Of a DNA stretch of 64,000 nt, positions 1 through 64,000 are shown one piece after another. Source of the stretch: Candidatus Hodarchaeota archaeon. GTDB taxonomy: Archaea; Asgardarchaeota; Heimdallarchaeia; Hodarchaeales; Hodarchaeaceae. Position 1 is the first letter of the stretch. The number at the start of each line of letters is the position of its first letter. The stretch covers positions 83,175 through 147,174 of the forward strand of contig JAEOTC010000086.1 in assembly GCA_016840035.1 (NCBI GenBank), in the 5' to 3' direction. The notes under the pieces were generated by a model. The model made no database searches. It was not told the DNA's origin and saw nothing but the letters and a program-made list of their open reading frames with translations. The position numbers and the translations under genes were made by a program.

Positions 1-114
1 CCGGATTTCTCCCATGATTTGTTGATACGCTCGTGCAATATCACTCACATCGAGCATTTCATAGGTGATTTCATCACTTGTGAAATCCTTACCCTTTGCA
101 CTGGTGTTACTCAT
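1..114 (-). CDS. 5' fragment of a CDS running off the window, probably a MoxR-family AAA ATPase
   Basis: ATG at 114 gives MSNTSAKGKDFTSDEITYEMLDVSDIARAYQQIMGEIR with no stop. The MoxR call is inferred only from the DUF4350/DUF4129 context. Confidence 0.45.
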   Translation of the reverse strand, partial: MSNTSAKGKDFTSDEITYEMLDVSDIARAYQQIMGEIR

Positions 115-160
115 TTCTTCCACTTCTTATTTATTAGCATGTATTACAGTATATTTTTTA

Positions 161-1873
161 TTAACTTATTATAGATCCAATATTCTTAAGGAAAAAGTAG
201 TGATCGAGGAATTCCTCCTCAGTTATTAATGATCGGGTATCGATTATATTTTCAATTAGTGTAAAGTTTTCTGCGAGATTTTTATAGGAAAAATTCTCTG
301 GAAACTCATTTATTAAATAGGTCGCGATAACATCAGGAGTCAAATCCTCCTCTGGACTATAACGTTTGATGATATTTCGCTTCAGTCTTCTAAATATGAG
401 TTCAAGGCCCCTAGAATATTGCCTGTATTCAAGGAACCACCTCATTTTTACAGCAAAGAAGCTCCTTCCGTAATAACGTTCGACTCGTGTTAATAGTAAT
501 GGTTTTGCTTGTGTTTTTCTTGGTATGAATCTACGTGATAATATTAGTGCAATTGGTACAAGAAAAATTGCGAATAGGGGAAACATTGTTATCATATCCA
601 AGAATTTAAGATAAAGACTTAAGGGGAAAATCGGGGTTAATGGATTATTTGCTAAGTGTCCCTCATCAAAAATAATGGTCTGTCCTGGCCGCTCTTTCAT
701 CATAATTCGTATTACATTATCTGCAAATGCACGGTTGTCATAACGACTCGCCAGAGGATAATCTGCGTTATCAGAATCAATGTATTGGTTAATAAAGATT
801 GAAGGATCAGAACATAGAATAATTTGACCACCTAATGGGAAGGGAAAGTAAACAAATACTGGGAACCCTATGTTCGGATTTCCCCATTCATTGAGATTTG
901 GCTCGATATTGTTGACATCAGCTTTTGCACCAGAAATATCCGATTCCATCCATGCTTCGGTACTACTATAGAGAACAGCAATTTGAAGACTAATAGACAT
1001 ATCAGGGAGCTCAACTCCTGGAAATTGTTCACCTAAACTATCATAAGCTGAAGACGCCGAAGCTGGAAATTCTCCCATTGGAACCCATTTCGTAATATAC
1101 TCAGTGTCATTAAGATTTGACTGAGTATTGTTTGGATCGGGATAGCGAACTTTCATGGTTATGATAGAAGCAAAATTTCCGATTACTCCAGTTCCACTTA
1201 GACCTGTGGTGAAATCAGTAACCCAAGGAGCAGGCATCTTATAAGTTGTTCCTTCTTGAGAAGTACTGGGAGATTGAAAGATTGGAGTAAGTGGGGTACC
1301 ATCGTAACTCCCTTGATCCGCTAGTAAACTCCCATTAAATGCAATTCCTGCTATGGGAAATGGAATCGAAGTATTTTGACCAGATGTGCTGGTGTTCATA
1401 CCGAGAGGATTAGTACCCCCCGTATCACCAAATCCCATTGAACTCATATCTAATTGAGAGATAAATCCTAAAAAGATTGATAAAACACTGAGGATATCAT
1501 TTCCTGTCCCAAAATCATCTGCAATAATCACTCTACCGCCATTAATAGCATACATAAGTATAGCTAAGGATTCTGAAAAATCGTAATGAACAGATGGTCC
1601 AAGAATTATTAACGAGCCTTGATTCCCTCCAAGCTCTGTTTGATTTAATCGATTAAGGACGTTACTGCTTCCAACAATTGTTGATATCTCGGCCCCTTCC
1701 TCGACGAAAAGGTCTTTGAAAGTACTTGCACCGTTCCAACTGGTATTATATATTGAAAAATGTGTTGTGTTGTTAGTAAATAAAAATCCAAGCATTGATG
1801 CAGAAGCAAATGGATAAGATATGAATATGGCTAGAATAATAAGAGCACTTGTCGTTCTATTAATTTCAGCCAT
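161..1873 (-). CDS. DUF4350-like membrane protein
   Basis: N-terminal TM/signal, FSIYNTSWNGAS motif, GGRVIIADDFGTGN, IILCSDPSIFIN, IIFDEGH, C-terminal TM and cytoplasmic tail. Confidence 0.75.
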   Translation of the reverse strand: MAEINRTTSALIILAIFISYPFASASMLGFLFTNNTTHFSIYNTSWNGASTFKDLFVEEGAEISTIVGSSNVLNRLNQTELGGNQGSLIILGPSVHYDFSESLAILMYAINGGRVIIADDFGTGNDILSVLSIFLGFISQLDMSSMGFGDTGGTNPLGMNTSTSGQNTSIPFPIAGIAFNGSLLADQGSYDGTPLTPIFQSPSTSQEGTTYKMPAPWVTDFTTGLSGTGVIGNFASIITMKVRYPDPNNTQSNLNDTEYITKWVPMGEFPASASSAYDSLGEQFPGVELPDMSISLQIAVLYSSTEAWMESDISGAKADVNNIEPNLNEWGNPNIGFPVFVYFPFPLGGQIILCSDPSIFINQYIDSDNADYPLASRYDNRAFADNVIRIMMKERPGQTIIFDEGHLANNPLTPIFPLSLYLKFLDMITMFPLFAIFLVPIALILSRRFIPRKTQAKPLLLTRVERYYGRSFFAVKMRWFLEYRQYSRGLELIFRRLKRNIIKRYSPEEDLTPDVIATYLINEFPENFSYKNLAENFTLIENIIDTRSLITEEEFLDHYFFLKNIGSIIS

Positions 1874-1915
1874 GGAATCTCACTTGAATTAAAGTATTTG
1901 CACCGTTTTTATCCG

Positions 1916-2416
1916 TTATTCTGACATAGGAATTTCTCCAATTGAAGTTGCCATTTGGAGGAATTGATGAAGCCCTGATAAGCCATCCTTGAATTCTTGA
2001 TTGGTTAAAGGAGTTTGACCATATCGTGCTTTTTCAAATGCAATAATTATAGCATTAATTGCACTAGGATCAAGATCACCTCTGTTCATAAGCTTAACAC
2101 CAAGCTGTCTTGCAGATTCATTGGGTGCACGACCTACACCGAGAAATCCTTCGGAAGCTAAAGTCATTGTTTGCCACATTAGAACAGCTGCATCCTTAAA
2201 CATCTGTTGTCGTGCCAATTGTCTAATTTGTACAAGTCTTTGTTCAATTTCTTGTTCGAGAATCGTCTTTTTAGCTGCGGTAATTCCTAACGCGTCTATA
2301 ATTCGTTCACGAAAGTAATAGACTAAAGCACTGGCGACTATTAACACAACAAAAGCTAAGATGTAGAGTTCCGGGCCAATCTGAGCAAAGAAATTTAATC
2401 CTTTCATTCTTATCAC
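1916..2416 (-). CDS. DUF4129-domain membrane protein
   Basis: N-terminal TM, then PNESARQ...FEKARYG typical of DUF4129. Confidence 0.7.
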   Translation of the reverse strand: MIRMKGLNFFAQIGPELYILAFVVLIVASALVYYFRERIIDALGITAAKKTILEQEIEQRLVQIRQLARQQMFKDAAVLMWQTMTLASEGFLGVGRAPNESARQLGVKLMNRGDLDPSAINAIIIAFEKARYGQTPLTNQEFKDGLSGLHQFLQMATSIGEIPMSE

Positions 2417-2567
2417 TAATCTTTTTTGTTATTGGGTTCTAATTTTTATAAATCTTAATATGTTAATATTGTATTGGTAGAGAGATATGTTAATTTTACC
2501 TCATAATATTTTTTTCTTATAATTGTTCTGAAATCAATTATTTATTTTTCATAACTATAGATCATTT

Positions 2568-5500
2568 CTATCCTTTTCGTCGAGCTTTTACACGCTCAAA
2601 GATCACTGCAATTCCAATTCCACTGCCTAGGGCAATAATATCTAGTAAGATAAACTGAATTAGGTCTATTGGGCGTAATACACCAGGACCGCCAGAAGGG
2701 GGTTCTGTTGTTGTTGAAGGAACGTCAGTTGTAGTCACTGGGTGCAGTATGACAAAATTATCTGAATCAACTGAACGACTGTTGCCTGTGTTGTCAAATA
2801 CAGTGATTACTACCATATAGTTTCCATTATTCAAAATATCGGCATTTAAAGTTAGACTTGCATTTGTATCTGCGATTAAGGACACTTCTGTGTCAGTAGG
2901 ATCGTAAGTTTGAAGTTCTGTGTTATCATCAGCATTGAATAGAGTAAACCGTATGAAATCCACATTTATCCCACTTTTGAGATCATAAAATGAAACTCCA
3001 ATCTCAAATGTTCCTTCAGCAATAGTTGGAGGTGGATCTGCTTCAATCAATAATGCTGGAACTTCATCTTCTAATTCGATTGTTAAAACTGTTTCATTAG
3101 CATTTCCTGCTGTGTCCGAAACAGTTACTATTAATTCCCAAGTAGTTTGGAGTAAGTCGAATGTGGAATTTCTGATTAAAAAGGTGGTATCAAAGATATT
3201 CCAGTTATAATTAAAGGAATTACCACTTACATTTAGTGCAACATTGTTCAAGCTTAATACTGGCACATCACCTTGAGGTTGAATGTCTAAACTCACACTT
3301 GGATTATTTACACCAGAATCACGTCCCGTACTTGAACTTGAATCGGAAATCGTTCCAGAAATTAATATATCACCGTTGGAATTCATGGTAGCGTATACGG
3401 TACTATCTGAAGTTATGGAGGAAGCACTAATTGTAGCCATCGGATCAACAACGTCAATTACGGCATAAAAGGAAACATTACGAAGATTTCTGGCGTTATC
3501 ATATGCAGTTATTGAGATAAAGTACGTTTGATCAACTGCACTAGATGTATCCCAGTCAAAAGTGAATCTGGTATTTGTGATATTGGTCATTGAAAAGCTC
3601 GCCCCATCAATAGTAATCATAATCGAGCTATAATTCATTCCAAGGGAAACATAACCTATACCAGTATCCCTATCTGGATCAAAAATATCAGCGAAAATTT
3701 GTGTTATAGGATTATTCGGCTGTGCGATAGTTTCTATGTTTGAAGGACCCATTAGAGTGATACTAGGTGCCGTATCGTCTATAGCAATCCAGTTAAAAGT
3801 AACTATAAAGGTTGTTGAGAGGGTTGTTCCATTATCTAATCTATGTGAGAGACTCCAAATCCATGAGACACTAGTAAACCCAGTAAAAGTGTGATCAAAA
3901 TTAAATGCTCCACCACTTCCGGCATCTACTGACGGAAAACTACCATTCCAATCGTCATTAAGCTCTTTCCCCACTAATCCTCGATTGATCTGATCTACAA
4001 AATCTCCAAGAATATTGATTTGCCGATGAGAATCACCCACAATATAGTAGGTACCACCATTCGCAATTGGAATTGTAGAACCGTTTGCAGGGAGATAAAT
4101 CTCAAACGAGGAAATACTAATGGCATTGTATACGTTTAATGGTTGTGCAAAAAATCGGGGGCGATAATGAATGAGTCCAGGTCCCCAAACGACCTTGGAT
4201 CTAATAGAAATTCCATTTAATGGATAGGTAGTTGGTATTTGATAAGATAATGTGAAACTTCCAGAGGTCAGACTTCCAAAGCTTGGACTTCCTACTTCTT
4301 GTGAACCGTCATAACCAATATTACGCATTAAACCGATAAATTGAGATGAATCAACAATTGAATTTTGGTCGTCACGGATGGTTCCAGAGGAAATCACACT
4401 CTCTCCAACAAAGACTGAATTTCCATCATATCCGCTTAAGGTATGACCAGATATAGATAACCATGATATTAACCTAACATTTGTGATCGGATTACGGTTC
4501 TCTTGGGGAGTAGGAGTTGCCGGATCCCAACCATAGATTTGAATATCCTGCAATTGAGTAGATCCTGGAATCGTAATGATAGCTGAAAATTCCCCATTAG
4601 CATCAGTAACAACATTAGTTAGTGTTATCGTTTGTGAGGAAGGAATCGTGATATTATAAGCAAGGCGTACCGTTGTAAAGGGAACACCCATACTCGCTAC
4701 TGGATCATAATAGCTACCTGAAATATTGACTGAGGTTGTCCCCCGATATACCTCGTAATAACCAGTTGTTGCATTTAAACCTGCATCTGGATGAGTTCCG
4801 TCAGTAATATCGTTAATTGGATCTTGAATTAGAACTTGAATTCGATCGACATTTTTTACTTCAAAATTAAATGTCGCTGATGAGATGGTATTTGTGTGTG
4901 AACCATTAACCCAAACTCCTGATAGCTCTCCAGAGGGCACAGAGGAATGAGATATATTGTAAGTTAATCCTTGTGCATCGCCAAAATGAGCAGTAGCATT
5001 CACTGTATACCATTTTTCGGGAGTAGTTCCTGTTGGCTGAAGAGAGAATATTGCTTTACTAACAGCTGAATCTTGGTAGCTTCCAACTGGAATGACATTC
5101 ATATTGATGGTGGGATCTCCTGGAAGTTTACCATCTACTTGGATGGAAATATTAACATCATCAATATTCGGAAAAACTGTTCCTGCTCCACTCAAATAAA
5201 GTGTAAATTCAATATTTATCCATTCAGTCTGGCCAATTCGAGTAACGGGATTATCGGCCGGATAGGCAGTAATTTCGCCAAAGAAATATTGGGGATTAAC
5301 TGTTACTGTTTCTTCGACATCTGAGTATGAGGTACTAGAATAGAAGCTGGGATTGGTTGCTTTTTGTCCTACCAACCAGACGCCAGGGTCTGAAGTTAAG
5401 TCAGCTGTTGCATTAATTACTATATCAAGGATTTTCGGGGTTGTAAGAAAAGTTGTGGTTAATTGTATCGTAACATAGCCTGAACCATTTGTCGTAGAGC

Positions 5501-7706
5501 CTCCTACATAGACGAAGGATACACCCGCATAGACTCCTCCAAAAACAACGCTTACATCTACTCCTGCGAGTCCTGCTCCTCCTCCTTCCTGCTGAACTCT
5601 AAAGTCTATCTCAAGAACATCTCCAGAACGTATCGTTGTATCTCCAGACTCATTTGTTGTTGCCAGAATGATCTCATAGGTTGTGAAATTTGGATCGATG
5701 TTTAGATTCGTGTCTTGTTTAGTTCTCCAAGATTTATTCCATTGGGCAAATGTAGCTGTTCCTTGATGTTGATCACCAATCCAACGGACTTGTGAATCAT
5801 TTTCAAAATCAACTGTAAGGTCTAATATAATCGTTTTCAATATTTCAGGAGTAGTAAGGTAAATTGAATTTACTGTAACTTCTATCATTCCACTTGAATC
5901 AGTATACCGGTAACCGTTTGCATAAAGGGGATTTCGCAGAGCATTAAATGATAAAGAAACACCTGGAGTGACTTGATTTAATTCAATCTTCACTGGAACA
6001 CCTGAGAAATCGTCTAGTGTTGAAGTAGAATTCACCTCAAATACGAGTGTGGATGATTCTCCTGGACGAATACTTGATGCTGTGATAGAATTTAGATGAA
6101 TATCGCCTATCCAGAATTCAGGATCGATACTGATCATATCACCCCCCGATGATACATCAAGGGCTCCACCAGAACTTCTTATGTACATATGGAAGTTATT
6201 TGGATAACTACTGGGATAAGCTCCTCCAGGGAAGTCAGAATTGCGTAAATCTGCAAATGCGGTTATTATTGGTGTTTTAGATTGGTATGGGATTGGAAAA
6301 CCGGCTGTGACAACAAATTGAACCATTCCGCTTCCATTTGTTTGTGCCCATCCTGTTCCATTATCGAGAAATCCAGTGCCAAATTGGAGATCAACTCCCG
6401 TTGGATACGAATCTAGAGACGCATTTATCGGGATTCCTGCAACTTGGTACACATCACTAGTGTATACGTAATCAATATTCACTCGAAATGTTACCAACGT
6501 CGAGTTTACATTTGGGGGATCGATCGAGGATGAGGGTACAGCAGATACAAGCTCCAAGCTAGCGATATCCATTTCATTTTGAACTGTAAAATTGGAAGTA
6601 CTGGATACCCAGTTGGTTGTAGGATCTGATCCATCATAATTTTCTGTAAAATAACCAGAGACTGGATCTATTGTGGTGTTAAGAATGAAGTAATAATCAT
6701 TTTCTGGAGTTGTTGGATAAGTAGTTGTAACATTTAACCGTAGCTCACCGTTCGTGTCAGTTGTCGTACTTGGTAAGCTGGTGGTCATATCTAAGAGATT
6801 GTAGTTTATTCCCTGTCCTCCATTAGGTATAAGAGTGTGTGTAGCACCATTACGGAGCTCTACATCAACAGTTAAGCCCGAGATGGGTGTTGTACCTGAT
6901 TGAGCTTTGAGTACTACAGTTGCTTCCTCTCCCTGACGAAAAGTACTATCGCTGCTGGCAGTATTTACAAATCCTGGACTTGTTTCTGCAAGGGTAGAAA
7001 AACCACTAACAATGAAATAATCAACTTTGGCGAATGCGTTTACATTCTCGATCTCCGCTGTTACATTCGAACTCCCTCCAGGATAATATTGGTAGATAGA
7101 AACATTATCTCCAGGTGAAATCCCATAGGTATTGGTTAATTCAGACATATCAGGTATAGCAAATGATACATCGATAATTCCTTCAGTTAAATCAAAAGAG
7201 ATTGATGGAACAGTGGGTGTACCATTCGTTTTTGCCGTTGTAATTAAGTGATTTGCGTCTGTAAGATCACCATAATCATGTTTATGCAAATAAATACTAA
7301 TAACCTGAGAAACAATTGCTAAAGGTCCTGTTTGTGAACTATTAAATCGATTAGTGACACTGATAGTTTCTCCTGGGAAATAAATGGCTTTATCAGGATC
7401 AATTGATGTTATTGAGTAATAGGGAGAGTTTAGCGAATCCTTATTGCGATAGATCCCTGATTGGGGAACAGAGGGAGTGTATGAAAAAGGTTCACGTAAA
7501 GAAGTTAAAGATTGATTCGTTGATTGATCCTCCTGAGGAAGATTATATCCAAGAAAGGGTAAAAGGAGGGAAGACATAGTTAAGAGAGGAACGATTAGTA
7601 AAAACGAGTATAACGACGATAAACCTTTTAGTTTTGCTGACAAATTCAATTCACCAAACAGAGAATGGATTAGAACCAAGATAAACGTCGGAGTGTTCAC
7701 TATCAT
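2568..7706 (-). CDS. Giant Ig-like repeat cell-surface protein with C-terminal TM anchor
   Basis: 1712 aa, S/T-rich and beta-type. Repeats such as TDxxG..TTxYxTTP and DxxxP..DxAGN, a PT linker, TM and basic tail. True start may be slightly downstream. Confidence 0.8.
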   Translation of the reverse strand: MIVNTPTFILVLIHSLFGELNLSAKLKGLSSLYSFLLIVPLLTMSSLLLPFLGYNLPQEDQSTNQSLTSLREPFSYTPSVPQSGIYRNKDSLNSPYYSITSIDPDKAIYFPGETISVTNRFNSSQTGPLAIVSQVISIYLHKHDYGDLTDANHLITTAKTNGTPTVPSISFDLTEGIIDVSFAIPDMSELTNTYGISPGDNVSIYQYYPGGSSNVTAEIENVNAFAKVDYFIVSGFSTLAETSPGFVNTASSDSTFRQGEEATVVLKAQSGTTPISGLTVDVELRNGATHTLIPNGGQGINYNLLDMTTSLPSTTTDTNGELRLNVTTTYPTTPENDYYFILNTTIDPVSGYFTENYDGSDPTTNWVSSTSNFTVQNEMDIASLELVSAVPSSSIDPPNVNSTLVTFRVNIDYVYTSDVYQVAGIPINASLDSYPTGVDLQFGTGFLDNGTGWAQTNGSGMVQFVVTAGFPIPYQSKTPIITAFADLRNSDFPGGAYPSSYPNNFHMYIRSSGGALDVSSGGDMISIDPEFWIGDIHLNSITASSIRPGESSTLVFEVNSTSTLDDFSGVPVKIELNQVTPGVSLSFNALRNPLYANGYRYTDSSGMIEVTVNSIYLTTPEILKTIILDLTVDFENDSQVRWIGDQHQGTATFAQWNKSWRTKQDTNLNIDPNFTTYEIILATTNESGDTTIRSGDVLEIDFRVQQEGGGAGLAGVDVSVVFGGVYAGVSFVYVGGSTTNGSGYVTIQLTTTFLTTPKILDIVINATADLTSDPGVWLVGQKATNPSFYSSTSYSDVEETVTVNPQYFFGEITAYPADNPVTRIGQTEWINIEFTLYLSGAGTVFPNIDDVNISIQVDGKLPGDPTINMNVIPVGSYQDSAVSKAIFSLQPTGTTPEKWYTVNATAHFGDAQGLTYNISHSSVPSGELSGVWVNGSHTNTISSATFNFEVKNVDRIQVLIQDPINDITDGTHPDAGLNATTGYYEVYRGTTSVNISGSYYDPVASMGVPFTTVRLAYNITIPSSQTITLTNVVTDANGEFSAIITIPGSTQLQDIQIYGWDPATPTPQENRNPITNVRLISWLSISGHTLSGYDGNSVFVGESVISSGTIRDDQNSIVDSSQFIGLMRNIGYDGSQEVGSPSFGSLTSGSFTLSYQIPTTYPLNGISIRSKVVWGPGLIHYRPRFFAQPLNVYNAISISSFEIYLPANGSTIPIANGGTYYIVGDSHRQINILGDFVDQINRGLVGKELNDDWNGSFPSVDAGSGGAFNFDHTFTGFTSVSWIWSLSHRLDNGTTLSTTFIVTFNWIAIDDTAPSITLMGPSNIETIAQPNNPITQIFADIFDPDRDTGIGYVSLGMNYSSIMITIDGASFSMTNITNTRFTFDWDTSSAVDQTYFISITAYDNARNLRNVSFYAVIDVVDPMATISASSITSDSTVYATMNSNGDILISGTISDSSSSTGRDSGVNNPSVSLDIQPQGDVPVLSLNNVALNVSGNSFNYNWNIFDTTFLIRNSTFDLLQTTWELIVTVSDTAGNANETVLTIELEDEVPALLIEADPPPTIAEGTFEIGVSFYDLKSGINVDFIRFTLFNADDNTELQTYDPTDTEVSLIADTNASLTLNADILNNGNYMVVITVFDNTGNSRSVDSDNFVILHPVTTTDVPSTTTEPPSGGPGVLRPIDLIQFILLDIIALGSGIGIAVIFERVKARRKG

Positions 7707-8186
7707 TAAATTTGAGCCAGTAGTGAAGAAACTCTCCGTATAGTCGTTTTATGTAATCCTGTATTAATTAATGTTGCCTAATTCGGTTGAGAAGTTTCTA
7801 TTGTAAAATATTACTATAGGTTCTTTCTCGTGACTTTTTTACACGAAATCTTACTCTGTGCCAGTATAAAAGAAAAATTGAGTTTATTTCCTGATATAAA
7901 TCCTGTAAAGCTACGGTATTGTGACCTGCTAGAAGATCTAAAATATCTCCATATTTAAAATTCTGTTTCTATAAGTTAAACTTAACTACTTATATTTTCA
8001 CGGAAAAATCTTCCTCAGTAGATTTAATAGTGTGTAAATCAGACAATTCTTAGGAATCAATACTTAGAAATATTTATCGTTATATATTAGTAATAGAATT
8101 AGAAGTTATCTTATTGTTAAGTAATACCAGCAATTCGAATATTTATATATGATGTGGGTTTTACTCTATTTGCGGAGTCATTCTTA

Positions 8187-8936
8187 ATGGTTTTATTCAA
8201 GGGAAGTAAAGTTAAGAAAGGTCAGGAAGAGTTCGATCAAGGCATGGCTTATTATGAAACTCAACGATATGATGAGGCCGTGGAGAAATTTAAACGGTCT
8301 GCAAAACTCTTTAATGATGGTGATGAGAAAAAGTTGAGTAAAAGAGCTGAAGCATTCAAACTTTGCGCCTATGGCTATACCGATATGATCCAGATGAATT
8401 TCTTAGAGGCAATTCGTTCTTTTGGCAAAGCAAATGTAATATTCTCAACTGAAGGTTTTTTAGATGAAGCTAAACACGCAAGAACGGTTCAAGCACAAAC
8501 TCAAGGAGAATTAGCTAAATCTAAGGCTCAGAATGGGGATTTCATTGAATCCGCCAGATTATATGAATCTGCGGGGGCATTATATTCAACCACAGGGTTA
8601 GAGATGGAGGCAGCCAAAGCTCGTGCGCGTTCCTTTGTTCAACGAGCTGCTGCAATGGAATCAGATTTTGACAAAGCATATTATTTAGAACGAGCCGTTG
8701 AGGAATTCAAGAAAGGTAGGGAAGATGCTACTCGATATGAGGCACTTGCATTATATAGTAAAGCCAAATCTCTTATTAGTGCTCGTGAAAACATGAAAGA
8801 AGCCATTGATTTACTAGTACAAGCCCACGAGAAGTATGTCAAGGTTGGAAGCACATCTCAAACCGAGAAAGTAAAACTCTTATTAGAAGACCTAACAGAA
8901 CAAGTAAAGATTCGTCCATCTGAATTTGGAGTGTAA
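8187..8936 (+). CDS. TPR/SNAP-like all-helical protein
   Basis: Repeated AxxxYxxAxxxY/F helical motifs. ATG at 8187 preferred over the GTG at 8154. Confidence 0.65.
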   Translation: MVLFKGSKVKKGQEEFDQGMAYYETQRYDEAVEKFKRSAKLFNDGDEKKLSKRAEAFKLCAYGYTDMIQMNFLEAIRSFGKANVIFSTEGFLDEAKHARTVQAQTQGELAKSKAQNGDFIESARLYESAGALYSTTGLEMEAAKARARSFVQRAAAMESDFDKAYYLERAVEEFKKGREDATRYEALALYSKAKSLISARENMKEAIDLLVQAHEKYVKVGSTSQTEKVKLLLEDLTEQVKIRPSEFGV

Positions 8937-8991
8937 CAAAAAACAAATAATTTAGCCTGTGATGATTTGTTAAAAGGCACAGATTACCAAT

Positions 8992-9792
8992 ATGAAGAGC
9001 GATGAGCGGTCTGAGGCTATTTTCCTTTTAAACTGGAGCCAAGCTACAGTGAACATCAGTATATTTCCTCTAAGGGATTTTCCTCTTATTAATCCTGGTG
9101 ATCCACTAGCAGATATTATTGTGGATGAACTACGAAAGATGGACCTGAAGGATAGAGATATCATTGTAATTGCGCATACTATTGTTTCAAAAGCAGAGAA
9201 TAAAGTTTTTGATTTAGAAACAATAACTCCAAGTCCGTTTGCGTTAGAGATCGGTAAAAGGCAGGAAAAGGATCCACGTAAAATCGAAGTGATTTTACGT
9301 GAAAGTAGCGAAATCATTCGTATGAATGATAATGTTCTGATAACAGCAACCCACCATGGATTTATCTGTGCTAATAGTGGAATAGATAAATCTAATACAC
9401 CTGGAGAAACGGTAATCTCTCTTCCTGATGATCCTGATTCTTCTGCTAGACAAATAAGGGAGGTTATTAAGAAAAAATTAGAGAAGGATGTTGCTATAAT
9501 AATCTCTGATACCTTCGGTCGCCCTTTAAGAGTAGGCACTGTTAATTTTGCTATAGGATTAGCTGGGATCGCCCCTTTAGAAGACATTCGGGGTAAAAAA
9601 GATCTATTTGGTTATGAATTAAAATCAACAATTATAGCAAGGGTTGATGAGGTGGCTGCAGCTGCGGGTATAGTTATGGGGCAAGCTGATGAAGGAACAC
9701 CGATTATTATAGTAAGAGGGGTTGAATATTCAATCAGCAATGAGTCTGCACGAGAATTGATACGCGAACCAACAAAAGATGTCTTCCGATAA
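8992..9792 (+). CDS. cofE: Coenzyme F420:L-glutamate ligase
   Basis: IVSKAE, ICANSGIDKSN, ISDTFGRPLRVG, VMGQADEGTP motifs. Confidence 0.9.
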   Translation: MKSDERSEAIFLLNWSQATVNISIFPLRDFPLINPGDPLADIIVDELRKMDLKDRDIIVIAHTIVSKAENKVFDLETITPSPFALEIGKRQEKDPRKIEVILRESSEIIRMNDNVLITATHHGFICANSGIDKSNTPGETVISLPDDPDSSARQIREVIKKKLEKDVAIIISDTFGRPLRVGTVNFAIGLAGIAPLEDIRGKKDLFGYELKSTIIARVDEVAAAAGIVMGQADEGTPIIIVRGVEYSISNESARELIREPTKDVFR

Positions 9793-9856
9793 ATAAAAAA
9801 CAATAAGGGGAATGCTATTCCTCAGACGTTAGTTACATCCTACCGTGTTAACATAA

Positions 9857-9958
9857 GCGCCGATAGTCTAGTCTGGTAGGACTTCACCCTCCCAAGGTGA
9901 TAGCCCGGGTTCAAATGGGTTTCTCTGTCGAGATATTCTGAAATTCCCGGTCGGCGCA
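9857..9958 (+). tRNA. tRNA-Gly(CCC) with 29-nt BHB intron at 59/60 (9916-9944)
   Basis: Acceptor GCGCCGA/TCGGCGC; anticodon arm TCACC-CTCCCAA-GGTGA; T arm CCGGG-TTCAAA[intron]T-CCCGG. Confidence 0.92.
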
Positions 9959-9984
9959 TTTAATCTCGAGTGGACTGATATTAC

Positions 9985-10269
9985 ATGGAAATATTGTTTG
10001 TTTTTCTTGGTTCTTTACAATATGACTTAGGTCATATGGAATTATCCCAGAAATTTGAGGAAGGTATATCTGTAAAGGCCGCAGTTCAAGAACTTTCCAA
10101 AATATCAGAATTTAAAGATATAAATAAATACTTCACTGATTCTTATGAATCCACAAGATCAATAATCATCTTTCTAAATGAACAGGATATTTCTGTGCTG
10201 AAAGGGATGGATTCTACACTTCAACAAGGTGACAAACTTACATTTATTCCAGTAATTCATGGAGGATAA
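9985..10269 (+). CDS. Ubiquitin-like sulfur carrier (MoaD/SAMP/Urm1 family)
   Basis: 94 aa beta-grasp pattern, C-terminal FIPVIHGG. Confidence 0.85.
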   Translation: MEILFVFLGSLQYDLGHMELSQKFEEGISVKAAVQELSKISEFKDINKYFTDSYESTRSIIIFLNEQDISVLKGMDSTLQQGDKLTFIPVIHGG

Positions 10270-10300
10270 TTTTTACTGTTTAATAGGTAGGTAGCTAATA

Positions 10301-11233
10301 ATGGGTAATCAATTAGAAGGAAAATCAATATTAACGCTTTTAGATTTAACACCTGAGGAAATTCGTTTTTTATTAGATGAAGCAAAAGATTTCAAGAAGA
10401 ATAGAGAGAGATACATTCAATCTCAACCTTTAAAGGGAAAAACACTTGGAATGATCTTTCAGAAAAGATCTACAAGGACTCGTGTGTCAACAGAGACAGC
10501 TATGGCCGAGTTAGGAGGTCATGCGCTATTTCTAGGGAAAGACGATATCCAACTAGGCGTGAATGAATCATTATCGGATACTGCTATTGTTCTTGGACGT
10601 ATGGTTTCTGCTGTTTTAGCACGAGTTTTTGACCATGAAACTGTAGAAACTCTTGCAAAGCACGCTAATGTTCCAGTTATTAATGCATTGTCTGACCAAT
10701 TTCATCCTTTGCAAGGTTTGGCTGATATACTAACGATAGAAGAACATTTGGGAAAATTAAATAACGTAAACCTCGCATGGATTGGAGATGGGAACAACGT
10801 TTGCCATACTCTCATGATCGCATCAATTAAAATGGGAATGAAGATGAGTGTTGGTACACCCATAGACTATATGCCTGACAATAGTGTAATTGAATATTGT
10901 AATTCAAATGCTTCATTTTCAGAACAGATAACCGTTACAAATGATCCAATTGCGGCAGTTACTGACGCGGATGTTGTTGTTACTGATACTTTCATCTCCA
11001 TGGGACAGGAAACAGAGACAAAAATGAAATTGAAGAAATTTGACGGATTTCAAGTTAATCAAGACCTAGTAAAACATGCGTCAAAAGATTATATCTTTAT
11101 GCATTGTCTCCCACGTCATAAAGAAGAAGTAGCTGACGATATTATCTATGGTGCTCATTCTGTTGTATTCGATGAAGCAGAAAACCGTTTACATACTGTT
11201 GCAGCAGTATTAAATAGCATAATCCAAAAATGA
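10301..11233 (+). CDS. argF: Ornithine carbamoyltransferase
   Basis: STRTR, HPLQ and HCLP motifs. Confidence 0.95.
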   Translation: MGNQLEGKSILTLLDLTPEEIRFLLDEAKDFKKNRERYIQSQPLKGKTLGMIFQKRSTRTRVSTETAMAELGGHALFLGKDDIQLGVNESLSDTAIVLGRMVSAVLARVFDHETVETLAKHANVPVINALSDQFHPLQGLADILTIEEHLGKLNNVNLAWIGDGNNVCHTLMIASIKMGMKMSVGTPIDYMPDNSVIEYCNSNASFSEQITVTNDPIAAVTDADVVVTDTFISMGQETETKMKLKKFDGFQVNQDLVKHASKDYIFMHCLPRHKEEVADDIIYGAHSVVFDEAENRLHTVAAVLNSIIQK

Positions 11234-11336
11234 ATTCCTAACTATCAAAAATCAATTATTAAACGACAGATAATTAAGGGAATTAGTTATCCGAATCGAA
11301 GGATGGCTAGTTAAAGTACTAACAGAGGTTAAATAA

Positions 11337-11840
11337 GTGGTTAATACTCCAATATGCAATTTTTGTGCTAAAACTGGGGTGCTATGTAAGAAGTGTAAGC
11401 AGAAACTCCGTAAAAAGAAAATCAACCAGCTAGATATAGAAATCTCTAAAGCATTTGCGAAAATTGAGTTACGTTTTGCCAAACAATTGCAAAATGTTAC
11501 TTTCGAGAGAGCTCATAAGATGAATGGATCAGTGGTACTTTTAACAAGGAATGGACATGTGCTGATCGAGAATGAGGAAATACTGGACTATTTAGAAAGT
11601 GAACTAAGACAACCTATTGAAATAGTAGAAAGAAAAGGGGATACACGTACTACTTTTGCCCAATTCTTTTCTCCATTAGATATTGTGGAAATTGATCAGA
11701 TCTTTGTACCACCCGAAGGCGATGTTGAGCTACGTATTACCTTAAATGGAAATCCAGATGACTTGAGGTTTCCATTAAATCAATTAGAGCAAATTGCAAA
11801 GCTAATCTCGAAAAATCCTGTGAGAATCGAGATTCAATGA
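11337..11840 (+). CDS. Archaeal NusA paralogue (NusA2-like, Zn-finger plus KH domains)
   Basis: PICNFCAKTGVLCKKC N-terminus followed by LDIEISKA and a KH-like region. Confidence 0.75.
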   Translation: MVNTPICNFCAKTGVLCKKCKQKLRKKKINQLDIEISKAFAKIELRFAKQLQNVTFERAHKMNGSVVLLTRNGHVLIENEEILDYLESELRQPIEIVERKGDTRTTFAQFFSPLDIVEIDQIFVPPEGDVELRITLNGNPDDLRFPLNQLEQIAKLISKNPVRIEIQ

Positions 11841-11913
11841 AAGAATAAAACTTCAAACTCGTTTACCAGCAGTTAATAACGCACACCAGTGATATTATTC
11901 TCCAAAGTACAGA

Positions 11914-12501
11914 TTACAGGAAGAATAAAAAATCAGCAAGAGAAAAACCTATCATCTGTAAGAAACCTTGAATAAAACAAATAACTCCAATTGTTACCGA
12001 AATTATAGGGCTGGAGAGAAGTTCCGCGATGAGGAGATATAGATCCTCAATCATTCGGATTGATCCGTAAATAAGGAGAAATATTATGATAAAAACTCCT
12101 GCCATAATTTTAATCTGATTTGCTCCCAAAAAAACAAGAACTGCCGCACCGAGAAGGCCTAATGCCAATGATAGAAATGTCCCAAATCTAAAATTCTTGA
12201 TTGGTCTCAAAATAAGGACAAGACCTAAAACTCCCAAACAGATTAGAGTCACTATATCAAAAGATGAGGGTAAACCTATTGGTTGATAATTAAGGTAAAA
12301 TGCACTTCCTATCATTAGAAATGAGATAATTCCGACGGGAAATCCTAGGAGAGCAACCTTTTCAGTGAGTGAAACTATTTCCTCAGAATCAGAAACTGAA
12401 GATAATCGAATCAATAACCATGAAGCGGCCACACAACCTCCCACTATTAGGAGGAGAAAATTCAAATCCACCAATAGGAATAATCCATCATCAAGTGCCA
12501 A
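11914..12501 (-). CDS. Polytopic membrane protein of unknown function
   Basis: About 6 hydrophobic segments. Confidence 0.7.
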   Translation of the reverse strand: MALDDGLFLLVDLNFLLLIVGGCVAASWLLIRLSSVSDSEEIVSLTEKVALLGFPVGIISFLMIGSAFYLNYQPIGLPSSFDIVTLICLGVLGLVLILRPIKNFRFGTFLSLALGLLGAAVLVFLGANQIKIMAGVFIIIFLLIYGSIRMIEDLYLLIAELLSSPIISVTIGVICFIQGFLQMIGFSLADFLFFL

Positions 12502-12695
12502 AATTAATATTCTCCTTTGACCTAGAAGACTAGTTTTTTTGTCTTTGATCTGCTTAAAAATCCTTATACTTATAAAATTGCTGATTGGAGTACAAAAGAA
12601 AGCAAAGTCCTCCTTTTCTTAAACTCTCCTTCATGATTTCAAATTTAAATCAACTCTGATCCCTAATTTTTATCCCCAATCGACATTTCCTTAAT

Positions 12696-13913
12696 TTAGA
12701 TTGGTTGCCATCCCACAAATATAAAGGAAAGAGCGAGATTTAAGAGTAAAACAAATAAGGCGAAATATTTTATCTTTGAATGTAGAGCTTTGTTGTTCTC
12801 TCCAAGAAAGAATGCAAGTAACTTATCACCATCTAGGAATGGAACTGGTAATAAATTCATTAATGCCAACATTAAGTTTAATCCTGCAGTAAAGGACATA
12901 GTATTCAGTATCCAATACGGGAGTAATCTTATAAATAAAAGATTGGATAGAAACTTTGGTTCATGATAATTTTGAGTGTATATTCCAACATAACCAGTGT
13001 TATTATCTAAGTTACTTCCTGTAAAATCCGATTTATTTGCCGTTCGAAGAGTTATCGGATCTATATTGCCAGAAAAATGAAATGTCAGAGTTTGATTGAT
13101 ATAAACTGTAGTTTTTACGAAATAGGAGAATTCTGAAGCAGATTTTAGTGACCAGTATCTTTCACTCCCATATAAATCCCCCTGTATTCCTATAATCACA
13201 TACCCAGCACGAATACCTTCTAACCGTGCGGGTGTTCCTGGGGAAGTATCTACAACAAGTACACCATTTGAATCTGGATTGTAAAATAGTGAATGAAAGA
13301 ATGGAAATCCTATTGGTGCAACTAAGAGGAGAATCAAAATAAAAACCGTCATATTGGCTAACCCTCCAGCAGCCATAATTCTCATCTTTGATCTCCTTGA
13401 AGCTTCTTCTATGTCCTTTTCCTCGGGTTCAACAAAGGCTCCAAAAAAGAAAATAAAAATAAAAATACCTGTACTTTTTAATGAGACTTTTTCATTTATT
13501 GCAGCAATTCCATGGGCAAATTCGTGAACAACTGCACCAATCATAATTGCCACAATTACGTAGGGTAAAACTCCGAATGATACCGTTACTCCAGGGATTA
13601 CAGGTGTTACGGGGATAGGAGCTACATCACTTGATTTAGGTAGGAAAAATGAAACAATATTTATTGAGAAAACTATTAGCCCTGTGAATAGAATACCAAG
13701 GCCTGATATTACCCCAATATCCCAAATAAGCTTCCAAATGTTCTTTCCACGTCCCCCAATTTTAGAAATTATATCATTAAGCCTCGTTGTGTGATAAAAT
13801 AGAGTTCCCAAACCAATCCTTGGATTTGAGACACTAAACCATTCTATTCTTGAAATACCTGATAAAACAATCCAAACGAAAGCAGTTAGGAGGAGGAAGA
13901 TCAGCGCGTCCAT
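12696..13913 (-). CDS. Site-2 protease (M50) with PDZ-like insert
   Basis: HEFAH, GAFVEP and NLLPVPFLDG motifs. Confidence 0.93.
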   Translation of the reverse strand: MDALIFLLLTAFVWIVLSGISRIEWFSVSNPRIGLGTLFYHTTRLNDIISKIGGRGKNIWKLIWDIGVISGLGILFTGLIVFSINIVSFFLPKSSDVAPIPVTPVIPGVTVSFGVLPYVIVAIMIGAVVHEFAHGIAAINEKVSLKSTGIFIFIFFFGAFVEPEEKDIEEASRRSKMRIMAAGGLANMTVFILILLLVAPIGFPFFHSLFYNPDSNGVLVVDTSPGTPARLEGIRAGYVIIGIQGDLYGSERYWSLKSASEFSYFVKTTVYINQTLTFHFSGNIDPITLRTANKSDFTGSNLDNNTGYVGIYTQNYHEPKFLSNLLFIRLLPYWILNTMSFTAGLNLMLALMNLLPVPFLDGDKLLAFFLGENNKALHSKIKYFALFVLLLNLALSFIFVGWQPI

Positions 13914-14043
13914 AGTAGTCCCCGAAAAGTATTTAATCTTATTAGATGTTAATGTTCTCTCATTGTGTCAGTTTTCGTCTCTAATTGTGTATTAATCATA
14001 TTCAGTATTTGTTTTTTTAGGTATGAATCTAAATCTTCGAAAC

Positions 14044-15150
14044 CTAATTTTGGTCCCAACTTATAGTGTAGCGAAGAAGAGCGATGATACCTCCAAAAGT
14101 CTTCAGTTGGGTTGCTGAATCGCTTTGAGATGAAATAATTACGATTTTTCCCTTCGTTTGCTCGATAATTTTCAACAGTTTTTGTATCTCTGAAATAGGG
14201 GCCTGATTGCTTCCATGAAGATAATGATCAATCATTAAAAGTGTTTCAACGACTCCTGTTTCAGCAATTTGCTTAATATGGGTGTAACCATAAGCAATGT
14301 CTCCCGATCCTTTGCTGATTCTTTGTAAAAATTCCTCAATATCTCTTTGCTCCTCAATTATCTGGAAATCTTTTGCTAATTTATCTAGAGCTTCTGATTT
14401 CATGAGCTCAAATAATCCGATTCGATTTCCCCCACTAGATGAACTCCCAATGACCACATTGAGATTTTCTTTAGGAAATGCATCCCTTAAATATTCAGAT
14501 AACCGTTCTTTTGCGAATCCTGGTCCTCCAATGAGTAAATTTTTCGTTTCTGGTAACACACTACGTTGGACAAGCTGTGCAATATTTTCAAAGAATGCGC
14601 TGGATTGTTCTTTACGTACTTTTGCCTTAGAGTGTTTTCTACTAATCCCAGATTTTTCTTGGAATATAACATTTAACTGATAATTATCTAAGATGCCAAT
14701 ACATACTTCATTATTATCTACGGTGAGTAACCCGATTTTCGGTTTAATTGATGCTTTTTCAGCATCTTTCAAAATTTTCAGGTAATATTTCGACCATTCA
14801 GCTTTAAAAACAGTTATTGTATCAGATATTCCAATATTTAGTGTATGATATGAGCCAATTGAAACATGTTGCTCGGGACCTTGAAAGATTTTACCTTTTA
14901 CTCGTAATCGATTGCTAGCAACGCTTTCCTGAAATTTTTGTCCTTCTACATCTACTCCAATAACCATGGTAACCCTTTGACTTTCTTCTCCAGATCTACC
15001 CTCGGTTCCAGACCTTCTGATCCGACGAGAAGTCTTTGCAATGACTCTATCCCCATTAACAATTATTGTTGACAAAATGTACAAATCAGTTGGTGATTCT
15101 GCTCGTAGAATTACTTGATTTGTCCGTAAGTCAGATTTTATTATACGCAT
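14044..15150 (-). CDS. pelA: Pelota/Dom34 ribosome rescue factor
   Basis: RLRVKGKI, YHTLNI, GGPGF and FGGIIALLRY motifs. Confidence 0.92.
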   Translation of the reverse strand: MRIIKSDLRTNQVILRAESPTDLYILSTIIVNGDRVIAKTSRRIRRSGTEGRSGEESQRVTMVIGVDVEGQKFQESVASNRLRVKGKIFQGPEQHVSIGSYHTLNIGISDTITVFKAEWSKYYLKILKDAEKASIKPKIGLLTVDNNEVCIGILDNYQLNVIFQEKSGISRKHSKAKVRKEQSSAFFENIAQLVQRSVLPETKNLLIGGPGFAKERLSEYLRDAFPKENLNVVIGSSSSGGNRIGLFELMKSEALDKLAKDFQIIEEQRDIEEFLQRISKGSGDIAYGYTHIKQIAETGVVETLLMIDHYLHGSNQAPISEIQKLLKIIEQTKGKIVIISSQSDSATQLKTFGGIIALLRYTISWDQN

Positions 15151-15189
15151 TTGGAGAAACGCCTTCTAGGGCATGTAGTTGTTCGTTAT

Positions 15190-15546
15190 TTAATATAACT
15201 TTAGTGTAGAAGTGATTTTTTCGACCTCAAGTTGATTGTGGGGTCCTACTCCAATTGCTGTTGTAGTACCTGGAGGTAGTTGGGTTCTTCCAGCATCATT
15301 AATTTTGCTTACAAATACTCCTTGTCTCCTTATTCGTGCCTCGATTTCTTCAAGTTGAGCTTCAGAATCGACCGCAAGGACTACCTTCATCTGACCCCCA
15401 TTCCACCACTGATTAAAGAGAGTAGGATTTTGTCTCATTATTTTAATTGCGGCACTGACTGCTGCATGTGAAGCTTGTGCCGCTGCTTTCCCCTTGGACA
15501 TTTTAAGGTCTTTTCTCAGAATGAGGATTTGCTTGAGTTCTACCAT
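15190..15546 (-). CDS. pth2: Peptidyl-tRNA hydrolase Pth2
   Basis: MSKGKAAAQASHA and DAGRTQ motifs. Confidence 0.95.
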   Translation of the reverse strand: MVELKQILILRKDLKMSKGKAAAQASHAAVSAAIKIMRQNPTLFNQWWNGGQMKVVLAVDSEAQLEEIEARIRRQGVFVSKINDAGRTQLPPGTTTAIGVGPHNQLEVEKITSTLKLY

Positions 15547-15637
15547 TCTTTTTTCCTCCAGTTCTCAACTATTGCATTGGAAATAATTTTGTAGGACCTA
15601 AGAGATACCCTTCAATAAATATTCGGAGGAATACTCC

Positions 15638-15720
15638 TCAGTGAGGTACATGGACATCATTAACAGGTTCAAGTGGTGTCCGATTATGAACCCATCATCA
15701 GTATAGGTCAGTATCATCAT
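15638..15720 (-). ncRNA. Box C/D 2'-O-methylation guide RNA with two guides (16S helix 34), embedded in a 196-nt stem-closed structure at 15602-15797
   Basis: Minus strand reads ATGATGA-tactgacctata-CTGA ...hairpin ggttca/tgaacc... ATGATGT-ccatgtacctca-CTGA. The guides complement conserved 16S UAGGUCAGUA and GAGGUGCAUGG. Confidence 0.8.
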
Positions 15721-15902
15721 TCTGGTGATTATAGTCAAGTTTGCATCAATTAAGGCAAGTGATCTAAATATCACCATGTTATACTGAAGGATATCTCAAA
15801 TATTGCTAATAAGAGGTTGTTTTTGGAGGTGATTTAATTCTTTAGAATTATTTGGAGATGAATCCAACTTGATTAAATTTCTTTAAAAAATAGATCCAGT
15901 CG

Positions 15903-16421
15903 CTAGGCAACTAGTTCTTCGCCCTTGGTAATTCTTATCCTGCATGGAGTGGGGAATTTTGCTTTTCCACGGCGAAGGGCATCTTTAGCCATTTCTAGAT
16001 TTTCAAGATTAGTACGTACAAATAATAATCTATCCTCTTCATATACACGGGCAGCTACACTAATTACTTTGCCAAAAGCTTTTCGCATTCCATTTTGAAT
16101 ACGATCTGCTCCTGCACCAGTCATCATCTTATTTTCTCGAATACGATGATGAGGGTAAACACAAATTCGATAATGATAATTTTCTCGACCAAGATTTCGT
16201 GTTAAGAATCGATTCACGTGTATCCTGGCTGCTTCTAATGCGTTGTGTGAGATTTGACATCGTTCTTTAGCAATTAAAGACACTTCTATAGGAAAATCTG
16301 TACCTGGAGAACCTAGATCAAAAGTACGAATTTTAGGGTCAGGTCCACCTTTTATGAATTTTTTGCGCGTAAAGGGTGGGCGGTCAATACGAGTATAGCA
16401 GTGAGCTGGTCTTTTTCCCAT
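15903..16421 (-). CDS. rpl10e: 50S ribosomal protein uL16 (L10e)
   Basis: RENKMMTGAGADRIQNGMRKAFGK. Confidence 0.96.
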   Translation of the reverse strand: MGKRPAHCYTRIDRPPFTRKKFIKGGPDPKIRTFDLGSPGTDFPIEVSLIAKERCQISHNALEAARIHVNRFLTRNLGRENYHYRICVYPHHRIRENKMMTGAGADRIQNGMRKAFGKVISVAARVYEEDRLLFVRTNLENLEMAKDALRRGKAKFPTPCRIRITKGEELVA

Positions 16422-16600
16422 GAGTATTCAACTTTGTAAGTTTAATGAAGCTGGAGCGAATTTCTATGTTATTAAATAACAAAGAACGTCGTCAGATCCT
16501 TATTTGAGCAATATTTAAGGGAGAATTTTAAATCTACTTCAAGTTGAGTTCCTAAATAAGGAAAAATCTTCTTTAAAAAAAAGACTTTCTAAGTTTTTCT

Positions 16601-16819
16601 ATGGTAGAAATTCCGAATTCGGCAGTAGATAGAATAATCAGAAAAAGTGGGGCAACAAGAGTTTCAAAATCAGCAATACAAATCCTTCAAAAAGAATTGG
16701 AGGAGTATGGAGTGAAACTTGCCACTCTTGGCATAGAAATCGCATCACATGCGGGTAAGAAAACAATTGAAGGTGAGGATATCACACTCGCAATACACAA
16801 AGTGAAATTTTTACTCTAA
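16601..16819 (+). CDS. Archaeal histone (HMf family)
   Basis: IPNSAVDRIIRKSGATRVS...HAGKKTIEGEDI histone fold. Confidence 0.92.
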   Translation: MVEIPNSAVDRIIRKSGATRVSKSAIQILQKELEEYGVKLATLGIEIASHAGKKTIEGEDITLAIHKVKFLL

Positions 16820-17233
16820 TAAACCCACGAAAACGCAAGTACTGAACCCATAAATTAAAAAAATTGGATGATGGAGGGATTTACTGTAAGTATTAGGAAT
16901 TAAATTAGATCCTTTGATTTAGTTCACAAAATAATGATAATAACAAAGGATATATTTCAAAACACTCAAAAAAAGTGGATAATTCAAACTACAAACTTCC
17001 CTTAAGAATAAACAGGTGTCAGTAATCAAGAAGACACCGAGAAACAGGGAAAATATACCGATGTTTACAAGAACATCATTAAACTGCGCTTGAAACCGCA
17101 TTTCATGATTATTACCTAACTAATTAACACTAATCATTTCACAACCTAGTGGAACTTAAATACAGATGTTACTCGAACTTTCGTAATAGGAGTGGGTGTT
17201 GTTTCATCGTAGGAATTTGGAGATGAAACTTCA

Positions 17234-18478
17234 ATGGCAAATGAAGAAGATATCGATACTAGTACTGTAAAATACTTAATTCACGAAAAATTTTCGATCA
17301 ACGGAGTAGCAGAGCGCTCTGATATAATTGGGGCATTATTTGGTCAGACTGAAGGCTTGATTGGCGAAGGACTTGATCTACGTGAATTGCAGAAAACATC
17401 AAGAATTGGTAGAATTGCTGTAAAGCTACAATATCAAAAAAGACAAAGAAAAACGACCGGAACGTTAATTATTCCCTCATCACTTGACCGTGTTGAAACT
17501 GCACTATTAGCAGCCGCTTTAGAAACAGTTGATAGAGTTGGTCCTTGTGTTGGGAAAATCAATCTTTTAAAGATTGAGGATGTAAGAGAAAGCAAACGTC
17601 GACAAATAGTTCAACGTGCTTCTCGAATTTTGAAAACATGGGATCACGAAGTAGCACCCGACTCTGTATCAGTTCTCGATGAAGTTTTGAAGGAAGCACG
17701 AATTAGCATAATCCAAAAATTCGGAAAAGCAGCATTACCTGCAGGACCTGGAGTGTTGGATAGTGATAATTTAATCATTGTGGAAGGACGTGCTGACGTA
17801 ATAAACTTATTGAAACATGGCTTTAGAAATGTTATATCTGTTCAAGGAACCGATGTTCCACCTGAAGTCGTCGACTTAACAAGGAAAAAGGTTACAACAG
17901 CGTTTTTAGACGGAGATCATGGAGGTGATCTTATCTTACGAGAATTAATTCATCTTGCTGATCTTGATTACGTTGCTAGAGCTCCTGCAAATTTAGAGGT
18001 GGAAGAATTATCAAGTAAAGAGATATTGAAAGCTCTTCGTACAAAAATTCCGATCGAACAAATCATGAAAGAGCTAAATATTACTCCAGAAGATGATGAT
18101 GAATTTCCTGAAACGACTGAAACAGATACTGATCTTGTGGCAAAAGAAATCCCTATAGTTGTTAGACGTGATCCTGAACGTACAAGTTCAGCAAAAATGC
18201 CTGCAGAATTTCTCAAAGTTGTGGAAACTCTTCCAGAACAACAAGCAACCCTATTTGATAAAGATTTTTCGATTATTGAGGAAAATATTCCTATTAGTGA
18301 TCTTCGTGATAAAATTCTGAATACAGAAAATATTGCAACGGTAATTTTTGATGGAATAATCACCCAGAGACTCTTGGATATTGCCTCAAATCGGGGAGTT
18401 GAAAATCTAGTGGGCGCTCGTCAACATGATATAACAAAGATCCCCCTGAATTTAAAAATCTATACCGCTTCGGATTAG
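17234..18478 (+). CDS. dnaG: Archaeal DnaG (exosome-associated, TOPRIM)
   Basis: GALFGQTEGL, VEGRADV, DGDHGG and FDGIITQRL motifs. Confidence 0.95.
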   Translation: MANEEDIDTSTVKYLIHEKFSINGVAERSDIIGALFGQTEGLIGEGLDLRELQKTSRIGRIAVKLQYQKRQRKTTGTLIIPSSLDRVETALLAAALETVDRVGPCVGKINLLKIEDVRESKRRQIVQRASRILKTWDHEVAPDSVSVLDEVLKEARISIIQKFGKAALPAGPGVLDSDNLIIVEGRADVINLLKHGFRNVISVQGTDVPPEVVDLTRKKVTTAFLDGDHGGDLILRELIHLADLDYVARAPANLEVEELSSKEILKALRTKIPIEQIMKELNITPEDDDEFPETTETDTDLVAKEIPIVVRRDPERTSSAKMPAEFLKVVETLPEQQATLFDKDFSIIEENIPISDLRDKILNTENIATVIFDGIITQRLLDIASNRGVENLVGARQHDITKIPLNLKIYTASD

Positions 18479-18556
18479 AAAGGATTTTTATCAATTCTTT
18501 CCTTTTTTTTCTTTTCAAACTAATAAAAGACTCTTTCTTGAATTATATAATGGATC

Positions 18557-18726
18557 TGTCGCCCCTAACACTAACTCTGCGACCACACTTACGGGAAGAT
18601 CCCTCATTCAGTCTAGTTCTCTTATGCAGGGCCTTTATGATCCTTACACCTGTCGCTTAGGAGGGTTAACCCTATCGCTCATTGTTGGGTGACACACCCA
18701 TCCTCATGCGAGAGCCCGTCTCCTAA
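18557..18726 (-). ncRNA. Putative two-hairpin H/ACA pseudouridylation guide RNA
   Basis: Two hairpins, each followed by GCG-ACA. Hairpin 1 has a K-turn-like ATGAGGA/ATGA and pocket GACGG/AACCC 14 nt from ACA. Hairpin 2 complements 23S H69. Confidence 0.55.
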
Positions 18727-18917
18727 TTCATATGGTAGTAATTGCTCAGGATATCTCTACTCATTTGCACTCCGAATCATCTTTACTCATCGTGTCCTCG
18801 AGAATAGAATTTATTCCATCCTTGCATTTAGTATTTGGGATATTCAAATAAATAACATTTTCCACGTACAATTATATCGTGGTAATGCAAGAAGAAGTAG
18901 TATTCAGTGATTGAAAC

Positions 18918-19382
18918 TTGGTTAAATATGAAAAATTAGGTTTAGGTGGAACTTTCGACCGTCTACACTGTGGACATAAATTAATTTTAGATATTGCATC
19001 TTACTATTCAAAATTTATCCAGATTGGGCTAATTAGTGAAAATTATTTGCGAAATAGTCCTAAGAAACTAAACGAATTCATCGAAAGTTTTGATAAACGT
19101 CAGATGGCTCTCATTGAATACCTGAAAAATCGGAATAGTGAGTGTTCCATTGTAAAAATTGATTCTCCAGGGATGGACAAACAAATAGCAAGCGAATCTG
19201 ATTTAGCTGTTCTATTAGTCTCCCCAGAAACTTATTTAGGAGCATTAGTGATTAATTCTAAAAGAAAATTACTGAATAAATCTCCACTAACTATCATTCT
19301 TTCCACTCTTGCTACTTCTGAAGAAGGAAGTAAGATGAGTAGTACAAGAATCCGCGAGACTCTTTTTGAAAACACAGAGTGA
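18918..19382 (+). CDS. coaD: Phosphopantetheine adenylyltransferase
   Basis: GGTFDRLHCGH, VSPET and MSSTRIR motifs. Confidence 0.9.
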   Translation: MVKYEKLGLGGTFDRLHCGHKLILDIASYYSKFIQIGLISENYLRNSPKKLNEFIESFDKRQMALIEYLKNRNSECSIVKIDSPGMDKQIASESDLAVLLVSPETYLGALVINSKRKLLNKSPLTIILSTLATSEEGSKMSSTRIRETLFENTE

Positions 19383-19399
19383 ATTATGGATAAAAGTGA

Positions 19400-19489
19400 A
19401 AGGATCCTCTATACTCAAGATCATCATCATTTAGGGATACTCTAAGAAGTACTCCTTATCGGTAGGGCTAGAGACATCATGGGATCCTT
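19400..19489 (-). ncRNA. Putative box C/D guide RNA with internal hairpin
   Basis: Terminal stem AAGGATCC/GGATCCTT; C ATGATGT, D' CCGA, C' ATGATGA, degenerate D TAGA; 11-12 nt spacers. Confidence 0.55.
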
Positions 19490-19550
19490 CCGATTTTTAG
19501 TTAGCACTTGGAATTTATAATTCTTGTTGTTTTAAGTTAAAATAGGATTT

Positions 19551-20594
19551 TCACAAAGACCAGTAGTCCGTTAATTCGTTCTTCGAGTGTTGGATTGTTA
19601 TTTTTGTCTCTGCTCTCGCAGTAAGCGCAGGATCTATTTTTCCTATCATCTTATTTTCTTTGATAAAAGGGGAAATATATGCTGAAACTAATTCGGGTAA
19701 AAGATTGATATTGTATCCTCCTTCCAAATAATGGGCGCACGGGATATTTAGAGTATTCGTGATTTCTTTAATTTTGCTACCAATATATGCAAACCCATCA
19801 GTTGTTACCCCCATAACTCCAATAGGATCTCGTTCATACGCATCAAACCCTGCACTAATTGCTAAAAATTCAGGTTTAAACTGAGTAATTATGGGAGTGA
19901 TAATCTCATCAAAACAAAGTTCAAGATCTGCTTCAGAGGCTCTATACCCGAGAGGGATAGGAACGTTATATCCACGTCCTTCGCCTATTCCGATCTCGTC
20001 GGAAAATCCGCAACCAGGATAAGAGATTCTAGGATCTGCATGTGTACTAATATATAGAATATTAGGATTTGCTTCAGTGATATAGGCTGTTCCATTTCCA
20101 AAATGATGATCAAAATCCAATATTGCGATTCGTTGATATTTTTTCTTATTAAGAGCGATTTGACTAGCTACAGCGATATTATTGAAAATACAGAATCCTT
20201 GAGGGGTGTGTTGAGTAGCATGGTGTCCTGGAGGACGTACAAGGCAAAAAACTGATGAATTTTTTGTACTCTCAAAGATTGCTTGAGTCCCAATTTGAAC
20301 GGCTTGCATTGCTGCCTCATAGGAGTACCTATTTGCCGCTGTGTCTGCATCGAAGTAAAAATGACCCTCATAATTTTTTGTCTTTTCAACTAATGTATGA
20401 TAATCTTCTGTATGAACAGAGAGAATGTCTGCCTTTTCAGCCATTTTGTCTGAAATCTCGAAGGAAATCGTATCACTTAAATTTGAATTAACCCACTTCT
20501 CAATCATTTCAATCCGTTGTGCTGATTCGGGATGAAATCTCCCATTAGAATGCTTTTTTGCAAGGGAATTACGAATAAAACGGACTGAATTCAA
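19551..20594 (-). CDS. Histone deacetylase family (HdaI/AcuC-like) amidohydrolase
   Basis: HPES, RPPGHH, DFDHHFGNGT, SAGFD and EGGY motifs. Confidence 0.93.
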   Translation of the reverse strand: MNSVRFIRNSLAKKHSNGRFHPESAQRIEMIEKWVNSNLSDTISFEISDKMAEKADILSVHTEDYHTLVEKTKNYEGHFYFDADTAANRYSYEAAMQAVQIGTQAIFESTKNSSVFCLVRPPGHHATQHTPQGFCIFNNIAVASQIALNKKKYQRIAILDFDHHFGNGTAYITEANPNILYISTHADPRISYPGCGFSDEIGIGEGRGYNVPIPLGYRASEADLELCFDEIITPIITQFKPEFLAISAGFDAYERDPIGVMGVTTDGFAYIGSKIKEITNTLNIPCAHYLEGGYNINLLPELVSAYISPFIKENKMIGKIDPALTARAETKITIQHSKNELTDYWSL

Positions 20595-20791
20595 GATCTA
20601 GATCACTTTCCTTCTGAATTATCCAATAGAATGAATTCGACTTGAATGAGGAATATAAAATTTTTTGAATATTGACATTTACCTTTAATAAGTAAAGATT
20701 TAATTATCTTATCAAAGGTTTCTACATAGCTTAGATAATTATCTCAAAATACTTTCGAATAGAATATAATCAATGGAGAGAAACTCAAACT

Positions 20792-21274
20792 ATGGCTGGA
20801 AAAAGGATTGTAATCAAAAGCATTCATTGCTCTCTAAATCCCTCCAACCAAGAAAAATCTCCAGGATTCCAAGTTACTGGTTACAAAGAGTTAAAAACTG
20901 AAGAGGGATCAGAAAAGATTGGTTTTATCATTTCAGGCATTAGAATTTTAATTTTTCAACAAATCAAAAACTTAGGTGTTCGAACACGTATTAAATGGAT
21001 CTCTAAAGGTTTCGAAATCAGAGAGGAAATCCATCCAATATCAGAGGTCGTTGCTGACCCGCAGAGAAAGAATAATATACTATTTGTCAGCAAAGATGAT
21101 AATTCAATGGTAGTTATGCAAGGAGAACCCGTTTTGAGGGATAATGGATTCGTAGGTCAGATAATCAATGTTAGTTGGGAGATGAGTGAGGTTTTAGTGT
21201 TACCACATAATAATACTATTTTTCATTGTGTCCTAGATCCAAAAAATAGCCGTATAGATTGTATTGTGAAATAA
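20792..21274 (+). CDS. Hypothetical protein
   Basis: 160-aa ORF with ATG start and no competing ORF; no motif recognised. Confidence 0.6.
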   Translation: MAGKRIVIKSIHCSLNPSNQEKSPGFQVTGYKELKTEEGSEKIGFIISGIRILIFQQIKNLGVRTRIKWISKGFEIREEIHPISEVVADPQRKNNILFVSKDDNSMVVMQGEPVLRDNGFVGQIINVSWEMSEVLVLPHNNTIFHCVLDPKNSRIDCIVK

Positions 21275-21332
21275 GAATGGATTCAAAAATTAGTTTTTTT
21301 AGACCTTTTGAATTCAAATGAAAGCTTTTGGA

Positions 21333-21704
21333 TTAGTTAATTACGATAGAGTCAATTGTTGCTTCTGTACCAGAGATAATATCTGTTGCATAACTCTGAC
21401 ATTTCGGGCATCTAAACACAGGAGCTAGTTCAGTATGCTTTTGGGGAATGTCTTCAATTTTTCCCTCAAAGCTGCACTGCTGGCATTTAAGTACACCTGA
21501 AATCCAGATGATTTCTAGTTCTGTTTGTTCAAGTAATTCCGACTCTTTTTGAAGAATGTCAAAACAAAACCTAAATTGATCTTCCTCAATTAGAGCAAAT
21601 GTCCCGAATTTAAGTATAACTTTCTTAATTTCTTTTGCTCCTTGTTTTTTTGCAATTGAAATAACAGTTTCTTGTACTGATTGAGCCAGAGAGAATTCAT
21701 GCAT
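21333..21704 (-). CDS. hypA: Hydrogenase nickel metallochaperone HypA
   Basis: MHE N-terminus and two CxxC motifs. Confidence 0.93.
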   Translation of the reverse strand: MHEFSLAQSVQETVISIAKKQGAKEIKKVILKFGTFALIEEDQFRFCFDILQKESELLEQTELEIIWISGVLKCQQCSFEGKIEDIPQKHTELAPVFRCPKCQSYATDIISGTEATIDSIVIN

Positions 21705-21774
21705 AGAGGATCATTTTATCTCTCACAGAAGAGATAAAAAAAACTCTTTCTCTTTTTTAAAACAAGGATTACAC

Positions 21775-22425
21775 ATGCCCCGAGTAATTAATATCTCAAT
21801 TGATCAGAAGATTCAAGAAAAAAATGATCTTATCGCAAGTAGAATTCGCCAGAAAAGACAAGAATTAGATATTCCAATGATTGACATAATGGGAAGCGTT
21901 GGATCTGGAAAAACTTCGATCCTAGAGTACTTCTCACGAGAATATTCTATCGATAAGAAATTACTTGTTATTAATGGAGATCTTGCAACGGATATTGATG
22001 CACAAAGAATTAGTCGATTTGGAAGCAAATGTATTCAGATTAATACAGGACGAGGGTGTCATCTCATGGCGTTTCAGATTGAACAGGCTCTTAACGCACT
22101 AGATATTGCAGAATATGATTTTATTTTTGTTGAAAATGTCGGAAATTTAATTTGTCCCTCATCAACAGATGTTGGGGCCGATAAGAAAATTACTGTTACC
22201 AGTGTTACAGAGGGACCATATGTGTTTCGAAAACATCCTGTTACTTTTAGAATGAGCGATTTAGCAATTCTTAATAAGGTTGATTTGGCCTCAGCAATGG
22301 ATGTAAATATTGAGGAAATCATTAATGGATCTAAAGAACTGTACCCTCAACTAGAGGTAGTTCCTACGAGTACGAAAACTGGAGTAGGGATGGACATCTT
22401 CGCAAAGAAGATTGGTCTGAATTAA
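21775..22425 (+). CDS. hypB: Hydrogenase maturation GTPase HypB
   Basis: GSGKT, GRGCHL, ENVGNLICP and NKVD motifs. Confidence 0.93.
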   Translation: MPRVINISIDQKIQEKNDLIASRIRQKRQELDIPMIDIMGSVGSGKTSILEYFSREYSIDKKLLVINGDLATDIDAQRISRFGSKCIQINTGRGCHLMAFQIEQALNALDIAEYDFIFVENVGNLICPSSTDVGADKKITVTSVTEGPYVFRKHPVTFRMSDLAILNKVDLASAMDVNIEEIINGSKELYPQLEVVPTSTKTGVGMDIFAKKIGLN

Positions 22426-22499
22426 TTTTAAATTGCTGGCCAAAGACTAAAGAATTAATAAAGTAACCAAGAAAAAAGAAAGAATATCCTCGGATTTTT

Positions 22500-23786
22500 T
22501 TAAAAAAGTCCTAGGAATTTCTTTTTACGAGTTTTTCCTTCTCCAGAGTCTTCTTCCCCTTCTATTGAGAACCGTGCGGAAGGTAGACTATTTCTTAGAT
22601 CGTCTTCACCTCGGTTTTTTGAGGAAATAACCGAGAATGGTGAATCTAAATCAGCGAGAAGTGATTCTAGATCACTTTTTGAATAATAAAGTCCTTCGTT
22701 CTCTGTTAGGGGTGAATGCACATCACTTAATACTACAATTACTCGAATTTTATTACCAAGATCTGGATCAATGGTTGCTCCCCAAATGATTTCTGCAGAA
22801 TTATCTATCTCAGTTGCAATTTTCATTACTGCTTCTTCTGCATCCTTTAAAGCAAGGCCTTCTCCACCAGATACGCATATAAGTCCTTTTTTAGCCCGAC
22901 TAATATCTAGATCATCCAGCAAAGGATTTCTTAATGCTTCATAGACTGCCTCATCTACTTTCATTGATTGATGATCGGATTCTCCTAATCCAATCATTGC
23001 CATTCCACCTTCCGTTAAAATCTTTTTAACATCCGCAAAATCTAAGTTGATGAGCTGTGGTTTTGTTATCAGTTCTGTAATAGCCATCACCGCTCTTAAA
23101 AGGACAGCATCAGCTATTCGGAAAGCAGCCATCATCGTAATGTCATCAGAAAGTTGAAGTAGTTTCTCATTTGGTACGACAATAACAGTATCGGAAGCTT
23201 CATACAACTTCTTCAAACCTTGTCGTGCGTTTTCATATCTCTTGACTCCTTCCATTTGAAACGGCAATGTGCAAATAGATACAGTTAATGCTCCTTTTTC
23301 TTTCGCTTGCCTTGCAATTACGTGAGCGGCTCCTGTACCTGTTCCACCACCTAATCCGCAAGTAATAAAAATCATATTTGCGTTTAATGTACTCTTAATT
23401 TCTTCTAAGGATTCACGAGCAGCTGTTTCCCCAATTTCAGGATTATTTCCGGCTCCAAATCCCCTAGAAGTGTCTTTTCCAATAAGTAGTTTTTTATGTG
23501 CTCGTGTTGATAACAAGTGTTGAGCATCAGTGTTTACTGCAACGCATTCGGCATCTACTTCCGTATTCATGAGTCGAAAGATCGCATTATTACCTGCACC
23601 TCCAACTCCCACAACTTGGACTTTAGGTAGCCGTTCAGTCAAGATATCCGCTATTTCGTCATCAATTTTAGGAGGAGATGGAATAAACTGTGTTGTTCGT
23701 TCCCTTTTTACCTCTCCTAGATTTTTGAACGACCCTGTTCCACTCAGAGCATCTTTTAAAATTGATTCCATTGGGTTAGCCTTCAT
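22500..23786 (-). CDS. ftsZ: Cell division protein FtsZ
   Basis: [18 protein letters not shown] and NLDFAD motifs. Confidence 0.96.
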
Positions 23787-23905
23787 TTGTGTTATGTACC
23801 AATAACCGACAAAAATATTATAGGATAGGGTAATATGTTCATATTATGTAAATGAAGTATCAATAAATACCATTAAACGGGAGGGGAAGAAGAGAAGGAA
23901 ATGAA

Positions 23906-24008
23906 TGGGTTCGAGGGGAATTTCGTTATACTTTAAGTAAGCATAAGTTCGAACCCCTGAACTCGTGCACCCCAGGCACGGATCCTAGCCAAGCTAGACC
24001 ACGAACCC
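23906..24008 (-). tRNA. tRNA-Pro(GGG) with 28-nt BHB intron at 59/60 (23920-23947)
   Basis: Acceptor GGGTTCG/CGAACCC; anticodon arm CGTGC-CTGGGGT-GCACG; BHB TTCG-AAC...CGAA-ATT. Confidence 0.92.
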
Positions 24009-24224
24009 TTAGTGTATTGGTTGTATTCATAGAATTCTTTAGAAAAATATTCTTAAAATCCTGTACACACATCAGTAAGATATTGATTAGTAGATCAACA
24101 CTACTTGACGGCATTTACCTCTCAATACTAAAGAAATTAAAAGTTGTTCTATTATCTAGATGGTTCATTTCAATTGCGAAAAGAGATATGAAAGACGACT
24201 AAGATGTATTAAATATTAAGTTAA

Positions 24225-25352
24225 TTGTGGAGATGGATCATAAGCATGGAACATCAATCAAAAATCAAACCTAAGCAAGAATCATTCACGAGATCTGCAC
24301 CTAAGATGGATAAATTGATTTTATCACCCGTAGGTTATCCGTTGAAAGCGGGAGATGAATCATCCCCATATTTATCAACCGATGATCCCTCCTTATTTCA
24401 ACACTATGCTCGAAGTCAATGGGTTGGTCTAGTAGTAAAGGAAGGAAATTTCTTGTTCGATTCTCTCATTTTTCCTGATTACGCGTTTCGTGCAGTTACT
24501 GTAGAACCTAAAGAGTCTCAGATAACTAAGAAAACCAAAATTTTTCTATACTCTGAACAGAAAGCTGATCCTGGAAGCAAAATCTTTCAACAACACACTA
24601 CATTTGCTGAAATAATTGGTCAAAATCAGGCAAAGGAAAAATGTCAAATCATAGGAAAATTTCTAAGGAATGACGATTTGATGAATTCTCCTTGGGCTCC
24701 CAAAAATATACTGTTCTGGGGTCCACCAGGTAATGGGAAAACTATGATGGCCAAAGCCCTTTCTCATGAAATTAAGAGTTCAATGTTCCTAATAAAAGCA
24801 AGTGATTTACTTGGTATTTATGTGGGTGATGGAGCAAGAAAAATAAAAAATTTATTTTACGAAGCAAGAAGATCAACTCCAGCCATTATATTCATTGATG
24901 AACTCGACTCAATCGCGCTTAAAAGGAATTTCCAAAGTATTAGAGGAGATGTTGTTGAGCTGGTTAGCGCATTATTAGGTGAAATGGATGGAATTGCAAG
25001 CAATCACGGAATTATTACTATTGGTTCAACGAATCAACCGAATATGCTAGATTCAGCCATCTTGAGTAGATTTGAGGATTTGATCGAATTCAAATATCCA
25101 AATTCTTCTGAACGAGAACAAATACTGACATTATATGCCAATCAATCCCCAATCCCATTCGTTGATATTTCGTGGGATATTATTGGTCAAGAAACAACTG
25201 AATGGTCAGGAAGAGACCTAAAAGAAAAAATAATCAAAGGTGCTATTCATCATGCAGTTTTAACTGATCGTTCTAAAATTACGATGCAGGAATTGACTGA
25301 TTCAATACAAAAAGCTAATCTCTTCAGCGAGAACTTAACATACTACTCTTAA
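24225..25352 (+). CDS. AAA ATPase, AMA/AF1285-like
   Basis: N-domain FLFDSLIFPDYAF, Walker A GPPGNGKT, Walker B FIDELD, RGDVVELVSALL. Confidence 0.85.
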   Translation: MWRWIISMEHQSKIKPKQESFTRSAPKMDKLILSPVGYPLKAGDESSPYLSTDDPSLFQHYARSQWVGLVVKEGNFLFDSLIFPDYAFRAVTVEPKESQITKKTKIFLYSEQKADPGSKIFQQHTTFAEIIGQNQAKEKCQIIGKFLRNDDLMNSPWAPKNILFWGPPGNGKTMMAKALSHEIKSSMFLIKASDLLGIYVGDGARKIKNLFYEARRSTPAIIFIDELDSIALKRNFQSIRGDVVELVSALLGEMDGIASNHGIITIGSTNQPNMLDSAILSRFEDLIEFKYPNSSEREQILTLYANQSPIPFVDISWDIIGQETTEWSGRDLKEKIIKGAIHHAVLTDRSKITMQELTDSIQKANLFSENLTYYS

Positions 25353-25410
25353 ACACAATTAAATTTCCTCTATTCATTAAAGTTTACTGATTAATAATGG
25401 ATATCTACTT

Positions 25411-26532
25411 ATGAATCCAAAACAACTATCAGAGTTTTTCTGTTTTCTATCTGGAGAGAATCCAGATCTTGCCCGATTTGAATTAGAAAGTATAATTCTT
25501 TCTCAGGGCAAGAAAATCTTTTTGGAAGCGACCAATGACACACGAATTGTTAATATAAGAATGCAGAAAACAATGAAATCTGTAGAGGAACTTTATTACA
25601 TCCAAAATTTAATTAAACGAGCAACACTTGTTCACTGTTGTTGTAAAGCTTATTTTCAGGTTGAATACAAAGATAATCAGCTCAACGATTTTGAAAGGTT
25701 AGTTGACTCATTTAAAAGTGATTATATACCAAAGTTAAACCCCTCATCTTCCTTTTGCGTGAGAACTAGACGTATAAGAAATCCTGAAGGGATTCTGAAA
25801 CAATCTCAAATTACTCAAGAGATTACCAATTATTTCGGTTCAAAGATTTTGGAGCAGTATCCATCAAAGAAAGTTAATCTAAAGAATCCTGAAGAGATTT
25901 ATCGGGTAATAGTTAGTAAGAATGGATTATGGTTTGGATTACACGTTTTTGATTCTTTACGGAAGATAGTCAGAAAACGAACTGCAAGAAATCGTCCTTT
26001 TTTCCATCCAAGTTCAATGAATCCTATTCTACAAAGAACTTTGGTTAATCTTACAGCAATAAAGGAAGGTCAATGGTTATTGGATCCATTCTGCGGAACT
26101 GGAGGGGCTTTACTTGAAGGTTCAAGACTAGGATTCAAATGTGTTGGAATTGAAATCGATCGTCGAATTGTATGGGGAGCGATCAGGAATCTAAAATCGG
26201 ATGTAGAAACCAAAAGATTAACTAATCTCATATTTGGAGACGCACTTCATTTAGGATTCAAATTAGGGGCTATTTCTGCTGTTGTAACCGATCCTCCGTA
26301 CGGAACTGCCGCATCTACACAAGGATATGACTTGAGTGATCTTCTTTTACGATTTTTCCAAGAAGCAAAAGCAATTCTTCCACCTCAAAGCAGATTAGTA
26401 ATTTCAATTCCTTCCACTGTTGATCTCGAAGATAGGGCGGCCGAAATTCTCAACGCTTCATATCGAGCATTTCATCAGTATGTCCATCGCTCTTTGACAA
26501 GGAAAATTCTTGTTTTCACATTACTCAATTAA
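25411..26532 (+). CDS. tRNA m2G10 methyltransferase (THUMP + MTase, Trm11/TrmG10)
   Basis: LSGENP, RPFFHP, DPFCGTG, TDPPYG and VHRSLTR motifs. Confidence 0.88.
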   Translation: MNPKQLSEFFCFLSGENPDLARFELESIILSQGKKIFLEATNDTRIVNIRMQKTMKSVEELYYIQNLIKRATLVHCCCKAYFQVEYKDNQLNDFERLVDSFKSDYIPKLNPSSSFCVRTRRIRNPEGILKQSQITQEITNYFGSKILEQYPSKKVNLKNPEEIYRVIVSKNGLWFGLHVFDSLRKIVRKRTARNRPFFHPSSMNPILQRTLVNLTAIKEGQWLLDPFCGTGGALLEGSRLGFKCVGIEIDRRIVWGAIRNLKSDVETKRLTNLIFGDALHLGFKLGAISAVVTDPPYGTAASTQGYDLSDLLLRFFQEAKAILPPQSRLVISIPSTVDLEDRAAEILNASYRAFHQYVHRSLTRKILVFTLLN

Positions 26533-26945
26533 TGAATCTAATTCTTTATTTGACGATTGGAATTCCTTCTAAAGAAAGATACGAAGAATATTATTGGATA
26601 AACAACATGAAAACAGGACTGATATCGTAGATTATTATTTCTGAATTAAATTTGAATATCAATAATGTAATCCTCCTCTTAAATGATAATTACTTTTGAT
26701 TAGCTATAAATCTCGTGAAAACTACTGTGATAAAGAAGATAGCCCCCCTAATTCCAGTGAATATATTTTCCACCTTTAGTTCGACTTCATGAAACCTAGT
26801 CATTTAAAAGAATTCAATGGAAGAGGGTCATAAGAAGACGTGAAAGAACAAATGTTTTCTTAATCCTTTAATGATGTTTAGCGTATTCTAAACTCTTTAT
26901 GAACGGACTAGCAAGTACATCTATGAAGTCCAGCTCTCTAAGAAG

Positions 26946-28883
26946 TTGAATGAAATTATGGAAAAGACCGAGAGTGAATCGATTGAGGTTGATATGGAAT
27001 TTGAAACAACACGTGATATTCCTATTCCCTCGAGATTAGTTGATCAAGTTATTGGTCAAGAACCATCAGTTGCAATTATAAAAAAAGCTGCAATCCAAAG
27101 AAGAAATGTCTTGCTCATCGGTGACCCTGGCACAGGGAAATCAATGTTAGGGCAAGCTCTAGCCGAATTACTTCCACGTGAAGAACTAGAAGATATATTA
27201 TGTCTACCTAACCAAAATGATTCACACACTCCACGAATCATGACAGTACCAGGAGTGGAAGGAAGAAAGATTGTAGATCATTACAAACAACTTGCCCGTA
27301 AAACTGATCAACAAAGGAGTATGTTGTTATTAGGTATTCCAGCCCTTGTTATTCTCGTCGGGTTAGCTCTCCAGGTTACTAACCCAGAGGGTAATCCTAT
27401 ACTGTTTGCGATTTTAGTTGCTCTTGTAGCCTTTTTTGTAATTGGTCAATTTCGGTCAAGAAGAGAAAATCTAGTTCCAAAATTACTTGTAGATAATTCT
27501 GAAAGCAATAGCGCGCCGTTTAACGATGCGACAGGGGCACACGCAGGAGCTCTCCTAGGAGATGTAAGACATGATCCCTTTCAATCAGGTGGATTAGGAA
27601 CTCCAGCCCATGATCGTGTTGAGGCAGGCTTAATTCATAAATCTCACAAAGGTGTACTGTATATTGATGAAGTAGCTACATTAAATCAGAAAACCCAACA
27701 ACAATTATTGACTGCTATGCAAGATCGACAGTTGTCAATCACAGGACGATCTGAACTTTCGAGTGGTGCAATGGTACGGACCGAAGCGGTTCCATGCGAT
27801 TTTGTTTTAGTCGCATCGGGGAATATTGATACAGTAAGACGAATGCATCCTGCTTTGAGGTCTAGAATCCGTGGTTATGGATACGAAATTGCTGTAAATC
27901 ATGTAATGAAAGATACTATGGAGAATCGAAGGAAATTAGTTAGATTTGTAGCTCAAGAAATAACAAATGATGGAAAAATCCCTCATTTCTCACGAGCTGC
28001 AGTTCTTGCAATTATTCTCGAGTCTAAGAAACGAGCTGATAGAAAACACCACCTAACATTACGTCTTCGTGATTTAGGTGGAATGATCAGGGCTGCGGGA
28101 GATTTAGCACGAGAAGAAGGAGTTCCATTTGTTGAAGCTCGACATGTATTTGCGTCACGAAATCTTGCTCGTTCACTAGAAAATCAGATAGCTGATAAGC
28201 AAATAGAACGCAAAAAAGAATATAAAATATTTGAAACAGTAGGAAATATAATAGGCCGTGTGAATGGACTAGCTGTAATGGCTGGTGATTCTGGTGCAGC
28301 ACGTGGTGGACATATCACTCCTATCGAAGCCACAGTAACTCCTGCTCAAGGCACAGGAGGAAGAGTGATCGCTACAGGAAGTTTACGGGTAATTGCTCGT
28401 GAATCCGTGCAAAATGTCTCTGCTTGGTTCAAAAAATATGCTGGAACTGATATACGAAATCTTGACTTTCATATCCAATTCCTAGGAGTTCACGGTATAG
28501 ATGGAGATAGCGCAAGTATTACTATCGCTACTGCAATTATGAGTGATTTAGAAGGTTTACCTGTTAGACAAGATCTTGCAATGACTGGATCTTTCTCTGT
28601 GCGGGGAACTGTATTACCTATTGGAGGAGCAACCGCAAAGATTGAAGGGGCTTATGAAGCGGGGGTCAAAGAAGTTATTATTCCAAGAACAAATCTTGAA
28701 GATGTAGTTTTAGAAGATAAAATAAGAGAAGCAGTCAAAATTCATCCTGTAGAAACATTGGAAGAGGTTTTATCAATTGCCCTTGTAGGTTGGAGCACTA
28801 GAAGTCGAGATATCGAACTTGATCCGTCTACTAAACTACAAGGAATGAGATCATCTCGCAAATCCTTAGGGTTTCCAAGTTAA
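26946..28883 (+). CDS. lonB: ATP-dependent protease LonB (membrane-anchored)
   Basis: GDPGTGKS, two TM helices, DVRHDPFQSGG, DGDSAS catalytic Ser and downstream Lys. Confidence 0.96.
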   Translation: MNEIMEKTESESIEVDMEFETTRDIPIPSRLVDQVIGQEPSVAIIKKAAIQRRNVLLIGDPGTGKSMLGQALAELLPREELEDILCLPNQNDSHTPRIMTVPGVEGRKIVDHYKQLARKTDQQRSMLLLGIPALVILVGLALQVTNPEGNPILFAILVALVAFFVIGQFRSRRENLVPKLLVDNSESNSAPFNDATGAHAGALLGDVRHDPFQSGGLGTPAHDRVEAGLIHKSHKGVLYIDEVATLNQKTQQQLLTAMQDRQLSITGRSELSSGAMVRTEAVPCDFVLVASGNIDTVRRMHPALRSRIRGYGYEIAVNHVMKDTMENRRKLVRFVAQEITNDGKIPHFSRAAVLAIILESKKRADRKHHLTLRLRDLGGMIRAAGDLAREEGVPFVEARHVFASRNLARSLENQIADKQIERKKEYKIFETVGNIIGRVNGLAVMAGDSGAARGGHITPIEATVTPAQGTGGRVIATGSLRVIARESVQNVSAWFKKYAGTDIRNLDFHIQFLGVHGIDGDSASITIATAIMSDLEGLPVRQDLAMTGSFSVRGTVLPIGGATAKIEGAYEAGVKEVIIPRTNLEDVVLEDKIREAVKIHPVETLEEVLSIALVGWSTRSRDIELDPSTKLQGMRSSRKSLGFPS

Positions 28884-29001
28884 GGATGGATATGGATCTT
28901 TTTCCCTTAGAATCCTCGGATAGCAAAACTTAGCTTAAGATTAATTAAATCAAAGAGAAGTTTTTCAAAACCATTCACAGGTGTCATCTTATAATAAGTA
29001 T

Positions 29002-29109
29002 GGATCCGTGGCTTAGCCAGGATAAAGCTTTTATACATGTAGAGCTTCTAGAAAGAGCGGCGGCCTTCTAAGTCGCAGGTCGGGGGTTCAAATCCCCTCG
29101 GATCCGCCA
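29002..29109 (+). tRNA. tRNA-Arg(TCT) with 30-nt D-loop intron (29024-29053); CCA encoded
   Basis: GGATCCG/CGGATCC acceptor; GCGGC-CTTCTAA-GTCGC anticodon arm; hairpin insert before A21. Confidence 0.9.
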
Positions 29110-29127
29110 TCCAGTATTATTGAATTA

Positions 29128-29261
29128 GGACTCGTAGCTCAGCATGGATAGGGTGTCTGTTAATACAGACCTTCTGTAGAGAGCATCTGCCTCCTATTGA
29201 ATTCGCTTTAGCGACTCAGAGAGAAAGCAGAGGGCCGGGGGTTCAAATCCCCTCGAGTCCG
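29128..29261 (+). tRNA. tRNA-Arg(CCT) with two introns: D-loop (29150-29179) and canonical 37/38 (29197-29225)
   Basis: GGACTCG/CGAGTCC acceptor; TCTGC-CTCCTA[intron]A-GCAGA; BHB ATGG-ATA...CTGT-AGA. Confidence 0.88.
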
Positions 29262-29312
29262 CTCCTTCGATTCAAAAACTTTTAGATTTTTTTTATTGTT
29301 TTAATGTTAATA

Positions 29313-29415
29313 GAGCCCTTCGCTTAGCATGGATAGAGTGCTTGCCTCCGGAGCAAGGATTATCTATTTCATGATCCTCCGTAAGAGGTCGTGAGTTCAA
29401 ATCTCACAGGGCCCG
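29313..29415 (+). tRNA. tRNA-Arg(CCG) with ~28-nt intron in the 3' strand of the anticodon stem (about 29356-29383)
   Basis: CTTGC-CTCCGGA-GCA[intron]AG; T arm GTGAG-TTCAAAT-CTCAC; acceptor has an A2:C71 mismatch. Confidence 0.82.
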
Positions 29416-29596
29416 TTATCAAAAAAACCTCTCATCAGTCTCCCCTACTTTTAAGATTTTTCCGTAAAACTAGAGTTTCTTGGGTTCCCATGAACCCTAC
29501 TTGTGCCAGAATAATAAAAACGAGTGTTAATCTTCTAGATATGGCATTATCTGAGGATTTTCTGGGGGCATCTATCCGTAGACAACATACTAATGT

Positions 29597-29827
29597 TTAT
29601 TTTTTAGAGCCGAGGAACCAATCTAAGTAATCTCGCTCTTTGCGCCGTTTTTTGTCATCTTGCTCATTTTCGGTAATTTGAGCATCATACACGACTTCTT
29701 TCTGTTTATCGTGCATTCTTTCATATTCACGACGACGTAATGCTAACCCACATACTGTACAGACATAGAAGGGAGAATTCCATTTTGCTAATCCTCCGCA
29801 TTCAGGACATTTTGCGATTATTTCCAC
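29597..29827 (-). CDS. Small zinc-ribbon protein
   Basis: CPECGG...CTVCG plus a charged helical tail ending YLDWFL. Confidence 0.75.
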   Translation of the reverse strand: MEIIAKCPECGGLAKWNSPFYVCTVCGLALRRREYERMHDKQKEVVYDAQITENEQDDKKRRKERDYLDWFLGSKK

Positions 29828-30017
29828 CTCTGATAATATGAAATCATTTACTGACTATTAAGGCTTTTTTTATATTCTCTTGAAGTCCTTTTCTCATTGA
29901 TGAATTCTAGTGGTAAACCATTTTAATTACTAATAGATTAGCTACAAAAATTCATGATTAATGACTTATCTCTAACTGCAATTTTTGGAAAAAGAGAACT
30001 AAAAATAGGTTTGGAAT

Positions 30018-31121
30018 ATGTTTCGTATCTTGCGGATGCCATCTGATTCGATATGGCAAGATCCAGAACTCTCCAAGAGGCTAGCTCGATATCGTGCAAT
30101 TTGTAAAGGAGAAAAAACTGCAAGGTATTTAATCGCAAAAAAAACTCCAGTTAAAAATCCTGTCAATTCTGAAAATGATATTGAAGATTTATGGAACAAT
30201 CATGATGAAACACGTGAAGTGTTTAATATCATTTTAAACAATATAGATAAAGGAAAAACGACATTAACGGAACTAAAAACACCTACTACAAATTTTTTAG
30301 ATCTTAAAACTAAGATTGCTGATAAGATTATTGAAAATTGTCACTTTTGTGAACGAAGGTGTTATGTAAATCGGAAGGTAGGAGAAAAGGGAGTCTGTAA
30401 AGTTGGAGTGAATTCTATTGTATCTTCCGCGTTTTTACATGTTGGAGAGGAACCACCCCTAGTCCCTTCTGGAACAATTTTTTTTGCCTCCTGTGTTTTC
30501 AAATGTGTTTTTTGCCAAAATTATGACATTTCACAGAACCTTCAAGGCGATGAAGTAGAATACACTTATTTAGTGGACTTACAGAGGAAACTTATATCCG
30601 AGGGTGCAATAAACATTAATTGGGTTGGGGGTGATCCAATTCCAAATGTACACAATATACTACACTCCCTCCGAGAGCTGGATAAGAATATTGTACAACT
30701 CTGGAATTCAAACATGTATTTATCACAAGAATCAATGAGCTTACTTGTCGATATTATGGATTTCTGGCTCCCTGATCTGAAGTTTCGTGAAAATTCTTTT
30801 GCAAAACGAATGTCTGGAATTGAAAACTACTGGGAGGTAGTAACTCGGAATATTAAATATGCTTATACCGTAGGATCGCGTGAAATCATTATCCGCCACC
30901 TTTGTATGCCTAATCGAATCGAAATAGACACATTCCCAATATTAGATTGGGTAAACCACGAAGTTCCCTTATCCTTTGTGAATATAATGGCTCAATATCG
31001 CCCTGAATACCGTGCTCATAGGAGTGAATATCAAGATATTAACAGGCGTGTTTCCTCTGCTGAGATGCAGCTTGCACGAGATTATGCTGACAAGAAAGGA
31101 ATTGCTTGGAGACAGGTGTAA
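30018..31121 (+). CDS. Radical SAM protein, PflX-like
   Basis: CHFCERRC, HVGEEPPLVPSGTIFF, CVFKCVFC and MAQYRP motifs. Confidence 0.9.
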   Translation: MFRILRMPSDSIWQDPELSKRLARYRAICKGEKTARYLIAKKTPVKNPVNSENDIEDLWNNHDETREVFNIILNNIDKGKTTLTELKTPTTNFLDLKTKIADKIIENCHFCERRCYVNRKVGEKGVCKVGVNSIVSSAFLHVGEEPPLVPSGTIFFASCVFKCVFCQNYDISQNLQGDEVEYTYLVDLQRKLISEGAININWVGGDPIPNVHNILHSLRELDKNIVQLWNSNMYLSQESMSLLVDIMDFWLPDLKFRENSFAKRMSGIENYWEVVTRNIKYAYTVGSREIIIRHLCMPNRIEIDTFPILDWVNHEVPLSFVNIMAQYRPEYRAHRSEYQDINRRVSSAEMQLARDYADKKGIAWRQV

Positions 31122-31190
31122 AATACTAAGGGGAATATAAAAAACGAAAGTCTATTAGGAATCAGTTTTCCCTTTGAAAATCATCCTTGA

Positions 31191-32396
31191 ATGAATCTCC
31201 TTGTCTTGTACAGTGCTTTATCATTGGAGTTTCCGTTAATGAGTGATCAGAACCAAAATCTTGAATCTTTCTATACTGCGTACGAACTCTTGGTTAAGAC
31301 TGCCAAAAAAACGGTGAATTCCATAAACGAAAACCCCATACAATTAGTAAAGTTTTGTAAGATTATCCAGGAAGCGAAAAATAATCGAATTCATCTTGTT
31401 GGGATGGGTAGATCAGGAAAAGTTGGAATGCTATTTGGAGAGATGTTGAAGAACATAGGTTATGAAGTTTCATATCTGGGTAAGAGTTTAGCTAAACCAG
31501 TGAGAGCTGATGATGTTGTGATTGGAGTTACTGGTTCAGGATGGACAAATTTTACTACTAAGGCCATACAAAATGCTATTCTTCGGAAAGCTAAAATTTT
31601 AGTCTATACTGGAGATCAGAAATCTCTAGCTGCACGACTGGCAGATTCAATAATTTTAATTCCAAAAAGCTACATGAGATCAGAAACTTCAAGCTCTAAA
31701 TCTCCAAGACAATTATCCTCTGGAGCACCTCTAACACCATTAGGTACGTTGTTCGAAATGACAACAATGGCAATTGGATTTGGGATTGTGGCCGGACTTA
31801 GAGAGGATTCGAGTGTGAAAGGATTCAATGAAGGAATTAACAAAGTTTTTACGGCTGTAGATGAAACTTTAACTAAAATAAAAGTGAATTCAACTCCCTT
31901 ACAACACTTTATTAATGCACTTGAACCTTATTCGCTCAATCCAGCGAATAACGTCTTTATTTTTGGGAGTGGATTAGATTCGATAATTGCTAGTATCTCT
32001 TCGATTAGATTAAGTCACCTTGGAATCCATGTGAAATCTACTTATGATTGGCGATTTCGAACAAAAGATGATTTGTTGGTAGGTATTTCAGGTTCAGGGG
32101 TATCTAGAAGAACACTGGAACAAGTGAAAAGCGCTAAACTATCTAAAATGAAAATTCTTGGCTTAACGTCATTTCCTGAATCTGCTTTAGCAGAGGATAG
32201 TGATATACTATTAGAAATTGAGGGGAGACATGAGGAAGTGAGTGCTGATTTCCGAAAGATATCAGATATGAGTTTTTTCGTTCCTTCATTTGAATACGCC
32301 GCTGCAATTGCTTTAGATTCATGTGTAGCTCAAATTGCTGATAATTTAGGCATTACAGAAGAATCTATGAAAGCAGAACATGCAAATATTGAATGA
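31191..32396 (+). CDS. hxlB: 6-phospho-3-hexuloisomerase with tandem SIS domains
   Basis: GMGRSG..GVTGSG..PLGTLFE, a second copy GSGLDS..ISGSG..PSFE, and C-terminal HANIE. Confidence 0.85.
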   Translation: MNLLVLYSALSLEFPLMSDQNQNLESFYTAYELLVKTAKKTVNSINENPIQLVKFCKIIQEAKNNRIHLVGMGRSGKVGMLFGEMLKNIGYEVSYLGKSLAKPVRADDVVIGVTGSGWTNFTTKAIQNAILRKAKILVYTGDQKSLAARLADSIILIPKSYMRSETSSSKSPRQLSSGAPLTPLGTLFEMTTMAIGFGIVAGLREDSSVKGFNEGINKVFTAVDETLTKIKVNSTPLQHFINALEPYSLNPANNVFIFGSGLDSIIASISSIRLSHLGIHVKSTYDWRFRTKDDLLVGISGSGVSRRTLEQVKSAKLSKMKILGLTSFPESALAEDSDILLEIEGRHEEVSADFRKISDMSFFVPSFEYAAAIALDSCVAQIADNLGITEESMKAEHANIE

Positions 32397-32405
32397 TAGG
32401 AACCT

Positions 32406-33155
32406 TCAAGAATTAAGAGAGTCGAGGAATTTTTTCAATTCAACAAGGGGCTCCTCTGCTTGATAGATAGCTCTTCCCACAATAATTATGTCAGAACCAC
32501 TTTTCAAAGGTTTTTGAACATTTTCTAAGGTGATACCTCCTGCTACCGCTATTAAACTGGGAACTAGTGACTTATATTTCTTAATTATTTCCCAAGAATA
32601 TTCCTTTCCTGAGAGTTCTTCATCAATCCCTCTATGAATGATTAAAACATCAGGAAAGAGTTCTAATGCTTCGATCTTCTTTTCAAACGCATAAAATGGG
32701 ACTCCCAACGTGTCAACCCAGCTATCGATATTCAAGGTTTTGCATTCACTGATAAAATTGTCAATTGTAGCGATAGGGGCAAGTCCAGAAACTACACAGG
32801 CATCAACTTTTGCTTGAGCACCAATATTTACTTCAAGTTTACCGACATCTAATGTCTTGAAATCAGCAATAATGTAGTTTGAGGGAAAAAATTCCCGACA
32901 GAATGGAGCTATCTTGCGTAAGCCTTCATTCTTCAGGAAAGGAGTACCAATTTCTATCAATAGTTGAGAAGAAGTAATTTTTGCTATTTTCATAAAGAGA
33001 TTTCTTACTTCAGATACTATAGGGATATCTATCGCAAGTTGGAGATATGGAGGGAATTTCAAGCTATTGGATCTTTGAGAGTTCAACTTTATGTTCATCT
33101 TATTTCTAAGACTCAGATTAATTGAAGGGAATAAATGTTGTCTGTAGATTATCAA
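32406..33155 (-). CDS. hxlA: 3-hexulose-6-phosphate synthase (OMPDC/HUMPS family)
   Basis: LQLAID, IEIGTP, ADFKTLDVG, HRGIDEE, VAGGI and VGRAI motifs. Confidence 0.88.
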   Translation of the reverse strand: MIIYRQHLFPSINLSLRNKMNIKLNSQRSNSLKFPPYLQLAIDIPIVSEVRNLFMKIAKITSSQLLIEIGTPFLKNEGLRKIAPFCREFFPSNYIIADFKTLDVGKLEVNIGAQAKVDACVVSGLAPIATIDNFISECKTLNIDSWVDTLGVPFYAFEKKIEALELFPDVLIIHRGIDEELSGKEYSWEIIKKYKSLVPSLIAVAGGITLENVQKPLKSGSDIIIVGRAIYQAEEPLVELKKFLDSLNS

Positions 33156-34242
33156 AGGAAGGGTATTCTTCAGCCATACCTACTTGTGCTTTCGGAAATT
33201 TCGTAATAATTTCCTGAGTAATTTCCTCTAATAAGGCAGCATTAGTTAGGAGCCTTTGTTTTTCATAATCAATATGAACTAAGTTCGCTGGAATATCCAA
33301 GTCTAGGACAAGGTACCGTTTTACCTCTTCCAAATCATAATCTACAGTTTTGATGATTCCTCTAATGAGGAGTCCTTTGTCAGTTCCCTCTTCTATGACA
33401 ACATCCGAAGGAAGTTTAGTGTTCATTGCCAATCGAAATAATCTGTTCGGTAATTGTACATTGTCCTTAGTGGCAAGTGCACAATAATGAACTGGAATTT
33501 TTGTATTCATCGTGGCCCATTCAACTATTTCCATTGCCAGCCTTGAACTATTCTTTACGGCAGACAGTCTAACCTCGTCAACTTCTAATTTATGAGAAAG
33601 AATATTCCTATAATTTGTTTCGCTTATCTCTAGTTCATTAAGATTTATGAAAAAAAAACGATTATCTTTAGGGATTATAGTTTCAAATTTCTTTATAATT
33701 TCTTGGTAGAAACTCATTCCTTTTGTTGGGATAACAGGTATTTCAATTCCAACATCAATTTCAAACTGTATGGCAAGTTGGATGGTTTTAATTTCCTTCT
33801 TAATGTTCAGAACATGAAATCTGATCTCATCCAGATAGGGAGTAATTTCTTTTAATAATGATTTATTTAGATCTTTTCCTCTTGTGTAGGCATGAATATG
33901 AAAATTTTCAGAAAAATGTTCTTTTAATGCCTTACAATATGAAAGAGTTTTATTAAACGAATGTAATTCAAGTGGATCTCCGCCTGTCATACTTGCTCCT
34001 TTGGCATTCATGTGTACAGCCTCAACAAGAAGTTCTGAGATGCTAGAAAAGGGGCGTTCATTGGCAAATGATGTCTTAGCTTCCTTTCGCTCAATACTTA
34101 AAGGACAATAAAAACAGCTACTCGAACATTGTGAACTAACCAGAACGACCATTTTCTCCCCTGATATGCATTGTTGACATCCTCTGGATATTGAACCAGA
34201 AAACATGCTTCCCCAATTAGTTTTCTTAGGTTTATTAGTCAT
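33118..34242 (-). CDS. Radical SAM protein (MJ0021-like)
   Basis: GCQQC..GEKMV, CSSSCFYCP, TGGDP, LDEIRFH and NLNELE motifs. Confidence 0.88.
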   Translation of the reverse strand: MTNKPKKTNWGSMFSGSISRGCQQCISGEKMVVLVSSQCSSSCFYCPLSIERKEAKTSFANERPFSSISELLVEAVHMNAKGASMTGGDPLELHSFNKTLSYCKALKEHFSENFHIHAYTRGKDLNKSLLKEITPYLDEIRFHVLNIKKEIKTIQLAIQFEIDVGIEIPVIPTKGMSFYQEIIKKFETIIPKDNRFFFINLNELEISETNYRNILSHKLEVDEVRLSAVKNSSRLAMEIVEWATMNTKIPVHYCALATKDNVQLPNRLFRLAMNTKLPSDVVIEEGTDKGLLIRGIIKTVDYDLEEVKRYLVLDLDIPANLVHIDYEKQRLLTNAALLEEITQEIITKFPKAQVGMAEEYPSFDNLQTTFIPFN

Positions 34243-34292
34243 ATTATCCCGTTTGAAGAAGAATTCAGCTTAAAATAAGTACTTACTACGTG

Positions 34293-34532
34293 TTAGAATT
34301 CCTGGAAATGAACAAGGAAGTGATCGCCCTGGGAAACGACTTTATAAACTCCAGGTAAGTCTCTCCGACCAAGTACTTTTTTTGTATAAAATTTAAGTTT
34401 TCTAGAAGAAAGATCCTTCGCAACTAAGGTTTTTCCTTCCTTTTTTGTTTTAATACCTTCTTTCTCTTTGATCATTTTTGCTAAGTCATCTAGTATATCT
34501 GGGTCTGGAATGTTTGAAAGATCTACCTTCAT
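34293..34532 (-). CDS. rpl22e: Ribosomal protein eL22 (L22e)
   Basis: SSRKLKFYTKKVLGRRDL...YKVVS resembles eukaryotic SKRYLKYLTKKYLKKNNL...LRVVA. Confidence 0.8.
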   Translation of the reverse strand: MKVDLSNIPDPDILDDLAKMIKEKEGIKTKKEGKTLVAKDLSSRKLKFYTKKVLGRRDLPGVYKVVSQGDHFLVHFQEF

Positions 34533-34571
34533 ACTTTTTCACCTATATGATGTTGATTAGGGTAAACTCTA

Positions 34572-35084
34572 CTAATTAATATCTGAATCACTAAGATCTG
34601 GAAGAGAAATGTCAATATAATCAAGGAGTACTGATAGATTATTATTATTGCGCATTTCTATAAGGTTAGTTTCGGCAGCAATAAATCTAGTGCATTCTCC
34701 TGCCTGGGATGATGTCGTTAAATTTCTATATGAGCATGCACGACTAATATCAAGAATAACGGATTCGAAAGGTCGTGATAACAGTTCCTGACGCACTTGA
34801 GATTCTGAAAATAAGCCGCTGGCTAAACCTGAAGATATAATCGGTTCAGCTTTCATTATATATTGGAGGAGACAGTTTATATGTCCAATATAACCATTAT
34901 CGACTTCCGCAACAATTTTTTCGTCAAACAGATCGTTTAATTCAACTCTATTTCCGCAATGAGAACAGATTAATCTTCCATTATTTGCAACGATTTCATA
35001 TATTAAAAATTCATTGAAATCATTGTCTTTTATTTCCAACTGGATCGATTCTCCGTAAAATATTCTTAGGAACGAGTTTTCCAC
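34572..35084 (-). CDS. Hypothetical protein with possible Zn-binding motifs
   Basis: CSHC and HINC motifs; family not recognised. Confidence 0.55.
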   Translation of the reverse strand: MENSFLRIFYGESIQLEIKDNDFNEFLIYEIVANNGRLICSHCGNRVELNDLFDEKIVAEVDNGYIGHINCLLQYIMKAEPIISSGLASGLFSESQVRQELLSRPFESVILDISRACSYRNLTTSSQAGECTRFIAAETNLIEMRNNNNLSVLLDYIDISLPDLSDSDIN

Positions 35085-35373
35085 TACATTGTGCCGTCTA
35101 TTTCTGAAATATTTATAGTATTTTCTTAGGGAAAATACATAAATTTTGATTCCTTGGGTATTGGATTTTCCTATGAAGGTGTTAGATCAGTGATGAAACT
35201 TAAAAAGTAAAAATCATATATACGAAAAGAAAGGTTTTTCTAGATTTTTTGATTAGGCTGTCACAGAGAAGCTTGGAATTCAGAGCTCAATAAGATTGTT
35301 CTGACATCGTATATATTCCAAAAAATTGAGTATCTCTATATTCAATTCAATTAGAAGGTCTGGGTGATCAAAA

Positions 35374-35649
35374 ATGGAAGATAAAATTGAAAATTCAAAG
35401 ATGTTGTTACAGCAAATTTCATCAGATCATAGTGTACCAAAAAACATCAGAAGAGCGGCTAAAGAAGCATATATGGCGGTAACAGGTAAGAATAGCCAAG
35501 ATGATGACCCACCTGAAGTACGGGCGAATTTTGCTATTTCTATTCTGGATGAAATTAGTCAGGATCCAAATTGTCCTCTTTTTGCACGTACCAAAATATG
35601 GGGTATTTTGTCCTTACTAGAAACCATTACATCAGAGTCTCAGGAATAA
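35374..35649 (+). CDS. UPF0147 family protein
   Basis: DHSVPKNIRRAA...LDEISQDPNCP..RTKIW. Confidence 0.9.
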   Translation: MEDKIENSKMLLQQISSDHSVPKNIRRAAKEAYMAVTGKNSQDDDPPEVRANFAISILDEISQDPNCPLFARTKIWGILSLLETITSESQE

Positions 35650-35758
35650 AGTTGGGCACGGTAAAACGCCATAACTAGCGTTTTTCCTTCTTTTTTTAGT
35701 ATAAAAAATAAATGAATAGTTTCTCATTAAAGAGAAAAAAATCCATGTTCGGAGAGCT

Positions 35759-35959
35759 CTAAACCTCTTCCACAGGTATATTTAAGTTTTGGACAATTTG
35801 ATTAGCTTCTTTCGGAGATGTTTTAAAAGTATAGAGACGTTTTTTTGTTCTAAGTTTCAATTTCACAATATCAGAGTCTTTTAATCGTTTGACATAACAA
35901 ACAGATGCTAAATCAAGGGTGGCCATAAATTCTTCTTTGGATTTTAACTCTTCTGGCAA
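35759..35959 (-). CDS. rpl38e: Ribosomal protein eL38
   Basis: KLKLRTKKRLYT motif; TTG start. Confidence 0.88.
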   Translation of the reverse strand: MPEELKSKEEFMATLDLASVCYVKRLKDSDIVKLKLRTKKRLYTFKTSPKEANQIVQNLNIPVEEV

Positions 35960-36040
35960 TTCTATTTCTTCCTGTATGAATTTTACTCGTAATTGTCCTT
36001 TCTTGAAATGAATTTTTATTTTTAATTCATTTTTTCCTAT

Positions 36041-36571
36041 CTATTTACTTAGATTCTCTTTGGAGAAATACTCTTTCACCTCTCCCCCACAATCCGGACA
36101 ATGCTGATGTGATCCTCGAATGACTGTTTTACAATTTTTACATTTTAGATAAGTCTTTCGTATCTCTGTGATTTCTTTCCCGCTGATTACATATATCGGA
36201 ATTCTAATCTGCTTCGCGATATTTTGCAAAGCAAGGTCATTTGTCACCAATACGCCCCCTTCTTGCTTGGCCAAGGATAAAACTTCAATATCCGTTTTGG
36301 AAAGACGTGTTTTAGGATCTAGCTCAAGTATTTTATTTTTGACTGTTTCTATAATTAGAGGGTCAGGAGATGATACTTTTAACTTATTGGTTTGGAGCAT
36401 GACATCTGAATTCATCTTTGATCGAAAATCTTTCAATTCTTGTAAAACCGAATTGACTGTCATAAATTTTCTGACCCTAAGAGTCTGAAGACCTGGAAAA
36501 TCTAGTCTGATAAATACTGTTGAATCTAATACAAATATTTGCTGAGAATTCTTGTTCAAGTCTAGTCTCAA
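36041..36571 (-). CDS. nob1: Nob1-like PIN endonuclease with Zn ribbon
   Basis: VLDST, LSKTD, TNDLALQNIA, CKNC..CPDCG motifs. Confidence 0.88.
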   Translation of the reverse strand: MRLDLNKNSQQIFVLDSTVFIRLDFPGLQTLRVRKFMTVNSVLQELKDFRSKMNSDVMLQTNKLKVSSPDPLIIETVKNKILELDPKTRLSKTDIEVLSLAKQEGGVLVTNDLALQNIAKQIRIPIYVISGKEITEIRKTYLKCKNCKTVIRGSHQHCPDCGGEVKEYFSKENLSK

Positions 36572-37428
36572 TCCCCAATTTCAGGATGTAAGTGCTGTCG
36601 CCATCTTGAAGTAAAATGACGTCGCCGATAGAATTTTACTTTTTCTTGAGACAAAGAAATAGAGAATTTTACAGGTGTAGTATATTCTACACTAACCTGT
36701 CCATCAAATACCATTTTGATAGGATTAATTCTAGTTGAACAAATTATATCAATATTACGTGAACGATTTAGAATCACAGGACGAGAAGCTAAATTTATCG
36801 GATTAATCCATGAAATTATTATCCCCTGTAGGTTAGGATCCATAATACTCCCCCCACTAGATAAACTATGACCAGTTGAACCAATAGGAGTTGCTATAAT
36901 TATTCCATCAGCGGGAGAACCTGAAATAACTTCATTTTCCACAAGTACTTTAAAATCGATTGGTTTTAGTAGATCACCTGAAGTAATTAAGATTTCATTG
37001 ATTGCAGATCCTTGTAGATCTTTATCGATTTTTGCCATTATTTTAGTATGTTCTTCTAGTCGATAATTTCCTTGAAAAAATGATGCTAGAGAGATTTCGA
37101 TCTCATTTAACTCAATCTCTGTCATAAATCCCTTTCTCCCCTTATTAATGGATAAGATTGGGATATCAGGTTTGGCTCGTGCGATTCTAAGAATTGTTCC
37201 ATCTCCACCGATTGAAAGAATACAATCAGTTTTCATTTCTTGGAGTGATACTTTCTGAAATTTTTTGACCAAATCTGGATTATTCTTCTCAAGGAAGGTG
37301 AAAAGTTCAGGATTCAGTGAAAAGGAAATATGTTTGCTCTCATCAAGAGAGAGAATTCGCTTAAGGATATCTATTGTCTCTTCACATAAGACTTGGGAGA
37401 AAATACCAATTTGTGATACTTCTACCAA
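36568..37428 (-). CDS. nadK: NAD kinase
   Basis: GGDGT, NE and DGIIIATPIGSTG motifs. Confidence 0.93.
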   Translation of the reverse strand: MVEVSQIGIFSQVLCEETIDILKRILSLDESKHISFSLNPELFTFLEKNNPDLVKKFQKVSLQEMKTDCILSIGGDGTILRIARAKPDIPILSINKGRKGFMTEIELNEIEISLASFFQGNYRLEEHTKIMAKIDKDLQGSAINEILITSGDLLKPIDFKVLVENEVISGSPADGIIIATPIGSTGHSLSSGGSIMDPNLQGIIISWINPINLASRPVILNRSRNIDIICSTRINPIKMVFDGQVSVEYTTPVKFSISLSQEKVKFYRRRHFTSRWRQHLHPEIGD

Positions 37429-37443
37429 GAATTAAACATCCTT

Positions 37444-37881
37444 CTAGTATTCCATTTCCCGAACTAAAGTAACTTTTTTCCGATCCATTACCTCCCAGTA
37501 ATCGATCTCGATACCCTTTCCAGCCTTAAAAAGTTCATTTAATTTTAACTTTAAATCTTCCTCTGTTGGAGAATCCACAATAAAAGTTTCATATGATTCA
37601 TTGTCCATGACATGTACGAATCCTGTATTCGATTCGACATTGGTTACCTGTCCTGTTTTTTTCTCAATAATAGGAACGTTTACCCGCTTGTCAACAGGCG
37701 AAATTAATTGTCGTTTTTGATTATCAAAAAGACCTATAATCATCATTCGAGCTTTAGCCGCTCCATGTTTACCAGGCTTTGACTTATCGATCGATATTAC
37801 TTTGCATGGTTCATTTGAATCTGGATCAATGATATATCTTCCTACCTTGATGGTACCTATTTTTTTCGGTTCGTACGCCAT
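37444..37881 (-). CDS. eif5a: Translation factor aIF5A
   Basis: SKPGKHGAAK hypusine motif. Confidence 0.96.
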   Translation of the reverse strand: MAYEPKKIGTIKVGRYIIDPDSNEPCKVISIDKSKPGKHGAAKARMMIIGLFDNQKRQLISPVDKRVNVPIIEKKTGQVTNVESNTGFVHVMDNESYETFIVDSPTEEDLKLKLNELFKAGKGIEIDYWEVMDRKKVTLVREMEY

Positions 37882-38096
37882 GGGATAACACCTTTAAAAG
37901 ATTTTACAGGGAATTCCTCTGAAAATCGACTTTAATCTGCAGAGGAAATGCTTAATTTAAATAGTTTTTAACAGCTTACTAGTTATTCCACCATTCTCAT
38001 TGTGTACAATATCTTCTGAATCGTTAAATATCCAAACTAAACTCGATTGGTTTGAAAGAGAAAAGATAGAAAAAGTTAATTTTCAGGTGGAATGAG

Positions 38097-38834
38097 TTGT
38101 TTGCCCCAAAAGGTTTAGGATATGACAGAGGGAGTACTATCTTTAGTCCTGATGGACGATTGTTTCAGGTAGAATATGCTATAGAAGCCGTGAAAAGGGG
38201 CACAACAGCAGTCGGCATTAAAACTGATGAGGGATGCATTCTCGTTGTACAAAAGAGATTACATACCACTCTAATCGAAAAAGAAAATGTAAAGAAGATT
38301 TTCGCAATTGATGATCACATTGCTGTTGCAATTGCGGGTTTAACTGCTGATGCACGTATACTTGTGAATCAGGCACGAATACAAGCCCAAATTCATCAAA
38401 TCACCTATAATGAATCAATCACTGTAGAAAATCTTACATATAGAATAGCGGATATGAAACAAGCATATACTCAACATGCAGGTGTCAGACCTTTTGGAGT
38501 CTCTTTGATCATAGCAGGGGTTGATGAAATTCATGGACCTCAATTGTACATGACAGAACCGAGTGGAAGCTACTGGGGGTATCGTGCCGCAGTGATTGGA
38601 TCTGGAACTCCGATAATCATAGAAGAATTAGAGAAATCTTACCCTAAAATATCTAAGACGATCCAAGAAGGAATAATTATCGCTCTAAAGGCATTACAAA
38701 AAGTGACGGACGATATTTTGGATCCCGAAATGGTAGAAATTGCTGTAATCTCAACTTCTGACAGAAAATTAATCTACTTTAGCTCGATAGATATATTAAA
38801 TCTCATAAAGCAAATTGGAAACACAGAGGAATAG
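38097..38834 (+). CDS. psmA: 20S proteasome alpha subunit
   Basis: YDRGSTIFSPDGRLFQVEYA and RPFGVS motifs. Confidence 0.97.
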   Translation: MFAPKGLGYDRGSTIFSPDGRLFQVEYAIEAVKRGTTAVGIKTDEGCILVVQKRLHTTLIEKENVKKIFAIDDHIAVAIAGLTADARILVNQARIQAQIHQITYNESITVENLTYRIADMKQAYTQHAGVRPFGVSLIIAGVDEIHGPQLYMTEPSGSYWGYRAAVIGSGTPIIIEELEKSYPKISKTIQEGIIIALKALQKVTDDILDPEMVEIAVISTSDRKLIYFSSIDILNLIKQIGNTEE

Positions 38835-38836
38835 TT

Positions 38837-39571
38837 ATGTTACGTGATGCCAGAAGAGTAGATCTTTCAGGAAAATCTGTTGTCCGGGCAAAATTTGAAG
38901 GAAATCGATTCGAACTAATCGTTAATCCTGAACTCGCCCTAAAGTACAAAATGGGTCTACTTGATGAATCGAAAACTATAGATGATATTTTAGAAGTGGA
39001 TGAAATATTTGTAAACGCCAGTAAAGGTGAACGAGCACCAGAGGAGATTCTTAATCATTGTTTCCAGACAACTGACGTAATGGAAATTGCAGAGAAAATT
39101 CTTATCAAAGGAGACTTAAATTTAACGGCAGAACAAAGACAAGAATTCTTTGAAAAGAAAAGAAAACAAATCGTTACCTTACTTGCGAAAACCTGTGTAA
39201 ATCCAAAAACCCGAACACCTCACCCGCCTTTACGAATCGAAAATGCGATGAAAGAGGCTAAAGTGATGATTGATCCATCAAAATCAGCAGAGGAGCAAGT
39301 TAAAGACATCATCGTTGAACTGAGAAAAGTAATTCCTATTAGTATGGAAACTGTAAAACTAGCGGTTCAAATTCCCCCAGAATATACAGGAAAAGCCTTT
39401 GGGGAAATCAAACGTAAAGGACAAATCGAAAAAGACGAATGGCAGAAAGATGGATCATGGATTGCGGTTGTTAGTGTAGCTGCAGGAGTGCAAGGGGAAT
39501 TTATGGAGATGGTTCAAGGAATGACGAAAGGTCGTTCTGAAATCAAAGTCCTAGAACGAATAAGATTATGA
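38837..39571 (+). CDS. Ribosome maturation protein SBDS/Sdo1
   Basis: FVNASKGERA and NPKTRTPHPPLRIE motifs. Confidence 0.95.
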   Translation: MLRDARRVDLSGKSVVRAKFEGNRFELIVNPELALKYKMGLLDESKTIDDILEVDEIFVNASKGERAPEEILNHCFQTTDVMEIAEKILIKGDLNLTAEQRQEFFEKKRKQIVTLLAKTCVNPKTRTPHPPLRIENAMKEAKVMIDPSKSAEEQVKDIIVELRKVIPISMETVKLAVQIPPEYTGKAFGEIKRKGQIEKDEWQKDGSWIAVVSVAAGVQGEFMEMVQGMTKGRSEIKVLERIRL

Positions 39572-39578
39572 TAATAAA

Positions 39579-40295
39579 GTGATCAAAATGGGAATTTTAG
39601 TAAGTAAAAATCAACTGGTTGTACCAGGTGAGGTTTTAGCGCGCGGATCGGGAGTTAATGTCGCCGGTGGAGTATATAGAAAAAAAGTTAAGGGAGAAAC
39701 TGAAATAATAGCCTCCATGATCGGTTTAGTAAAAATACGCAAAGACAGTGTAGGTGTAGTCCCCTTAGAAGGATGTTATATTCCCCTAGAAGGAGATATA
39801 ATAATTGGAAAAATAGTAAAGGTTGGCATTACCTCTTGGAATGTCGATATACGAGGTCCATACGTTGGGGCTCTTCGAGTTAATAGTGTGCTAGATCGCG
39901 ATTTCGATTCTCTTAGAGAAAGTCTGGATCAAGTTTTGAATCATGGTGATGTGATTAAAGCACAAATAACGTATTTTGATAGAACTAGAGATCCAGTACT
40001 CACTATGCAAGGAAGAGGGCTTCGAAAAATTACACATGGTAGATTAATCGAAGTCGATCCTGTCAAGATACCAAGAATTATTGGGAAGAAAGGCAGTATG
40101 ATCCAATTATTAAAGAATATGACAAATGCGCAGATAATTGTGGGTCAAAATGGGCGTATTGTTGTTTCTGCCAACTCCGTTGAGAAAGAAAACTTGGTAA
40201 TTAATGCTATTAGGAAAATTGAAGCGGAAGCTCATACAAGTGGACTTACCGATCGAATAAGAGCTTATTTAGACGCTGAAAAACGAAAATTATGA
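39579..40295 (+). CDS. rrp4: Exosome cap protein Rrp4
   Basis: VVPGE, S1 domain, KH PRIIGKKGSM, GQNG and EAHTSGLT. Confidence 0.95.
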   Translation: MIKMGILVSKNQLVVPGEVLARGSGVNVAGGVYRKKVKGETEIIASMIGLVKIRKDSVGVVPLEGCYIPLEGDIIIGKIVKVGITSWNVDIRGPYVGALRVNSVLDRDFDSLRESLDQVLNHGDVIKAQITYFDRTRDPVLTMQGRGLRKITHGRLIEVDPVKIPRIIGKKGSMIQLLKNMTNAQIIVGQNGRIVVSANSVEKENLVINAIRKIEAEAHTSGLTDRIRAYLDAEKRKL

Positions 40296-40311
40296 TAAAG
40301 GTTGAATTTAA

Positions 40312-41067
40312 ATGACACAAGAGAAAACATCTCTACTTTTAGATAATGGAAGACGTTTAGATGGTAGAGAACTTCATGAATTACGTCCAATTACTATGCG
40401 AAGTAGTGTGTTGGATAGAGCAGATGGGAGTTGTTACCTCACTTGGGGTAATAACAAAATTATATGTGCAGTATATGGTCCTAGAGAATTGCATCCAAAA
40501 CATTTAGCTAAACCAGATCGAGCTATCGTTCGTGTTGAATATCGACTAGCCACATTTTCTGTAAATGAACGAAAAAGTCCCGCTCCTAGAAGAAGGGAAT
40601 ATGAATTAAGTAAATTAATTAAAGAGTCTTTAGATGCAGTTCTATTCTTAGAAAAATTTCCTAACGGCACAATTGATGTTTATATCACGGTTTTAGATGC
40701 AGATGGAGGAACCCGATGTGCTGCTCTAACAGCGGCATCGATAGCCCTAGCCGACGCCGGTATTCCAATGAAAGGATTCATTACGGGCTGTGCGGTTGGA
40801 AAAGTTGCCGATAAAATGGTTGTTGACTTATCTGATGTTGAAGATAAAGATGGCCAAGGTGATATGCCCGTAGCTATGAATCATAACACCGGGGAAATCA
40901 CTCTGCTTCAATGTGATGGAGAATTCACAACTGATGAGGTAAAAGAAGGATTATCACTCGCAGTTGATGCAATTGGTGAGGTTTACAAGATGCAAAGAGA
41001 AGCAGTTTTAGCGAAATACACCCAAATCGAGGGAAAAATAGATGACTTGGGAGAAGAAGAGGAATAG
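40312..41067 (+). CDS. rrp41: Exosome core Rrp41
   Basis: RLDGR..ELRP, YGPRE and DGGTR motifs. Confidence 0.96.
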   Translation: MTQEKTSLLLDNGRRLDGRELHELRPITMRSSVLDRADGSCYLTWGNNKIICAVYGPRELHPKHLAKPDRAIVRVEYRLATFSVNERKSPAPRRREYELSKLIKESLDAVLFLEKFPNGTIDVYITVLDADGGTRCAALTAASIALADAGIPMKGFITGCAVGKVADKMVVDLSDVEDKDGQGDMPVAMNHNTGEITLLQCDGEFTTDEVKEGLSLAVDAIGEVYKMQREAVLAKYTQIEGKIDDLGEEEE

Positions 41068-41931
41068 GTGAATATCATGCGTTCAGAAGCAATAGTTGGC
41101 GTTTTAGAAAAACAATACGTCACTAAATTACTTGAAAAGGGAAAGAGAGTTGATGGAAGAGGCTTATTGGATAGTAGACCAATACAAATCATTCCAAATG
41201 TAGTTAAGAAAGCTGAAGGGTCTGCGATGGTAAAATGGGGAGATACTGTTGTCCTCGCAGGTGTTAAAGCCCAATTGGGTTCTCCATTTCCTGATACACC
41301 AAATGATGGAGTAATTACTGTCAATGCTGAAATCTCACCAATTTCATCACCAACCAATGAAAGTGGTCCACCTGGCCCTCGCACCGTTGAATTAGCGCGT
41401 GTAGTGGATCGTGGTATTCGTGAAAGTAAAGTACTTCCTATGAAGGATCCTAAACTTTGTGTAATCCCAGGAAAGAAAGTTTGGATTATATTTGTTGATA
41501 TCTATATCCTTGATGATGGTGGAAATTTATTTGATGCTGCAGCTCTGGGTGCTATAGCAGCAATTGCAAATACGCGTATAAAAAAGGTCGTTATTGATGA
41601 AGATCTAGAGGAAGTTACTCTTTTGGAAGAAACAGAACCTCTCCCAAGGAATGGATCTGTTGTGAGTCTTACTTTTGCAAAAATTGAAAATACAATAGTT
41701 TACGACCCAAATCTTATCGAAGATCGGGGAAAAGATGCTCGATTCTCATTAGCTCTGACTGATAAAGGAATCGTATGCTCAATGCAAAAAGGAGAGTCTG
41801 GAATCTTCACTCAGGAAGAATTTACAAAAATTTTAGACCAAAGTTCAGCGTTAGCTGCACCTTTACTTGAGAAAATTGAGGATTGTTCTCAATACCCTGA
41901 ACTGAATGAAATGTACAATTTTGAATTTTAA
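41068..41931 (+). CDS. rrp42: Exosome core Rrp42
   Basis: RVDGR, PFPDTP, ELARVVDRGIRES and DDGGN motifs. Confidence 0.96.
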   Translation: MNIMRSEAIVGVLEKQYVTKLLEKGKRVDGRGLLDSRPIQIIPNVVKKAEGSAMVKWGDTVVLAGVKAQLGSPFPDTPNDGVITVNAEISPISSPTNESGPPGPRTVELARVVDRGIRESKVLPMKDPKLCVIPGKKVWIIFVDIYILDDGGNLFDAAALGAIAAIANTRIKKVVIDEDLEEVTLLEETEPLPRNGSVVSLTFAKIENTIVYDPNLIEDRGKDARFSLALTDKGIVCSMQKGESGIFTQEEFTKILDQSSALAAPLLEKIEDCSQYPELNEMYNFEF

Positions 41932-41981
41932 CTGTCAAAAGGTAAAAAACAGACACTTAAAAATGGAAACTTGGTGGTAAA

Positions 41982-42257
41982 ATGGGTCGGACTAAGAAAG
42001 TAGGTTCAACTGGACGTTTTGGTACCCGTTATGGAGCTACAATTCGAAAACGAGTTAAAAAAATTGAGCAAGATTCGAAGAGATTTCACACTTGCCCTTC
42101 CTGCGACTCACTGAAAGTTAAACGTGTATCTATTGGAATTTGGCTGTGTAAATTCTGTGGACACAAATTTACTGGTGGTTCATGGGCTCCAGAAACCCCT
42201 GGAGGCAAGATTGCTCAAAGAACCGCGAAACGTCTTGCAACACAAACTGATTCTTAA
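41982..42257 (+). CDS. rpl37ae: Ribosomal protein eL43 (L37ae)
   Basis: GRFGTRYG, CPSC and CKFC motifs. Confidence 0.96.
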   Translation: MGRTKKVGSTGRFGTRYGATIRKRVKKIEQDSKRFHTCPSCDSLKVKRVSIGIWLCKFCGHKFTGGSWAPETPGGKIAQRTAKRLATQTDS

Positions 42258-42299
42258 GAGGGACTTCCCTTAGCGAGAATATTAACCGAATGAAGAATA

Positions 42300-42875
42300 A
42301 TGACGAATAATGAGAAGGAAGCTTCCCCTTCCTTTTTAATTACAACTTCTCATAATCCTTCTCATTTTCTTCGTCGTGTGAGTAAATTAATTTCCTATTC
42401 ACTCCCTACTTCAAAGAGAATAAACCGAGGATCCTTAAATCTCAAGGAATTACGCAATTTTTGCTGGAATACCGGTATTCAGAAAGTATTAATTATACAA
42501 GGTTCTAAATCAATAGATTCAGTATCTATCTGCTGTTATAACTTCATTGAATCTCTCCAGCAAATGAAAGCAGATATCATTCTTTCTAACTTTAATTTCC
42601 CTAAGAGAGGAGATACTAATTCGAGAATTGAAGTAACCAAGATTAATGTTAAATTTTCTCCCGAAATTCCGGCGAGTATTCGAAGATCTGTCCATAACTT
42701 CATGCATCCTTTAGTGCTTGAAGTCGGAGAGGATGTATCAAAGTCAAGTTTATTGATAGACTTTGAAGGATATTCAAATGGGAATATACTAGGAGTTGTA
42801 ACTAGGGCAGATTCGATAGATAAATCCCCTCTCTATTCATTTAAATTAAGTAATTGCTTGGAGGCGGAACCATGA
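42300..42875 (+). CDS. Brix/Imp4-domain protein
   Basis: LITTSHNPS..RINRG and conserved position after rpl37ae. Confidence 0.8.
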   Translation: MTNNEKEASPSFLITTSHNPSHFLRRVSKLISYSLPTSKRINRGSLNLKELRNFCWNTGIQKVLIIQGSKSIDSVSICCYNFIESLQQMKADIILSNFNFPKRGDTNSRIEVTKINVKFSPEIPASIRRSVHNFMHPLVLEVGEDVSKSSLLIDFEGYSNGNILGVVTRADSIDKSPLYSFKLSNCLEAEP

Positions 42876-43156
42876 GGGCCAAAGTTAGTGTAAGGACCAG
42901 AATCCAACTTGAATCATTGGAAGAGGCTGAATTTTTGTATGAATCCTTGTCTCCTGAAGTAAATGATCATCAATTTTTTCGATCAAGTATTACGCTGGAG
43001 TTGGATGGCACATCCTTGGTTGTACACGTTAATTCACATGATATTACTGCTGCAAAAGCAAATATTTCATCGATGCTACGATGGATTTCTTTGTTAACAG
43101 AGTTAATTCAAATTATCCCGAAGAAAATTGTAAATACAAAAAATAAATCTACTTAA
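42872..43156 (+). CDS. pcc1: KEOPS subunit Pcc1
   Basis: SLSPE..RS..DITAAKANISSMLRWI and superoperon position; ATG at 42872. Confidence 0.85.
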   Translation: MRAKVSVRTRIQLESLEEAEFLYESLSPEVNDHQFFRSSITLELDGTSLVVHVNSHDITAAKANISSMLRWISLLTELIQIIPKKIVNTKNKST

Positions 43157-43175
43157 TAACAGAGGAATTTCAAAA

Positions 43176-43520
43176 ATGGCACTCCCTGAACTCTCACCTG
43201 CTCAACAAGAACAACTAGTCCGATTTCGAACCTTAGAACAGAATATTCAGAATCTCCGCATTCAATTAAATGAGATAGAAAGAGCTCTCTCGGAAATAGA
43301 AGTTACAAAAAAGGAGTTACTAAATCTCGAAGGAGATACAGAAGTTTGGAAGGCTGTTGGAGGCGTTATGTTTCCAAAAAAGGCCCAAGATGTATTAAAA
43401 GAATTAACTGAGAAAGGAGAATTACTCGAAATCCAGAAAAAAGGGCTTTCCTCACAAGAAAAACAAAATGTTGAGCGTTTTGAAGAATTACAAAAGAAAC
43501 TAAGTCAAGATCTTGGATAA
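43176..43520 (+). CDS. pfdB: Prefoldin beta subunit
   Basis: Coiled coil with central VWKAVGGVM hairpin. Confidence 0.92.
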   Translation: MALPELSPAQQEQLVRFRTLEQNIQNLRIQLNEIERALSEIEVTKKELLNLEGDTEVWKAVGGVMFPKKAQDVLKELTEKGELLEIQKKGLSSQEKQNVERFEELQKKLSQDLG

Positions 43521-43566
43521 TTAAATTCTAATCATTCCTTCATCATAGCTAATCAGGTCGATTCTT

Positions 43567-43857
43567 TTGTCAATATTAAATCCTGATGATTTACTTGACC
43601 ATCTCTATGAAGAGATAAACAATTTCGTTGTTAAGGAAGCGGGGGAAGAATTAGGACATTACGAAATTGATATATCCCTTGATTCAGATAAGAAGGGGGA
43701 AATAAACATCGATATTTCCCTAGAACTCGAACTGATAGCATATTCTCAAATAGATGTTGAAGAGCTAACTAATAGAGCTATCGCCTATGGCGGAGAAATT
43801 GCAGATAAGTACTGCCCTCCACTTGCTAAGCTAAATATTTCCAAACGTAAATTATAA
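43567..43857 (+). CDS. DUF3194-like acidic protein
   Basis: Size, acidic composition and position after pfdB. Confidence 0.55.
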   Translation: MSILNPDDLLDHLYEEINNFVVKEAGEELGHYEIDISLDSDKKGEINIDISLELELIAYSQIDVEELTNRAIAYGGEIADKYCPPLAKLNISKRKL

Positions 43858-43873
43858 TATTGGTTGCATTGGG

Positions 43874-44821
43874 ATGGCTGAAACGAGCTGTTGTAGTAAT
43901 CCAGCATACACCAAAGATACAAAGACAAGGAAAAATCTTTGTCGTCAACATTTTTGTGAGCTATTTGAGAAACGGGTCAAAAAAACCATATCAAAGTACA
44001 AAATGCTGGCCCCTGAAGACCATATAGGACTTGGTTATTCGGGTGGGAAGGATAGTACTGCTCTGCTTCATTTTTTTTCGAACGTTCTTCTGACAAAATA
44101 TTCCAAGAATAAACTTACACTTATTGTCGTAGATGAAGGGATAAAAGGATATCGTGAGAGTGCCTTAGAAATAATAAAGAATATTTCCATGAAATACAAT
44201 TTTAGACACCTTATCATCTCTTTTTCAGAACTATACGGAGCAACATTGGATGAAATCGTCCACAAAAGCCATGAATCAGGGAGTTCCTTATCTGCTTGTG
44301 CTATCTGTGGAATCTTACGTAGAAGAGCACTCAACTATGGTAGCCATAAGGCAAAAGTAACAAAGATGGCAACAGCTCATAATTTGGATGATGAAGCTCA
44401 AACTATTGTTATGAATCTTTTACGCGGAGACACAGGTAAGTTCAAGAGGATCACTAGAACTCCAGTAAAAAGATTTTCTTCTCTTATACCTAGAATTCGG
44501 CCCTTTGTAAAAGTCTCAGAACCAGAGATAGTACTTTATGCGCATGCAAATAATCTTGAATACCATTCTGTACCCTGCCCGTATGCTTCCACTGCAATGC
44601 GTAATGACATACGAAATTTCTTATCAGAGATGGAAAATAAACGACCTAGTACACTGATAAATATTGTTAATGTTCATGACTCATTATCGCAATTCTTTAC
44701 GACACCTGAAATTACTTCCACTACATATTCATGTAAAATCTGTAAAGAATTAACAACACAAGAAATTTGTCCTGTATGTCAATTATTTGAGAAAATCGGC
44801 TTAAAGGTAAAAGTAACTTAA
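43874..44821 (+). CDS. tRNA 2-thiolation protein (TtuA/Ncs6, TIGR00269-like)
   Basis: SGGKDS PP-loop, CAICGILRR, HNLDDE, CPY and C-terminal Zn finger. Confidence 0.92.
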   Translation: MAETSCCSNPAYTKDTKTRKNLCRQHFCELFEKRVKKTISKYKMLAPEDHIGLGYSGGKDSTALLHFFSNVLLTKYSKNKLTLIVVDEGIKGYRESALEIIKNISMKYNFRHLIISFSELYGATLDEIVHKSHESGSSLSACAICGILRRRALNYGSHKAKVTKMATAHNLDDEAQTIVMNLLRGDTGKFKRITRTPVKRFSSLIPRIRPFVKVSEPEIVLYAHANNLEYHSVPCPYASTAMRNDIRNFLSEMENKRPSTLINIVNVHDSLSQFFTTPEITSTTYSCKICKELTTQEICPVCQLFEKIGLKVKVT

Positions 44822-44826
44822 TTTTC

Positions 44827-45099
44827 TCAGTCTTCCCCGACCGTAAGAAATTTATTCCCCTTTTGAATTCGTTTGATGACTCTTTGATTTTTCTTTATCG
44901 TTTGAACGTGAATTAATCCCTCAATTTCTAGTTTCATTAACGCTTGATTCAATTCTCGATCAGAAAATTCTCCTACATCAGATTCAAGGAGACGAGTAAG
45001 ATCATCTTCAAGGAGAATTCCCTCACGTCTCTCAACAATATTCATTATTGAGAAAGTCAGTGGAAAAGGCCTCCAATAAGGGTACTGTGGTGTTGTCAT
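44827..45099 (-). CDS. Small winged-helix protein downstream of cdc48
   Basis: ELNQALMKLEIEGLIHV wHTH signature. Confidence 0.75.
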   Translation of the reverse strand: MTTPQYPYWRPFPLTFSIMNIVERREGILLEDDLTRLLESDVGEFSDRELNQALMKLEIEGLIHVQTIKKNQRVIKRIQKGNKFLTVGED

Positions 45100-45245
45100 T
45101 AGATGTCACTAAACTGTGGATTAATTTCTCTTTTGGTATCGATATTAAAATTACGTATAGATGGTCGATCCTTTGACTGTAGAATTCAGTTTTCAAGTAA
45201 TAATAAATAATTATTTAAGTATTCGAAAACTAGCAATAACTTCAA

Positions 45246-47450
45246 TTACCCAAATAGTGGAATTGTTTGATGTGAATCCACTCCGATTCGACGACGGAAT
45301 TGGGATTCTTGATCTTTATACCATTTCATCATATCAGGGGTACAAGAGGAGTGTACACTCGTTAGCGCTTGTTCAAAATGTCTCCATAAGACAATATCAG
45401 CCTTCAAATTTTCCCGTAATGCCAGCATACCTGCTTCTCTACAAATAGCTTCTAGATCAGCTCCTACATAAAATTCTGTTTCCTTTGCAAGTCGATCTAG
45501 ATTAACATCTTCTCCTAATGGCATATCTCGTGTGTGAATCTCTAATATCTTCTTTCTACTATCTTCTTCGGGAGGTGGAATATATACTACTCTATCAAAG
45601 CGCCCTGGTCTAAGTAAAGCTGGATCAATCATATCAGGACGATTCGTTGCAGCTAAGACTGCGACGTCTCGAAGGGGCTCAATTCCCGCAAGTTCAGTTA
45701 ATAATTGACTTATAACGCGTTCATTAGCTCCAGATGAGTCAGCTGAACCACGTCTTGCTGCAACGGCATCAATTTCATCAAAGAAAATTAGTGCTGGTGC
45801 AGCTGTACGCGCTTTCCTGAAAACTTCTCTAATTGCTTTTTCACTCTCACCTACCCACTTTGAGATTAATTCAGGGCCTTTCACACTGATGAAGTTTACT
45901 TGACTTTCAGTAGCAATTGCTTTTGCTAGTAATGTTTTACCCGTGCCTGGAGCTCCGAACAATAAGACAGCTCGGGGTGGATTAATTCCTAGACGTTCAA
46001 AATTATCTTTCTGTTTAAATGGCCATTCAACAATTTCAATTAACTCTTGTTTTACTTGATCCATTCCGCCAATATTTGTCCATCTTACATTTGGAATTTC
46101 AATAAATACCTCTCGGATCGCAGAAGGATGAATTTCTTTTAAAGCATCCCCAAAATGACGATCTTCAACTTCCAAGTTATCTAAAACAGCTGGGGGAATT
46201 GTATCTTCACTGAGATTAATATCAGGGAGAATTTCACGTAGTTTTTTCATTGCAGCCTCTCGACCAAGGGCCGCTAGATCAGCCCCCACAAATCCATGCG
46301 TAATAACTGCTAAGTGTTTTATATCCACTTTCTCAATGCCAGGCATTCGTCTAGTGTGGATTTGAAGGATCTCTAATCTCTCATTTTGATCGGGAACTCC
46401 GATTTCAATTTCTCTGTCAAATCTCCCCGGTCTTCTAAGAGCTGGATCGACTGCATTAGGACGGTTTGTAGCACCAATAACAATAGTTTCGCCACGACTT
46501 TCTAAACCATCCATTAACGCTAGAATTTGCGCAACGACTCGTCTCTCAACTTCTCCTGTAACATCTTCCCTTTTAGGAGCAATAGCATCAATTTCATCAA
46601 TAAAAATAATACTTGGAGCATTATCCTCCGCTTCTTTGAAGATGTCTCTTAGTCTCGCCTCACTCTCACCATAGAATTTTGACATAATTTCTGGACCCTG
46701 AATAGGTATGAAGTGTGCTTCAGATTCATTCGCAACTGCTTTTGCAATGAGAGTTTTCCCCGTTCCTGGAGGACCATGTAATAACACTCCCTTCGGAGGA
46801 TCTATTCCTAATTTCTTAAAAAGCTCTGGATGCTTTAGAGGGAGTTCTACCATTTCACGGATTTTCTGAATTGCATCTGAAAGCCCTCCGATATCTTCAT
46901 AACTTACTCCTGGCATGCTAGTTTCAGCTTCAGAAATGGGTTTTTCTGACACATTAAGTTTTGTTGTATCAGTAATCAGTACAATATCCGCAGGAGTTGT
47001 AGAATTAACTACAAACGGAATTGACCTTCCTAAAATAGGTATAAGGACAGTATCATTTTTGGAAACTGGATAACCAAGTAATTTTCGTTTTACGAAAGCT
47101 TCAAATCCGTAATCTAAAGAAATTTGGCGAGTAGGAGCAATATTAACAGTTTTAGCTACTTTAATTTGAGCTTTACGGATGCGAACATTCTCCTCTAGAG
47201 ATACTTTGGCGTTTCGCCTAATTATTCCGTCCATACGAACAATACCAGCACCCTGATCTTCAATGTAGGCGGGCCAAGCAATAGCACCTGTTTTTTGGCG
47301 CCCCCGAATCTCGACCACATCCCCCGTTGTTATACCGATCTCCCTCATATTGATATCGTCCATTCGGATTTTTCCGCGACCTACATCCCTTTGTCTGGCT
47401 TCAGCTACCTTTAATACTACTTCGTTTGCCAAATTATTCCGCCAACTCAA
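45246..47450 (-). CDS. cdc48: CDC48/VAT AAA+ ATPase
   Basis: Double-psi N-domain and two AAA modules ([25 protein letters not shown]). Confidence 0.97.
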
Positions 47451-47611
47451 TGAAAGCCTATGAAATATTGATTCTAATCTTGTTCAAAATAATTATATTT
47501 AATATGAGTTTTCTTTTGGAGATTCGAAATTATCGCTTGTAGAATGAATTCTTCCTTTAATTCATTCCCCGATTTATTCCCTATGATCGGGAATACTAAA
47601 AGAATTAACTT

Positions 47612-47899
47612 CTAGTAATCAATAATTGTTTGAAGTTCTATTTCGCAATTATCAATATCTTCTACATCAATAAGTCGTTGCTCAAAAGTCTGAAGAACTT
47701 CATTTCCTTCATCAGAATCAACTGTCTTGACGAAGAGTTTCATAGCAACTAATCCAAAAAACAGAGGTTCCTCCTCGTATTTTAGTATTTCTATCTCTAA
47801 TCCTTCGGATAATTCACCTTTCGCTTTAGTTAGTAGTTCCTCTCGATTTGCTTCTGGAGAAGCAGGGATTACTTTTAATATCGATAAGACATTAGACAT
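47612..47899 (-). CDS. ef1b: Elongation factor 1-beta
   Basis: EEPLFFGL motif; position after the Zn-ribbon gene. Confidence 0.88.
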   Translation of the reverse strand: MSNVLSILKVIPASPEANREELLTKAKGELSEGLEIEILKYEEEPLFFGLVAMKLFVKTVDSDEGNEVLQTFEQRLIDVEDIDNCEIELQTIIDY

Positions 47900-47964
47900 G
47901 ATTGATCATCTTAATAATTCAATTGTTAAATCACAAAATATTATCATGAAACATTATTATAAAA

Positions 47965-48147
47965 TTAAGGTCCAGAAAATCCACAATTAGGACAAATATA
48001 TCTGTTTCCAAGTTTTCGACATCGCTCACATCGGATGATCGGGATCATTCCGCATGATGGACATGGAAAACGAGCCGTTCCATGTTCACTTGGCATAACT
48101 GCAACTTGACAAGGATTACAACGTTGCATTTTTATGTTTTCACTCAT
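47965..48147 (-). CDS. Zn-ribbon protein (DUF1610/HVO_2753-like)
   Basis: CNPC..FPCPSCG..RCERCR..YICPNCGFSGP; start reassigned to ATG 48147. Confidence 0.9.
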   Translation of the reverse strand: MSENIKMQRCNPCQVAVMPSEHGTARFPCPSCGMIPIIRCERCRKLGNRYICPNCGFSGP

Positions 48148-48509
48148 TCCAGTAACCTCTTTGCCTATTTGCCTCGGATAAGAATGCGATAATAAAAGCT
48201 TCTCTTGAGTTTTGAAGACTATTCGCAAGTGAAGGGATTTATTGCTTGAGTTTCGGAGTATTTCACCATTCTTTCCATTTAGTTGCATATTGCCTCTATA
48301 TACAAAGAAAGTTTGCCTCAATTCGTTTTTATTACTCGAATCGAGTATTTTTAGGATAAAATACTTTCCCACTAAGATATTAGTAACCTTGGAGACAGGG
48401 AAAAAGAACTTCTTATTACGTAAGATAATGATTTCAATTGGTTAACTTCCAAGAAAATTTTAGGTTTTAATAAATCAATCGATAATTTACTTGATGACTC
48501 AAATAGAAG

Positions 48510-48938
48510 GTGAAATTCTTGGCTACTTTTGAAAACATGACATTAGGCGATAATAATGGATATAATTCAATGGAACAGGTTCAAAAAATTATTGATGGTC
48601 TTGGAACGGTAAAAGGCGTAAAAAAAGTTCTACTAGTAACTGAGGAAGGTTTTCCTATAATATCTGCTAGAACCTTACCTATGTCAGACGAGGTGGAGAC
48701 TGTTGTATCAGCAATGGTAGCAGGTATTGTGAGTACATTTTCAAGTGCATGTATTCAGCTAAATTTGGGAGATCAAGTGGATTTCATTCACGTTCAAACA
48801 CCTATAGGATTAGGAATTATATCAAAGGTACAAAGTACAATTCTTGTATTAATAACCGATTCTAATGTAAAATTAGGTTTGATGCACTATTTAGTTACAT
48901 CCACCAAGATGAAACTTCTTAAAACAAGGGAATTTTGA
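48510..48938 (+). CDS. Roadblock/LC7 domain protein
   Basis: GVKKVLLVTEEGFPI..VSAMVA..VKLGLM motif. Confidence 0.9.
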   Translation: MKFLATFENMTLGDNNGYNSMEQVQKIIDGLGTVKGVKKVLLVTEEGFPIISARTLPMSDEVETVVSAMVAGIVSTFSSACIQLNLGDQVDFIHVQTPIGLGIISKVQSTILVLITDSNVKLGLMHYLVTSTKMKLLKTREF

Positions 48939-49060
48939 TCCAATTATTGAAGAAATTAATTAAATAGGAATCAAAGTTCGATAAAAACTTTATTTCTCTA
49001 AAGTCAAGCTTTTATTAACCCCGAATTCTAGAGACTCCTCATGACATTTTTATTCTCAAA

Positions 49061-49552
49061 ATGATGAGAATTGTCATGATAGGTGAATTTATAGTGACTT
49101 TGAATGAATCCCAGTTACAACTTTTTCCTGTTCCTTGTACATCAGGAATGGAACCGAACTGTATACTTGATCCTGATCACCCGTGTTGTGAGAACATAAA
49201 ACGCGAAACTATTGAGTTTAAAAATGGATTACTTGTGAAACAGGGAAATTCTGCAATTGTCTCTCTAAAATTATCTTTTAATGATCCTGTGGAAGAATTC
49301 ATATTTGACCGTATTCGGAATGATTTGTGGAGAAATCCTGGTAGTCATGTGAAAGTCATTAGAGCTCCAGAAGAAGGATTTCAGATTTCATTCTTCCTTA
49401 CGACCGAGATGGTGAAAACTCAGAATCAAAGGGAGAATCTGATTTCTTATTGGGAAGACTTTGCAATTAACATTCGCCAGGTCTTAACTGATGGTAAAAT
49501 GGCAGTCAACAAGTTTGTAAGAAGTAGAACGACAAGACTAAGACTGGATTGA
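49061..49552 (+). CDS. ARP2/3 complex subunit 4 (ARPC4/p20)-like protein
   Basis: NSAIVS..DPVEEF..RAPEEGFQISFFLT..KMAVN aligns by eye with ARPC4 NSVRVS..DEIEKI..RKPVEGYDISFLIT..KLSVN. Confidence 0.8.
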   Translation: MMRIVMIGEFIVTLNESQLQLFPVPCTSGMEPNCILDPDHPCCENIKRETIEFKNGLLVKQGNSAIVSLKLSFNDPVEEFIFDRIRNDLWRNPGSHVKVIRAPEEGFQISFFLTTEMVKTQNQRENLISYWEDFAINIRQVLTDGKMAVNKFVRSRTTRLRLD

Positions 49553-49637
49553 ATATTATCGAATCCATATTGCAGGAATTGAACCCCTTCCCTATCTAAA
49601 TTATTTCAAAAAAAAAGAGAGATGGATTTCCCCTAAA

Positions 49638-50111
49638 TTATACAGCAATATCATATCCTGCACTATATATGGGATCCTGAGCTTCTCCATCAACTGAATA
49701 CTCGACTTTGATACGTACTTCATCATAAGCTCCAGGAGCAAAGGTGAAGACCATATCAATCTTGGATTGACTGGTTGCTATATTGAATGGAAAATTCGTT
49801 GAAGTATTATCATCATTAGTGAAAACAGCCCATGCACCAGATCCAGTTCTTCCTTCTAGAGTAACATTAGTTACTGCGACTGTGTCTGCGAGTTCATTGG
49901 TTAATGTAAACGTCAATTTGTCATTAAAACCATCAGTATCGATGTCTGAGAGGGTGGTTTTCCCGAATTTTAATTCTCCAGATGATTGGATCATCGGTAA
50001 CACAACTACAAACAATACAGCACCTGCAGCAACTGCGAGTCCAATTAGCAAAATAGCTGCTAATATTGGGCTTACAGCTCTTCTTCGTCTATATATTTTT
50101 ACTAAATTCAT
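49638..50111 (-). CDS. Archaeal type IV pilin-like protein
   Basis: Class III signal RRRRA/VSPILAAILLIGLAVAAG; start reassigned to ATG 50111. Confidence 0.88.
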   Translation of the reverse strand: MNLVKIYRRRRAVSPILAAILLIGLAVAAGAVLFVVVLPMIQSSGELKFGKTTLSDIDTDGFNDKLTFTLTNELADTVAVTNVTLEGRTGSGAWAVFTNDDNTSTNFPFNIATSQSKIDMVFTFAPGAYDEVRIKVEYSVDGEAQDPIYSAGYDIAV

Positions 50112-50351
50112 TTTACTTAATTCTCCGTGAAATATGTTCAATTTCTTTCCGTATGAGCGGAATTAGCAATATTGGTATATATTGGATATTATTTAAGCAT
50201 TTCATTTCATATGCTCAGAGCTTAATAAGCAGAGTTGAATAAAATATCCGAGAGTCTAGAAAACGATTCTAGGAAAGATGAGTGCGGAATATTGATTCGG
50301 ATAACTTATTATCATACTCATCCTAAAATGGACAAAAGGTGCATTTCAAGA

Positions 50352-51836
50352 ATGGTGAGACGATTTTCCACAACAAGTAGCGTTCTCCTCCTTACTCTAG
50401 TTCTCTTTGGAGGACTATTTTCTTTAGCAAATTCGATCACCTCGGCTCATACACACAGCTTACTAGATAGTGATTCTCCTAAAATCGCGATCTTTTATGG
50501 ATCAGCTAATGATAAAAGAATCAGTGAACAAATGACTTTGGATACAGAGATTGACGTAGAATATTATAATATCTCATCTGTTCTCACGAATCCTTCTTTC
50601 GTTTTTGATAATAATAGTGTGAAAGCAATTTGGTGGATCAACGAACTTCATCTACCAATCGATTTCTCTTTTGTGGGCGATCTAGCTTCCTGGGTGAAAA
50701 GTGGAAATGGATTGTTTATTCTCAATAAATACTTTGATAGGACACCTCTTGTGGAGCTTCAGAATTTAGGAATCAATGGTTATTGGCCTGAAGTATATCC
50801 CCTGAATCAGAGGTCAGATATGCATACTATTGACCTAGTGAATGAATCTCTTCCTTCTCTACAGCTTGAACAACTGTCTTATGAATTCAATGGTTCTTCC
50901 ACTTGGGTAGATTTACATGAGAAAACAGTTGTCCTTGCAGAGATTTCTCAACCAGAAAATGAGGCGTATCTCTCAAAATTCAATTCGGGTCTCTGGTTGG
51001 TACAAAATAAAGTTATTGTAGGTAGCTTTTCAGTGAATTTATCCCCTCCACAGACTAGGAATAAGTATGAACTATTGAGTGTACGTTCTACTTTAGCAAG
51101 TGGTCTAATAGATGTCCTAGGGGAGATTGCTCTCTTGACAACTGATAGTTTCTCAGATTCATCAGGAATGTTTCAATTTACGGGATTTGAACAGATAACA
51201 ACAGTTGTTATTATTTCTATTGTGGCAATTATCACTTTTATTGGCTTCATGAAGGTTGGTATTATCACCAAAGCTCGTGAGATCATAGTTGGAGTATTTA
51301 TGGGGACGTTTTTTCTACTGGCCCATATTGCTTATTCCCCCCAAAGAAGGAGAATTAGTGAGGATGATTTATTAGATAATGAAATGCGAATGCAAATTGT
51401 CGGATACTTGGAAGAGAAAGGTGAACAGGGGGCACATCTTCGTGAAATTCAGAGAATCCTTGGATGTGGAATCTCCTCCCTCTTATGGCATTTACAAGCA
51501 TTAGATGATTTCAATATTGTAACACACCATAAAATTGGGAAGTATCATCTATTTTACCTCACAGGTTCAGAATCACTACAAATATCAGAAATAGCATTAG
51601 CATTAAAGAGTGAGGTGGCCAAAGATCTTTGCAAAGTGTTATTACGGAATAAGAATCCCCTCTCTCTTTCAAAAATATCCTCTAACATCAATGTTCATCA
51701 TTCAAGCGTTCAACATCATATCAAACGACTTTCTGATTTAGGAGTAATTATGATAATTAAAGAGAAAAAGCGATCGACTTATATTATAAATCCAAATAGG
51801 GTAGAATCATTAGAAAAAGTCATGGAGGTAGCCTGA
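50352..51836 (+). CDS. Membrane-anchored transcription regulator (signal peptide, extracellular domain, TM, tandem wHTH)
   Basis: Signal MVRRFSTTSSVLLLTLV, TM region, GAHLREIQRILGCGISSLLWHL and LSKISSNINVHHSSVQHHIKRL helices. Confidence 0.85.
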   Translation: MVRRFSTTSSVLLLTLVLFGGLFSLANSITSAHTHSLLDSDSPKIAIFYGSANDKRISEQMTLDTEIDVEYYNISSVLTNPSFVFDNNSVKAIWWINELHLPIDFSFVGDLASWVKSGNGLFILNKYFDRTPLVELQNLGINGYWPEVYPLNQRSDMHTIDLVNESLPSLQLEQLSYEFNGSSTWVDLHEKTVVLAEISQPENEAYLSKFNSGLWLVQNKVIVGSFSVNLSPPQTRNKYELLSVRSTLASGLIDVLGEIALLTTDSFSDSSGMFQFTGFEQITTVVIISIVAIITFIGFMKVGIITKAREIIVGVFMGTFFLLAHIAYSPQRRRISEDDLLDNEMRMQIVGYLEEKGEQGAHLREIQRILGCGISSLLWHLQALDDFNIVTHHKIGKYHLFYLTGSESLQISEIALALKSEVAKDLCKVLLRNKNPLSLSKISSNINVHHSSVQHHIKRLSDLGVIMIIKEKKRSTYIINPNRVESLEKVMEVA

Positions 51837-53510
51837 CTGAGAGTATCCAACAATCTTTTACGATTCAGTATAGCTATTACCTTCTCTATTCTTGTGGTCT
51901 CTACATTCTTCACAGGAGCTATAGGCAACAGTAATTCGATCCAATTCTCCCAGTTGGATCCTTTTTACCAACAATCGCTATTTGGATTGAGATTTGACTA
52001 TAATCATGGGATTTCGCAAGAGAATTCTCTACAATTACACACGAATTTGGTTACTGGACAAGAAATTAATGATTCCATTGATCCTGATCCAATCATTGAT
52101 AATAACATTTCGATTATCGGACAGGACTCCTATGGAATAAAATCGTTACTTTTCGCTACAGAAAATATTGGAAGATCAGAGTTTATACCTCTATTTGGAA
52201 CCTTAGAATGGCAAGCTTCTCTTCCTTACTTCAAATATATCTCCATGTTTGATTTGCCTTCTGGAGAAAGTGTGATACTAACTCAAGACATCTTAGGTTT
52301 AGCCTTGAAGCTAGATGGGCAGAATTTCCTGACTGATCAATATCTAGTAGGATATGCCAATATACCTGTAGAATTCTTGGAATTCTTGTTTGAATCCCTA
52401 AATCCTGTTCAGATGGCTGAAAATTCGATTAACGGGTATACTTCTCCAATTGATATGCCAAATTTGTCAAATCCAAATCCAATGAGAATTTCTATTGAAG
52501 AAAATGACAATGAATTGATAATTACCATGACTTATACAAATATATCTTATTTATTTCAAACAAATCCAATTAGTATTGAACACCTTAGTAGTTTTAGTCT
52601 TTCAGAAAATTTTGTTTTGATTGAGTTCGAATCAATCTCCTACATCACGAGAATATTGAAATATTCCACATCAAGTAATACTGGAGTAGAAACACAAGTA
52701 GAAATGAGTGTTGGGAGGATTCGGAATTTGTTAATCAATGAGAAACTACCATCAGAAGTAAGTTGGGATTCAGCATCAGAAACACATATCGTAAAAAAAT
52801 ACGAAGACTTGATCAACATTGATGAAACGATTTCATGGTATAAAGAGGTTGATATTGAAAAACGAATGGCTTTATTTAACCAAGCTTCTCTTTCATTTCT
52901 AGGTTCGCATAATCTAGGTGTGGTTTCTAACACTGAATCACAAAAGAATTCGTTTCTAAAAATTGATGGGCAAAATAGAACAAAAAATGAGTTATTACAA
53001 ATGGATCTCTCTGCTGAGAGAAATATTTCATTATATCAAGATAGCAATCTTCTCCTTTTGAATCAAATAAATGGCTATGATTATGCACTTCATCTGGAAC
53101 CAAACTTGCAACATTGGTCATTGTCACCTGTAAGTATAAAATCAATAGCATTGAATCAACATCCGAGTTTAAGTGGTAACATTTTATTTTTAGATCAGGC
53201 CTCTATTTTAAATCCGTTTTTGGTTGATGTTCTCCGACGTTTTACGGCTAATCTGTCTACTAGTACCCTTAGTGCAGAACAAATTCTAAAAACTGCCACA
53301 CTATATCTTACATCCGCGGAATATATTCAAGAGTATTGTATAAACTCATGGACTGGTTATCCCACAAAAATAAAATCACTTTCAACAGCAATACTTAATT
53401 CAAATAACTTAGAAGTTGGCCTATCAAGAATATCGTTCTTTCCACTCTTTCCTGGGTTATTATCGATATTTTTCATAACGGTTTACCAGACAAGAAAGAG
53501 ACGTATGTAA
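51837..53510 (+). CDS. Secreted/surface protein with C-terminal TM; divergent paralogue of 53871..55655
   Basis: In-frame CTG start gives a signal peptide; shared motifs YTNI/YTNM, VETQ/VETR, SWTG/EWFG; ends FPGL-TM-RKRRM. Confidence 0.75.
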   Translation: MRVSNNLLRFSIAITFSILVVSTFFTGAIGNSNSIQFSQLDPFYQQSLFGLRFDYNHGISQENSLQLHTNLVTGQEINDSIDPDPIIDNNISIIGQDSYGIKSLLFATENIGRSEFIPLFGTLEWQASLPYFKYISMFDLPSGESVILTQDILGLALKLDGQNFLTDQYLVGYANIPVEFLEFLFESLNPVQMAENSINGYTSPIDMPNLSNPNPMRISIEENDNELIITMTYTNISYLFQTNPISIEHLSSFSLSENFVLIEFESISYITRILKYSTSSNTGVETQVEMSVGRIRNLLINEKLPSEVSWDSASETHIVKKYEDLINIDETISWYKEVDIEKRMALFNQASLSFLGSHNLGVVSNTESQKNSFLKIDGQNRTKNELLQMDLSAERNISLYQDSNLLLLNQINGYDYALHLEPNLQHWSLSPVSIKSIALNQHPSLSGNILFLDQASILNPFLVDVLRRFTANLSTSTLSAEQILKTATLYLTSAEYIQEYCINSWTGYPTKIKSLSTAILNSNNLEVGLSRISFFPLFPGLLSIFFITVYQTRKRRM

Positions 53511-53752
53511 TTAAATCAAACCCCACAATTATTTACCATCGGAATTTTAACACTAATAGATGTAAAAAATTTACATTTATTTAGAGTAGTTCCTTCACAG
53601 GTTAGCTAATAGAGAGATGAAATACTTTTTTACACGTCTTTGATAGTGTATCGACAGATAACAGCGAAATTATTAATTAATATGCAAATCTTCAGAGAAT
53701 GAACCTAAATTTAACCCCCGGATAGTTTCTCTATATGATATTGCGGATTTTC

Positions 53753-53773
53753 ATAACATATGATGTTATAAGT
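53753..53773 (+). promoter_or_regulatory. Inverted repeat ATAACAT-N3-ATGTTAT overlapping a TTATAAG TATA-like box
   Basis: Perfect 7-bp arms at 53753-53759 and 53763-53769, about 100 nt upstream of 53871. Confidence 0.45.
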
Positions 53774-53870
53774 TAAGGTTACTGGAGAGTACCTAGACTT
53801 TGGACTCGATAAATTTACTCTCGGAGAAACGAGAAAGATTTTCGAGAATTCCAAGATAGGTGTTTTAATA

Positions 53871-55655
53871 ATGAAGAAGAAACTTATTACGGGAAGTTCG
53901 GTAATCTTTTTACTGATACTTCTTACATTTACTTCTCCAGCTCAAGCCACGGATTATGCAGGGCATGATTTTAGTGAGGATCATTTTGCTGTTGAAATCG
54001 ATCTTTTCCCTAATCCTGCAGACCCTGACGTAATCTACGATTTTGGTACAGGAACTGGAGATGGAGACTCAGTTGAAGAAACTGATTTGCAATTCTTTAT
54101 GAGCTATATGAATCATAGTGGAATTGAAGTAGCTTACTCCGCTTTAGAAAAAATGGAACACTGGATAAAATTCCGTGATTTATTACCTACCGAAGTAGGT
54201 GAGCTCATTGATACTCTAGGTCCATTGGCACCTGAAGGCGCAGCAGAGGCTCTTAACTCAAACCTTGTTCATGTCAATGCAACAGCACCCTTCCAACAGT
54301 TAGTTCAACACTTTAACACTCCTTGGGGTACTGATGCCTTTGTAACAAATAATTTCATGACACTAGTTGCCTATTCTGGAGGAACTGGATCAGATCCTCT
54401 ACTTATGGACGCAGGTGATAATCTCTATATGGGTTATACTTTTGCAGTCCAAGAAGTGACAGATGCCCTTAACGCAGTCATGGCACCACATTATGAGATT
54501 CCTCATTTTGATTATGAAGCAAATTTTGAGCAAACTGCAGATGGATATACATTCGGTATCAATTATACCAATATGTTTGTCTTATGGCAGGATATTACCG
54601 TTCCCCTTCGTGGACCAGATTATTTAAATGCTGCGGGCCTTCAACTACCAGAAACTAAAGGAGTTATCTATGGACAAGATATTGTTGCCGCATCAGTTTT
54701 AGATCATCTTGCTTTTGAATATATTTTCAAAGTAGAACAAATTGATTTAGGAACTACTCCCTCAATTAAAGTTAACCTAGGAACTGTAGAGACAAGATAT
54801 CATATTGGTGAAACAAATTTACTTGTTACAAAAGATGATGCGACATTCATCTCAGATCATTCCGCCGATTGGCTTGGTTCACCTTTTACTGCAACACCCA
54901 GTTACACTTTAGATGTTCCTCTCGCTCTCCAAGGCCAAACTGTTGGTTCGTGGACTTTCCCAGCCAGTGTAACTCTAACTCTCTCAGAAATGGCTTTCTT
55001 TATCAACGATGATGCTAAAGTTAGAATGAGTATGGCTGATGCCTTTGGGTTAACTGTTGTAACTGCAACAAACTGGTTTGATACTCAAGTAGTAACAGAT
55101 CCTCAATATGCGACTCACTTAGATGAACCTGAAGATCCTAAAATTACTCTCGAAAGAGATGGAAATGAATTCTTCTGGACTAGTTTCAAAGATAAAATGA
55201 ACTATAAGTTAAGAGAGTTAAATTTTGATCCTTTCTTCGAGGATGACACTATTGATCGTGATGTGTATGTTACATTATTTGATCCAAGTGGTTGGTTTGC
55301 GGCTAATGTTGCTAAACCATATTTCCTTATCGAATTTTCACTTGCTTGGGGCTTTACAGTCTTCATGGCTTCAAAAATTGCACCAGAAATTGTTCATCCA
55401 GGAGCAGGTTCACATACAGAAGTGGTTAACCAAATCCTATATTTAACTTTCACTGAATTTCCAGAGTGGTTTGGTGGAGAAATCTATCATGATCCTTCAT
55501 ATTCTGCTGTTGCAGCGGTTGCTGCTCAACCAGAAACAACCACCGATAGTCCACCTGGAACTGATACGACTGACGCAGCCTTTCCAGGATTTGAATTAGT
55601 TTCTGTATTAGTTGCACTCCCTCTCATGTTTGCAGCATATCGAAAGAGACGATAA
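53871..55655 (+). CDS. PGF-CTERM surface (S-layer-like) protein, predicted archaeosortase substrate
   Basis: Sec signal ending AQA, Thr-rich linker, FPGFE + TM + RKRR. Confidence 0.85.
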   Translation: MKKKLITGSSVIFLLILLTFTSPAQATDYAGHDFSEDHFAVEIDLFPNPADPDVIYDFGTGTGDGDSVEETDLQFFMSYMNHSGIEVAYSALEKMEHWIKFRDLLPTEVGELIDTLGPLAPEGAAEALNSNLVHVNATAPFQQLVQHFNTPWGTDAFVTNNFMTLVAYSGGTGSDPLLMDAGDNLYMGYTFAVQEVTDALNAVMAPHYEIPHFDYEANFEQTADGYTFGINYTNMFVLWQDITVPLRGPDYLNAAGLQLPETKGVIYGQDIVAASVLDHLAFEYIFKVEQIDLGTTPSIKVNLGTVETRYHIGETNLLVTKDDATFISDHSADWLGSPFTATPSYTLDVPLALQGQTVGSWTFPASVTLTLSEMAFFINDDAKVRMSMADAFGLTVVTATNWFDTQVVTDPQYATHLDEPEDPKITLERDGNEFFWTSFKDKMNYKLRELNFDPFFEDDTIDRDVYVTLFDPSGWFAANVAKPYFLIEFSLAWGFTVFMASKIAPEIVHPGAGSHTEVVNQILYLTFTEFPEWFGGEIYHDPSYSAVAAVAAQPETTTDSPPGTDTTDAAFPGFELVSVLVALPLMFAAYRKRR

Positions 55656-55659
55656 ACGT

Positions 55660-55695
55660 TCTCTTTTTTCCTCTTTTTTCCTTTTTTTTTCCTTA
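55660..55695 (+). terminator. Oligo-T archaeal terminator
   Basis: Several T6-T9 tracts immediately after the stop codon. Confidence 0.55.
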
Positions 55696-55880
55696 TTCTT
55701 TGAGTAACACACTTTTCTTCTGGTAATAACCAAGAATTTCCATTTTCTCCTCAAGGTAAATAGTTTAGTTCTTCCTCTCATGATGAAGAGTAAAAGGGAA
55801 GGGATTATAAATGACAAGATTTAAACCGAAGTCTAGATAATAGAAACAACTAACTACAAATCTTGACATGAAGTGATGAA

Positions 55881-58451
55881 ATGACAAATATTGATCTTCT
55901 ATCAGATCCGATAAATCTAGTAATCTCTCTAATATTAACATTTTCCCCATTAATTGTTTTATTCATTCCATATCTGTATACTCGACGAAAGTCGGAAAAT
56001 TTTATCGCTACGATATTTAATCGGGCATATGTCGGGTTTGTGATTTTTTATATAGCGTATTTCATTTTTCCCAGTATTCTAAACTCATTTGTACCAGATC
56101 CGAATCAATATATTGATCAAGAATACTATCCAATTGCAGGAAGTTCTGGATGGACAACTGTATGGGATTCTGAATCAGTAATCACCCAAGGAGCAGTATC
56201 GGTACCTATACCACTGCTGATAAAGTATCTCTTTCAACATTTTTTTAACTCAATTGTGATATTTCTGAGTTATCCTGTAGTAATTCTCGCATTCGTCTTT
56301 GGTATTTCCCCTATAATTTCTATGTTGATTATTTTCTACCAGACTTGGACTGAAAAGCGGAATGAACTAAATCCAATCAAAAAATTAATCAAACGGAATA
56401 ATAAAGAAATTTCTCAACTCAAAAAGCAGTTAAAACACGCTAATGAATCAGAAGCTTATGAGAAGAACGTAGCTATTTCTGAATTTAAAACTGAAAATCA
56501 AGAATTGGAAAAACAACTTTCCGAAGCAAGATCAGTATCCCAACGTTTGCAAGAAATCCAATTCGAGCTCGAACACTCCCCGTTCCATGCTGTAATGAAA
56601 AGAGTAAAAGAGAAGAATTGGGATAATGAAAGAGAGTTATTGAAAGTTTTAATTGCGATATTACCCATTACATTATTTTTATTGATGACAATATTGCAGT
56701 TACTCGGAGAAACTGAAAACCCAAGCTTACTCCAAGGAACATCAATGGGGTGGTTTTTAGAAATTTATTTTGCCTATATCGCAACTCTAGTATTCAGTAT
56801 ATACCTAATAAAGGCCAGTCTATTATCAAGAAAAGGTAAGTTCTTGGGTAATCAAATGTACATTGCAATGGTTCAAAGTTTATCCACTGTTGGTGCTTTT
56901 ATGTCGGGATTGGCCGTTATATTATTCTTGGTGCAATATTTCGATCAGATATTCGTTGTTTCGTACTTTATCGTCTATTTCATCATGGTTTCACTATTTT
57001 TCGTGCTTTTCTTAGATGTATTTGAGCCATTCTCTATATACATCTTGTTAAAGCTAATAGAGAGCTTTAAATCGTTTAGAGTATCAATACGGAGATTTAA
57101 TAGGATAAATATTGCGAAAAGTACCATTTCAGGTATTCTAGTTGGTGTTCTTCTATCTGTTGGTTTTTTAACATATCTAGTAATTGTCAAAAGTATTTTT
57201 TCTAACTTTAGTACTGTTCAATATTCGACATTTTTCTGGTTAACTCAGAATTATGCAAGTTTTCTACTAGCAGCAACATTAGTTTTAATAATTAGGCGCT
57301 GGAATTGGAGTGTTATCGGAACTAGCACCATTACATATTTGTCTATATTATTTGTAAGTCTTTTCATAATTCGATGGTATTTTGAAGAGTGGTATATATT
57401 CCTAGGTTTCAGTGAAGGTGACCTATATCCAAGCTATCAAGGAGAGATTCTAGTTGCACCCTTTCTTCAGGCTACTTCGGTTTTAGGAACTATTGACCTA
57501 AACTGGTTAACTGCTGTATGGAAAGGTGGAACATATGGTGACTTTCAATTTATCTTACCTGAGTTACGGCAGATACCTGTGATCTGGCAAGGATCTGGAG
57601 GTCAATTTTTACAAGCTCTCTCAATCCCCTATAACTTATTTCATCCCTTGGCAATCCTTCTTATATATGGGGGTATTTTATTCCTAGCTGGTAAACAATT
57701 TCATGTCAGAACACAAAAAGGAGAAGAAAAAACTCAATATAAGTCAATTTTTTCAGATGTCACCCGTTTACTCAGTACGGATGAGCTAGAATCAAAATCT
57801 GACATTCTTTTAATCGCTGCAACTCCAGCTAAGGATGAAGAAAACGGAAAATTGATTGATAAAGCATGGCTGAATTCAGAAAAAGGAAGTTTCCTTCGTG
57901 ATGCAATTACTGGCCAAATGCAATCGATTTCTAAACTGATAGAGAAGACTGGACTTTCAATTGATGAAATCCATTCCATTTTAGATGAAGTGACATATGA
58001 CGCAGACGTACCTTTCAATCAGATTATTACTCTCTGGCATCGGGAATTCTCATATTCATTCGAAGAAGTAACTATCGATTCACTTCATGTAATGATGCTG
58101 GATGGGCGCGCGGTTCTTTCTCACACATTTGGAGAAGAATCACAAGTAGAACCAGCATTAGTAGCTGGATTATTTTCTGCCATTACATCTTTTGCAAAGG
58201 AAGCTGTTCGTAGTGAACAGTTACTCAAGACTATTGACCATGGGGATGTGGTTCTTACGATCGAGTATGCCAAATGGGTATTCGCTGCGATTTTTGCTGA
58301 CAGTACATCCACTGAATTACGTAAAAAATTAGGTGAATTTTTGAATGATTTTGAATCAAGGCATAAGAAAACCCTTCCTAAATGGTTAGGAGATTTAGAT
58401 GCATTCACGGGAGAAACAGAGATGATTCGGGAGCTCTTTCCTGGATCATAA
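55881..58451 (+). CDS. Polytopic membrane protein with coiled-coil insert and C-terminal longin domain
   Basis: About 11-12 hydrophobic segments, a KQLK..ELEKQL coiled coil, and C-terminal DGRAVLSHTF..PALVAGLFSAITSF..FESRHK..WLGD longin signature. Confidence 0.8.
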   Translation: MTNIDLLSDPINLVISLILTFSPLIVLFIPYLYTRRKSENFIATIFNRAYVGFVIFYIAYFIFPSILNSFVPDPNQYIDQEYYPIAGSSGWTTVWDSESVITQGAVSVPIPLLIKYLFQHFFNSIVIFLSYPVVILAFVFGISPIISMLIIFYQTWTEKRNELNPIKKLIKRNNKEISQLKKQLKHANESEAYEKNVAISEFKTENQELEKQLSEARSVSQRLQEIQFELEHSPFHAVMKRVKEKNWDNERELLKVLIAILPITLFLLMTILQLLGETENPSLLQGTSMGWFLEIYFAYIATLVFSIYLIKASLLSRKGKFLGNQMYIAMVQSLSTVGAFMSGLAVILFLVQYFDQIFVVSYFIVYFIMVSLFFVLFLDVFEPFSIYILLKLIESFKSFRVSIRRFNRINIAKSTISGILVGVLLSVGFLTYLVIVKSIFSNFSTVQYSTFFWLTQNYASFLLAATLVLIIRRWNWSVIGTSTITYLSILFVSLFIIRWYFEEWYIFLGFSEGDLYPSYQGEILVAPFLQATSVLGTIDLNWLTAVWKGGTYGDFQFILPELRQIPVIWQGSGGQFLQALSIPYNLFHPLAILLIYGGILFLAGKQFHVRTQKGEEKTQYKSIFSDVTRLLSTDELESKSDILLIAATPAKDEENGKLIDKAWLNSEKGSFLRDAITGQMQSISKLIEKTGLSIDEIHSILDEVTYDADVPFNQIITLWHREFSYSFEEVTIDSLHVMMLDGRAVLSHTFGEESQVEPALVAGLFSAITSFAKEAVRSEQLLKTIDHGDVVLTIEYAKWVFAAIFADSTSTELRKKLGEFLNDFESRHKKTLPKWLGDLDAFTGETEMIRELFPGS

Positions 58452-58526
58452 TTTCTTAGACTAGGGAGGGTTTCTCCATCTTTGTATTCAAATCAATGGG
58501 CAGTGGAACGAATCACGGAATTTAGG

Positions 58527-61145
58527 TCATTCTATCTGAGCTATCACACAGAGAAAGGTATCTGGCGTATATATTGATACTGACACAATAAGATTTGCAC
58601 TTCCAGATGAAAGAATATATTTTGGTCCCTTTAAGGGGTTTGTAGTCTTTCTATTTGGTATAAAACCGGCTTTAGTTAATAATTTTAAGCTTTCAAGCAA
58701 TTCTGATTTAGTATAGATGTTAACGCTTTGAGTATTTCGTTTAATTTGAATATTTGATTCAAAAATAATGTCACGGATCAATATATCTTCTTTAAGTGCA
58801 TCTGGAATATCATTTTCATGAATTTCTGAAATCAACGGCATGATCCAATTCTCAAGGACTTCATTTGGAAGATCAATTGTGGATTCTAGAGAAGGGTCAA
58901 CCTCGAAGGCTTTAGTAAAAAAGTCTTCTTTTTGATCTGGTTCTAATTCTTGACGAACAGCGATTTCTTCTTTCTCAAAACTCGGTAATTTACGATTTTT
59001 ATCTTGTGGTACTAAAATACCCTTTTTAAATAGTATTATAAGTTGCTCAAAGATTTCATTATATTTAAATTTTGAACTAAATAAGCCATGATTTACTATT
59101 TCCTTAATAAACAAACCTTCAGTGTTAGCCAACTGATTATTTTGCTCTTGAATAACTTGAAGTAGTGGATTATCTGAAACTTGCTCTTCAGTATCTATTC
59201 TAAGTGCAAGCGGTCCTAATACAGATAAACCAAGAATATTATCAAGGTCTTCTATTGCTGATTGAAATGGATCTAGTTCTCCAACGAAATCAGTAAGTAG
59301 ATCCTGGAATCTCTTTTCAAAAGCGTAAACAAATTCCCGTCCTCGTTTTCTCAGACGTTTACTGAATCTTGGAGGTCGTTCTAATATAAATGCTGTTACT
59401 GAGTAATTTCCTTCAATAGTAACAATTTTAAAAGTCCTATCGCCAATATCCTCGGTAAAGTCTCTTACTATAGTTCGATCTTTTATTTCCTCACTTTTTA
59501 ATTCCGTAAATAAGCTTGAAATTGCTGTTAGGAAGCCAGAAACTAATTGTGGATCAACTTTGAGCATTGAAGTCCCAAATTTAAACAAACAAATACCAGT
59601 GAGCTTGTGAGTTATCATAATATGTTCACAATAAAGAAGATTCATTAGATCCTTGTAATCTATAGGATTCATAGGTGAAAATCCCAGGGAGGGTTCGACT
59701 TTGATTTCGTGAAAAATCTCGTCCTTTTTACTAGCACTCACTTGTTCTTCACGTATCCCAGACTTAGCACGAAAAATCGGTATTAAATCTGGCATACTAT
59801 CCTTTTGAGGATCAATATGTTTGGTTAACCTTGCTCGAACTTTAATTTTGACTGGACTCGAAATGCTATCTTGGAGACCCACAATTAAAGCTTCTCCTTT
59901 TGTTAAATGGGGGAGAACTGAAACTGTATCTGTATTTATTCCCTCCATTAAACGAATTTTTGTTATATCTTTTTCGGATTTGATTCGGAGAGCTACGAGA
60001 GTATTCATGTTCGCGATTATATTATCTGGCAGATCTCCTGGTCTTTGTGACACTAGCATCTCGTAAATACCAAATTTTCTCCCTTCACGCGCGATTTGTG
60101 CAAGAATATCGCTTTTTTGAACAAATCTATGTGCTTCCTCCAATATTATCAAGATTTCCTGTTCATGTGGAATCTCTCCCTGAATTTTTTTCTGAAATAT
60201 TTGAGTTAGTAATTCATTCACTAATGTATTCCTTTTTTTCTCATCTGTGTATTGATCAAGTCGAATGATCGATATCTGGTTTTCACGAACTAGAGAGGAA
60301 ATATCTATTTCTTCTTTATACACAGATTGTTTTTTAAGAGTGTTAATTTTCGAAATTAAATTTTCACGTGTTTGTGTGTGCATATCAGAATTCTTTATAT
60401 TGGTTAAAATAGATTCCAGATTATCTGGCTGGTCAAGAATGTTCGTGAGTGCATTTTCTTGAGCGGTTGATAATTCCAATAGTCTTCTTAGTTTTGGTAA
60501 ATCAAATTGGGTTCCTAATCCAATTGTTCCTTCTCCAAAAATTAGTAACCTTTCAGCGAACCCTTGTGGGTAATATCCTTCGTAATCTAAAGAACTGATT
60601 TCACTTCCTGTATTTTCTAATCCAAGTCCCCAATATTCGTTGTGAACGTCGAAGAGTAGTATCGAGGTGTTTTGGATTTTCAAAAGAATCTCCTCCAATA
60701 AAACACCAATACTGTATGACTTTCCTGCCCCCGTACTAGCTACACATAGAACATGTCGTTCTAAAAATTTAGGTGATATTAAGAATGGATCCGTTGATGA
60801 GGGAGAAGTAACAATATCTCCTAAATATATCCCCCCTTCTCCATCATAGGATATAATTTTTGAAATCAACCCTTTTGGAGGAATAGACACTTCTGAATCC
60901 ATTGAGATAGGAATTCGACATGGTTTTAAGCGAAATTCATCCATTTCAAATTCCCCCAGAATATCTGCAATCGCTTTCATCTCCCCTTCTTTTTCTTGTG
61001 ATAATCGGAATATTTGAGCAATTAGATGCTTATTACTTGACCGATTCTTGTCAAATAAAACAATATAATCTCCTTCGTGGAAAATATTCTCGTCAATATC
61101 CGAAAGAAAAGTAATACGGGAGGTGGTGGTTTTTGTAATTTTCAT
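58527..61145 (-). CDS. HerA/FtsK-type ATPase fused to a longin domain and a C-terminal extension
   Basis: HAS-like N-terminus, RHV..ASTGAGKS, FDVHNEY, LEEAH, REGRKFG, SQRP, then TGICLF..DPQLVSGFLTAISS..FEKRF..FVGE. Confidence 0.85.
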   Translation of the reverse strand: MKITKTTTSRITFLSDIDENIFHEGDYIVLFDKNRSSNKHLIAQIFRLSQEKEGEMKAIADILGEFEMDEFRLKPCRIPISMDSEVSIPPKGLISKIISYDGEGGIYLGDIVTSPSSTDPFLISPKFLERHVLCVASTGAGKSYSIGVLLEEILLKIQNTSILLFDVHNEYWGLGLENTGSEISSLDYEGYYPQGFAERLLIFGEGTIGLGTQFDLPKLRRLLELSTAQENALTNILDQPDNLESILTNIKNSDMHTQTRENLISKINTLKKQSVYKEEIDISSLVRENQISIIRLDQYTDEKKRNTLVNELLTQIFQKKIQGEIPHEQEILIILEEAHRFVQKSDILAQIAREGRKFGIYEMLVSQRPGDLPDNIIANMNTLVALRIKSEKDITKIRLMEGINTDTVSVLPHLTKGEALIVGLQDSISSPVKIKVRARLTKHIDPQKDSMPDLIPIFRAKSGIREEQVSASKKDEIFHEIKVEPSLGFSPMNPIDYKDLMNLLYCEHIMITHKLTGICLFKFGTSMLKVDPQLVSGFLTAISSLFTELKSEEIKDRTIVRDFTEDIGDRTFKIVTIEGNYSVTAFILERPPRFSKRLRKRGREFVYAFEKRFQDLLTDFVGELDPFQSAIEDLDNILGLSVLGPLALRIDTEEQVSDNPLLQVIQEQNNQLANTEGLFIKEIVNHGLFSSKFKYNEIFEQLIILFKKGILVPQDKNRKLPSFEKEEIAVRQELEPDQKEDFFTKAFEVDPSLESTIDLPNEVLENWIMPLISEIHENDIPDALKEDILIRDIIFESNIQIKRNTQSVNIYTKSELLESLKLLTKAGFIPNRKTTNPLKGPKYILSSGSANLIVSVSIYTPDTFLCVIAQIE

Positions 61146-61385
61146 TGGTGGATCAGCTAAATGATTTACCTAAATGTAGTATTTGATAACTGAAGAACCT
61201 GAATTTACTATCTTGTGGGAAATAAAATTCTTTCTATCAAAATACATTTAATTTTCTTTGTACATCCTTTATTAGAGTTCAGGTTGAGAACTGTATCTCT
61301 TGATATCACAAAAGATTAATAATGAATCAATTATCTATCTAAAATAATATCAAATATCTGTTATTATATTGGAGTGTAGCGAAGT

Positions 61386-62339
61386 TTGGGTACAGAATCT
61401 CTGAAATATGATATGGTTATTGTTGGTGCGGGGCCTGCAGGAATGGCCACAGCGATTTATGCGTCAAGGATGGGTTGGAAGACAGTAGTTCTTGATAAAG
61501 GAGCAGTGGGTGGACTAGCAGCAACTACACCCAAGATTGAGAACTATCCAGGGTTCAGTGAAATTACCGGAATGGAATTCGCCGATAGACTCAAAAAACA
61601 GGCTGAAAAATTCGGTGCGGTAATTAAGGAATTAACAGAGGTTACTGATATTAATCTAGGGGAATCTGAGATAGAAGTCTTTACTCCATCGGAGAACTTT
61701 CTTGCCAATGTGGTCGTTCTAGCAATGGGTACATCTCACCGACATTTGGGTGTCCCAGGAGAAGAAAAATTGGAAGGAAAAGGAGTTTCATATTGTGCTA
61801 CATGCGATGGACCATTATACGGATCTAGAAAAGTAGTTGTTGTAGGTGGGGGTAATTCCGCAGTCACAGAGGCTCTGTATCTTGATAATGTAGTGCGCGA
61901 AGTCTCTCTCATTCATCGTAGGGATCAATTACGGGCTGAGGAATCACTCCAGAAAGAAATCCTTCAAAACTCGAATGTTAATATGATTTGGGATTCAGTC
62001 GTGACAGAAATCATTGGGGATGAGATGTCTGGAGTAAAGAAGGTTACAATTAAAAATATAAAAACTGAAGAAGAAGAGCAGAAACGAGTTAAAGCAGTAT
62101 TTGTCGCTATCGGGATATTACCAAACAATGAACTCGCAAAGAAGATTGGAGTTAATTTAAGCGAAGATGGTCTAATTCTTGTAGATTCAAAACAACGTAC
62201 AAATATTCCCCGAATTTACGCTTGTGGAGATATTACTCCAGGTCAAGGCCAGATTTCTGTAGCAGTCGGAGAAGGAACAACTGCAGCAATTTCAGCGTTC
62301 CTTGATATGCGTGGTGGGGATTGGTACGGAACGGAATAG
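61386..62339 (+). CDS. trxB: Thioredoxin reductase
   Basis: GAGPAG, CATCDG, GGGNSA and HRRD motifs. Confidence 0.95.
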   Translation: MGTESLKYDMVIVGAGPAGMATAIYASRMGWKTVVLDKGAVGGLAATTPKIENYPGFSEITGMEFADRLKKQAEKFGAVIKELTEVTDINLGESEIEVFTPSENFLANVVVLAMGTSHRHLGVPGEEKLEGKGVSYCATCDGPLYGSRKVVVVGGGNSAVTEALYLDNVVREVSLIHRRDQLRAEESLQKEILQNSNVNMIWDSVVTEIIGDEMSGVKKVTIKNIKTEEEEQKRVKAVFVAIGILPNNELAKKIGVNLSEDGLILVDSKQRTNIPRIYACGDITPGQGQISVAVGEGTTAAISAFLDMRGGDWYGTE

Positions 62340-62866
62340 AATACATGACGCGATGTTTCTTGCCGTCTAAAACCAGTACATCATCCATCGGTCTGCATAA
62401 GTTTTCAAATCATTTCTCCGCATCCCATTTATTGTTAACTGAAGATTTTTCCGAAGGCTTGCATGGACATAACTACTATGTTGAAGTGGAATTATTTGGA
62501 GAAACTAACAGTGATGGCTTAATTTACGATTTTCTCAGGCTGGATGAAATTATCCGTGAAATTCTTTCTCAATGGGATCATTATACATTAATTCCTAGTC
62601 AAAATGAAAACATCAACATAACAGAAGTGGGCGGTAATCTTGAAATTCGTGCTAGAAAGCGATTTTACTCGATTCCTCGGTCAGAAGTAAAGTTACTAGA
62701 ATGTCAAAATGTGACGGCTGAATATTTAGCGAGATCTGTAGCACTCCAACTAAAGGAGAAATTGCTTTCACTAAAATCAACGAAGGGTATTACCGAACTT
62801 AGGGTTGATCTGTGGGAAACCCCCCTCTATCATGCCTCTTTTTCCAGTCAACTAGAGCGTTTTTAA
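62321..62866 (+). CDS. queD: 6-pyruvoyl-tetrahydropterin synthase/QueD family
   Basis: FSASH, LHGHNY, WDH, TAEYLA and WET motifs. Confidence 0.85.
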   Translation: MVRNGIEYMTRCFLPSKTSTSSIGLHKFSNHFSASHLLLTEDFSEGLHGHNYYVEVELFGETNSDGLIYDFLRLDEIIREILSQWDHYTLIPSQNENINITEVGGNLEIRARKRFYSIPRSEVKLLECQNVTAEYLARSVALQLKEKLLSLKSTKGITELRVDLWETPLYHASFSSQLERF

Positions 62867-63647
62867 ATTCCTTTTGTCCAAGTTTTGGAAATCCAGAAAT
62901 TTCTTCTCCAGAGTCTGTTAAATTAAACCGAATTCCATTGTGCAGTTGATAGTAAGAAGAAATTAAGGATTGGGCTATTTTCAGCTTCACTCGTTTTCTA
63001 GAGGTATTTTTAAGGATTTGAGAGCTATTTTTACTGTACTTTCCGATTTTTTCTCCAAAATCAAAACCAATTAAGCCTATAATAGGAGATTGAAAATGAA
63101 TTGCTAGAAAAATACCTCTATCACCATCTGTAAATCCACCAAAATTAAAGAGATTAGTTTTCAACTTATTCTGAGTTGTACCCCAAATTAATGGCTTTTT
63201 GTCCAGAAGGTGCGTCTCCTCAAAGAAGTCTTGAATGATCGTTCTATTGTCCCCATGAGCATGGATAAGTGCAATAGCACCTCTAGAAATCGCCCATCTA
63301 ATCGCTGACCATTCTCCATCTAAATCTGAGATTACTATATCAGGAATAATTTGATGCTGTTGAAATAAAGAACAGCTTCCATCAATAGCGATGATTTTCA
63401 AATCATTGATTATAGAATGTTGCACACAAAGCTCTAAATCTATATCAAGAGAAGGCCCAGCTCCCACCACTAAAATTGGATGTTTTAACACATATTCTAC
63501 TTTTTCCAAAATAAAATTTGCTTCATAAGGAAGCTTTTCATTTAGAAATGATTCCAATTGACGTGTGGACTTAATATCCTCTTTAATACTTAGATTTAGC
63601 TTTGCTACAATTTTTAAGTATTCATTATTCCATTGATCGATAAGCAT
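62799..63647 (-). CDS. mptE: 6-hydroxymethyl-7,8-dihydropterin pyrophosphokinase
   Basis: GAGPSL, SDLDG, HAHGDN, GGFTDGDR and GFDF motifs. Confidence 0.9.
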   Translation of the reverse strand: MLIDQWNNEYLKIVAKLNLSIKEDIKSTRQLESFLNEKLPYEANFILEKVEYVLKHPILVVGAGPSLDIDLELCVQHSIINDLKIIAIDGSCSLFQQHQIIPDIVISDLDGEWSAIRWAISRGAIALIHAHGDNRTIIQDFFEETHLLDKKPLIWGTTQNKLKTNLFNFGGFTDGDRGIFLAIHFQSPIIGLIGFDFGEKIGKYSKNSSQILKNTSRKRVKLKIAQSLISSYYQLHNGIRFNLTDSGEEISGFPKLGQKEFKNALVDWKKRHDRGGFPTDQP

Positions 63648-63773
63648 TTGGTTATATCCATCAAGTTTTCTGTGATGAAATTCAATTTAGTATTAATTCA
63701 ATCGGAGTAAAGAAACCTGTCTATCATAAAATTAAATTTCTTTCCAAAATTAGTCTCGAGAGGATAAAAGCTA

Positions 63774-63784
63774 AATATATAAAG
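63774..63784 (+). promoter_or_regulatory. Candidate TATA box for the 5S precursor
   Basis: AATATATAAAG preceded by purine-rich sequence, about 95 nt upstream of the 5S sequence. Confidence 0.4.
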
Positions 63785-63877
63785 ATTCTTGAAAATGCCC
63801 CAACTGGTTTGTAATCTCACAAACACAAATCTTGTGCTGAAATATGCGCTGAAATAACCTGTGAGATATTGCCGAAA

Positions 63878-63997
63878 GTTAAGTCAGGCTCCGTTCTGAT
63901 CTGTACTGTTGTGCTCGCGCCTACGGGAAAATCAGAAAGCTGAAGGTTCTTCGGCCAAAGGGCCTGAGTCACACCCGGTCTCATTCCGAACCCGGAA
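63878..63997 (+). rRNA. rrf: 5S rRNA gene, circularly permuted (3' half 63878-63945, GTT linker, 5' half 63949-63997)
   Basis: GTTAAG-TCAGGCTC..TTCTGAT/ATCAGAA..GCTGAAG precedes CTTCGGC-CAAA-GGGCCTGA..ACACCCGGTCTCATTCCGAACCCGGAA. Helices I, II, III and V pair cleanly; total length 120 nt. Confidence 0.88.
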
Positions 63998-64000
63998 ACA

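Follow-up and report, generated by a model that had tools for sequence, protein, structure and literature searches.

Box C/D sRNAs of archaea are as a rule compact RNAs of 50-70 nt (PMC7994747) with K-loops (PMC3116282). Among the described RNAs close to the one reported here are long-range double guides of Nanoarchaeum equitans: sR15 carries guides for opposite strands of 16S helix 30 (G930 and G1217), sR17 is a related double guide, and for sRNAs of this kind both dual methylation and a chaperone role have been proposed (PMC4644070). Among eukaryotic modification sites, yeast Gm1271 (guided by snR40) and Gm1428 (snR56) are located in helix 34 and have their counterparts in human Gm1328/Gm1490 and Arabidopsis Gm1272/Gm1431 (PMC2794176); Dictyostelium also carries both of these helix-34 Gm sites (PMC8817022). 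Furthermore, yeast snoRNAs possess conserved 'extra base-pairing' elements, situated mainly between D' and C', for which the stem-loop of snR70 is the tested case, and both snR40 and snR56 are listed with flanking complementarity (PMC3116282). In the literature searched here, there is practically no description of box C/D RNAs from Asgard archaea. The order Hodarchaeales has been reported among the closest archaeal relatives of eukaryotes.

The RNA analysed here is encoded on the minus strand of a metagenome-assembled genome of an uncultured member of Hodarchaeales (Asgard archaea), the assembly of which comprises 293 contigs and 4.3 Mb at 87% completeness. It shares with N. equitans sR15 and sR17 (PMC4644070) the C, D', C' and D boxes, the 12-nt guides, the agreement with the N+5 rule and a pair of guides directed at the two strands of a single 16S helix, at sites far apart in sequence. 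It differs from them in its target, which is helix 34, in the length of the core (83 nt against approximately 50-70 nt), in a 10-bp covarying stem (K-turn) that stands in place of a 3-9-nt K-loop, in a large conserved loop, in a long 5' leader and, in the clade to which the window belongs, in a 16-bp outer stem. The window denotes throughout the whole stretch of DNA that was analysed, 64,000 nt in length; the coordinates of all features are compiled in Table 1.

The initial annotation had proposed an extended C/D RNA with 12-nt spacers and an 83-nt core, and this part of it holds: positions 15720-15638 of the minus strand form a C/D'/C'/D core with two 12-nt guides, and its boxes are conserved in relatives, where the guide spacers, both exactly 12 nt here, measure 12-13 nt. 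The features expected of an archaeal C/D sRNA were found as regards the boxes C, D, C' and D', the spacer length and a guide-target pairing of at least 9-10 bp with a Watson-Crick pair at N+5; in compactness and K-loop the RNA departs from that class, with its 83-nt core and a D'-C' spacer of 37 nt. The strict dual-guide C/D pattern has only two occurrences in the 4.3-Mb genome; a loose scan (box, 12 nt, CUGA and a match to rRNA) returned mostly false positives. The Rfam search assigned no family, either at the gathering threshold or with the cut-off relaxed to E = 10, and yielded weak generic C/D matches only (e.g. TtnuCD34, sR11 and snoPyro_CD, E > 1). It should be added that two additional box candidates were discarded, namely UGAUGG right after D' as an alternative C' box, which is not conserved beyond the sub-clade of the window, and UGAUGC in the 5' leader as an additional box, which is not conserved.

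Taken as a whole, the locus is best explained as encoding a double-guide box C/D sRNA that is functional in Hodarchaeales, a reading that we consider probable. Judged from its sequence, the RNA is a genuine and conserved double-guide C/D sRNA, the novelty of which lies in the architecture of a known RNA class. It would assemble with L7Ae, Nop5 and fibrillarin; fibrillarin (263 bits) and Nop5 (224 bits) are encoded in the genome, adjacent to each other on contig C112.

Table 1. Features of the sRNA locus and its neighbourhood in the window, in minus-strand order, followed by the RNase III genes located on other contigs of the same genome
Feature	Position	Strand	Remarks
rpl10e (uL16)	15903-16421	-	Pfam Ribosomal_L16, E = 6e-30; upstream neighbour of the sRNA
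Promoter-like BRE/TATA motif CUAAAGAAUUAAAU	15832-15845	-	similar motifs in relatives, judged by eye
Outer stem, 5' arm GAGAUAUCCUUCAGUA	15782-15797	-	pairs with 15602-15617, 16 contiguous bp
5' leader, 61 nt	15721-15781	-	variable hairpin within a GUGAU/AUCAC helix
Box C AUGAUGA	15714-15720	-	kept in all homologues (G001 and G017: GUGACGA)
D' guide UACUGACCUAUA, 12 nt	15702-15713	-	pairs with 16S UAGGUCAGUA; N+5 = first G, E. coli 1197 equivalent
Box D' CUGA	15698-15701	-	invariant in 19 of 19
D'-C' segment, 37 nt	15661-15697	-	covarying hairpin
D'-C' stem, 10 bp	15696-15687 with 15671-15662	-	covariation
D'-C' loop, 15 nt	15686-15672	-	sits on the 10-bp stem
Loop heptamer GGACACC	15675-15681	-	complementary to 16S GGUGUCC, E. 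coli 1081-1087 (h36/h37)
Box C' AUGAUGU	15654-15660	-	invariant (19 loci)
D guide CCAUGUACCUCA, 12 nt	15642-15653	-	pairs with 16S GAGGUGCAUGG; N+5 = G before UGCAUGG, E. coli 1051 equivalent
Box D CUGA	15638-15641	-	consensus; conserved
Small 3' hairpin, GGAG-loop-CUCC	15625-15637	-	directly after box D; stem invariant, loop variable in five close species
Outer stem, 3' arm UAUUGAAGGGUAUCUC	15602-15617	-	pairs with 15782-15797
pth2 (peptidyl-tRNA hydrolase)	15190-15546	-	Pfam PTH2, E = 1e-39; 56 nt downstream of the sRNA domain
RNase III + dsRBD, 242 aa	contig C126:1474-2199 (L085:1363-2091)		
RNase III + dsRBD, 409 aa	contig C184 (L086:1351-2580)		

Since neither the 16S nor the 23S rRNA gene of this genome is present in its assembly, the guide targets were assessed on the 16S genes of three genomes of the same genus (G002, G008 and G017). 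In the whole 16S locus of these congeners, the best match of each guide is one site in helix 34: the D' guide forms 10 contiguous Watson-Crick pairs and one G-U pair with GGUAGGUCAGUA, and the D guide forms 11 contiguous pairs (10 Watson-Crick and one invariant G-U) with GGAGGUGCAUGG, the two sites being 156 nt apart. By our estimate, the chance that a random 12-mer finds a 10-nt Watson-Crick run in 1.5 kb of rRNA is about 0.4%. At the N+5 position of both guides, a guide C is paired with a target G in Watson-Crick fashion, and alignment to E. coli rrsH places these guanosines at 1051 (D guide) and 1197 (D' guide), on opposite strands of helix 34. The complementarity to both strands of this helix, first suggested from the window alone, was thereby borne out in three same-genus 16S genes, which also contain both target strings named at that time. 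Following the N+5 rule, the D guide would direct 2'-O-methylation of the G equivalent to E. coli 1051 and the D' guide that of the G equivalent to 1197; by simultaneously holding both future strands, the RNA may furthermore help this decoding-site helix to fold. As a side observation, one of the 16S genes, L006 (G008:C9:1695-3919), spans 2225 nt against a model of 1478 positions, and its insertion of approximately 750 nt is possibly an rRNA intron.

The exact pattern of box C and D' guide was recovered from 18 of the remaining 21 genus genomes, and a search of 61 further Heimdallarchaeia genomes gave no match; the pattern of box C' and D guide, for which 400 Asgard genomes were searched, occurred in the same 18 genomes and in two other Heimdallarchaeia. 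A covariance model added divergent copies in G001 and G017, bringing the total to 20 of the 21, and the sole genus genome without a match to the sRNA is 70% complete. Variation is nearly absent from the guides and boxes, and the flanking sequence diverges. In the divergent copies (L089 of G001 and L088 of G017), box C reads GUGACGA and box D reads CCGA, which replaces U by C on both sides of the U-U pair in the C/D K-turn, and an 8-bp terminal stem (GACAAGCU/AGCUUGUC) directly adjoins the boxes.

Compact canonical sRNAs guiding the 1051-equivalent G were found in other Heimdallarchaeia (L056 and L057) and in a single genome among 301 Thermoproteota (L087 of G483). All three have a near-identical guide (CAUGCAC.../CAUGUACC...) in the same N+5 register as the D guide of Hodarchaeales; unlike the Hodarchaeales RNA, they possess merely 5-10 nt between D' and C' and no hairpin, and in L056 and L057 the partner guide is a different one. 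In L087 (around position 1501, minus strand), the D guide ACAUGCACCUCA is almost identical to that of Hodarchaeales and the first guide AACUAGACCUGU is loosely similar to their D' guide. With compact sRNAs of other Heimdallarchaeia families and of one Thermoproteota genome guiding the 1051 site, this site is therefore targeted beyond the extended family, and the extended form itself is, among the genomes compared, specific to Hodarchaeales. The pairing of two helix-34 guides may be older than Asgard archaea, a hint given by one genome only.

The initial annotation had also equated the two targets with Gm1428 of snR56/SNORD25 and Gm1271 of snR40/SNORD32. The published helix-34 listings are consistent with this, and so is a nucleotide-level check in which yeast tiling oligonucleotides 18S-32 to 18S-36 were chained (PMC5199042 supplement), given that two letter drop-outs are assumed. 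In the oligonucleotides as printed, 155 nt separate the G before UGCAUGG from the first G of CAGGUC; two oligonucleotides appear as 49-mers, one of which provably lost a letter, as seen from its overlap conflict with the next oligonucleotide, and if both lost one letter, the spacing in yeast becomes 157, which equals 1428 - 1271. Moreover, Um1269 (snR55) precedes Gm1271 by 2 nt, which is compatible only with the G before UGCAUGG (PMC8817022). The identity of the predicted sites with yeast Gm1271 and Gm1428 is well supported, the second site being short of nucleotide-level proof. As a lead only, a count from the 3' end of the yeast 18S sequence assigns number 1428 to the first G of GGUCUG.

The same two helix-34 guanosines as predicted here are served in eukaryotes by SNORD25/U25/snR56 (18S Gm1490/Gm1428) and SNORD32A/snR40 (Gm1328/Gm1271), that is, by two RNAs, whereas in Hodarchaeales one RNA would account for both sites. 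Similarity beyond the guide dictated by the rRNA went undetected, and the Rfam searches (gathering threshold and E up to 10) revealed no homology to SNORD25, SNORD32, snR56 or snR40. The link with eukaryotes is one of shared targets and architecture, not of demonstrated descent.

The hairpin between D' and C', noticed already in the first inspection of the window, is real and covaries. A single nucleotide lies between D' and the stem, and three nucleotides lie between the stem and the GA of C', which corresponds to K-turn geometry. Over 19 sequences, 94.4% of the cells are paired and changes on both sides are seen in 8 of the 10 pairs; such covariation was reached by none of 500 shuffles, and pairing amounted to 52% or less once the 3' partner had been slid by one column or more. 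The alignment shows a C'/D' motif closed by this 10-bp stem, with a predicted K-turn replacing the short K-loop typical of archaea.

D'-C' hairpins also occur in at least three further C/D RNAs of the same genome. An extended C/D RNA at window positions 19398-19490 (minus strand) carries the boxes AUGAUGU ... CCGA ... AUGAUGA ... UAGA, an 8-bp terminal stem (AAGGAUCC/GGAUCCUU) and a D'-C' segment of approximately 28 nt in which a bulged hairpin is possible. Another one, on contig C11 (27826, plus strand), has an 8-bp D'-C' stem with a UUUA loop and a guide, CGGUUUUACCGG, forming 10 Watson-Crick pairs with 16S; that on contig C184 (6970, minus strand) has a bulged D'-C' stem of approximately 12 bp and a guide, CAGUUGCACUUU, forming 11 Watson-Crick pairs with 23S. 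The window also harbours, at 8953-9019 (plus strand), a canonical compact C/D sRNA with the terminal stem UAGCC/GGCUA and the order GUGAUGA, 14-nt guide, CAGA, 8-nt spacer, AUGAAGA, 12-nt guide and CUGA, on account of which the assumption that all sRNAs of this genome are extended was rejected. Several RNAs with D'-C' hairpins next to one compact sRNA mean, therefore, that the stem-closed C'/D' motif is recurrent here and not universal.

In the loop on top of the stem, the first six bases of the heptamer (GGACAC) do not vary, and a C follows them in 18 of 19 species as well as in G001 and G017, with the stem sequence beneath varying; the only variant is GGACACA in G074. The 16S of G002 has a single copy of the complement GGUGUCC, located between the two targets and 30 nt 3' of the one for the D guide, and the order of D' guide, loop and D guide is colinear and antiparallel with 16S positions 1197, 1081-1087 and 1051. 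We estimate the chance of a 7-mer match within the 156-nt interval between the targets at about 1%. This complementarity comprises only 7 bp and comes without covariation, because all available 16S genes share GGUGUCC; in five further sRNA-bearing genomes, including that of G074, a 16S gene was sought and none was found assembled. The other extended sRNAs of this genome are without such loops, and the hairpin itself therefore needs no pairing with rRNA. In yeast snR70, too, a D'-C' stem bears a conserved loop complementary to rRNA near the methylation site (PMC3116282); in the present case, the complement is situated 30 nt from one target instead of immediately flanking it, is limited to 7 bp, belongs to an archaeal host, and the contact is a predicted one.

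The 16-bp closing stem, described initially as having two G-U pairs that form on the minus strand only, was confirmed by folding and by its coordinates. On the plus strand, the two G-U pairs turn into A-C mismatches, and the outer helix is therefore perfect on the minus strand only. The 211-nt minus-strand RNA folds at -59.8 kcal/mol (z = -4.2; 0 of 200 shuffles as good), and the plus-strand fold is weaker (-56.8 kcal/mol), its outer helix being broken by the mismatches. In the five-species sub-clade of the window (the window and L009-L012), conservation of the two arms equals that of the core. Substitutions are one-sided transitions with pairing kept on the minus strand (U-A to U-G, G-U to A-U), accompanied by one mismatch inside the helix and another at its end; double compensatory changes were not seen.

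A 16-bp stem at the corresponding position is absent in the other species of the genus and thus restricted to this sub-clade of approximately five species; the rest of the genus has different flank helices, 8-11 bp long and at other distances, some of them statistically weak. The processing from a structured precursor that had been proposed for the snoRNA-like architecture does not follow from this distribution, the helices of other species differing in both length and distance. The energy of the flank duplex clearly beats that of shuffled flanks only in the sub-clade of the window and in three other species, for which reason a family-wide outer stem was rejected. A BHB (splicing-endonuclease) motif in the outer stem was rejected as well, the 16 bp being perfect and free of bulges. 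In the copy of the window, the terminal pairing that adjoins the boxes is a weak CACC/GGAG, and the 16-bp helix lies 61 and 20 nt away from them; an alternative partner for the GGAG of the small 3' hairpin would be CACC/CUCC upstream of box C. Within the leader, the inner hairpin exhibits compensatory changes in two pairs, and one of the five species has an interrupted version of the 5-bp helix around it.

Two RNase III proteins with dsRBD (242 and 409 aa) are encoded in the genome, and a dsRNA-cleaving enzyme is therefore available. Their homologues were detected in 16 of 21 genomes of the genus, closed ones included, and Rnc proteins of such type have been described before from Asgard archaea (bioRxiv 10.1101/2023.12.14.571608). 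The 242-aa protein has its close orthologues (60-63% identity) in G002, G014 and G073, i.e. in the sub-clade with the 16-bp stem, which is a single-clade coincidence and no evidence.

The synteny check showed the same order, rpl10e-sRNA-pth2, in all 19 related loci compared. No T-run was found between the sRNA and pth2, and the sRNA is therefore probably the 5' part of the pth2 transcript, the two being probably co-transcribed. A search of public RNA runs listed none that contained the locus. In most of 19 relatives, A-rich or TTAAAT-type motifs precede box C by approximately 110 nt, and AAGAAAGTTAAAT is common to five relatives at the promoter-like position, both judged by eye. If the BRE/TATA-like motif of the window is a promoter, the transcript would start approximately 8-13 nt upstream of the outer stem; the sRNA would then be transcribed from its own promoter right after rpl10e, probably along with pth2. 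The surrounding stretch of the window (12696-16421, minus strand) is a run of translation-linked genes consisting of rpl10e, the sRNA, pth2, an eRF1-fold protein and an M50 peptidase; the eRF1-fold protein downstream of pth2 is 368 aa long and Pelota/aRF1-like.

A function mainly or exclusively as a folding chaperone of helix 34, with one or both sites left unmethylated, would agree with the roles that Dennis et al. proposed for long-range double guides (PMC4644070) and with the invariant G-U pair of the D guide two positions from its target. We nevertheless consider it unlikely, as a Watson-Crick G-C pair occupies N+5 in both duplexes, each spacer has exactly 12 nt, the boxes follow the consensus and the same sites are methylated across eukaryotes. 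Hardly any credence can be given to the idea that the region encodes a protein or that the boxes came together by chance: a 59-aa ORF is indeed present at 15598-15777 (minus strand), but it has no Pfam match, the conservation is of the RNA type (invariant guides and boxes, covarying stem, variable flanks), and against a chance arrangement speaks also the rarity of the strict pattern in the genome. The alternatives that deserve more weight concern the loop and the outer stem. For the loop, we tentatively propose that GGACACC pairs with 16S GGUGUCC as an accessory contact similar to the eukaryotic 'extra base-pairing'. It is also possible that the loop is a protein-binding or tertiary-contact element, e.g. 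the site of a lineage-specific sRNP or assembly factor or a di-sRNP contact, with the guide function unchanged. The strict invariance of 6-7 bases across 21 species, the failure of the complementarity to extend into flanking loop bases, its shortness and the lack of covariation with rRNA would suit such an element, against which stand the position of the 16S complement exactly between both targets in colinear order, the action of the snR70 loop through pairing (PMC3116282) and the fact that no candidate protein is known.

As for the outer stem, it might join the ends of a precursor domain of approximately 200 nt and in this manner aid assembly or, more speculatively, be cut by one of the RNase III-type enzymes of this genome. 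A rather improbable alternative is that stem and 5' leader act at the level of mRNA, as an insulator, a stabiliser or a translational control in the 5' UTR of pth2, and not in sRNA maturation. The location of the sRNA within the probable pth2 5' UTR in 19 of 19 genomes, the conserved promoter-like motif preceding the leader, and the clade-specific occurrence of the stem far from the C and D boxes point in that direction; on the other hand, the stem forms an exact boundary around the sRNA domain and stops 56 nt short of the start of pth2, so that the GGAGG ribosome-binding site stays free, and in other sub-clades closing helices directly adjoin the boxes, as with the 8 bp of G001 and G017.

If the double-guide reading is correct, two decoding-site methylations that are universal in eukaryotes are predicted to be made in Hodarchaeales also. 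It would moreover represent an archaeal guide RNA with a stem-closed C'/D' motif and a possible accessory loop, features so far described for eukaryotic snoRNAs, and the predicted Gm sites, the loop-rRNA contact and the stem-defined precursor bear on the origin of eukaryotic snoRNP architecture. A much stronger scenario, in which Hodarchaeales keep an intermediate snoRNA stage with dual guide, C'/D' stem, loop pairing and RNase III-cut stem, and in which SNORD25/snR56 and SNORD32/snR40 descend from a dual-guide ancestor, appears improbable to us.

Elsewhere in the window, two tRNA matches were observed on the plus strand, at 29313-29415 (103 nt) and 29043-29098 (56 nt). An intron is probably present in the former, and the latter is a partial match covering model positions 9-63.

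Follow-up and report, generated by a model that had tools for sequence, protein, structure and literature searches.

Branched actin driven by the Arp2/3 complex underlies phagocytosis and crawling, and the origin of this machinery is central to eukaryogenesis. Asgard genomes hold only one of the seven Arp2/3 subunits, and its function is unreported. This distant homologue of ARP2/3 subunit 4 was described from Heimdallarchaeota/Hodarchaeales and listed among the eukaryotic signature proteins (PMC7444086, PMC7522288, PMC12077186), and ARPC4 also figures among the catalogue-matched clusters of bioRxiv 10.64898/2026.10.28.762692; in all four sources, the function of the Asgard homologue is treated as unknown. 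In the literature searched, no study was found on the function, structure or metal binding of an Asgard ARPC4 homologue, nor any description of the four-Cys segment, oligomeric state, fusions or gene context of the family. On the eukaryotic side, isolated ARPC2/ARPC4 binds F-actin at micromolar affinity and accounts for 60% of the mother-filament interface, the C-terminal helices of the two subunits packing antiparallel and burying ~2,300 Å2 (PMC9894260). As for the archaeal hosts, actin is reported from every Asgard phylum (PMC7444086), and a strain of the Hodarchaeales has been brought into culture (PMC13716822).

The locus considered here lies in a window of 64,000 nucleotides, i.e. the whole stretch of DNA analysed, from a Candidatus Hodarchaeota archaeon (assembly GCA_016840035.1, contig JAEOTC010000086.1, positions 83,175 to 147,174), with a G+C content of ~36% and encoded proteins whose nearest relatives carry the labels Hodarchaeales or Heimdallarchaeota. 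It comprises an ARPC4-like gene downstream of a Roadblock/LC7-domain gene, and is best explained overall, with a probability that we put at roughly 0.55, by a four-cysteine, self-pairing member of the Asgard ARPC4-like family to which Roadblock is an independent neighbour. The features of the locus in window coordinates are as follows, residue numbers referring to the 152-aa protein:

48510..48938, + strand: Roadblock/LC7-domain gene, 142 aa as called with an approximate start, matching PF03259.
48939..49093, + strand: intergenic spacer of ~155 nt with T-rich stretches, two TATA-like boxes and the Shine-Dalgarno (SD) site GGTGA.
49010-49019: TATA-like A/T box, TTTTATTAAC, read from the sequence.
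49047-49054: TATA-like A/T box, TTTTTATT, read from the sequence.
49094..49552, + strand: ARPC4-like coding sequence, 152 aa from GTG 49094, based on the SD site, homologue lengths and PF05856.
49136..49189, + strand: cysteine cluster C15-x7-C23-x7-C31-C32 plus H29, a probable metal-binding knuckle.
49247..49528, + strand: core ARPC4-homologous region, with the NSxxxS strand, the PEEG(F/Y)xISFF strand and the start of the C-terminal helix.
49421..49540, + strand: long C-terminal helix, residues 110-149, forming the predicted two-fold interface with helix 65-80.

The window's protein is a member of the catalogued Asgard 'ARP2/3 complex subunit 4' eukaryotic signature protein family, and profile matches together with the predicted structure make a solid case for its homology with the p20/ARPC4 subunit of the eukaryotic Arp2/3 complex. 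In the open reading frame as called (49061-49552, + strand, 163 aa from ATG 49061, in the same orientation as the Roadblock ORF), ARPC4 (PF05856) was matched at 34.3 bits for a cut-off of 22.2 (E 2e-8), positions 68-160 of the 167-position profile covering residues 63-156 in the 163-aa numbering; the original prediction that the C-terminal two-thirds align with ARPC4 thus holds, the above-cut-off match spanning the C-terminal ~60%. The genome-level search with PF05856 returned a single copy in the organism's own genome (33.4 bits, above cut-off), and phmmer aligned the protein to residues 63-158 of 1k8k_F. When a 33-sequence family profile was compared with the PDB, ARPC4 chains were retrieved at E 4e-12, with profile positions 43-148 on chain residues 56-163, and ARPC2 marginally at E 0.12. 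Besides, a profile restricted to Hodarchaeales and run against 1.8 billion cluster representatives matched 27 of them, mostly of ~150 aa and of the same architecture, two of the 27 being eukaryotic ARPC4 fragments (E 1e-4 and 7e-4).

The AlphaFold2 model of the protein (pLDDT 91.9, pTM 0.83) is predicted to comprise, in this order, three strands, one helix, two further strands and a C-terminal helix of 40 residues, so that the ARPC4 fold, i.e. a globular alpha/beta domain with a long helix at its C-terminal end, is present in the predicted structure. Foldseek placed ARPC4 chains alone at the top (E 6e-7, TM 0.70), ARPC2 second and type III secretion chaperones third, and VIA-align superposed 148 of the 152 residues of the model on residues 11-167 of 1tyq_F (Z 15.4, rmsd 2.6 Å), compared with Z 8-10 for the C-terminal domain of ARPC2 and Z of at most 5.6 for the chaperones; the comparison of folds proposed at the outset therefore came out in favour of ARPC4, as far as a model can tell. 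Regarding the N-terminus, said beforehand to be replaced by a Cys-rich segment, the statement stands for the sequence and falls for the fold: the eukaryote-type N-terminal segment (first ~55 residues) is absent at the sequence level, profile matches starting at residue ~43-63, but the model puts the four-Cys N-terminus where residues 11-55 of ARPC4 lie. Profiles and model together show the Asgard protein to be single-domain and ARPC4-like over essentially its whole length.

The true start of the gene is probably GTG 49094, giving 152 aa, rather than ATG 49061, because relatives are mostly 152-153 aa long and a conserved SD site lies 7 nt upstream. Among 68 close homologues, lengths were mostly 152-153 aa and the N-terminus read M-(T/P)-L-x-E-S. 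In the window, GGTGA (49082-49086) stands 7 nt ahead of GTG 49094 and, across 17 loci compared, GGTGA or GGATGA was found 7-8 nt 5' of the start codon in nearly all; the seeming conservation of an upstream 'IGEF' motif is this SD site read as protein. At the same 17 loci, a TATA-like box precedes the ARPC4-like gene by 40-85 nt. From its sequence we infer that the spacer holds a promoter belonging to the ARPC4-like gene; a scan for bacterial-type promoters and terminators gave counts not above those in shuffled sequences and, since the models were bacterial, is uninformative for an archaeon.

The cysteine pattern C-x7-C-x7-CC was found at 49136-49189 exactly as claimed; in the 163-aa numbering, it reads C26-x7-C34-x7-C42-C43. 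At least four cysteines occur in the N-terminal segment of 122 of 124 distinct family members, for which the wider consensus is C-x7-9-(F/Y)PC-x2-C-x2-5-C. The window's variant, C-x7/8-C-x7-CC, is shared by 64 of the 124, most others having C-x7-9-C-x2-C-x2-5-C. In the subgroup of the window, the third cysteine is replaced by Asp, with an extra cysteine directly before the fourth and a His two residues ahead; such a loss accompanied by an adjacent Cys/His gain is what one would expect were the number of ligands to stay constant. Four conserved Cys/His ligands thus lie within one short segment, as is required of a Cys4 structural metal site, and the segment was modelled at pLDDT 81-93 without regular secondary structure. 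The four conserved cysteines probably bind a metal, most likely Zn, because they are the most conserved positions of the protein: C15, C23 and C32 are the three columns of lowest entropy in the 33-sequence family alignment. The host being an anaerobe, an Fe-S cluster could instead of Zn occupy the C-x8-C-x2-C-x2-C motif.

Predictions with two copies of the chain indicate that the ARPC4-like protein probably pairs with itself, as had been proposed. Using the family alignment, the two-copy prediction reached an ipSAE of 0.61 (0.59-0.63 in three runs), against 0.02 for the best of three controls, the runs having at least 91% of contacts in common and a partner pLDDT of at least 87; in the calibration, 20 of 30 solved same-chain pairs attained this mark, as did 1 of 23 solved single chains. 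The interface involves residues 66-86 and 115-152, and the symmetric contacts 137:137, 138:138, 133:141 and 130:145 imply, in the model, antiparallel C-terminal helices related by two-fold symmetry. As the long helix 110-149 has its counterpart in the C-terminal helix 128-165 of ARPC4, the predicted geometry resembles the ARPC2/ARPC4 core and would be the homomeric counterpart of that pseudo-symmetric pair. The ARPC2/ARPC4 heterodimer having been solved many times, this favourable score may reflect the memory the model has of it, that is likeness rather than binding. Positions on the interface helices were more hydrophobic (0.54 vs 0.27, Mann-Whitney p 0.02, family-wide) and not significantly more conserved across the family (p 0.15); neither conservation nor hydrophobicity was retained as support for the dimer since they cannot tell an interface from core packing. 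On balance, we regard as fairly probable a metal-stabilised (Zn likeliest) symmetric homodimer, held by helix 65-86 and the antiparallel C-terminal helices and equivalent to the ARPC2/ARPC4 core.

The second gene of the locus encodes a protein matching Robl_LC7 (PF03259) at 32.2 bits for a cut-off of 23 (E 9e-8), residues 25-115 covering profile positions 3-90/91, with a weak hit to the MglB-like NCBIfam model (17 bits for a cut-off of 200). The original prediction envisaged a possible link between the ARPC4-like protein and Roadblock/small-GTPase signalling; the two proteins would then form a functional module, being co-expressed, interacting and coupling this signalling to the cytoskeleton. 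Both families are eukaryotic-signature scaffolds, and the two genes are adjacent on the same strand in 19 of the 21 genomes of the window's genus-level clade, Roadblock orthologues at the equivalent position exhibiting 57-96% identity. The whole 10-kb neighbourhood is collinear in this clade, though (22 GTDB loci and 21 genomes), with the order CDC48(-), aEF-1beta(-), Zn-finger(-), Robl(+), ARPC4-like(+), pilin-like(-), HTH membrane protein(+) and surface protein(+), so that the pair is conserved no better than its other neighbours. A synteny limited to one collinear clade was accordingly rejected as functional evidence.

Several genes of this block deserve a comment of their own. The HVO_2753-type zinc-finger ORF (window 47965-48372, - strand) is probably over-long as called at 135 aa, its Pfam domain occupying residues 85-131 and its relatives aligning to the last ~65-99 residues only. 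On the other side, the product of 49638-50141 (- strand) is an archaeal type IV pilin/archaellin-like protein with a TIGR02537 N-terminal domain and a weak UpsA-like match; its gene converges on the 3' end of the ARPC4-like gene, a position kept in the clade. In two genomes, CDC48 is matched by two separate blocks with the same orientation and a distance of ~1.5 kb between them (L014:822-4526 and L016:674-4378), which suggests an intein or another insertion in CDC48.

Past the genus-level clade, adjacency was lost at any depth at which synteny was compared. No Roadblock gene stands beside the ARPC4-like gene in representatives of 14 other Asgard families (f2-f6, f9, f13, f14, f24-27, f32, f33) or in five metagenomic relatives, the neighbours elsewhere including carbamoyl-phosphate synthase, NADH dehydrogenase subunits, RNA cyclase, Lon, pyruvate:ferredoxin oxidoreductase and radical SAM proteins. 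No close orthologue of the window's Roadblock protein was found at E<=1e-5 in four of the five other ARPC4-like-bearing genomes searched (families f2, f4 and f6), the sole match, a weak one in f14, being 20 kb away from the ARPC4-like gene. IS605/TnpB elements are even tolerated between the two genes in two Hodarchaeales genomes, with a gap of ~1.8 kb in the first (L003), the ORFs directly upstream of the ARPC4-like gene being:

L003:4823-5884: IS605/TnpB-type ORF.
L013:357-1958: IS605/TnpB-type ORF.
Domains of these ORFs: OrfB_IS605, Cas12f1-like TNB domain.

In f4, a sister family, the ARPC4-like gene is directly preceded on the same strand by a conserved ORF of ~150 aa belonging to no Pfam family, for which the idea of a divergent Roadblock was rejected (no Pfam match, Robl HMM at ~0 bits, hhalign probability of 0.1%) and which is possibly a lineage-specific partner:

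L067:4473-4910: conserved ~150-aa ORF.
L068:5519-5965: conserved ~150-aa ORF.
L069:5538-5993: conserved ~150-aa ORF.
L085:4324-4815: conserved ~150-aa ORF.

An MglB-type Roadblock GAP module would have an adjacent or cognate small Ras-like/MglA GTPase, whereas the flanking genes of the window's Roadblock include no GTPase gene, its neighbours being those for the Zn-finger protein, aEF-1beta, CDC48 and the ARPC4-like protein, although a GTPase may be encoded elsewhere. Together with the ~155-nt spacer and its own SD and TATA-like boxes, the lack of a neighbouring GTPase gene makes a Roadblock/ARPC4-like module quite improbable, and the proposed signalling link received no support: judging from the sequences compared, the Roadblock gene most likely forms a transcription unit of its own and is a clade-only neighbour, not an obligate partner.

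The family itself is distributed more widely than the 'few Asgard lineages' from which it was said to be known, and yet it is patchy. Of 400 Asgard genomes searched with its profile, 95 carry a single copy, representing 17 of the 33 families sampled, with 20 of 21 genomes in the window's clade and near universality in several other families; in the largest Asgard family sampled, none of 135 genomes matched, and several other families were also without a match. Since the family is missing in many lineages, though all Asgard phyla are reported with actin (PMC7444086), Asgard actin does not generally require the ARPC4-like protein. In small-genome Asgard lineages, the ARPC4-like domain is fused behind an ATC_hydrolase-like (PF14196) domain, one such fusion (P0081) having in addition a Cys/His-rich tail at its end, and in other lineages it bears C-terminal extensions of 200-280 aa without family match. 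The fused or extended forms are:

P0081: fused or extended ARPC4-like form.
L081:4515-5645: fused or extended ARPC4-like form.
L080:4770-5993: fused or extended ARPC4-like form.
P0085: fused or extended ARPC4-like form.
P0091: fused or extended ARPC4-like form.
L073:4407-5525: fused or extended ARPC4-like form.
L074:4944-6062: fused or extended ARPC4-like form.

In line with the stand-alone character originally attributed to the protein, the organism's own 87%-complete genome gave no match at E<=1 to ARPC2, ARPC3 or ARPC5 (PF04045, PF04062, PF04699), absence calls that are weak for PF04045 and PF04699, which found no match in any control genome either. One actin-family gene, at G000:C289:26249-27355, was found in the same genome, with no Arp2 or Arp3 detected. 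From these searches, the ARPC4-like protein appears to stand alone, outside any seven-subunit Arp2/3-type complex, and is described here as a family member instead of an Arp2/3-type subunit because no other subunit of the complex was detected.

These observations bear on a further explanation, namely an adaptor or chaperone-like dimer that has nothing to do with actin and would use its secretion-chaperone-like alpha/beta fold to hold another client, its Cys cluster being a redox or Fe-S sensor, in which case the actin-branching function of ARPC4 would have arisen only in stem eukaryotes. The patchy phyletic spread in the face of ubiquitous reports of actin speaks for it, as does the lack of cytoskeletal gene context: an actin gene was found near the ARPC4-like gene in none of the 85 loci examined, and the neighbourhoods of distant members are made of unrelated housekeeping genes, giving no contextual support for a cytoskeletal role. 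The fusions to an ATC_hydrolase-like domain and the long C-terminal extensions are not obviously cytoskeletal either, and the nearest folds after ARPC4/ARPC2 are those of type III secretion chaperones, which are homodimers binding extended peptides. The latter (InvB, Spa15, SycH) exhibit a similar alpha/beta arrangement at the level of the fold only (Z 4-5.6, weak next to the Z of 15.4 obtained with ARPC4), provide no sequence signal and have neither the long C-terminal helix nor the Cys cluster. Moreover, the Asgard protein keeps the NSxxVS, PxEGYxISF and helix K-x3-N motifs, arguing for more than a bare fold, and the eukaryotic ARPC2/ARPC4 pair binds F-actin unaided (PMC9894260). As a joint reading, the actin-unrelated adaptor with a late origin of branching is regarded as less likely than not, yet it is the main rival explanation.

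Coming back to the self-pairing ARPC4-like protein, a working scheme may be proposed by analogy with the eukaryotic pair. The four cysteines would hold a structural metal in the N-terminal segment, two chains would join along helix 65-86 and along their antiparallel C-terminal helices, and the resulting dimer would dock on the side of the lokiactin filament as a small scaffold or cross-linker, in the manner of isolated ARPC2/ARPC4. This side-on docking of the dimer to the only lokiactin-type filament of the organism is a tentative proposal, which we hold with clearly less confidence than the dimer itself. It is doubtful, and put forward as a speculation, that a metal-stabilised homodimer on lokiactin filaments is the surviving form of the ancestor that was duplicated into ARPC2 and ARPC4; if true, the filament-docking core of the Arp2/3 complex would be older than eukaryotes and older than Arp2/Arp3. 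What is new here is a structural model, that is a 152-aa, four-Cys and self-pairing version of the ARPC2/ARPC4 core as predicted, along with a negative result on the Roadblock link, a lead now removed as this neighbour is adjacent only locally.

Compared with eukaryotic ARPC4 (p20-Arc, PF05856; chain F of bovine 1K8K/1TYQ and of S. pombe 3DWL/6W17), the Asgard protein has in common the alpha/beta domain with its long C-terminal helix and the motifs NSxxVS, PxEG(Y/F)xISF and helix K-x3-N, at an identity of 16-20% only. The two differ in their N-terminus, the ~35 N-terminal residues of the Asgard protein forming a four-Cys segment that the aligned eukaryotic ARPC4 sequences lack, and in their partner, self-pairing being predicted for the former while eukaryotic ARPC4 pairs with ARPC2; the pairing helices in the Asgard model are nonetheless those that eukaryotic ARPC4 uses with ARPC2. 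As for ARPC2 (p34-Arc, PF04045), it is made of two tandem domains where the Asgard protein has one, and its C-terminal domain (chain residues ~118-294) comprises a homologous globular domain and an antiparallel C-terminal helix, so that ARPC2 would most naturally qualify as the second descendant of an ancestral homodimer.

Follow-up and report, generated by a model that had tools for sequence, protein, structure and literature searches.

Eukaryotic membrane traffic has longin domains as one of its hallmarks; the solved examples are often paired with a second longin or with a roadblock domain, and often bind small GTPases. Archaeal HerA is an ATPase of the HerA–NurA(–Mre11–Rad50) end-resection systems, and anti-phage HerA is found with Sir2 or DUF4297 effectors or, as mad8, in MADS. 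In the Ced DNA import of Crenarchaeota and in the VirB4/TraD/FtsK pumps, a ring ATPase of the HerA/FtsK superfamily is combined with a polytopic membrane protein, and these systems do without longins. We describe here two neighbouring genes of a Hodarchaeales (Asgard) archaeon in which a longin domain is carried both by an 11-helix membrane protein (MEM, P0001) and by a HerA-type ATPase (ATP, P0002; "the ATPase" below).

The window, that is the whole 64,000-nucleotide stretch of contig that was analysed, contains the two ORFs where the original prediction had placed them, as convergent (tail-to-tail) neighbours (Table 1). A literature search found no publication describing the pair and, in the literature searched, neither a longin on an 11-helix membrane protein nor one on a HerA-type ATPase. 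Because both proteins carry a longin domain and stay paired in a conserved envelope cluster, they probably share functional work.

Table 1. Features of the MEM–ATP locus (nucleotide positions in the window).
Feature	Position	Strand	Remarks
REG, 533-aa wHTH regulator	50235..51836	+	orthologues match Pfam HTH_20, HTH_HVO_0163_N
SA, 538-aa putative surface protein	51894..53510	+	fast-evolving
SB, 594-aa surface protein, Heimdall-CTERM anchor	53871..55655	+	directly upstream of MEM
MEM (P0001), 856-aa polytopic membrane protein with C-terminal longin domain	55881..58451	+	ORF
MEM membrane region, residues 1-603	55881..57689	+	~11 helices; hydropathy and model helices
MEM charged coiled-coil hairpin, residues ~150-247	56328..56621	+	predicted cytoplasmic; model helices 112-184, 189-214
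MEM cytoplasmic linker, residues 604-715	57690..58025	+	short strands and helices; model
MEM longin, residues 716-852	58026..58436	+	helix-1 motif at 58146-58196 (residues 756-772)
ATP (P0002), 872-aa HerA-family ATPase with longin/winged-helix-like/C-terminal-domain arm	58527..61145	-	ORF; Pfam DUF87 and HerA_C
ATP C-terminal alpha/beta domain, residues 761-871	58533..58865	-	model, pLDDT 81-91
ATP acidic linker, residues 727-760	58866..58967	-	low confidence, pLDDT <50; poorly conserved
ATP helical winged-helix-like segment, residues 625-713	59007..59273	-	model; winged-helix assigned by eye
ATP longin, residues 497-618	59292..59657	-	model; helix-1 motif at 59508-59558 (residues 530-546)
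ATP P-loop ATPase core, residues 120-437	59835..60788	-	Pfam, PDB sequence matches, alignments
VSQRP (SQRP, residues 366-369)	60039-60053	-	
Arginine finger REGRKFG, residues 353-359	60069-60089	-	
Walker B, residues 331-339	60129-60155	-	
Walker A, residues 137-144	60714-60737	-	
ATP N-terminal region, residues 1-115	60801..61145	-	NCBIfam HerA_Thermprot alignment begins at residue 67-68

Full-length orthologues of MEM were found in 21 of the 21 genomes of its family (61–87% identity), and the AlphaFold2 model of the protein had a pLDDT of 82.4 and a pTM of 0.82. Three conserved acidic residues lying inside helices, E294, D379 and E382, occupy invariant alignment columns, and the basic loops at residues 35–40, 313–321 and 398–407 suggest a topology with the N-terminus out and the C-terminus in. 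The coiled-coil hairpin is an insertion of the 21-genome family and is absent from the L010 and L011 homologues. The most conserved part of MEM is its longin, which stands far above the remainder in homologues whose overall identity is 34–36%, as would fit an interaction surface. A sortase-type enzyme reading of MEM was set aside, the invariant Cys/His/Arg set being missing. Glycosyltransferase-C was kept as a candidate reading, although no structure of that kind was present among the top Foldseek matches of the whole P0001 model, a listing filled by longins. P0001 also carries a precomputed PF28006 label.

The original prediction had given both neighbours a longin domain, and the AlphaFold2 models bear this out. 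In both, DSSP analysis gave the order beta-beta-alpha-beta-beta-beta-alpha(-alpha) with a five-stranded sheet, to which a short N-terminal helix is added in P0002 and an N-terminal strand in P0001. The two domains (MEM ~716–852 and ATPase ~497–618) are 34% identical over 104 residues (E 5e-10). In the VIA comparisons the ATPase domain best matched the Lokiarchaeota longin 8yqg_B (Z 12.8, 136 residues aligned), then Sec22 (Z 11.5) and VAMP7 (Z 11.3), with roadblocks at Z 9.5–11; the MEM domain best matched the CPLANE longin (Z 13.8), then Sec22 (Z 13.2) and VAMP7 (Z 12.9), with roadblocks at Z 8.3–9.5. Roadblocks thus ranked 1–4 Z units under longins for both proteins. Foldseek matched the MEM domain to AP sigma and mu, and for the ATPase domain its top rank was roadblock2 of MK-D1 (6e-4), whereas VIA puts longins above roadblocks. 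The Roadblock/LC7 fold (MglB, LAMTOR) runs alpha-beta-beta-alpha-beta-beta-beta. The N-terminal domains of Sec22b/VAMP7 and of AP sigma/mu, CPLANE Fuzzy/Inturned, Mon1-Ccz1 and the Roadblock-Longin protein 8yqg have the same fold and strand/helix order, and likeness to the solved longins ranged over Z 11–14, with an rmsd of 2.4–3.1 Å over 114–136 residues. As judged from the models, the shared domains of MEM and the ATPase are longin folds. Like many known longins, the domain is found on a membrane-associated protein; unlike them, it is here part of an 11-helix membrane protein and of a HerA-type ATPase, and it has no Pfam-level sequence match. Neither domain matched a curated Pfam longin or roadblock family, even at E 10, and Pfam/NCBIfam had no match for the domains taken singly, for the linker or for the C-terminal domain. 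A complex prediction made with the two longin regions (A2 705–856 and A1 50–210) scored 0.01 against a mark of 0.32, which is no answer and counts neither way.

As to conservation of the pair, a check of co-occurrence and synteny that had been proposed at the outset came out in its favour. MEM and the ATPase were convergent and adjacent in all the genomes of the family (21/21; in two a 1.6-kb spacer separates the genes), where the ATPase orthologues are 47–73% identical. The family shares its gene order over a whole block of at least 10 genes, so that adjacency in these genomes carries little weight. The pair is also adjacent in three divergent lineages (L005, L010 and L011), in which the flanks differ, MEM is 34–36% identical and the ATPase is of another type (type B), which is without the putative N-terminal barrel and only 19–22% identical to P0002, with the arm kept. 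Co-occurrence and convergence in excess of general collinearity are supported by these data. Four other lineages (L003, L004, G022 and G023) had no ATPase or arm gene beside MEM. The two small convergent ORFs beside MEM in L004 are not arm remnants, and a fragment in G022 with 40% identity to the ATPase core is a member of a classical HerA–Mre11–Rad50 operon and not an orthologue.

The arm also occurs by itself. A word-based search recovered close orthologues only; a profile search found standalone arm proteins of 412–501 aa, located in a regulator–SA operon (L027, L026) or in the MptE locus (L006, L028), the same locus that flanks the ATPase gene in the source genome. One standalone arm adjoins two Arf/Ras GTPases and not MEM. 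Within the arm, the longin and the winged-helix-like segment form a recurrent two-domain module (profile positions 58–275) present at the C-termini of hundreds of proteins, and the C-terminal domain is likewise found standalone (~108 aa) in P0213, P0215 and P0227 by profile search. The arm, a cytoplasmic protein of the cluster in its own right, is older than the ATPase fusion, different ATPases having been joined to it in different lineages. Found on its own, joined to a classical HerA or joined to an ATPase of a very different type, it stands out as the functional constant of the system.

This abundance of the module makes two neighbours with a longin less special than it first appears. The source genome has 26 longin-module ORFs and the library 724 representative clusters of them, and large proteins with domains of extracellular type often end in the module. 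The helix-1 motif, noticed originally in the two neighbours and indeed present in both, is not specific to the pair; it is the signature of all 26 longin-module ORFs. The expectation by chance for adjacent longin-ORF pairs is estimated at ~0.2 per genome. These numbers bear on a reading in which the two proteins make no contact, each longin being an independent GTPase-binding or regulatory module and the genes being neighbours through a common regulon or cluster. With it agree the 61 Ras-superfamily GTPase genes of the genome, the position of several longin ORFs beside GTPase genes (e.g., on contigs C144 and C36), the standalone arm next to two GTPases, the fusion of the module to many unrelated proteins, and the lack of a reciprocal best-paralogue relation between the two longins, that of MEM being nearer to other paralogues than to that of the ATPase. 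However, no GTPase gene lies near the pair, the sole one on the contig being at its far end, and in divergent lineages the pair is still convergent although its flanks have been rearranged and the ATPase is of another type. We consider this reading somewhat unlikely, and it is the alternative that survives best.

We then compared the ATPase with HerA. Its core matched Pfam DUF87 (E 4e-16) and, among PDB sequences, 9x1l (4.6e-25) and Sulfolobus HerA 4d2i (8e-20). The Walker A and B motifs, the arginine finger and the SQRP-type sensor, all of which had been claimed to be intact, are so; these motifs, shared with archaeal HerA (NF040819, NF040937), are conserved among the orthologues, and their key residues G139, G141, K142, E337, G355, R356, Q367 and P369 do not vary between the two ATPase types. 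At its N-terminal end P0002 can be aligned with the barrel region of HerA, and residues 1–115 are probably a HAS-type barrel. In contrast, the HerA equivalog cut-offs were not reached (106.4 bits against 970, and 86.6 against 800), HerA has no equivalent of the 430-residue longin arm, and, unlike the HerA of end resection, this ATPase has no neighbouring nuclease genes. The Pfam/NCBIfam search detected no NurA, Mre11 or Rad50 gene in the window, in line with the original prediction. NurA genes do occur in these genomes, one beside each of two other HerA paralogues, which leaves P0002 free for another role. In PADLOC the ATPase matched HerA and mad8 (up to 123 bits); unlike the anti-phage systems it has no effector partner, and MEM had no PADLOC match.

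Could the ATPase simply be a regulated HerA variant acting on DNA in repair, segregation or defence, with MEM unrelated and the adjacency an inherited gene order? In sequence it comes closest to HerA proteins of repair and of phage defence, the type B ATPase of L005 has a Metallophos (Mre11-like) gene immediately upstream, and the family shares its gene order over the entire block. However, all the HerA matches fall far under the family cut-offs, neither NurA nor a defence effector is adjacent, two dedicated HerA–NurA pairs exist elsewhere, and arms that carry no ATPase are still linked to the regulator and surface-protein genes. A DNA-acting HerA variant of this kind thus appears improbable. 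We tentatively read P0002 instead, as part of the explanation favoured below, as a P-loop ATPase of the HerA/FtsK superfamily that would form a ring and work without NurA.

The Ced DNA import system and the VirB4/TraD/FtsK pumps resemble the locus in their general idea. The type B relatives gave weak CedD, CedB, VirB4 and TraD matches. P0002 itself matched CedD at 57.6 bits for a cut-off of 600 and FtsK_SpoIIIE at 12.7 bits for a cut-off of 24, and had no CedB match; P0001 had no Ced match. Hydropathy analysis found no transmembrane or hydrophobic segment in P0002, such as a CedB-type ATPase would carry, and the coupling through longins that we propose is foreign to these systems. Of the comparison with CedA/CedB made in the original prediction, the general likeness stands, as an analogy only, and the family-level matches do not support more than this.

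The pair belongs to a larger recurring cluster made up of the arm, MEM, the wHTH regulator REG and two surface proteins, SA and SB, and at this locus the chromosomal cluster is collinear and vertically inherited. Linkage between REG and the arm gene is seen in L011 and L027. In L027 and L026 the arm gene is immediately preceded by a weak SA homologue (E 2e-6 and E 1e-5, respectively), and L011 has a marginal match (E 0.006). Likewise, the gene just before the MEM homologue encodes an SB homologue in L004 (E 7e-74) and in the Heimdall LC_3 locus L003 (E 6e-57), so that SB precedes MEM even without an adjacent ATPase; the Heimdall-CTERM match of SB (NCBIfam NF045529) scored 21.7 bits, slightly below the cut-off of 24. 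Footprinting over 15 loci found no motif or operator common to the upstream regions of MEM and the ATPase. The least likely of the readings, namely that MEM and the arm serve the surface proteins (in anchoring, sorting or envelope sensing) and that the ATPase was added late and in particular lineages, is dispensable and does not act as a translocase, has for it the SB–MEM and regulator–SA–arm linkages, wider than the ATPase fusion, and the existence of ATPase-free arms. Against it stand the strict conservation of the motifs in ATPases of either type, a sign of selection for catalysis, the sortase residues missing from MEM, and the lack of the regulator/SB promoter element upstream of MEM and the ATPase.

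Altogether, we favour, at a little less than an even chance, the view that MEM and the ATPase are parts of one conserved envelope-associated module of the Hodarchaeales, in which the arm would bring the motor to the membrane. Most likely the arm would act as a targeting or regulatory device that places the motor on the cytoplasmic side of MEM, through direct longin–longin pairing or via one of the organism's many small GTPases. The ATP-driven work would then take place at the membrane, in a process tied to the two adjacent surface proteins, with DNA or a polymer as the candidate substrate. A more far-reaching version, an undescribed archaeal membrane machine in which longin–longin recruitment of a ring ATPase to the 11-helix protein, possibly gated by a GTPase, would drive surface-protein-linked translocation or remodelling, is in our estimate clearly unlikely, with a lower probability than independent longins and a higher one than a DNA-acting HerA variant.

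MEM and the ATPase provide a concrete, clonable pair for tests, and the modular history of the arm is informative regardless of the substrate. The Hodarchaeales have been proposed to be among the archaea most closely related to eukaryotes. If a longin arm does link a ring motor to a membrane protein in this order, the locus would be a prokaryotic case of longin-mediated motor recruitment to the membrane and would show a role of longins that came before vesicle traffic.

The convergent genes MEM (P0001, a membrane protein with a C-terminal longin) and ATP (P0002, a HerA-family ATPase fused to a C-terminal half, the arm) are separated by 75 bp, and their products have one domain in common (34% identity over 104 residues, E 5e-10). 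Hydropathy and modelling gave about 11 hydrophobic helices in MEM and none in ATP. We modelled residues 440-872 of ATP with 56 orthologues (pLDDT 74.5) and full-length MEM with 65 homologues (pLDDT 82.4, pTM 0.82). The top structural match of the ATP domain was the Lokiarchaeota longin 8yqg_B (Z 12.8, 136 residues), followed by Sec22 (Z 11.5), VAMP7 (Z 11.3) and roadblocks (Z 9.5-11); Foldseek placed an Asgard roadblock on top (6e-4). The MEM domain matched the longins of CPLANE (Z 13.8), Sec22 (Z 13.2) and VAMP7 (Z 12.9), with roadblocks at just Z 8.3-9.5, and its Foldseek matches included AP sigma and mu, zeta-COP and Mon1-Ccz1. Since longins had the top structural Z scores for both, the models indicate two longin folds, as the original prediction had proposed; no Pfam model detected either domain. 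Beyond the longin, the arm model shows a helical segment resembling a winged helix, then a disordered acidic linker, and ends in a confidently predicted alpha/beta domain, for which a family search gave no match. This C-terminal domain (P0002 residues 761-871) also occurs on its own, in proteins of 107-130 aa (P0213, P0215, P0216 and P0227).

The shared domain in itself is not very special. A longin-domain HMM recovered 26 ORFs (147-1538 aa) from the window's genome, and the helix-1 signature first noted in the two neighbours, although present in both, occurs in all 26 and is not specific to the pair. The arm profile matched 724 representative library clusters at an E-value limit of 1e-3 and 310 at 1e-10, the majority with the longin and winged-helix-like module at the C-terminus of 250-3000 aa proteins; some proteins with the longin module contain NosD/beta-helix, Ig-like, FG-GAP or HEAT domains. 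The best partner of the ATP longin within the genome was the MEM longin, by a narrow margin (25.8 vs 23.5 bits), and two other paralogues are closer to the MEM longin than that of ATP.

As for the ATPase, it matched DUF87 (E 4e-16) and HerA_C in Pfam, and its top NCBIfam and PDB matches were HerA proteins, every one far under family cut-offs. The predicted Walker A/B, R-finger and SQRP motifs were located and are conserved across orthologues, the key residues being invariant even in very distant relatives. Every Hodarchaeales genome examined has two further HerA paralogues, both adjoining a NurA gene, so that P0002 is a third copy without NurA beside it, in agreement with the original prediction. 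In G022, Mre11 and Rad50 genes also accompany one of the NurA-linked paralogues; for one NurA gene of the window's genome, the neighbouring HerA was probably lost past the contig end. Against the anti-phage HerA systems of PADLOC, ATP gave generic HerA and mad8 matches only, and MEM gave none. The suggested likeness to CedA/CedB found little echo: Ced models did not match MEM, and P0002 had only a weak CedD match.

Coordinates of the features
Feature	Location	Strand	Remark
MEM (P0001)	window 55881-58451	+	856 aa ORF
ATP (P0002)	window 58527-61145	-	872 aa ORF
MEM charged coiled-coil hairpin	window 56328-56621		~100 residues
ATP Walker A	P0002 137-144		intact
ATP Walker B	P0002 331-339		intact
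ATP REGRKFG	P0002 353-359		intact
ATP SQRP	P0002 366-369		intact
Region of upstream element, regulator	window 50085-50235		also L015, L016, L019, L020, L022-L024, L002
Region of upstream element, SB	window 53720-53870		same loci
HerA-NurA pairs, window's genome	G000:C18:572-1405; G000:C98:368-2670
HerA-NurA pairs, G010	G010:C1:2810568-2812921; G010:C1:921352-923644
MEM-ATP insert, ~1.6 kb	G019:C125:10066-11719; G021:C16:4147-5789
Longin-module ORFs directly beside Ras-superfamily GTPase genes	G000 C144 5197-8334; C36 6591-9086
Metallophos (Mre11-like) gene	L005:9583-10896		same strand, ahead of type B ATPase-arm gene
ParA/CbiA-type ATPase gene	L010:5019-5783		same strand, ahead of type B ATPase-arm gene
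Two tandem Arf/Ras/Roc-type small GTPase genes	L012:3513-4906		convergent to standalone arm gene P0212

The proposed synteny check recovered full-length MEM and ATP side by side in each of the 21 family genomes, with a 1.6-kb spacer in two. As the entire block is collinear there (at least 10 genes), this adjacency alone is weak evidence, and the cases beyond the family are the informative ones. At L005, L010 and L011, MEM homologues (34-36% identity) lie tail-to-tail with an ATPase-arm gene between different flanks. Their divergent (type B) ATPases are without the N-terminal barrel, are 19-22% identical to P0002 and match CedD, CedB, VirB4, TraD and HerA models, among others, weakly; their arms are clearly homologous to that of P0002. 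Wherever the ATPase-arm fusion was seen it adjoins MEM. Of the two parts, the arm stays constant and the ATPase is exchangeable.

Standalone arm proteins (412-501 aa) also exist. At L027 and L026 the arm follows the wHTH regulator and a gene like the surface-protein gene SA, or just the SA-like gene. In G022 and L028 the arm stands at a DUF4443/MptE locus, matching the MptE flank of ATP in the window. The second surface-protein gene, SB, immediately precedes MEM even in the absence of an adjacent ATPase (Heimdall LC_3 and L004), and the gene upstream of MEM has a Heimdall-CTERM match. This match and the source names of orthologues put the window's genome in Hodarchaeales, part of the Heimdall group of Asgard archaea. 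From these arm positions and the SB-MEM linkage, five genes (regulator, SA, SB, MEM and arm) make up the recurring unit, and some lineages have the arm joined to an ATPase. L012 belongs to the same assembly as L004, whose MEM homologue has no ATPase neighbour.

Purely parallel regulation of MEM and the ATPase-arm gene is a possible explanation of their linkage. Footprinting at 15 loci revealed an element (GCGGA, 5-11 bases, TTCG, then a T-run), conserved in many family genomes ~70 bp ahead of the regulator gene and ~140-160 bp ahead of SB; the regions ahead of MEM, ATP and the thioredoxin reductase gene yielded no such element, and the window itself has no match to the strict pattern. MEM and ATP each have their own conserved upstream block. 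Mediation by a GTPase is also possible: in one genome a standalone arm adjoins two Arf/Ras GTPase genes, and several of the 61 Ras-superfamily GTPase genes of the window's genome adjoin longin ORFs; none of the 61 is near the pair.

The longin is the best-conserved part of MEM, far above its membrane-spanning part, as would suit an interaction that has been conserved. Basic loops in MEM would, by the positive-inside rule, place the longin and the coiled-coil hairpin in the cytoplasm. This hairpin is a family-specific insertion, missing in the L010 and L011 homologues. Conserved acidic residues within MEM helices (E294, D379 and E382) might, speculatively, serve ion or substrate passage. In G008 the MEM gene is seemingly truncated (206-aa frame). 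MEM and two orthologues carry the precomputed label PF28006.1 in the protein database, which may stand for a very new Pfam family that covers part of MEM. Asgard longins, roadblocks and small GTPases are known in fusions to GTPases, TRAPPC3, DENN and two-component domains (PMC10933270; bioRxiv 10.1101/2020.10.19.343400); in the literature on these proteins we found neither a HerA-longin fusion nor a description of a MEM-type membrane protein. Altogether, these data support the view that MEM and the ATPase-arm protein are functionally linked members of an envelope-associated cluster; direct longin-longin docking of the arm and MEM would be the simplest putative mechanism of this link.

What the first reader, a model, noticed from the sequence alone, without database searches (positions are those of the whole stretch)
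63860..64000. Circularly permuted 5S rRNA gene with a BHB-type junction predicted to yield a 120-nt circular 5S
Seen: the 3' half (63878-63945) precedes the 5' half (63949-63997). Helix I strands GCTGAAG and CTTCGGC are joined by a GTT loop. Helix II (GGGCCTGA/TCAGGCTC), helix V (TTCTGAT/ATCAGAA) and loop C are intact, and no 5' half lies upstream. The new ends TG-CCGA-AA|G and CCGG-AA|A-CA form a relaxed BHB with one C-A mismatch. Cutting after the second bulge base and ligating gives canonical CCGGAA-GTTAAG (an alternative register adds one A). Known: the tRNA splicing endonuclease and ligase restore permuted tRNAs and the permuted SRP RNA of Thermoproteus, and permuted 5S occurs in some algal mitochondria. 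I know of no described archaeal permuted 5S gene. Inference: ribosomes here carry a covalently closed or re-opened 5S, and standard rRNA finders would call the gene partial. The window ends 3 nt past the junction, so the trailer cannot be seen.
Basis: partly seen in the sequence, partly recalled or inferred. Interest (0 to 1): 0.95.

Follow-up and report, generated by a model that had tools for sequence, protein, structure and literature searches.

The report
Circularly permuted Asgard 5S rRNA gene
This Asgard archaeon (Hodarchaeota-type) encodes its 5S ribosomal RNA back to front (3' part, tiny hairpin cap, 5' part) inside a splicing-type stem that should cut it out and join it into a 120-nt ring; most Asgard lineages share this layout, which explains why their 5S genes have been reported as undetectable.

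Summary
The window ends at a contig end. The adjoining contig continues CCGGAA|A-CAGUAUC, which pairs with the leader GAUAUUG, and no second 3' half follows. Window 63878-63997 is a 120-nt unit that folds as a canonical 5S when closed into a circle. It is the only 5S-like gene in this genome.

The permuted order is present in 79 of 83 genomes of the class and in most other Asgard families sampled, including closed chromosomes. The 5S helices covary (22 of 38 pairs change on both sides), and so does the leader/trailer stem. The break sits at the helix III AA bulge inside a bulge-helix-bulge (BHB) motif. Cutting after the second bulge base and ligating restores ...GGAA-GUUAAG... in every lineage. 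EndA (two paralogs) and RtcB are encoded.

I found no published description. Published closed Heimdallarchaeum genomes, reported as lacking a detectable 5S, carry two permuted units each. This scan has flagged the same feature before in many other Asgard genomes.

No RNA reads could be examined. Cutting and joining are therefore inferred, and whether the ring itself sits in the ribosome stays open.

The parts
63763..63784 (+). Archaeal-type promoter: purine-rich BRE-like stretch plus TATA-like box (TAAATATATAAAG, 63772-63784)
   Evidence: A TATA-like box is conserved at the same distance (about 95 nt upstream of the unit) in 11 aligned loci of the genus. The transcription start near 63806 is inferred from the usual 25-nt spacing and was not shown.
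63807..63819 (+). Distal leader strand GUUUGUAAUCUCA, pairing with the trailer UGAGAUUCAAAC (C112 = L002:153-164)
   Evidence: Read from the sequence. Part of it (CUCA/UGAG) appears in the minimum-free-energy fold of the precursor.
63846..63850 (+). Leader strand GCGCU, pairing with the trailer AGCGC (L002:146-150)
   Evidence: Present in the minimum-free-energy fold of the precursor. The GCGC motif recurs in leaders and trailers of the genus.
63863..63871 (+). Outer helix of the BHB, leader strand GAGAUAUUG. It pairs with the trailer CAGUAUC(CC), which starts at 63999 and continues on L002:126-134.
   Evidence: Alignment A1: 9 pairs, 5 of them with changes on both sides, 91% of cells paired, 0 of 500 shuffles as good.
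63872..63875 (+). Central 4-bp helix of the BHB, leader strand CCGA. It pairs with CCGG at 63992-63995, with an A-C mismatch at the fourth pair.
   Evidence: pair 24-148 is C-G in 13 species, U-A in one and U-G in one. In G021 the leader, the helix III 5' strand and the 3' strand changed together.
63876..63878 (+). Bulge 1 (A A | G). The predicted cut lies after 63877, so the RNA begins at G63878.
   Evidence: Inferred from the rule that the archaeal splicing endonuclease cuts after the second bulge base (established knowledge). G63878 can also pair with C63991, which would leave a 2-nt bulge.
63878..63945 (+). 3' part of 5S rRNA: base of helix III (GU), loop B, helix II 3' strand, helices V and IV with loops E and D, helix I 3' strand
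   Evidence: RF00001 model positions 48-120, 23 bits; circular fold; covariation.
63946..63948 (+). GUU cap that joins the ends a normal 5S would have (closes helix I)
   Evidence: The cap varies in sequence and length within the genus (GUU, UUU, AUU, ACUU, AAUUA). It is mostly a YNCG tetraloop in other families.
63949..63997 (+). 5' part of 5S rRNA: helix I 5' strand, loop A, helix II 5' strand, helix III and loop C, ending in the AA bulge
   Evidence: RF00001 model positions 1-54, 27 bits; circular fold; covariation.
63992..63995 (+). CCGG: 3' strand of helix III in the mature RNA, and partner of the leader CCGA in the precursor BHB
63996..63998 (+). Bulge 2 (A A | A). The predicted cut lies after 63997, so the RNA ends at A63997.
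   Evidence: Inferred from the same cleavage rule. Ligating 63997 to 63878 gives CCGGAA-GUUAAG, the sequence seen in normal-order Asgard 5S genes.
63999..64000 (+). First two bases (CA) of the trailer strand. The rest (GUAUC..., distal helices, oligo-T tracts at L002:167-171 and 177-183) lies on contig C112.

Best explanation
This is the organism's functional, single-copy 5S rRNA gene, encoded in circularly permuted order.

Proposed pathway:
1. It is transcribed from its own promoter as a precursor of roughly 250 nt.
2. The roughly 70-nt leader and the trailer pair into a long processing stem. The innermost part of that stem is a bulge-helix-bulge (BHB) motif built on the conserved AA bulge of helix III.
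3. The tRNA-splicing endonuclease (EndA, two paralogs here) cuts after the second base of each bulge (AA|G and AA|A).
4. RtcB joins the new ends. This gives a covalently closed 120-nt RNA that reads ...CCGGAA-GUUAAG... across the joint, as in ordinary 5S rRNA. A GUU loop caps helix I.

Basis of each step:
- Shown here: the gene order, the fold, conservation and covariation of both the 5S helices and the processing stem, absence of any other 5S gene, and presence of the enzymes.
- Inferred: cleavage, ligation, and (least certain) that the ring is not re-opened and is the form built into the ribosome.

My odds: real functional permuted gene 0.97; cut at the BHB and ligated 0.8; ring is the mature ribosomal form 0.5-0.55.
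For: (1) Order and continuity. Truncated Rfam halves lie in swapped order. The trailer on C112 holds no second 3' half. The contig join is collinear with relatives.

(2) Fold. The circular minimum-free-energy fold of 63878-63997 gives the 5S three-way junction with helices I-V.

(3) Covariation in permuted order. Within the genus, 98.4% of cells are paired and 7 pairs change on both sides. Across three families, 96.3% are paired and 22 of 38 pairs change on both sides. No shuffle out of 500 does as well, and slid registers fall to 27-50% paired.

(4) Processing stem. The BHB model is 92% paired, with 6 pairs changed on both sides and 0 of 500 shuffles as good. The own leader/trailer duplex is -25.7 kcal/mol against -14.9 +/- 3.7 for shuffled trailers. 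Across 26 lineage representatives, cognate leader/trailer duplexes average -18.6 against -9.3 kcal/mol for non-cognate ones, and the cognate trailer is the best partner for 14 of 26 leaders. The two tandem units in G023 have flanking helices of quite different sequence.

(5) Two BHB registers occur (CCGG-AA|G / CCGG-AA|A and CGUG-AA|A / CACG-GA|A). Both restore the same ...GGAAGUUAAG..., which is the sequence in normal-order Asgard 5S genes.

(6) Distribution. Full-length hits to the permuted model occur in 79 of 83 genomes of the class. Many other Asgard families have them too, while RF00001 finds nothing there. Families with a normal 5S (f11 26 of 26, f17 17 of 19) give only about 30-bit noise. 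Closed chromosomes are included.

(7) No other 5S gene. None in this genome. The 'normal' hits in the class are bacterial contaminants.

(8) Enzymes. Two EndA paralogs, each with N- and C-terminal domains, and one RtcB.

(9) Independent sign that EndA acts on these precursors. G001 and G017 of the same genus carry a 30-nt insertion with a BHB (UCCG-AA|A ... CGGG-AA|C). Its removal gives exactly CAUUCCGAA+CCCGGAA (BHB read by eye).

(10) Caps. Helix I caps are mostly stable YNCG tetraloops or extended hairpins, with no conserved processing signal.

(11) Precedent. The permuted SRP RNA of Thermoproteus is cut by the splicing endonuclease and functions as a circle (PMC4731332).
Against: In this species the BHB is relaxed. 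The central helix has an A-C mismatch, and bulge 1 may be only 2 nt if G63878 pairs with C63991.

The thermodynamic fold of the whole precursor pairs the leader CCG with the 5' strand of helix III instead of the 3' strand. CCGG is a palindrome, so the BHB conformer is not singled out by energy alone.

A circular 5S rRNA has never been observed. [quoted passage not shown]

A later check recorded in this scan priced the 'ring is the ribosome's 5S' reading of a sister finding at 35 in 100.
Confidence: 0.7

Rival explanations
1. Linear permuted 5S. The precursor is trimmed (by EndA without ligation, or by other nucleases acting on the leader/trailer stem) and the ribosome carries a linear 5S. Its ends lie at the helix III bulge and helix I is capped, as in the permuted linear 5S of brown-alga mitochondria.
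For: Permuted 5S that stays permuted in the final RNA exists in brown-alga mitochondria (PMC4267664). Leader/trailer helices are also ordinary rRNA processing stems. No junction reads were available. The BHB is relaxed in this species.
Against: The break sits inside a conserved protein-binding helix rather than at a junction. The bulge and 4-bp geometry is conserved, and it is canonical in many lineages. Two different registers give the same ligated sequence, which only matters if the ends are joined. In archaea, RNAs released by EndA are as a rule ligated by RtcB (established knowledge; PMC4731332, PMC12918454). RtcB is present.
Confidence: 0.15
2. Circular intermediate, then re-opening. The ring is made as described but is opened again, at the helix I cap or elsewhere, to give a linear 5S with conventional or new ends. 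This is what happens with permuted tRNAs and with the Pyrococcus 23S rRNA.
For: Permuted tRNA genes mature through a circle that is then opened at the native ends (Soma et al. 2007, as cited in PMC4267664). The P. furiosus 23S rRNA is circularised and then re-opened by excision of H98 (PMC7758197).
Against: The cap is only 3-5 nt in this genus and is a stable YNCG tetraloop in most other families. It has no conserved sequence and no flanking structure that could guide a nuclease. No second BHB surrounds the cap. The Thermoproteus SRP RNA and, by a recent report, 23S rRNA in several archaea stay circular.
Confidence: 0.12
3. Not a functional gene: a misassembly at a contig end, a pseudogene fragment, or part of a tandem array of normal genes.
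For: The unit lies exactly at a contig end with a 127-nt overlap to another contig. Several other assemblies also break here.
Against: The same order is found inside long contigs and closed chromosomes. The join is collinear with relatives. Compensatory changes appear in all helices. There is no other 5S gene. Upstream lies a promoter, not a 5' half.
Confidence: 0.02

Closest known systems
Circularly permuted SRP RNA gene of Thermoproteus tenax (Plagens et al. 2015, eLife; PMC4731332)
   Same: An essential structured RNA of an archaeon is encoded with its 3' part before its 5' part. The new ends lie in a motif cut by the tRNA-splicing endonuclease. Ligation gives a circular RNA that is the functional form. 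The gene had been 'missing' from annotation.
   Different: The RNA is different (5S rRNA, a ribosome component). The break is in the helix III AA bulge. The trait is spread over most of a phylum rather than a few species of one genus. RNA-level proof exists for the SRP RNA and is absent here.
Circularly permuted tRNA genes (Cyanidioschyzon merolae, Soma et al. 2007; cited in PMC4267664)
   Same: 3' half, short linker joining the native ends, 5' half. A BHB-like motif is formed by leader and trailer, and there is a circular intermediate.
   Different: tRNA circles are re-opened at the native ends by RNase P and tRNase Z. The 5S cap is a 3-5 nt loop or a tetraloop with no known processing signal.
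BHB-dependent circularisation of archaeal 16S/23S pre-rRNA, including circular 23S in ribosomes (PMC12918454) and the permuted 23S of Pyrococcus furiosus (PMC7758197)
   Same: A leader/trailer processing stem with a BHB, EndA cleavage, RtcB ligation and circular rRNA species.
   Different: Those genes are collinear, and the circle joins the natural ends. Here the gene itself is permuted, so ligation is needed to restore an internal helix. The literature found states that 5S is not processed this way.
Permuted mitochondrial 5S rRNA of brown algae (Valach et al. 2014; PMC4267664)
   Same: A 5S rRNA whose helix I is a closed hairpin and whose ends lie elsewhere. It is missed by standard models.
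   Different: It is organellar. The ends lie at the junction of the alpha and gamma domains. The final RNA is linear and stays permuted. There is no BHB and no ligation.

Membership tests
5S rRNA (Rfam RF00001) | Three-way junction with helices I-V, supported by compensatory base changes | tested here: met
   The circular fold gives the canonical shape. 96.3% of cells are paired and 22 of 38 pairs change on both sides.
5S rRNA (Rfam RF00001) | Conserved loop C, loop A and loop E sequence blocks | tested here: met
   Both halves align to the model with high posterior probability: CUCAUUCCGAAC, GUUAAG, GUACUG...GGGAA.
5S rRNA (Rfam RF00001) | Collinear match to the family model above the gathering score (38 bits) | tested here: not met
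   Only two truncated halves, 27 and 23 bits, in swapped order. The whole-genome search finds nothing. This fails because of the permutation, not for lack of homology.
5S rRNA (Rfam RF00001) | Present as the cell's 5S gene (no alternative copy) | tested here: met
   No other hit to RF00001 or to the permuted model R1 in the 87%-complete genome. The same holds in closed genomes of the class.
Substrates of the archaeal tRNA-splicing endonuclease (BHB motif) | Two 3-nt bulges on opposite strands separated by a 4-bp helix | tested here: inconclusive
   In this species there are 3 Watson-Crick pairs plus an A-C mismatch, bulge 2 is AAA, and bulge 1 is AA(G). Eight of the 15 aligned species of the genus have 4 standard pairs. 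Families f8, f10, f12, f13, f19, f23 and f25 have a canonical motif with CGUG/CACG and two 3-nt bulges.
Substrates of the archaeal tRNA-splicing endonuclease (BHB motif) | Flanking helices that hold the motif | tested here: met
   Outer helix of 7-9 bp here and 9-13 bp elsewhere, covarying. The inner helix GUU/AAC is invariant.
Substrates of the archaeal tRNA-splicing endonuclease (BHB motif) | Endonuclease and RtcB ligase encoded by the organism | tested here: met
   Two EndA paralogs (PF01974 plus PF02778; 97 and 63 bits) and RtcB (554 bits).
Substrates of the archaeal tRNA-splicing endonuclease (BHB motif) | Cleavage at the predicted bonds | not testable with these tools
   Needs an enzyme assay or RNA end mapping.
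Permuted RNA genes expressed through a circular RNA | 3' part upstream of 5' part, with the native ends joined by a short linker | tested here: met
Permuted RNA genes expressed through a circular RNA | RNA reads across the ligation joint; resistance to exonuclease | not testable with these tools

The most novel reading that the evidence does not exclude
The mature 5S rRNA in the ribosomes of most Asgard archaea is a covalently closed 120-nt ring with no free ends. This includes the Hodarchaeota-type lineage of this window and the Heimdall, Odin, Hel, Hermod, Njord, Baldr and Atabey groups. The ring is made by the tRNA-splicing machinery from a permuted gene. The trait would be old within the phylum that includes the closest known relatives of eukaryotes, and it would make ribosome assembly there depend on EndA and RtcB.
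Probability: 0.45. Interest if true: 0.92.

Novelty: new variant of a known kind. Interest (0 to 1): 0.86.

Why it matters
5S rRNA is a universal ribosome component, and its gene is regarded as easy to find in archaea. In a whole phylum it is instead encoded back to front and escapes the standard model.

This explains the published failure to find 5S genes in closed Heimdallarchaeum genomes (PMC8813620). It also bears on genome-quality standards that ask for a 5S gene.

If the ring is the working form, it would be the first circular 5S rRNA. Ribosome biogenesis in the archaea closest to eukaryotes would then depend on the tRNA-splicing endonuclease and ligase, which is relevant to how the roles of that machinery widened.

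The permuted covariance model built here (R1) gives an immediate annotation fix.

Tried and rejected
(1) Tandem or intron-split normal gene. Rejected: C112 shows no 3' half after the 5' half, and upstream there is a promoter.

(2) Misassembly. Rejected by collinearity with relatives and by closed genomes.

(3) A normal 5S elsewhere. There is none in the genome. The 79.9- and 79.8-bit hits in G023 and G006 lie next to bacterial 23S and are contamination. The 31-bit 'full-length' RF00001 hits in G028 and G038 are the model forcing its 5' half onto a leader hairpin upstream of a real permuted unit.

(4) Scoring the rearranged sequence with RF00001. I used the circular fold, covariation counts and a purpose-built permuted model instead.

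(6) Energy folding of the whole precursor. It gives the leader/trailer stem but pairs the leader CCG with the other CCGG of helix III, so it cannot decide the BHB conformer.

(7) Occurrence outside Asgard. An order-specific pattern over 185,579 species gave 72 loci. The four non-Asgard ones are ordinary or tandem haloarchaeal 5S genes and one chance match in Blautia. The pattern has limited sensitivity, so this is 'not found', not 'absent'.

(8) The 24-nt duplex test failed for several lineages (f3, f5, f6, f18 and part of f14). In at least f3b (L033) and f18 the outer helix lies further out or is interrupted by inserts.

Full report
**What is in the sequence**

Window 63878-63945 is the 3' two-thirds of a 5S rRNA (GUUAAG, helix II 3' strand, helices V/IV, helix I 3' strand). 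Bases 63946-63948 are a GUU loop. Bases 63949-63997 are the 5' third (helix I 5' strand, loop A, helix II 5' strand, helix III and loop C).

Rfam sees only two truncated pieces in swapped order. Model positions 1-54 score 27 bits at the window end. Positions 48-120 score 23 bits. Both are under the 38-bit gathering score, and a whole-genome search with RF00001 returns nothing.

**What lies after base 64000**

The window is G000:C28:83175-147174 and ends at the contig end. Contig C112 begins with the same 127 bases (window 63874-64000), a typical k-mer overlap. C112 continues ...CCGGAA-ACAGUAUCCCCUGGUG..., then AAAUAAGCGCUUUGAGAUUCAAAC, then oligo-T tracts. No second 3' half follows.

CAGUAUC is that, with one G-U pair. 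The joined C28+C112 sequence aligns as a single collinear match of about 3 kb to uninterrupted contigs of two related species. The arrangement is therefore not an assembly artefact.

**It folds as a 5S**

Closed into a circle, 63878-63997 (120 nt) has a minimum-free-energy structure with the canonical three-way junction and helices I-V. So do the homologous units of most of the 17 relatives folded, which measure 120-122 nt, or 149 nt with an insert.

On an alignment of 15 species of the genus, the 5S structure in permuted order is 98.4% paired, with 7 pairs changed on both sides. Across three families it is 96.3% paired, with 22 of 38 pairs changed on both sides. No shuffle out of 500 reaches this, and registers slid by 1-3 columns drop to 27-50% paired.

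**The processing stem**

Leader GAGAUAUUG (63863-71) pairs with trailer CAGUAUC(CC). Leader CCGA (63872-75) pairs with CCGG (63992-95). The AAG and AAA stretches are left as bulges on opposite strands, 4 bp apart. That is the BHB geometry.

On the genus alignment this model is 92% paired. Six pairs change on both sides, five of them in the 9-bp outer helix, and 0 of 500 shuffles do as well. In G021 the leader (C to U), the helix III 5' strand (C to U) and the 3' strand (G to A) changed together. This keeps both the precursor pairing and the mature helix.

Further out, GCGCU pairs with AGCGC and GUUUGUAAUCUCA pairs with UGAGAUUCAAAC, which extends the stem almost from the inferred transcription start to the terminator. 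The own leader/trailer duplex is -25.7 kcal/mol against -14.9 +/- 3.7 for shuffled trailers.

A TATA-like box (63772-63784) is conserved about 95 nt upstream of the unit in the genus, and oligo-T tracts follow 45-65 nt downstream.

**The joint**

The break lies at the AA bulge of helix III. Cutting after the second bulge base on each strand is the known rule for the archaeal splicing endonuclease (from established knowledge). Ligation then gives CCGGAA-GUUAAG. Normal-order 5S genes of other Asgard families read CCUGGAAGUUAAGC and CCCGGAAGUUAAGC at this spot.

**Distribution**

A BLAST search with the unit finds it full length in 19 of 21 other species of the genus, including single-contig genomes.

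I built a covariance model of the permuted form (R1). It finds full-length matches in 79 of 83 genomes of the class, in all seven families.

In an even sample of 151 genomes of the phylum there is a clean split:
- Strong full-length R1 matches (43-150 bits) occur in the class and in families f8-f10, f12-f14, f18, f19 and f21-f26, and RF00001 finds nothing there.
- Families f11 (26 of 26), f17 (17 of 19), f20, f15, f27 and f28 have a normal 5S (45-85 bits) and give only about 30-bit noise with R1.

Twenty out-of-genus loci were fetched, and all are full-length permuted units. Each has its own complementary leader and trailer, 9-13 bp of unrelated sequence.

Cognate leader/trailer duplexes average -18.6 kcal/mol against -9.3 for non-cognate pairs. 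The cognate trailer is the best of 26 for 14 leaders.

Two BHB registers occur:
- outer-CCGG-AA|G with CCGG-AA|A-outer, as in this window;
- outer-CGUG-AA|A with CACG-GA|A-outer, a canonical BHB.

Both yield the same ligated ...GGAAGUUAAG.... That only makes sense if the ends are joined.

**Which organisms**

An order-specific pattern run over one genome for each of 185,579 species hit 72 loci. By record title these are Heimdall-, Hod-, Odin-, Hel-, Hermod-, Njord-, Baldr- and Atabeyarchaeia, 'Asgardarchaeum', and unnamed Asgard MAGs.

Matching contig lengths place the window's genus among 'Candidatus Hodarchaeota' (G020 = YT2_065, G004 = YT2_004). The same matching identifies G028 and G038 as the closed Ca. 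Heimdallarchaeum aukensis and endolithica chromosomes. [quoted passage not shown] Each carries two permuted units scoring about 126 bits.

The four non-Asgard pattern hits are ordinary or tandem haloarchaeal 5S genes and one chance match.

**Machinery**

The genome encodes two EndA paralogs (182 and 210 aa), each with N- and C-terminal endonuclease domains, and one RtcB. Two different subunits suggest a heteromeric enzyme, the kind known to accept relaxed BHB motifs. That is an inference.

Two species of the genus (G001, G017) have a 30-nt insertion in the 5' part. It forms a BHB (UCCG-AA|A ... CGGG-AA|C, with an 8-bp inner helix), and its removal gives exactly CAUUCCGAA+CCCGGAA. A similar insertion sits at the same position in a distant family (G109). 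So the endonuclease very probably acts on these precursors.

**Ring or not**

Outside this genus the helix I cap is mostly a UUCG, UACG, CUCG or UGCG tetraloop, or an extended hairpin. Within the genus it is a 3-5 nt loop of variable sequence. I see no second processing motif around it. This argues against re-opening at the old ends.

The Thermoproteus SRP RNA stays circular (PMC4731332), and circular 23S rRNA has been reported in archaeal ribosomes (PMC12918454).

Against this, no RNA data could be examined and no circular 5S has ever been reported. I give about even odds that the ring is the final ribosomal form, and about 0.8 that the RNA is cut and joined.

**Literature**

Full-text searches found no description of a permuted archaeal 5S gene. 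The terms covered permuted 5S with archaea, 5S with BHB, circular and permuted, 5S with Asgard, 'circular 5S', and 5S with Prometheoarchaeum.

The nearest published cases are:
- the permuted SRP RNA of Thermoproteus;
- permuted tRNA genes;
- BHB-dependent circular 16S/23S rRNA;
- the linear permuted mitochondrial 5S of brown algae.

This scan has flagged the same feature before in many other Asgard genomes and on the adjoining contig of this genome. My tests agree with those notes.

**Origin (inference)**

In family f3 the leaders contain a hairpin that looks like a decayed helix III/loop C, for example CUGGAUGUGUUCCAG...GGGAAAGUUAAG. G023 has two tandem permuted units. Both fit an origin by tandem duplication with loss of the outer halves, as proposed for permuted tRNA genes. 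This was not tested further.

Noticed in passing
L020:1503-1651 (G001) and L021 (G017), same genus; L068 (G109, family f14): A 30-nt insertion in the 5' part of the permuted 5S, between CAUUCCGAA and CCCGGAA. It forms a BHB (UCCG-AA|A ... CGGG-AA|C), and splicing would restore the canonical loop C/helix III sequence. A similar insertion sits at the same position in a distant family. These genes would need two splicing events.
   Followed up: partly
L035 (G023:C510), reverse strand, units at about 142-256 and 299-413 of the reverse complement: Two permuted 5S units in tandem, 42 nt apart. Their leader/trailer helices differ completely and their helix II sequences differ. RF00001 reads across them as a 158-nt 'normal' 5S with an insertion (31 bits).
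   Followed up: partly
L033, L034, L024, L025 (family f3, including the closed Heimdallarchaeum genomes): The leaders contain a hairpin resembling a decayed helix III/loop C just upstream of (G)GGAAAGUUAAG. This may be a relic of an upstream 5' half left by a tandem duplication. In L033 and L034 the outer helix (UAAUGGCA/UGCCAUUA) lies about 40 nt further out.
   Followed up: no
L056 (G093 = CP147779.1, Atabeyarchaeia): The strand that pairs with the trailer (GUGGCAACA-CGUG-AGA) lies about 38 nt upstream of a second CGUGAGA-GUUAAG copy. Either the ring carries an extra 38 nt or a further processing step exists.
   Followed up: no
L149:87-238 (G194, family f11, normal-order 5S): A normal-order Asgard 5S gene with an insertion of about 32 nt right after GUUAA (hairpin GGAGUCA...UGACUUC), a few bases from the site where the other lineages are permuted. 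It scores only 32 bits with RF00001.
   Followed up: no
window 63874-64000 = L002:1-127; also G004, G009, G017, G018, G020: Contigs of several assemblies break at or inside this unit, and here there is an exact 127-nt overlap. A likely cause is that co-occurring strains share the conserved unit but differ in its flanks.
   Followed up: partly
L031 (G023:C798), L032 (G006:C310): Short contigs in two Asgard MAGs carry the 3' end of a bacterial 23S rRNA plus a bacterial-type 5S (about 80 bits). This is bacterial contamination that could be mistaken for the archaeon's 5S.
   Followed up: yes
window 29043-29098 and 29313-29415: ARAGORN finds no tRNA in the whole window. Rfam finds one 103-nt tRNA match (long enough to hold an intron) and one partial match.
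   Followed up: no
G067 (family f7): contigs C90, C132, C77, C106: Four identical permuted units lie at contig ends, and one 38.4-bit RF00001 hit overlaps a unit. This suggests a multi-copy or tandem array in this genome.
   Followed up: no
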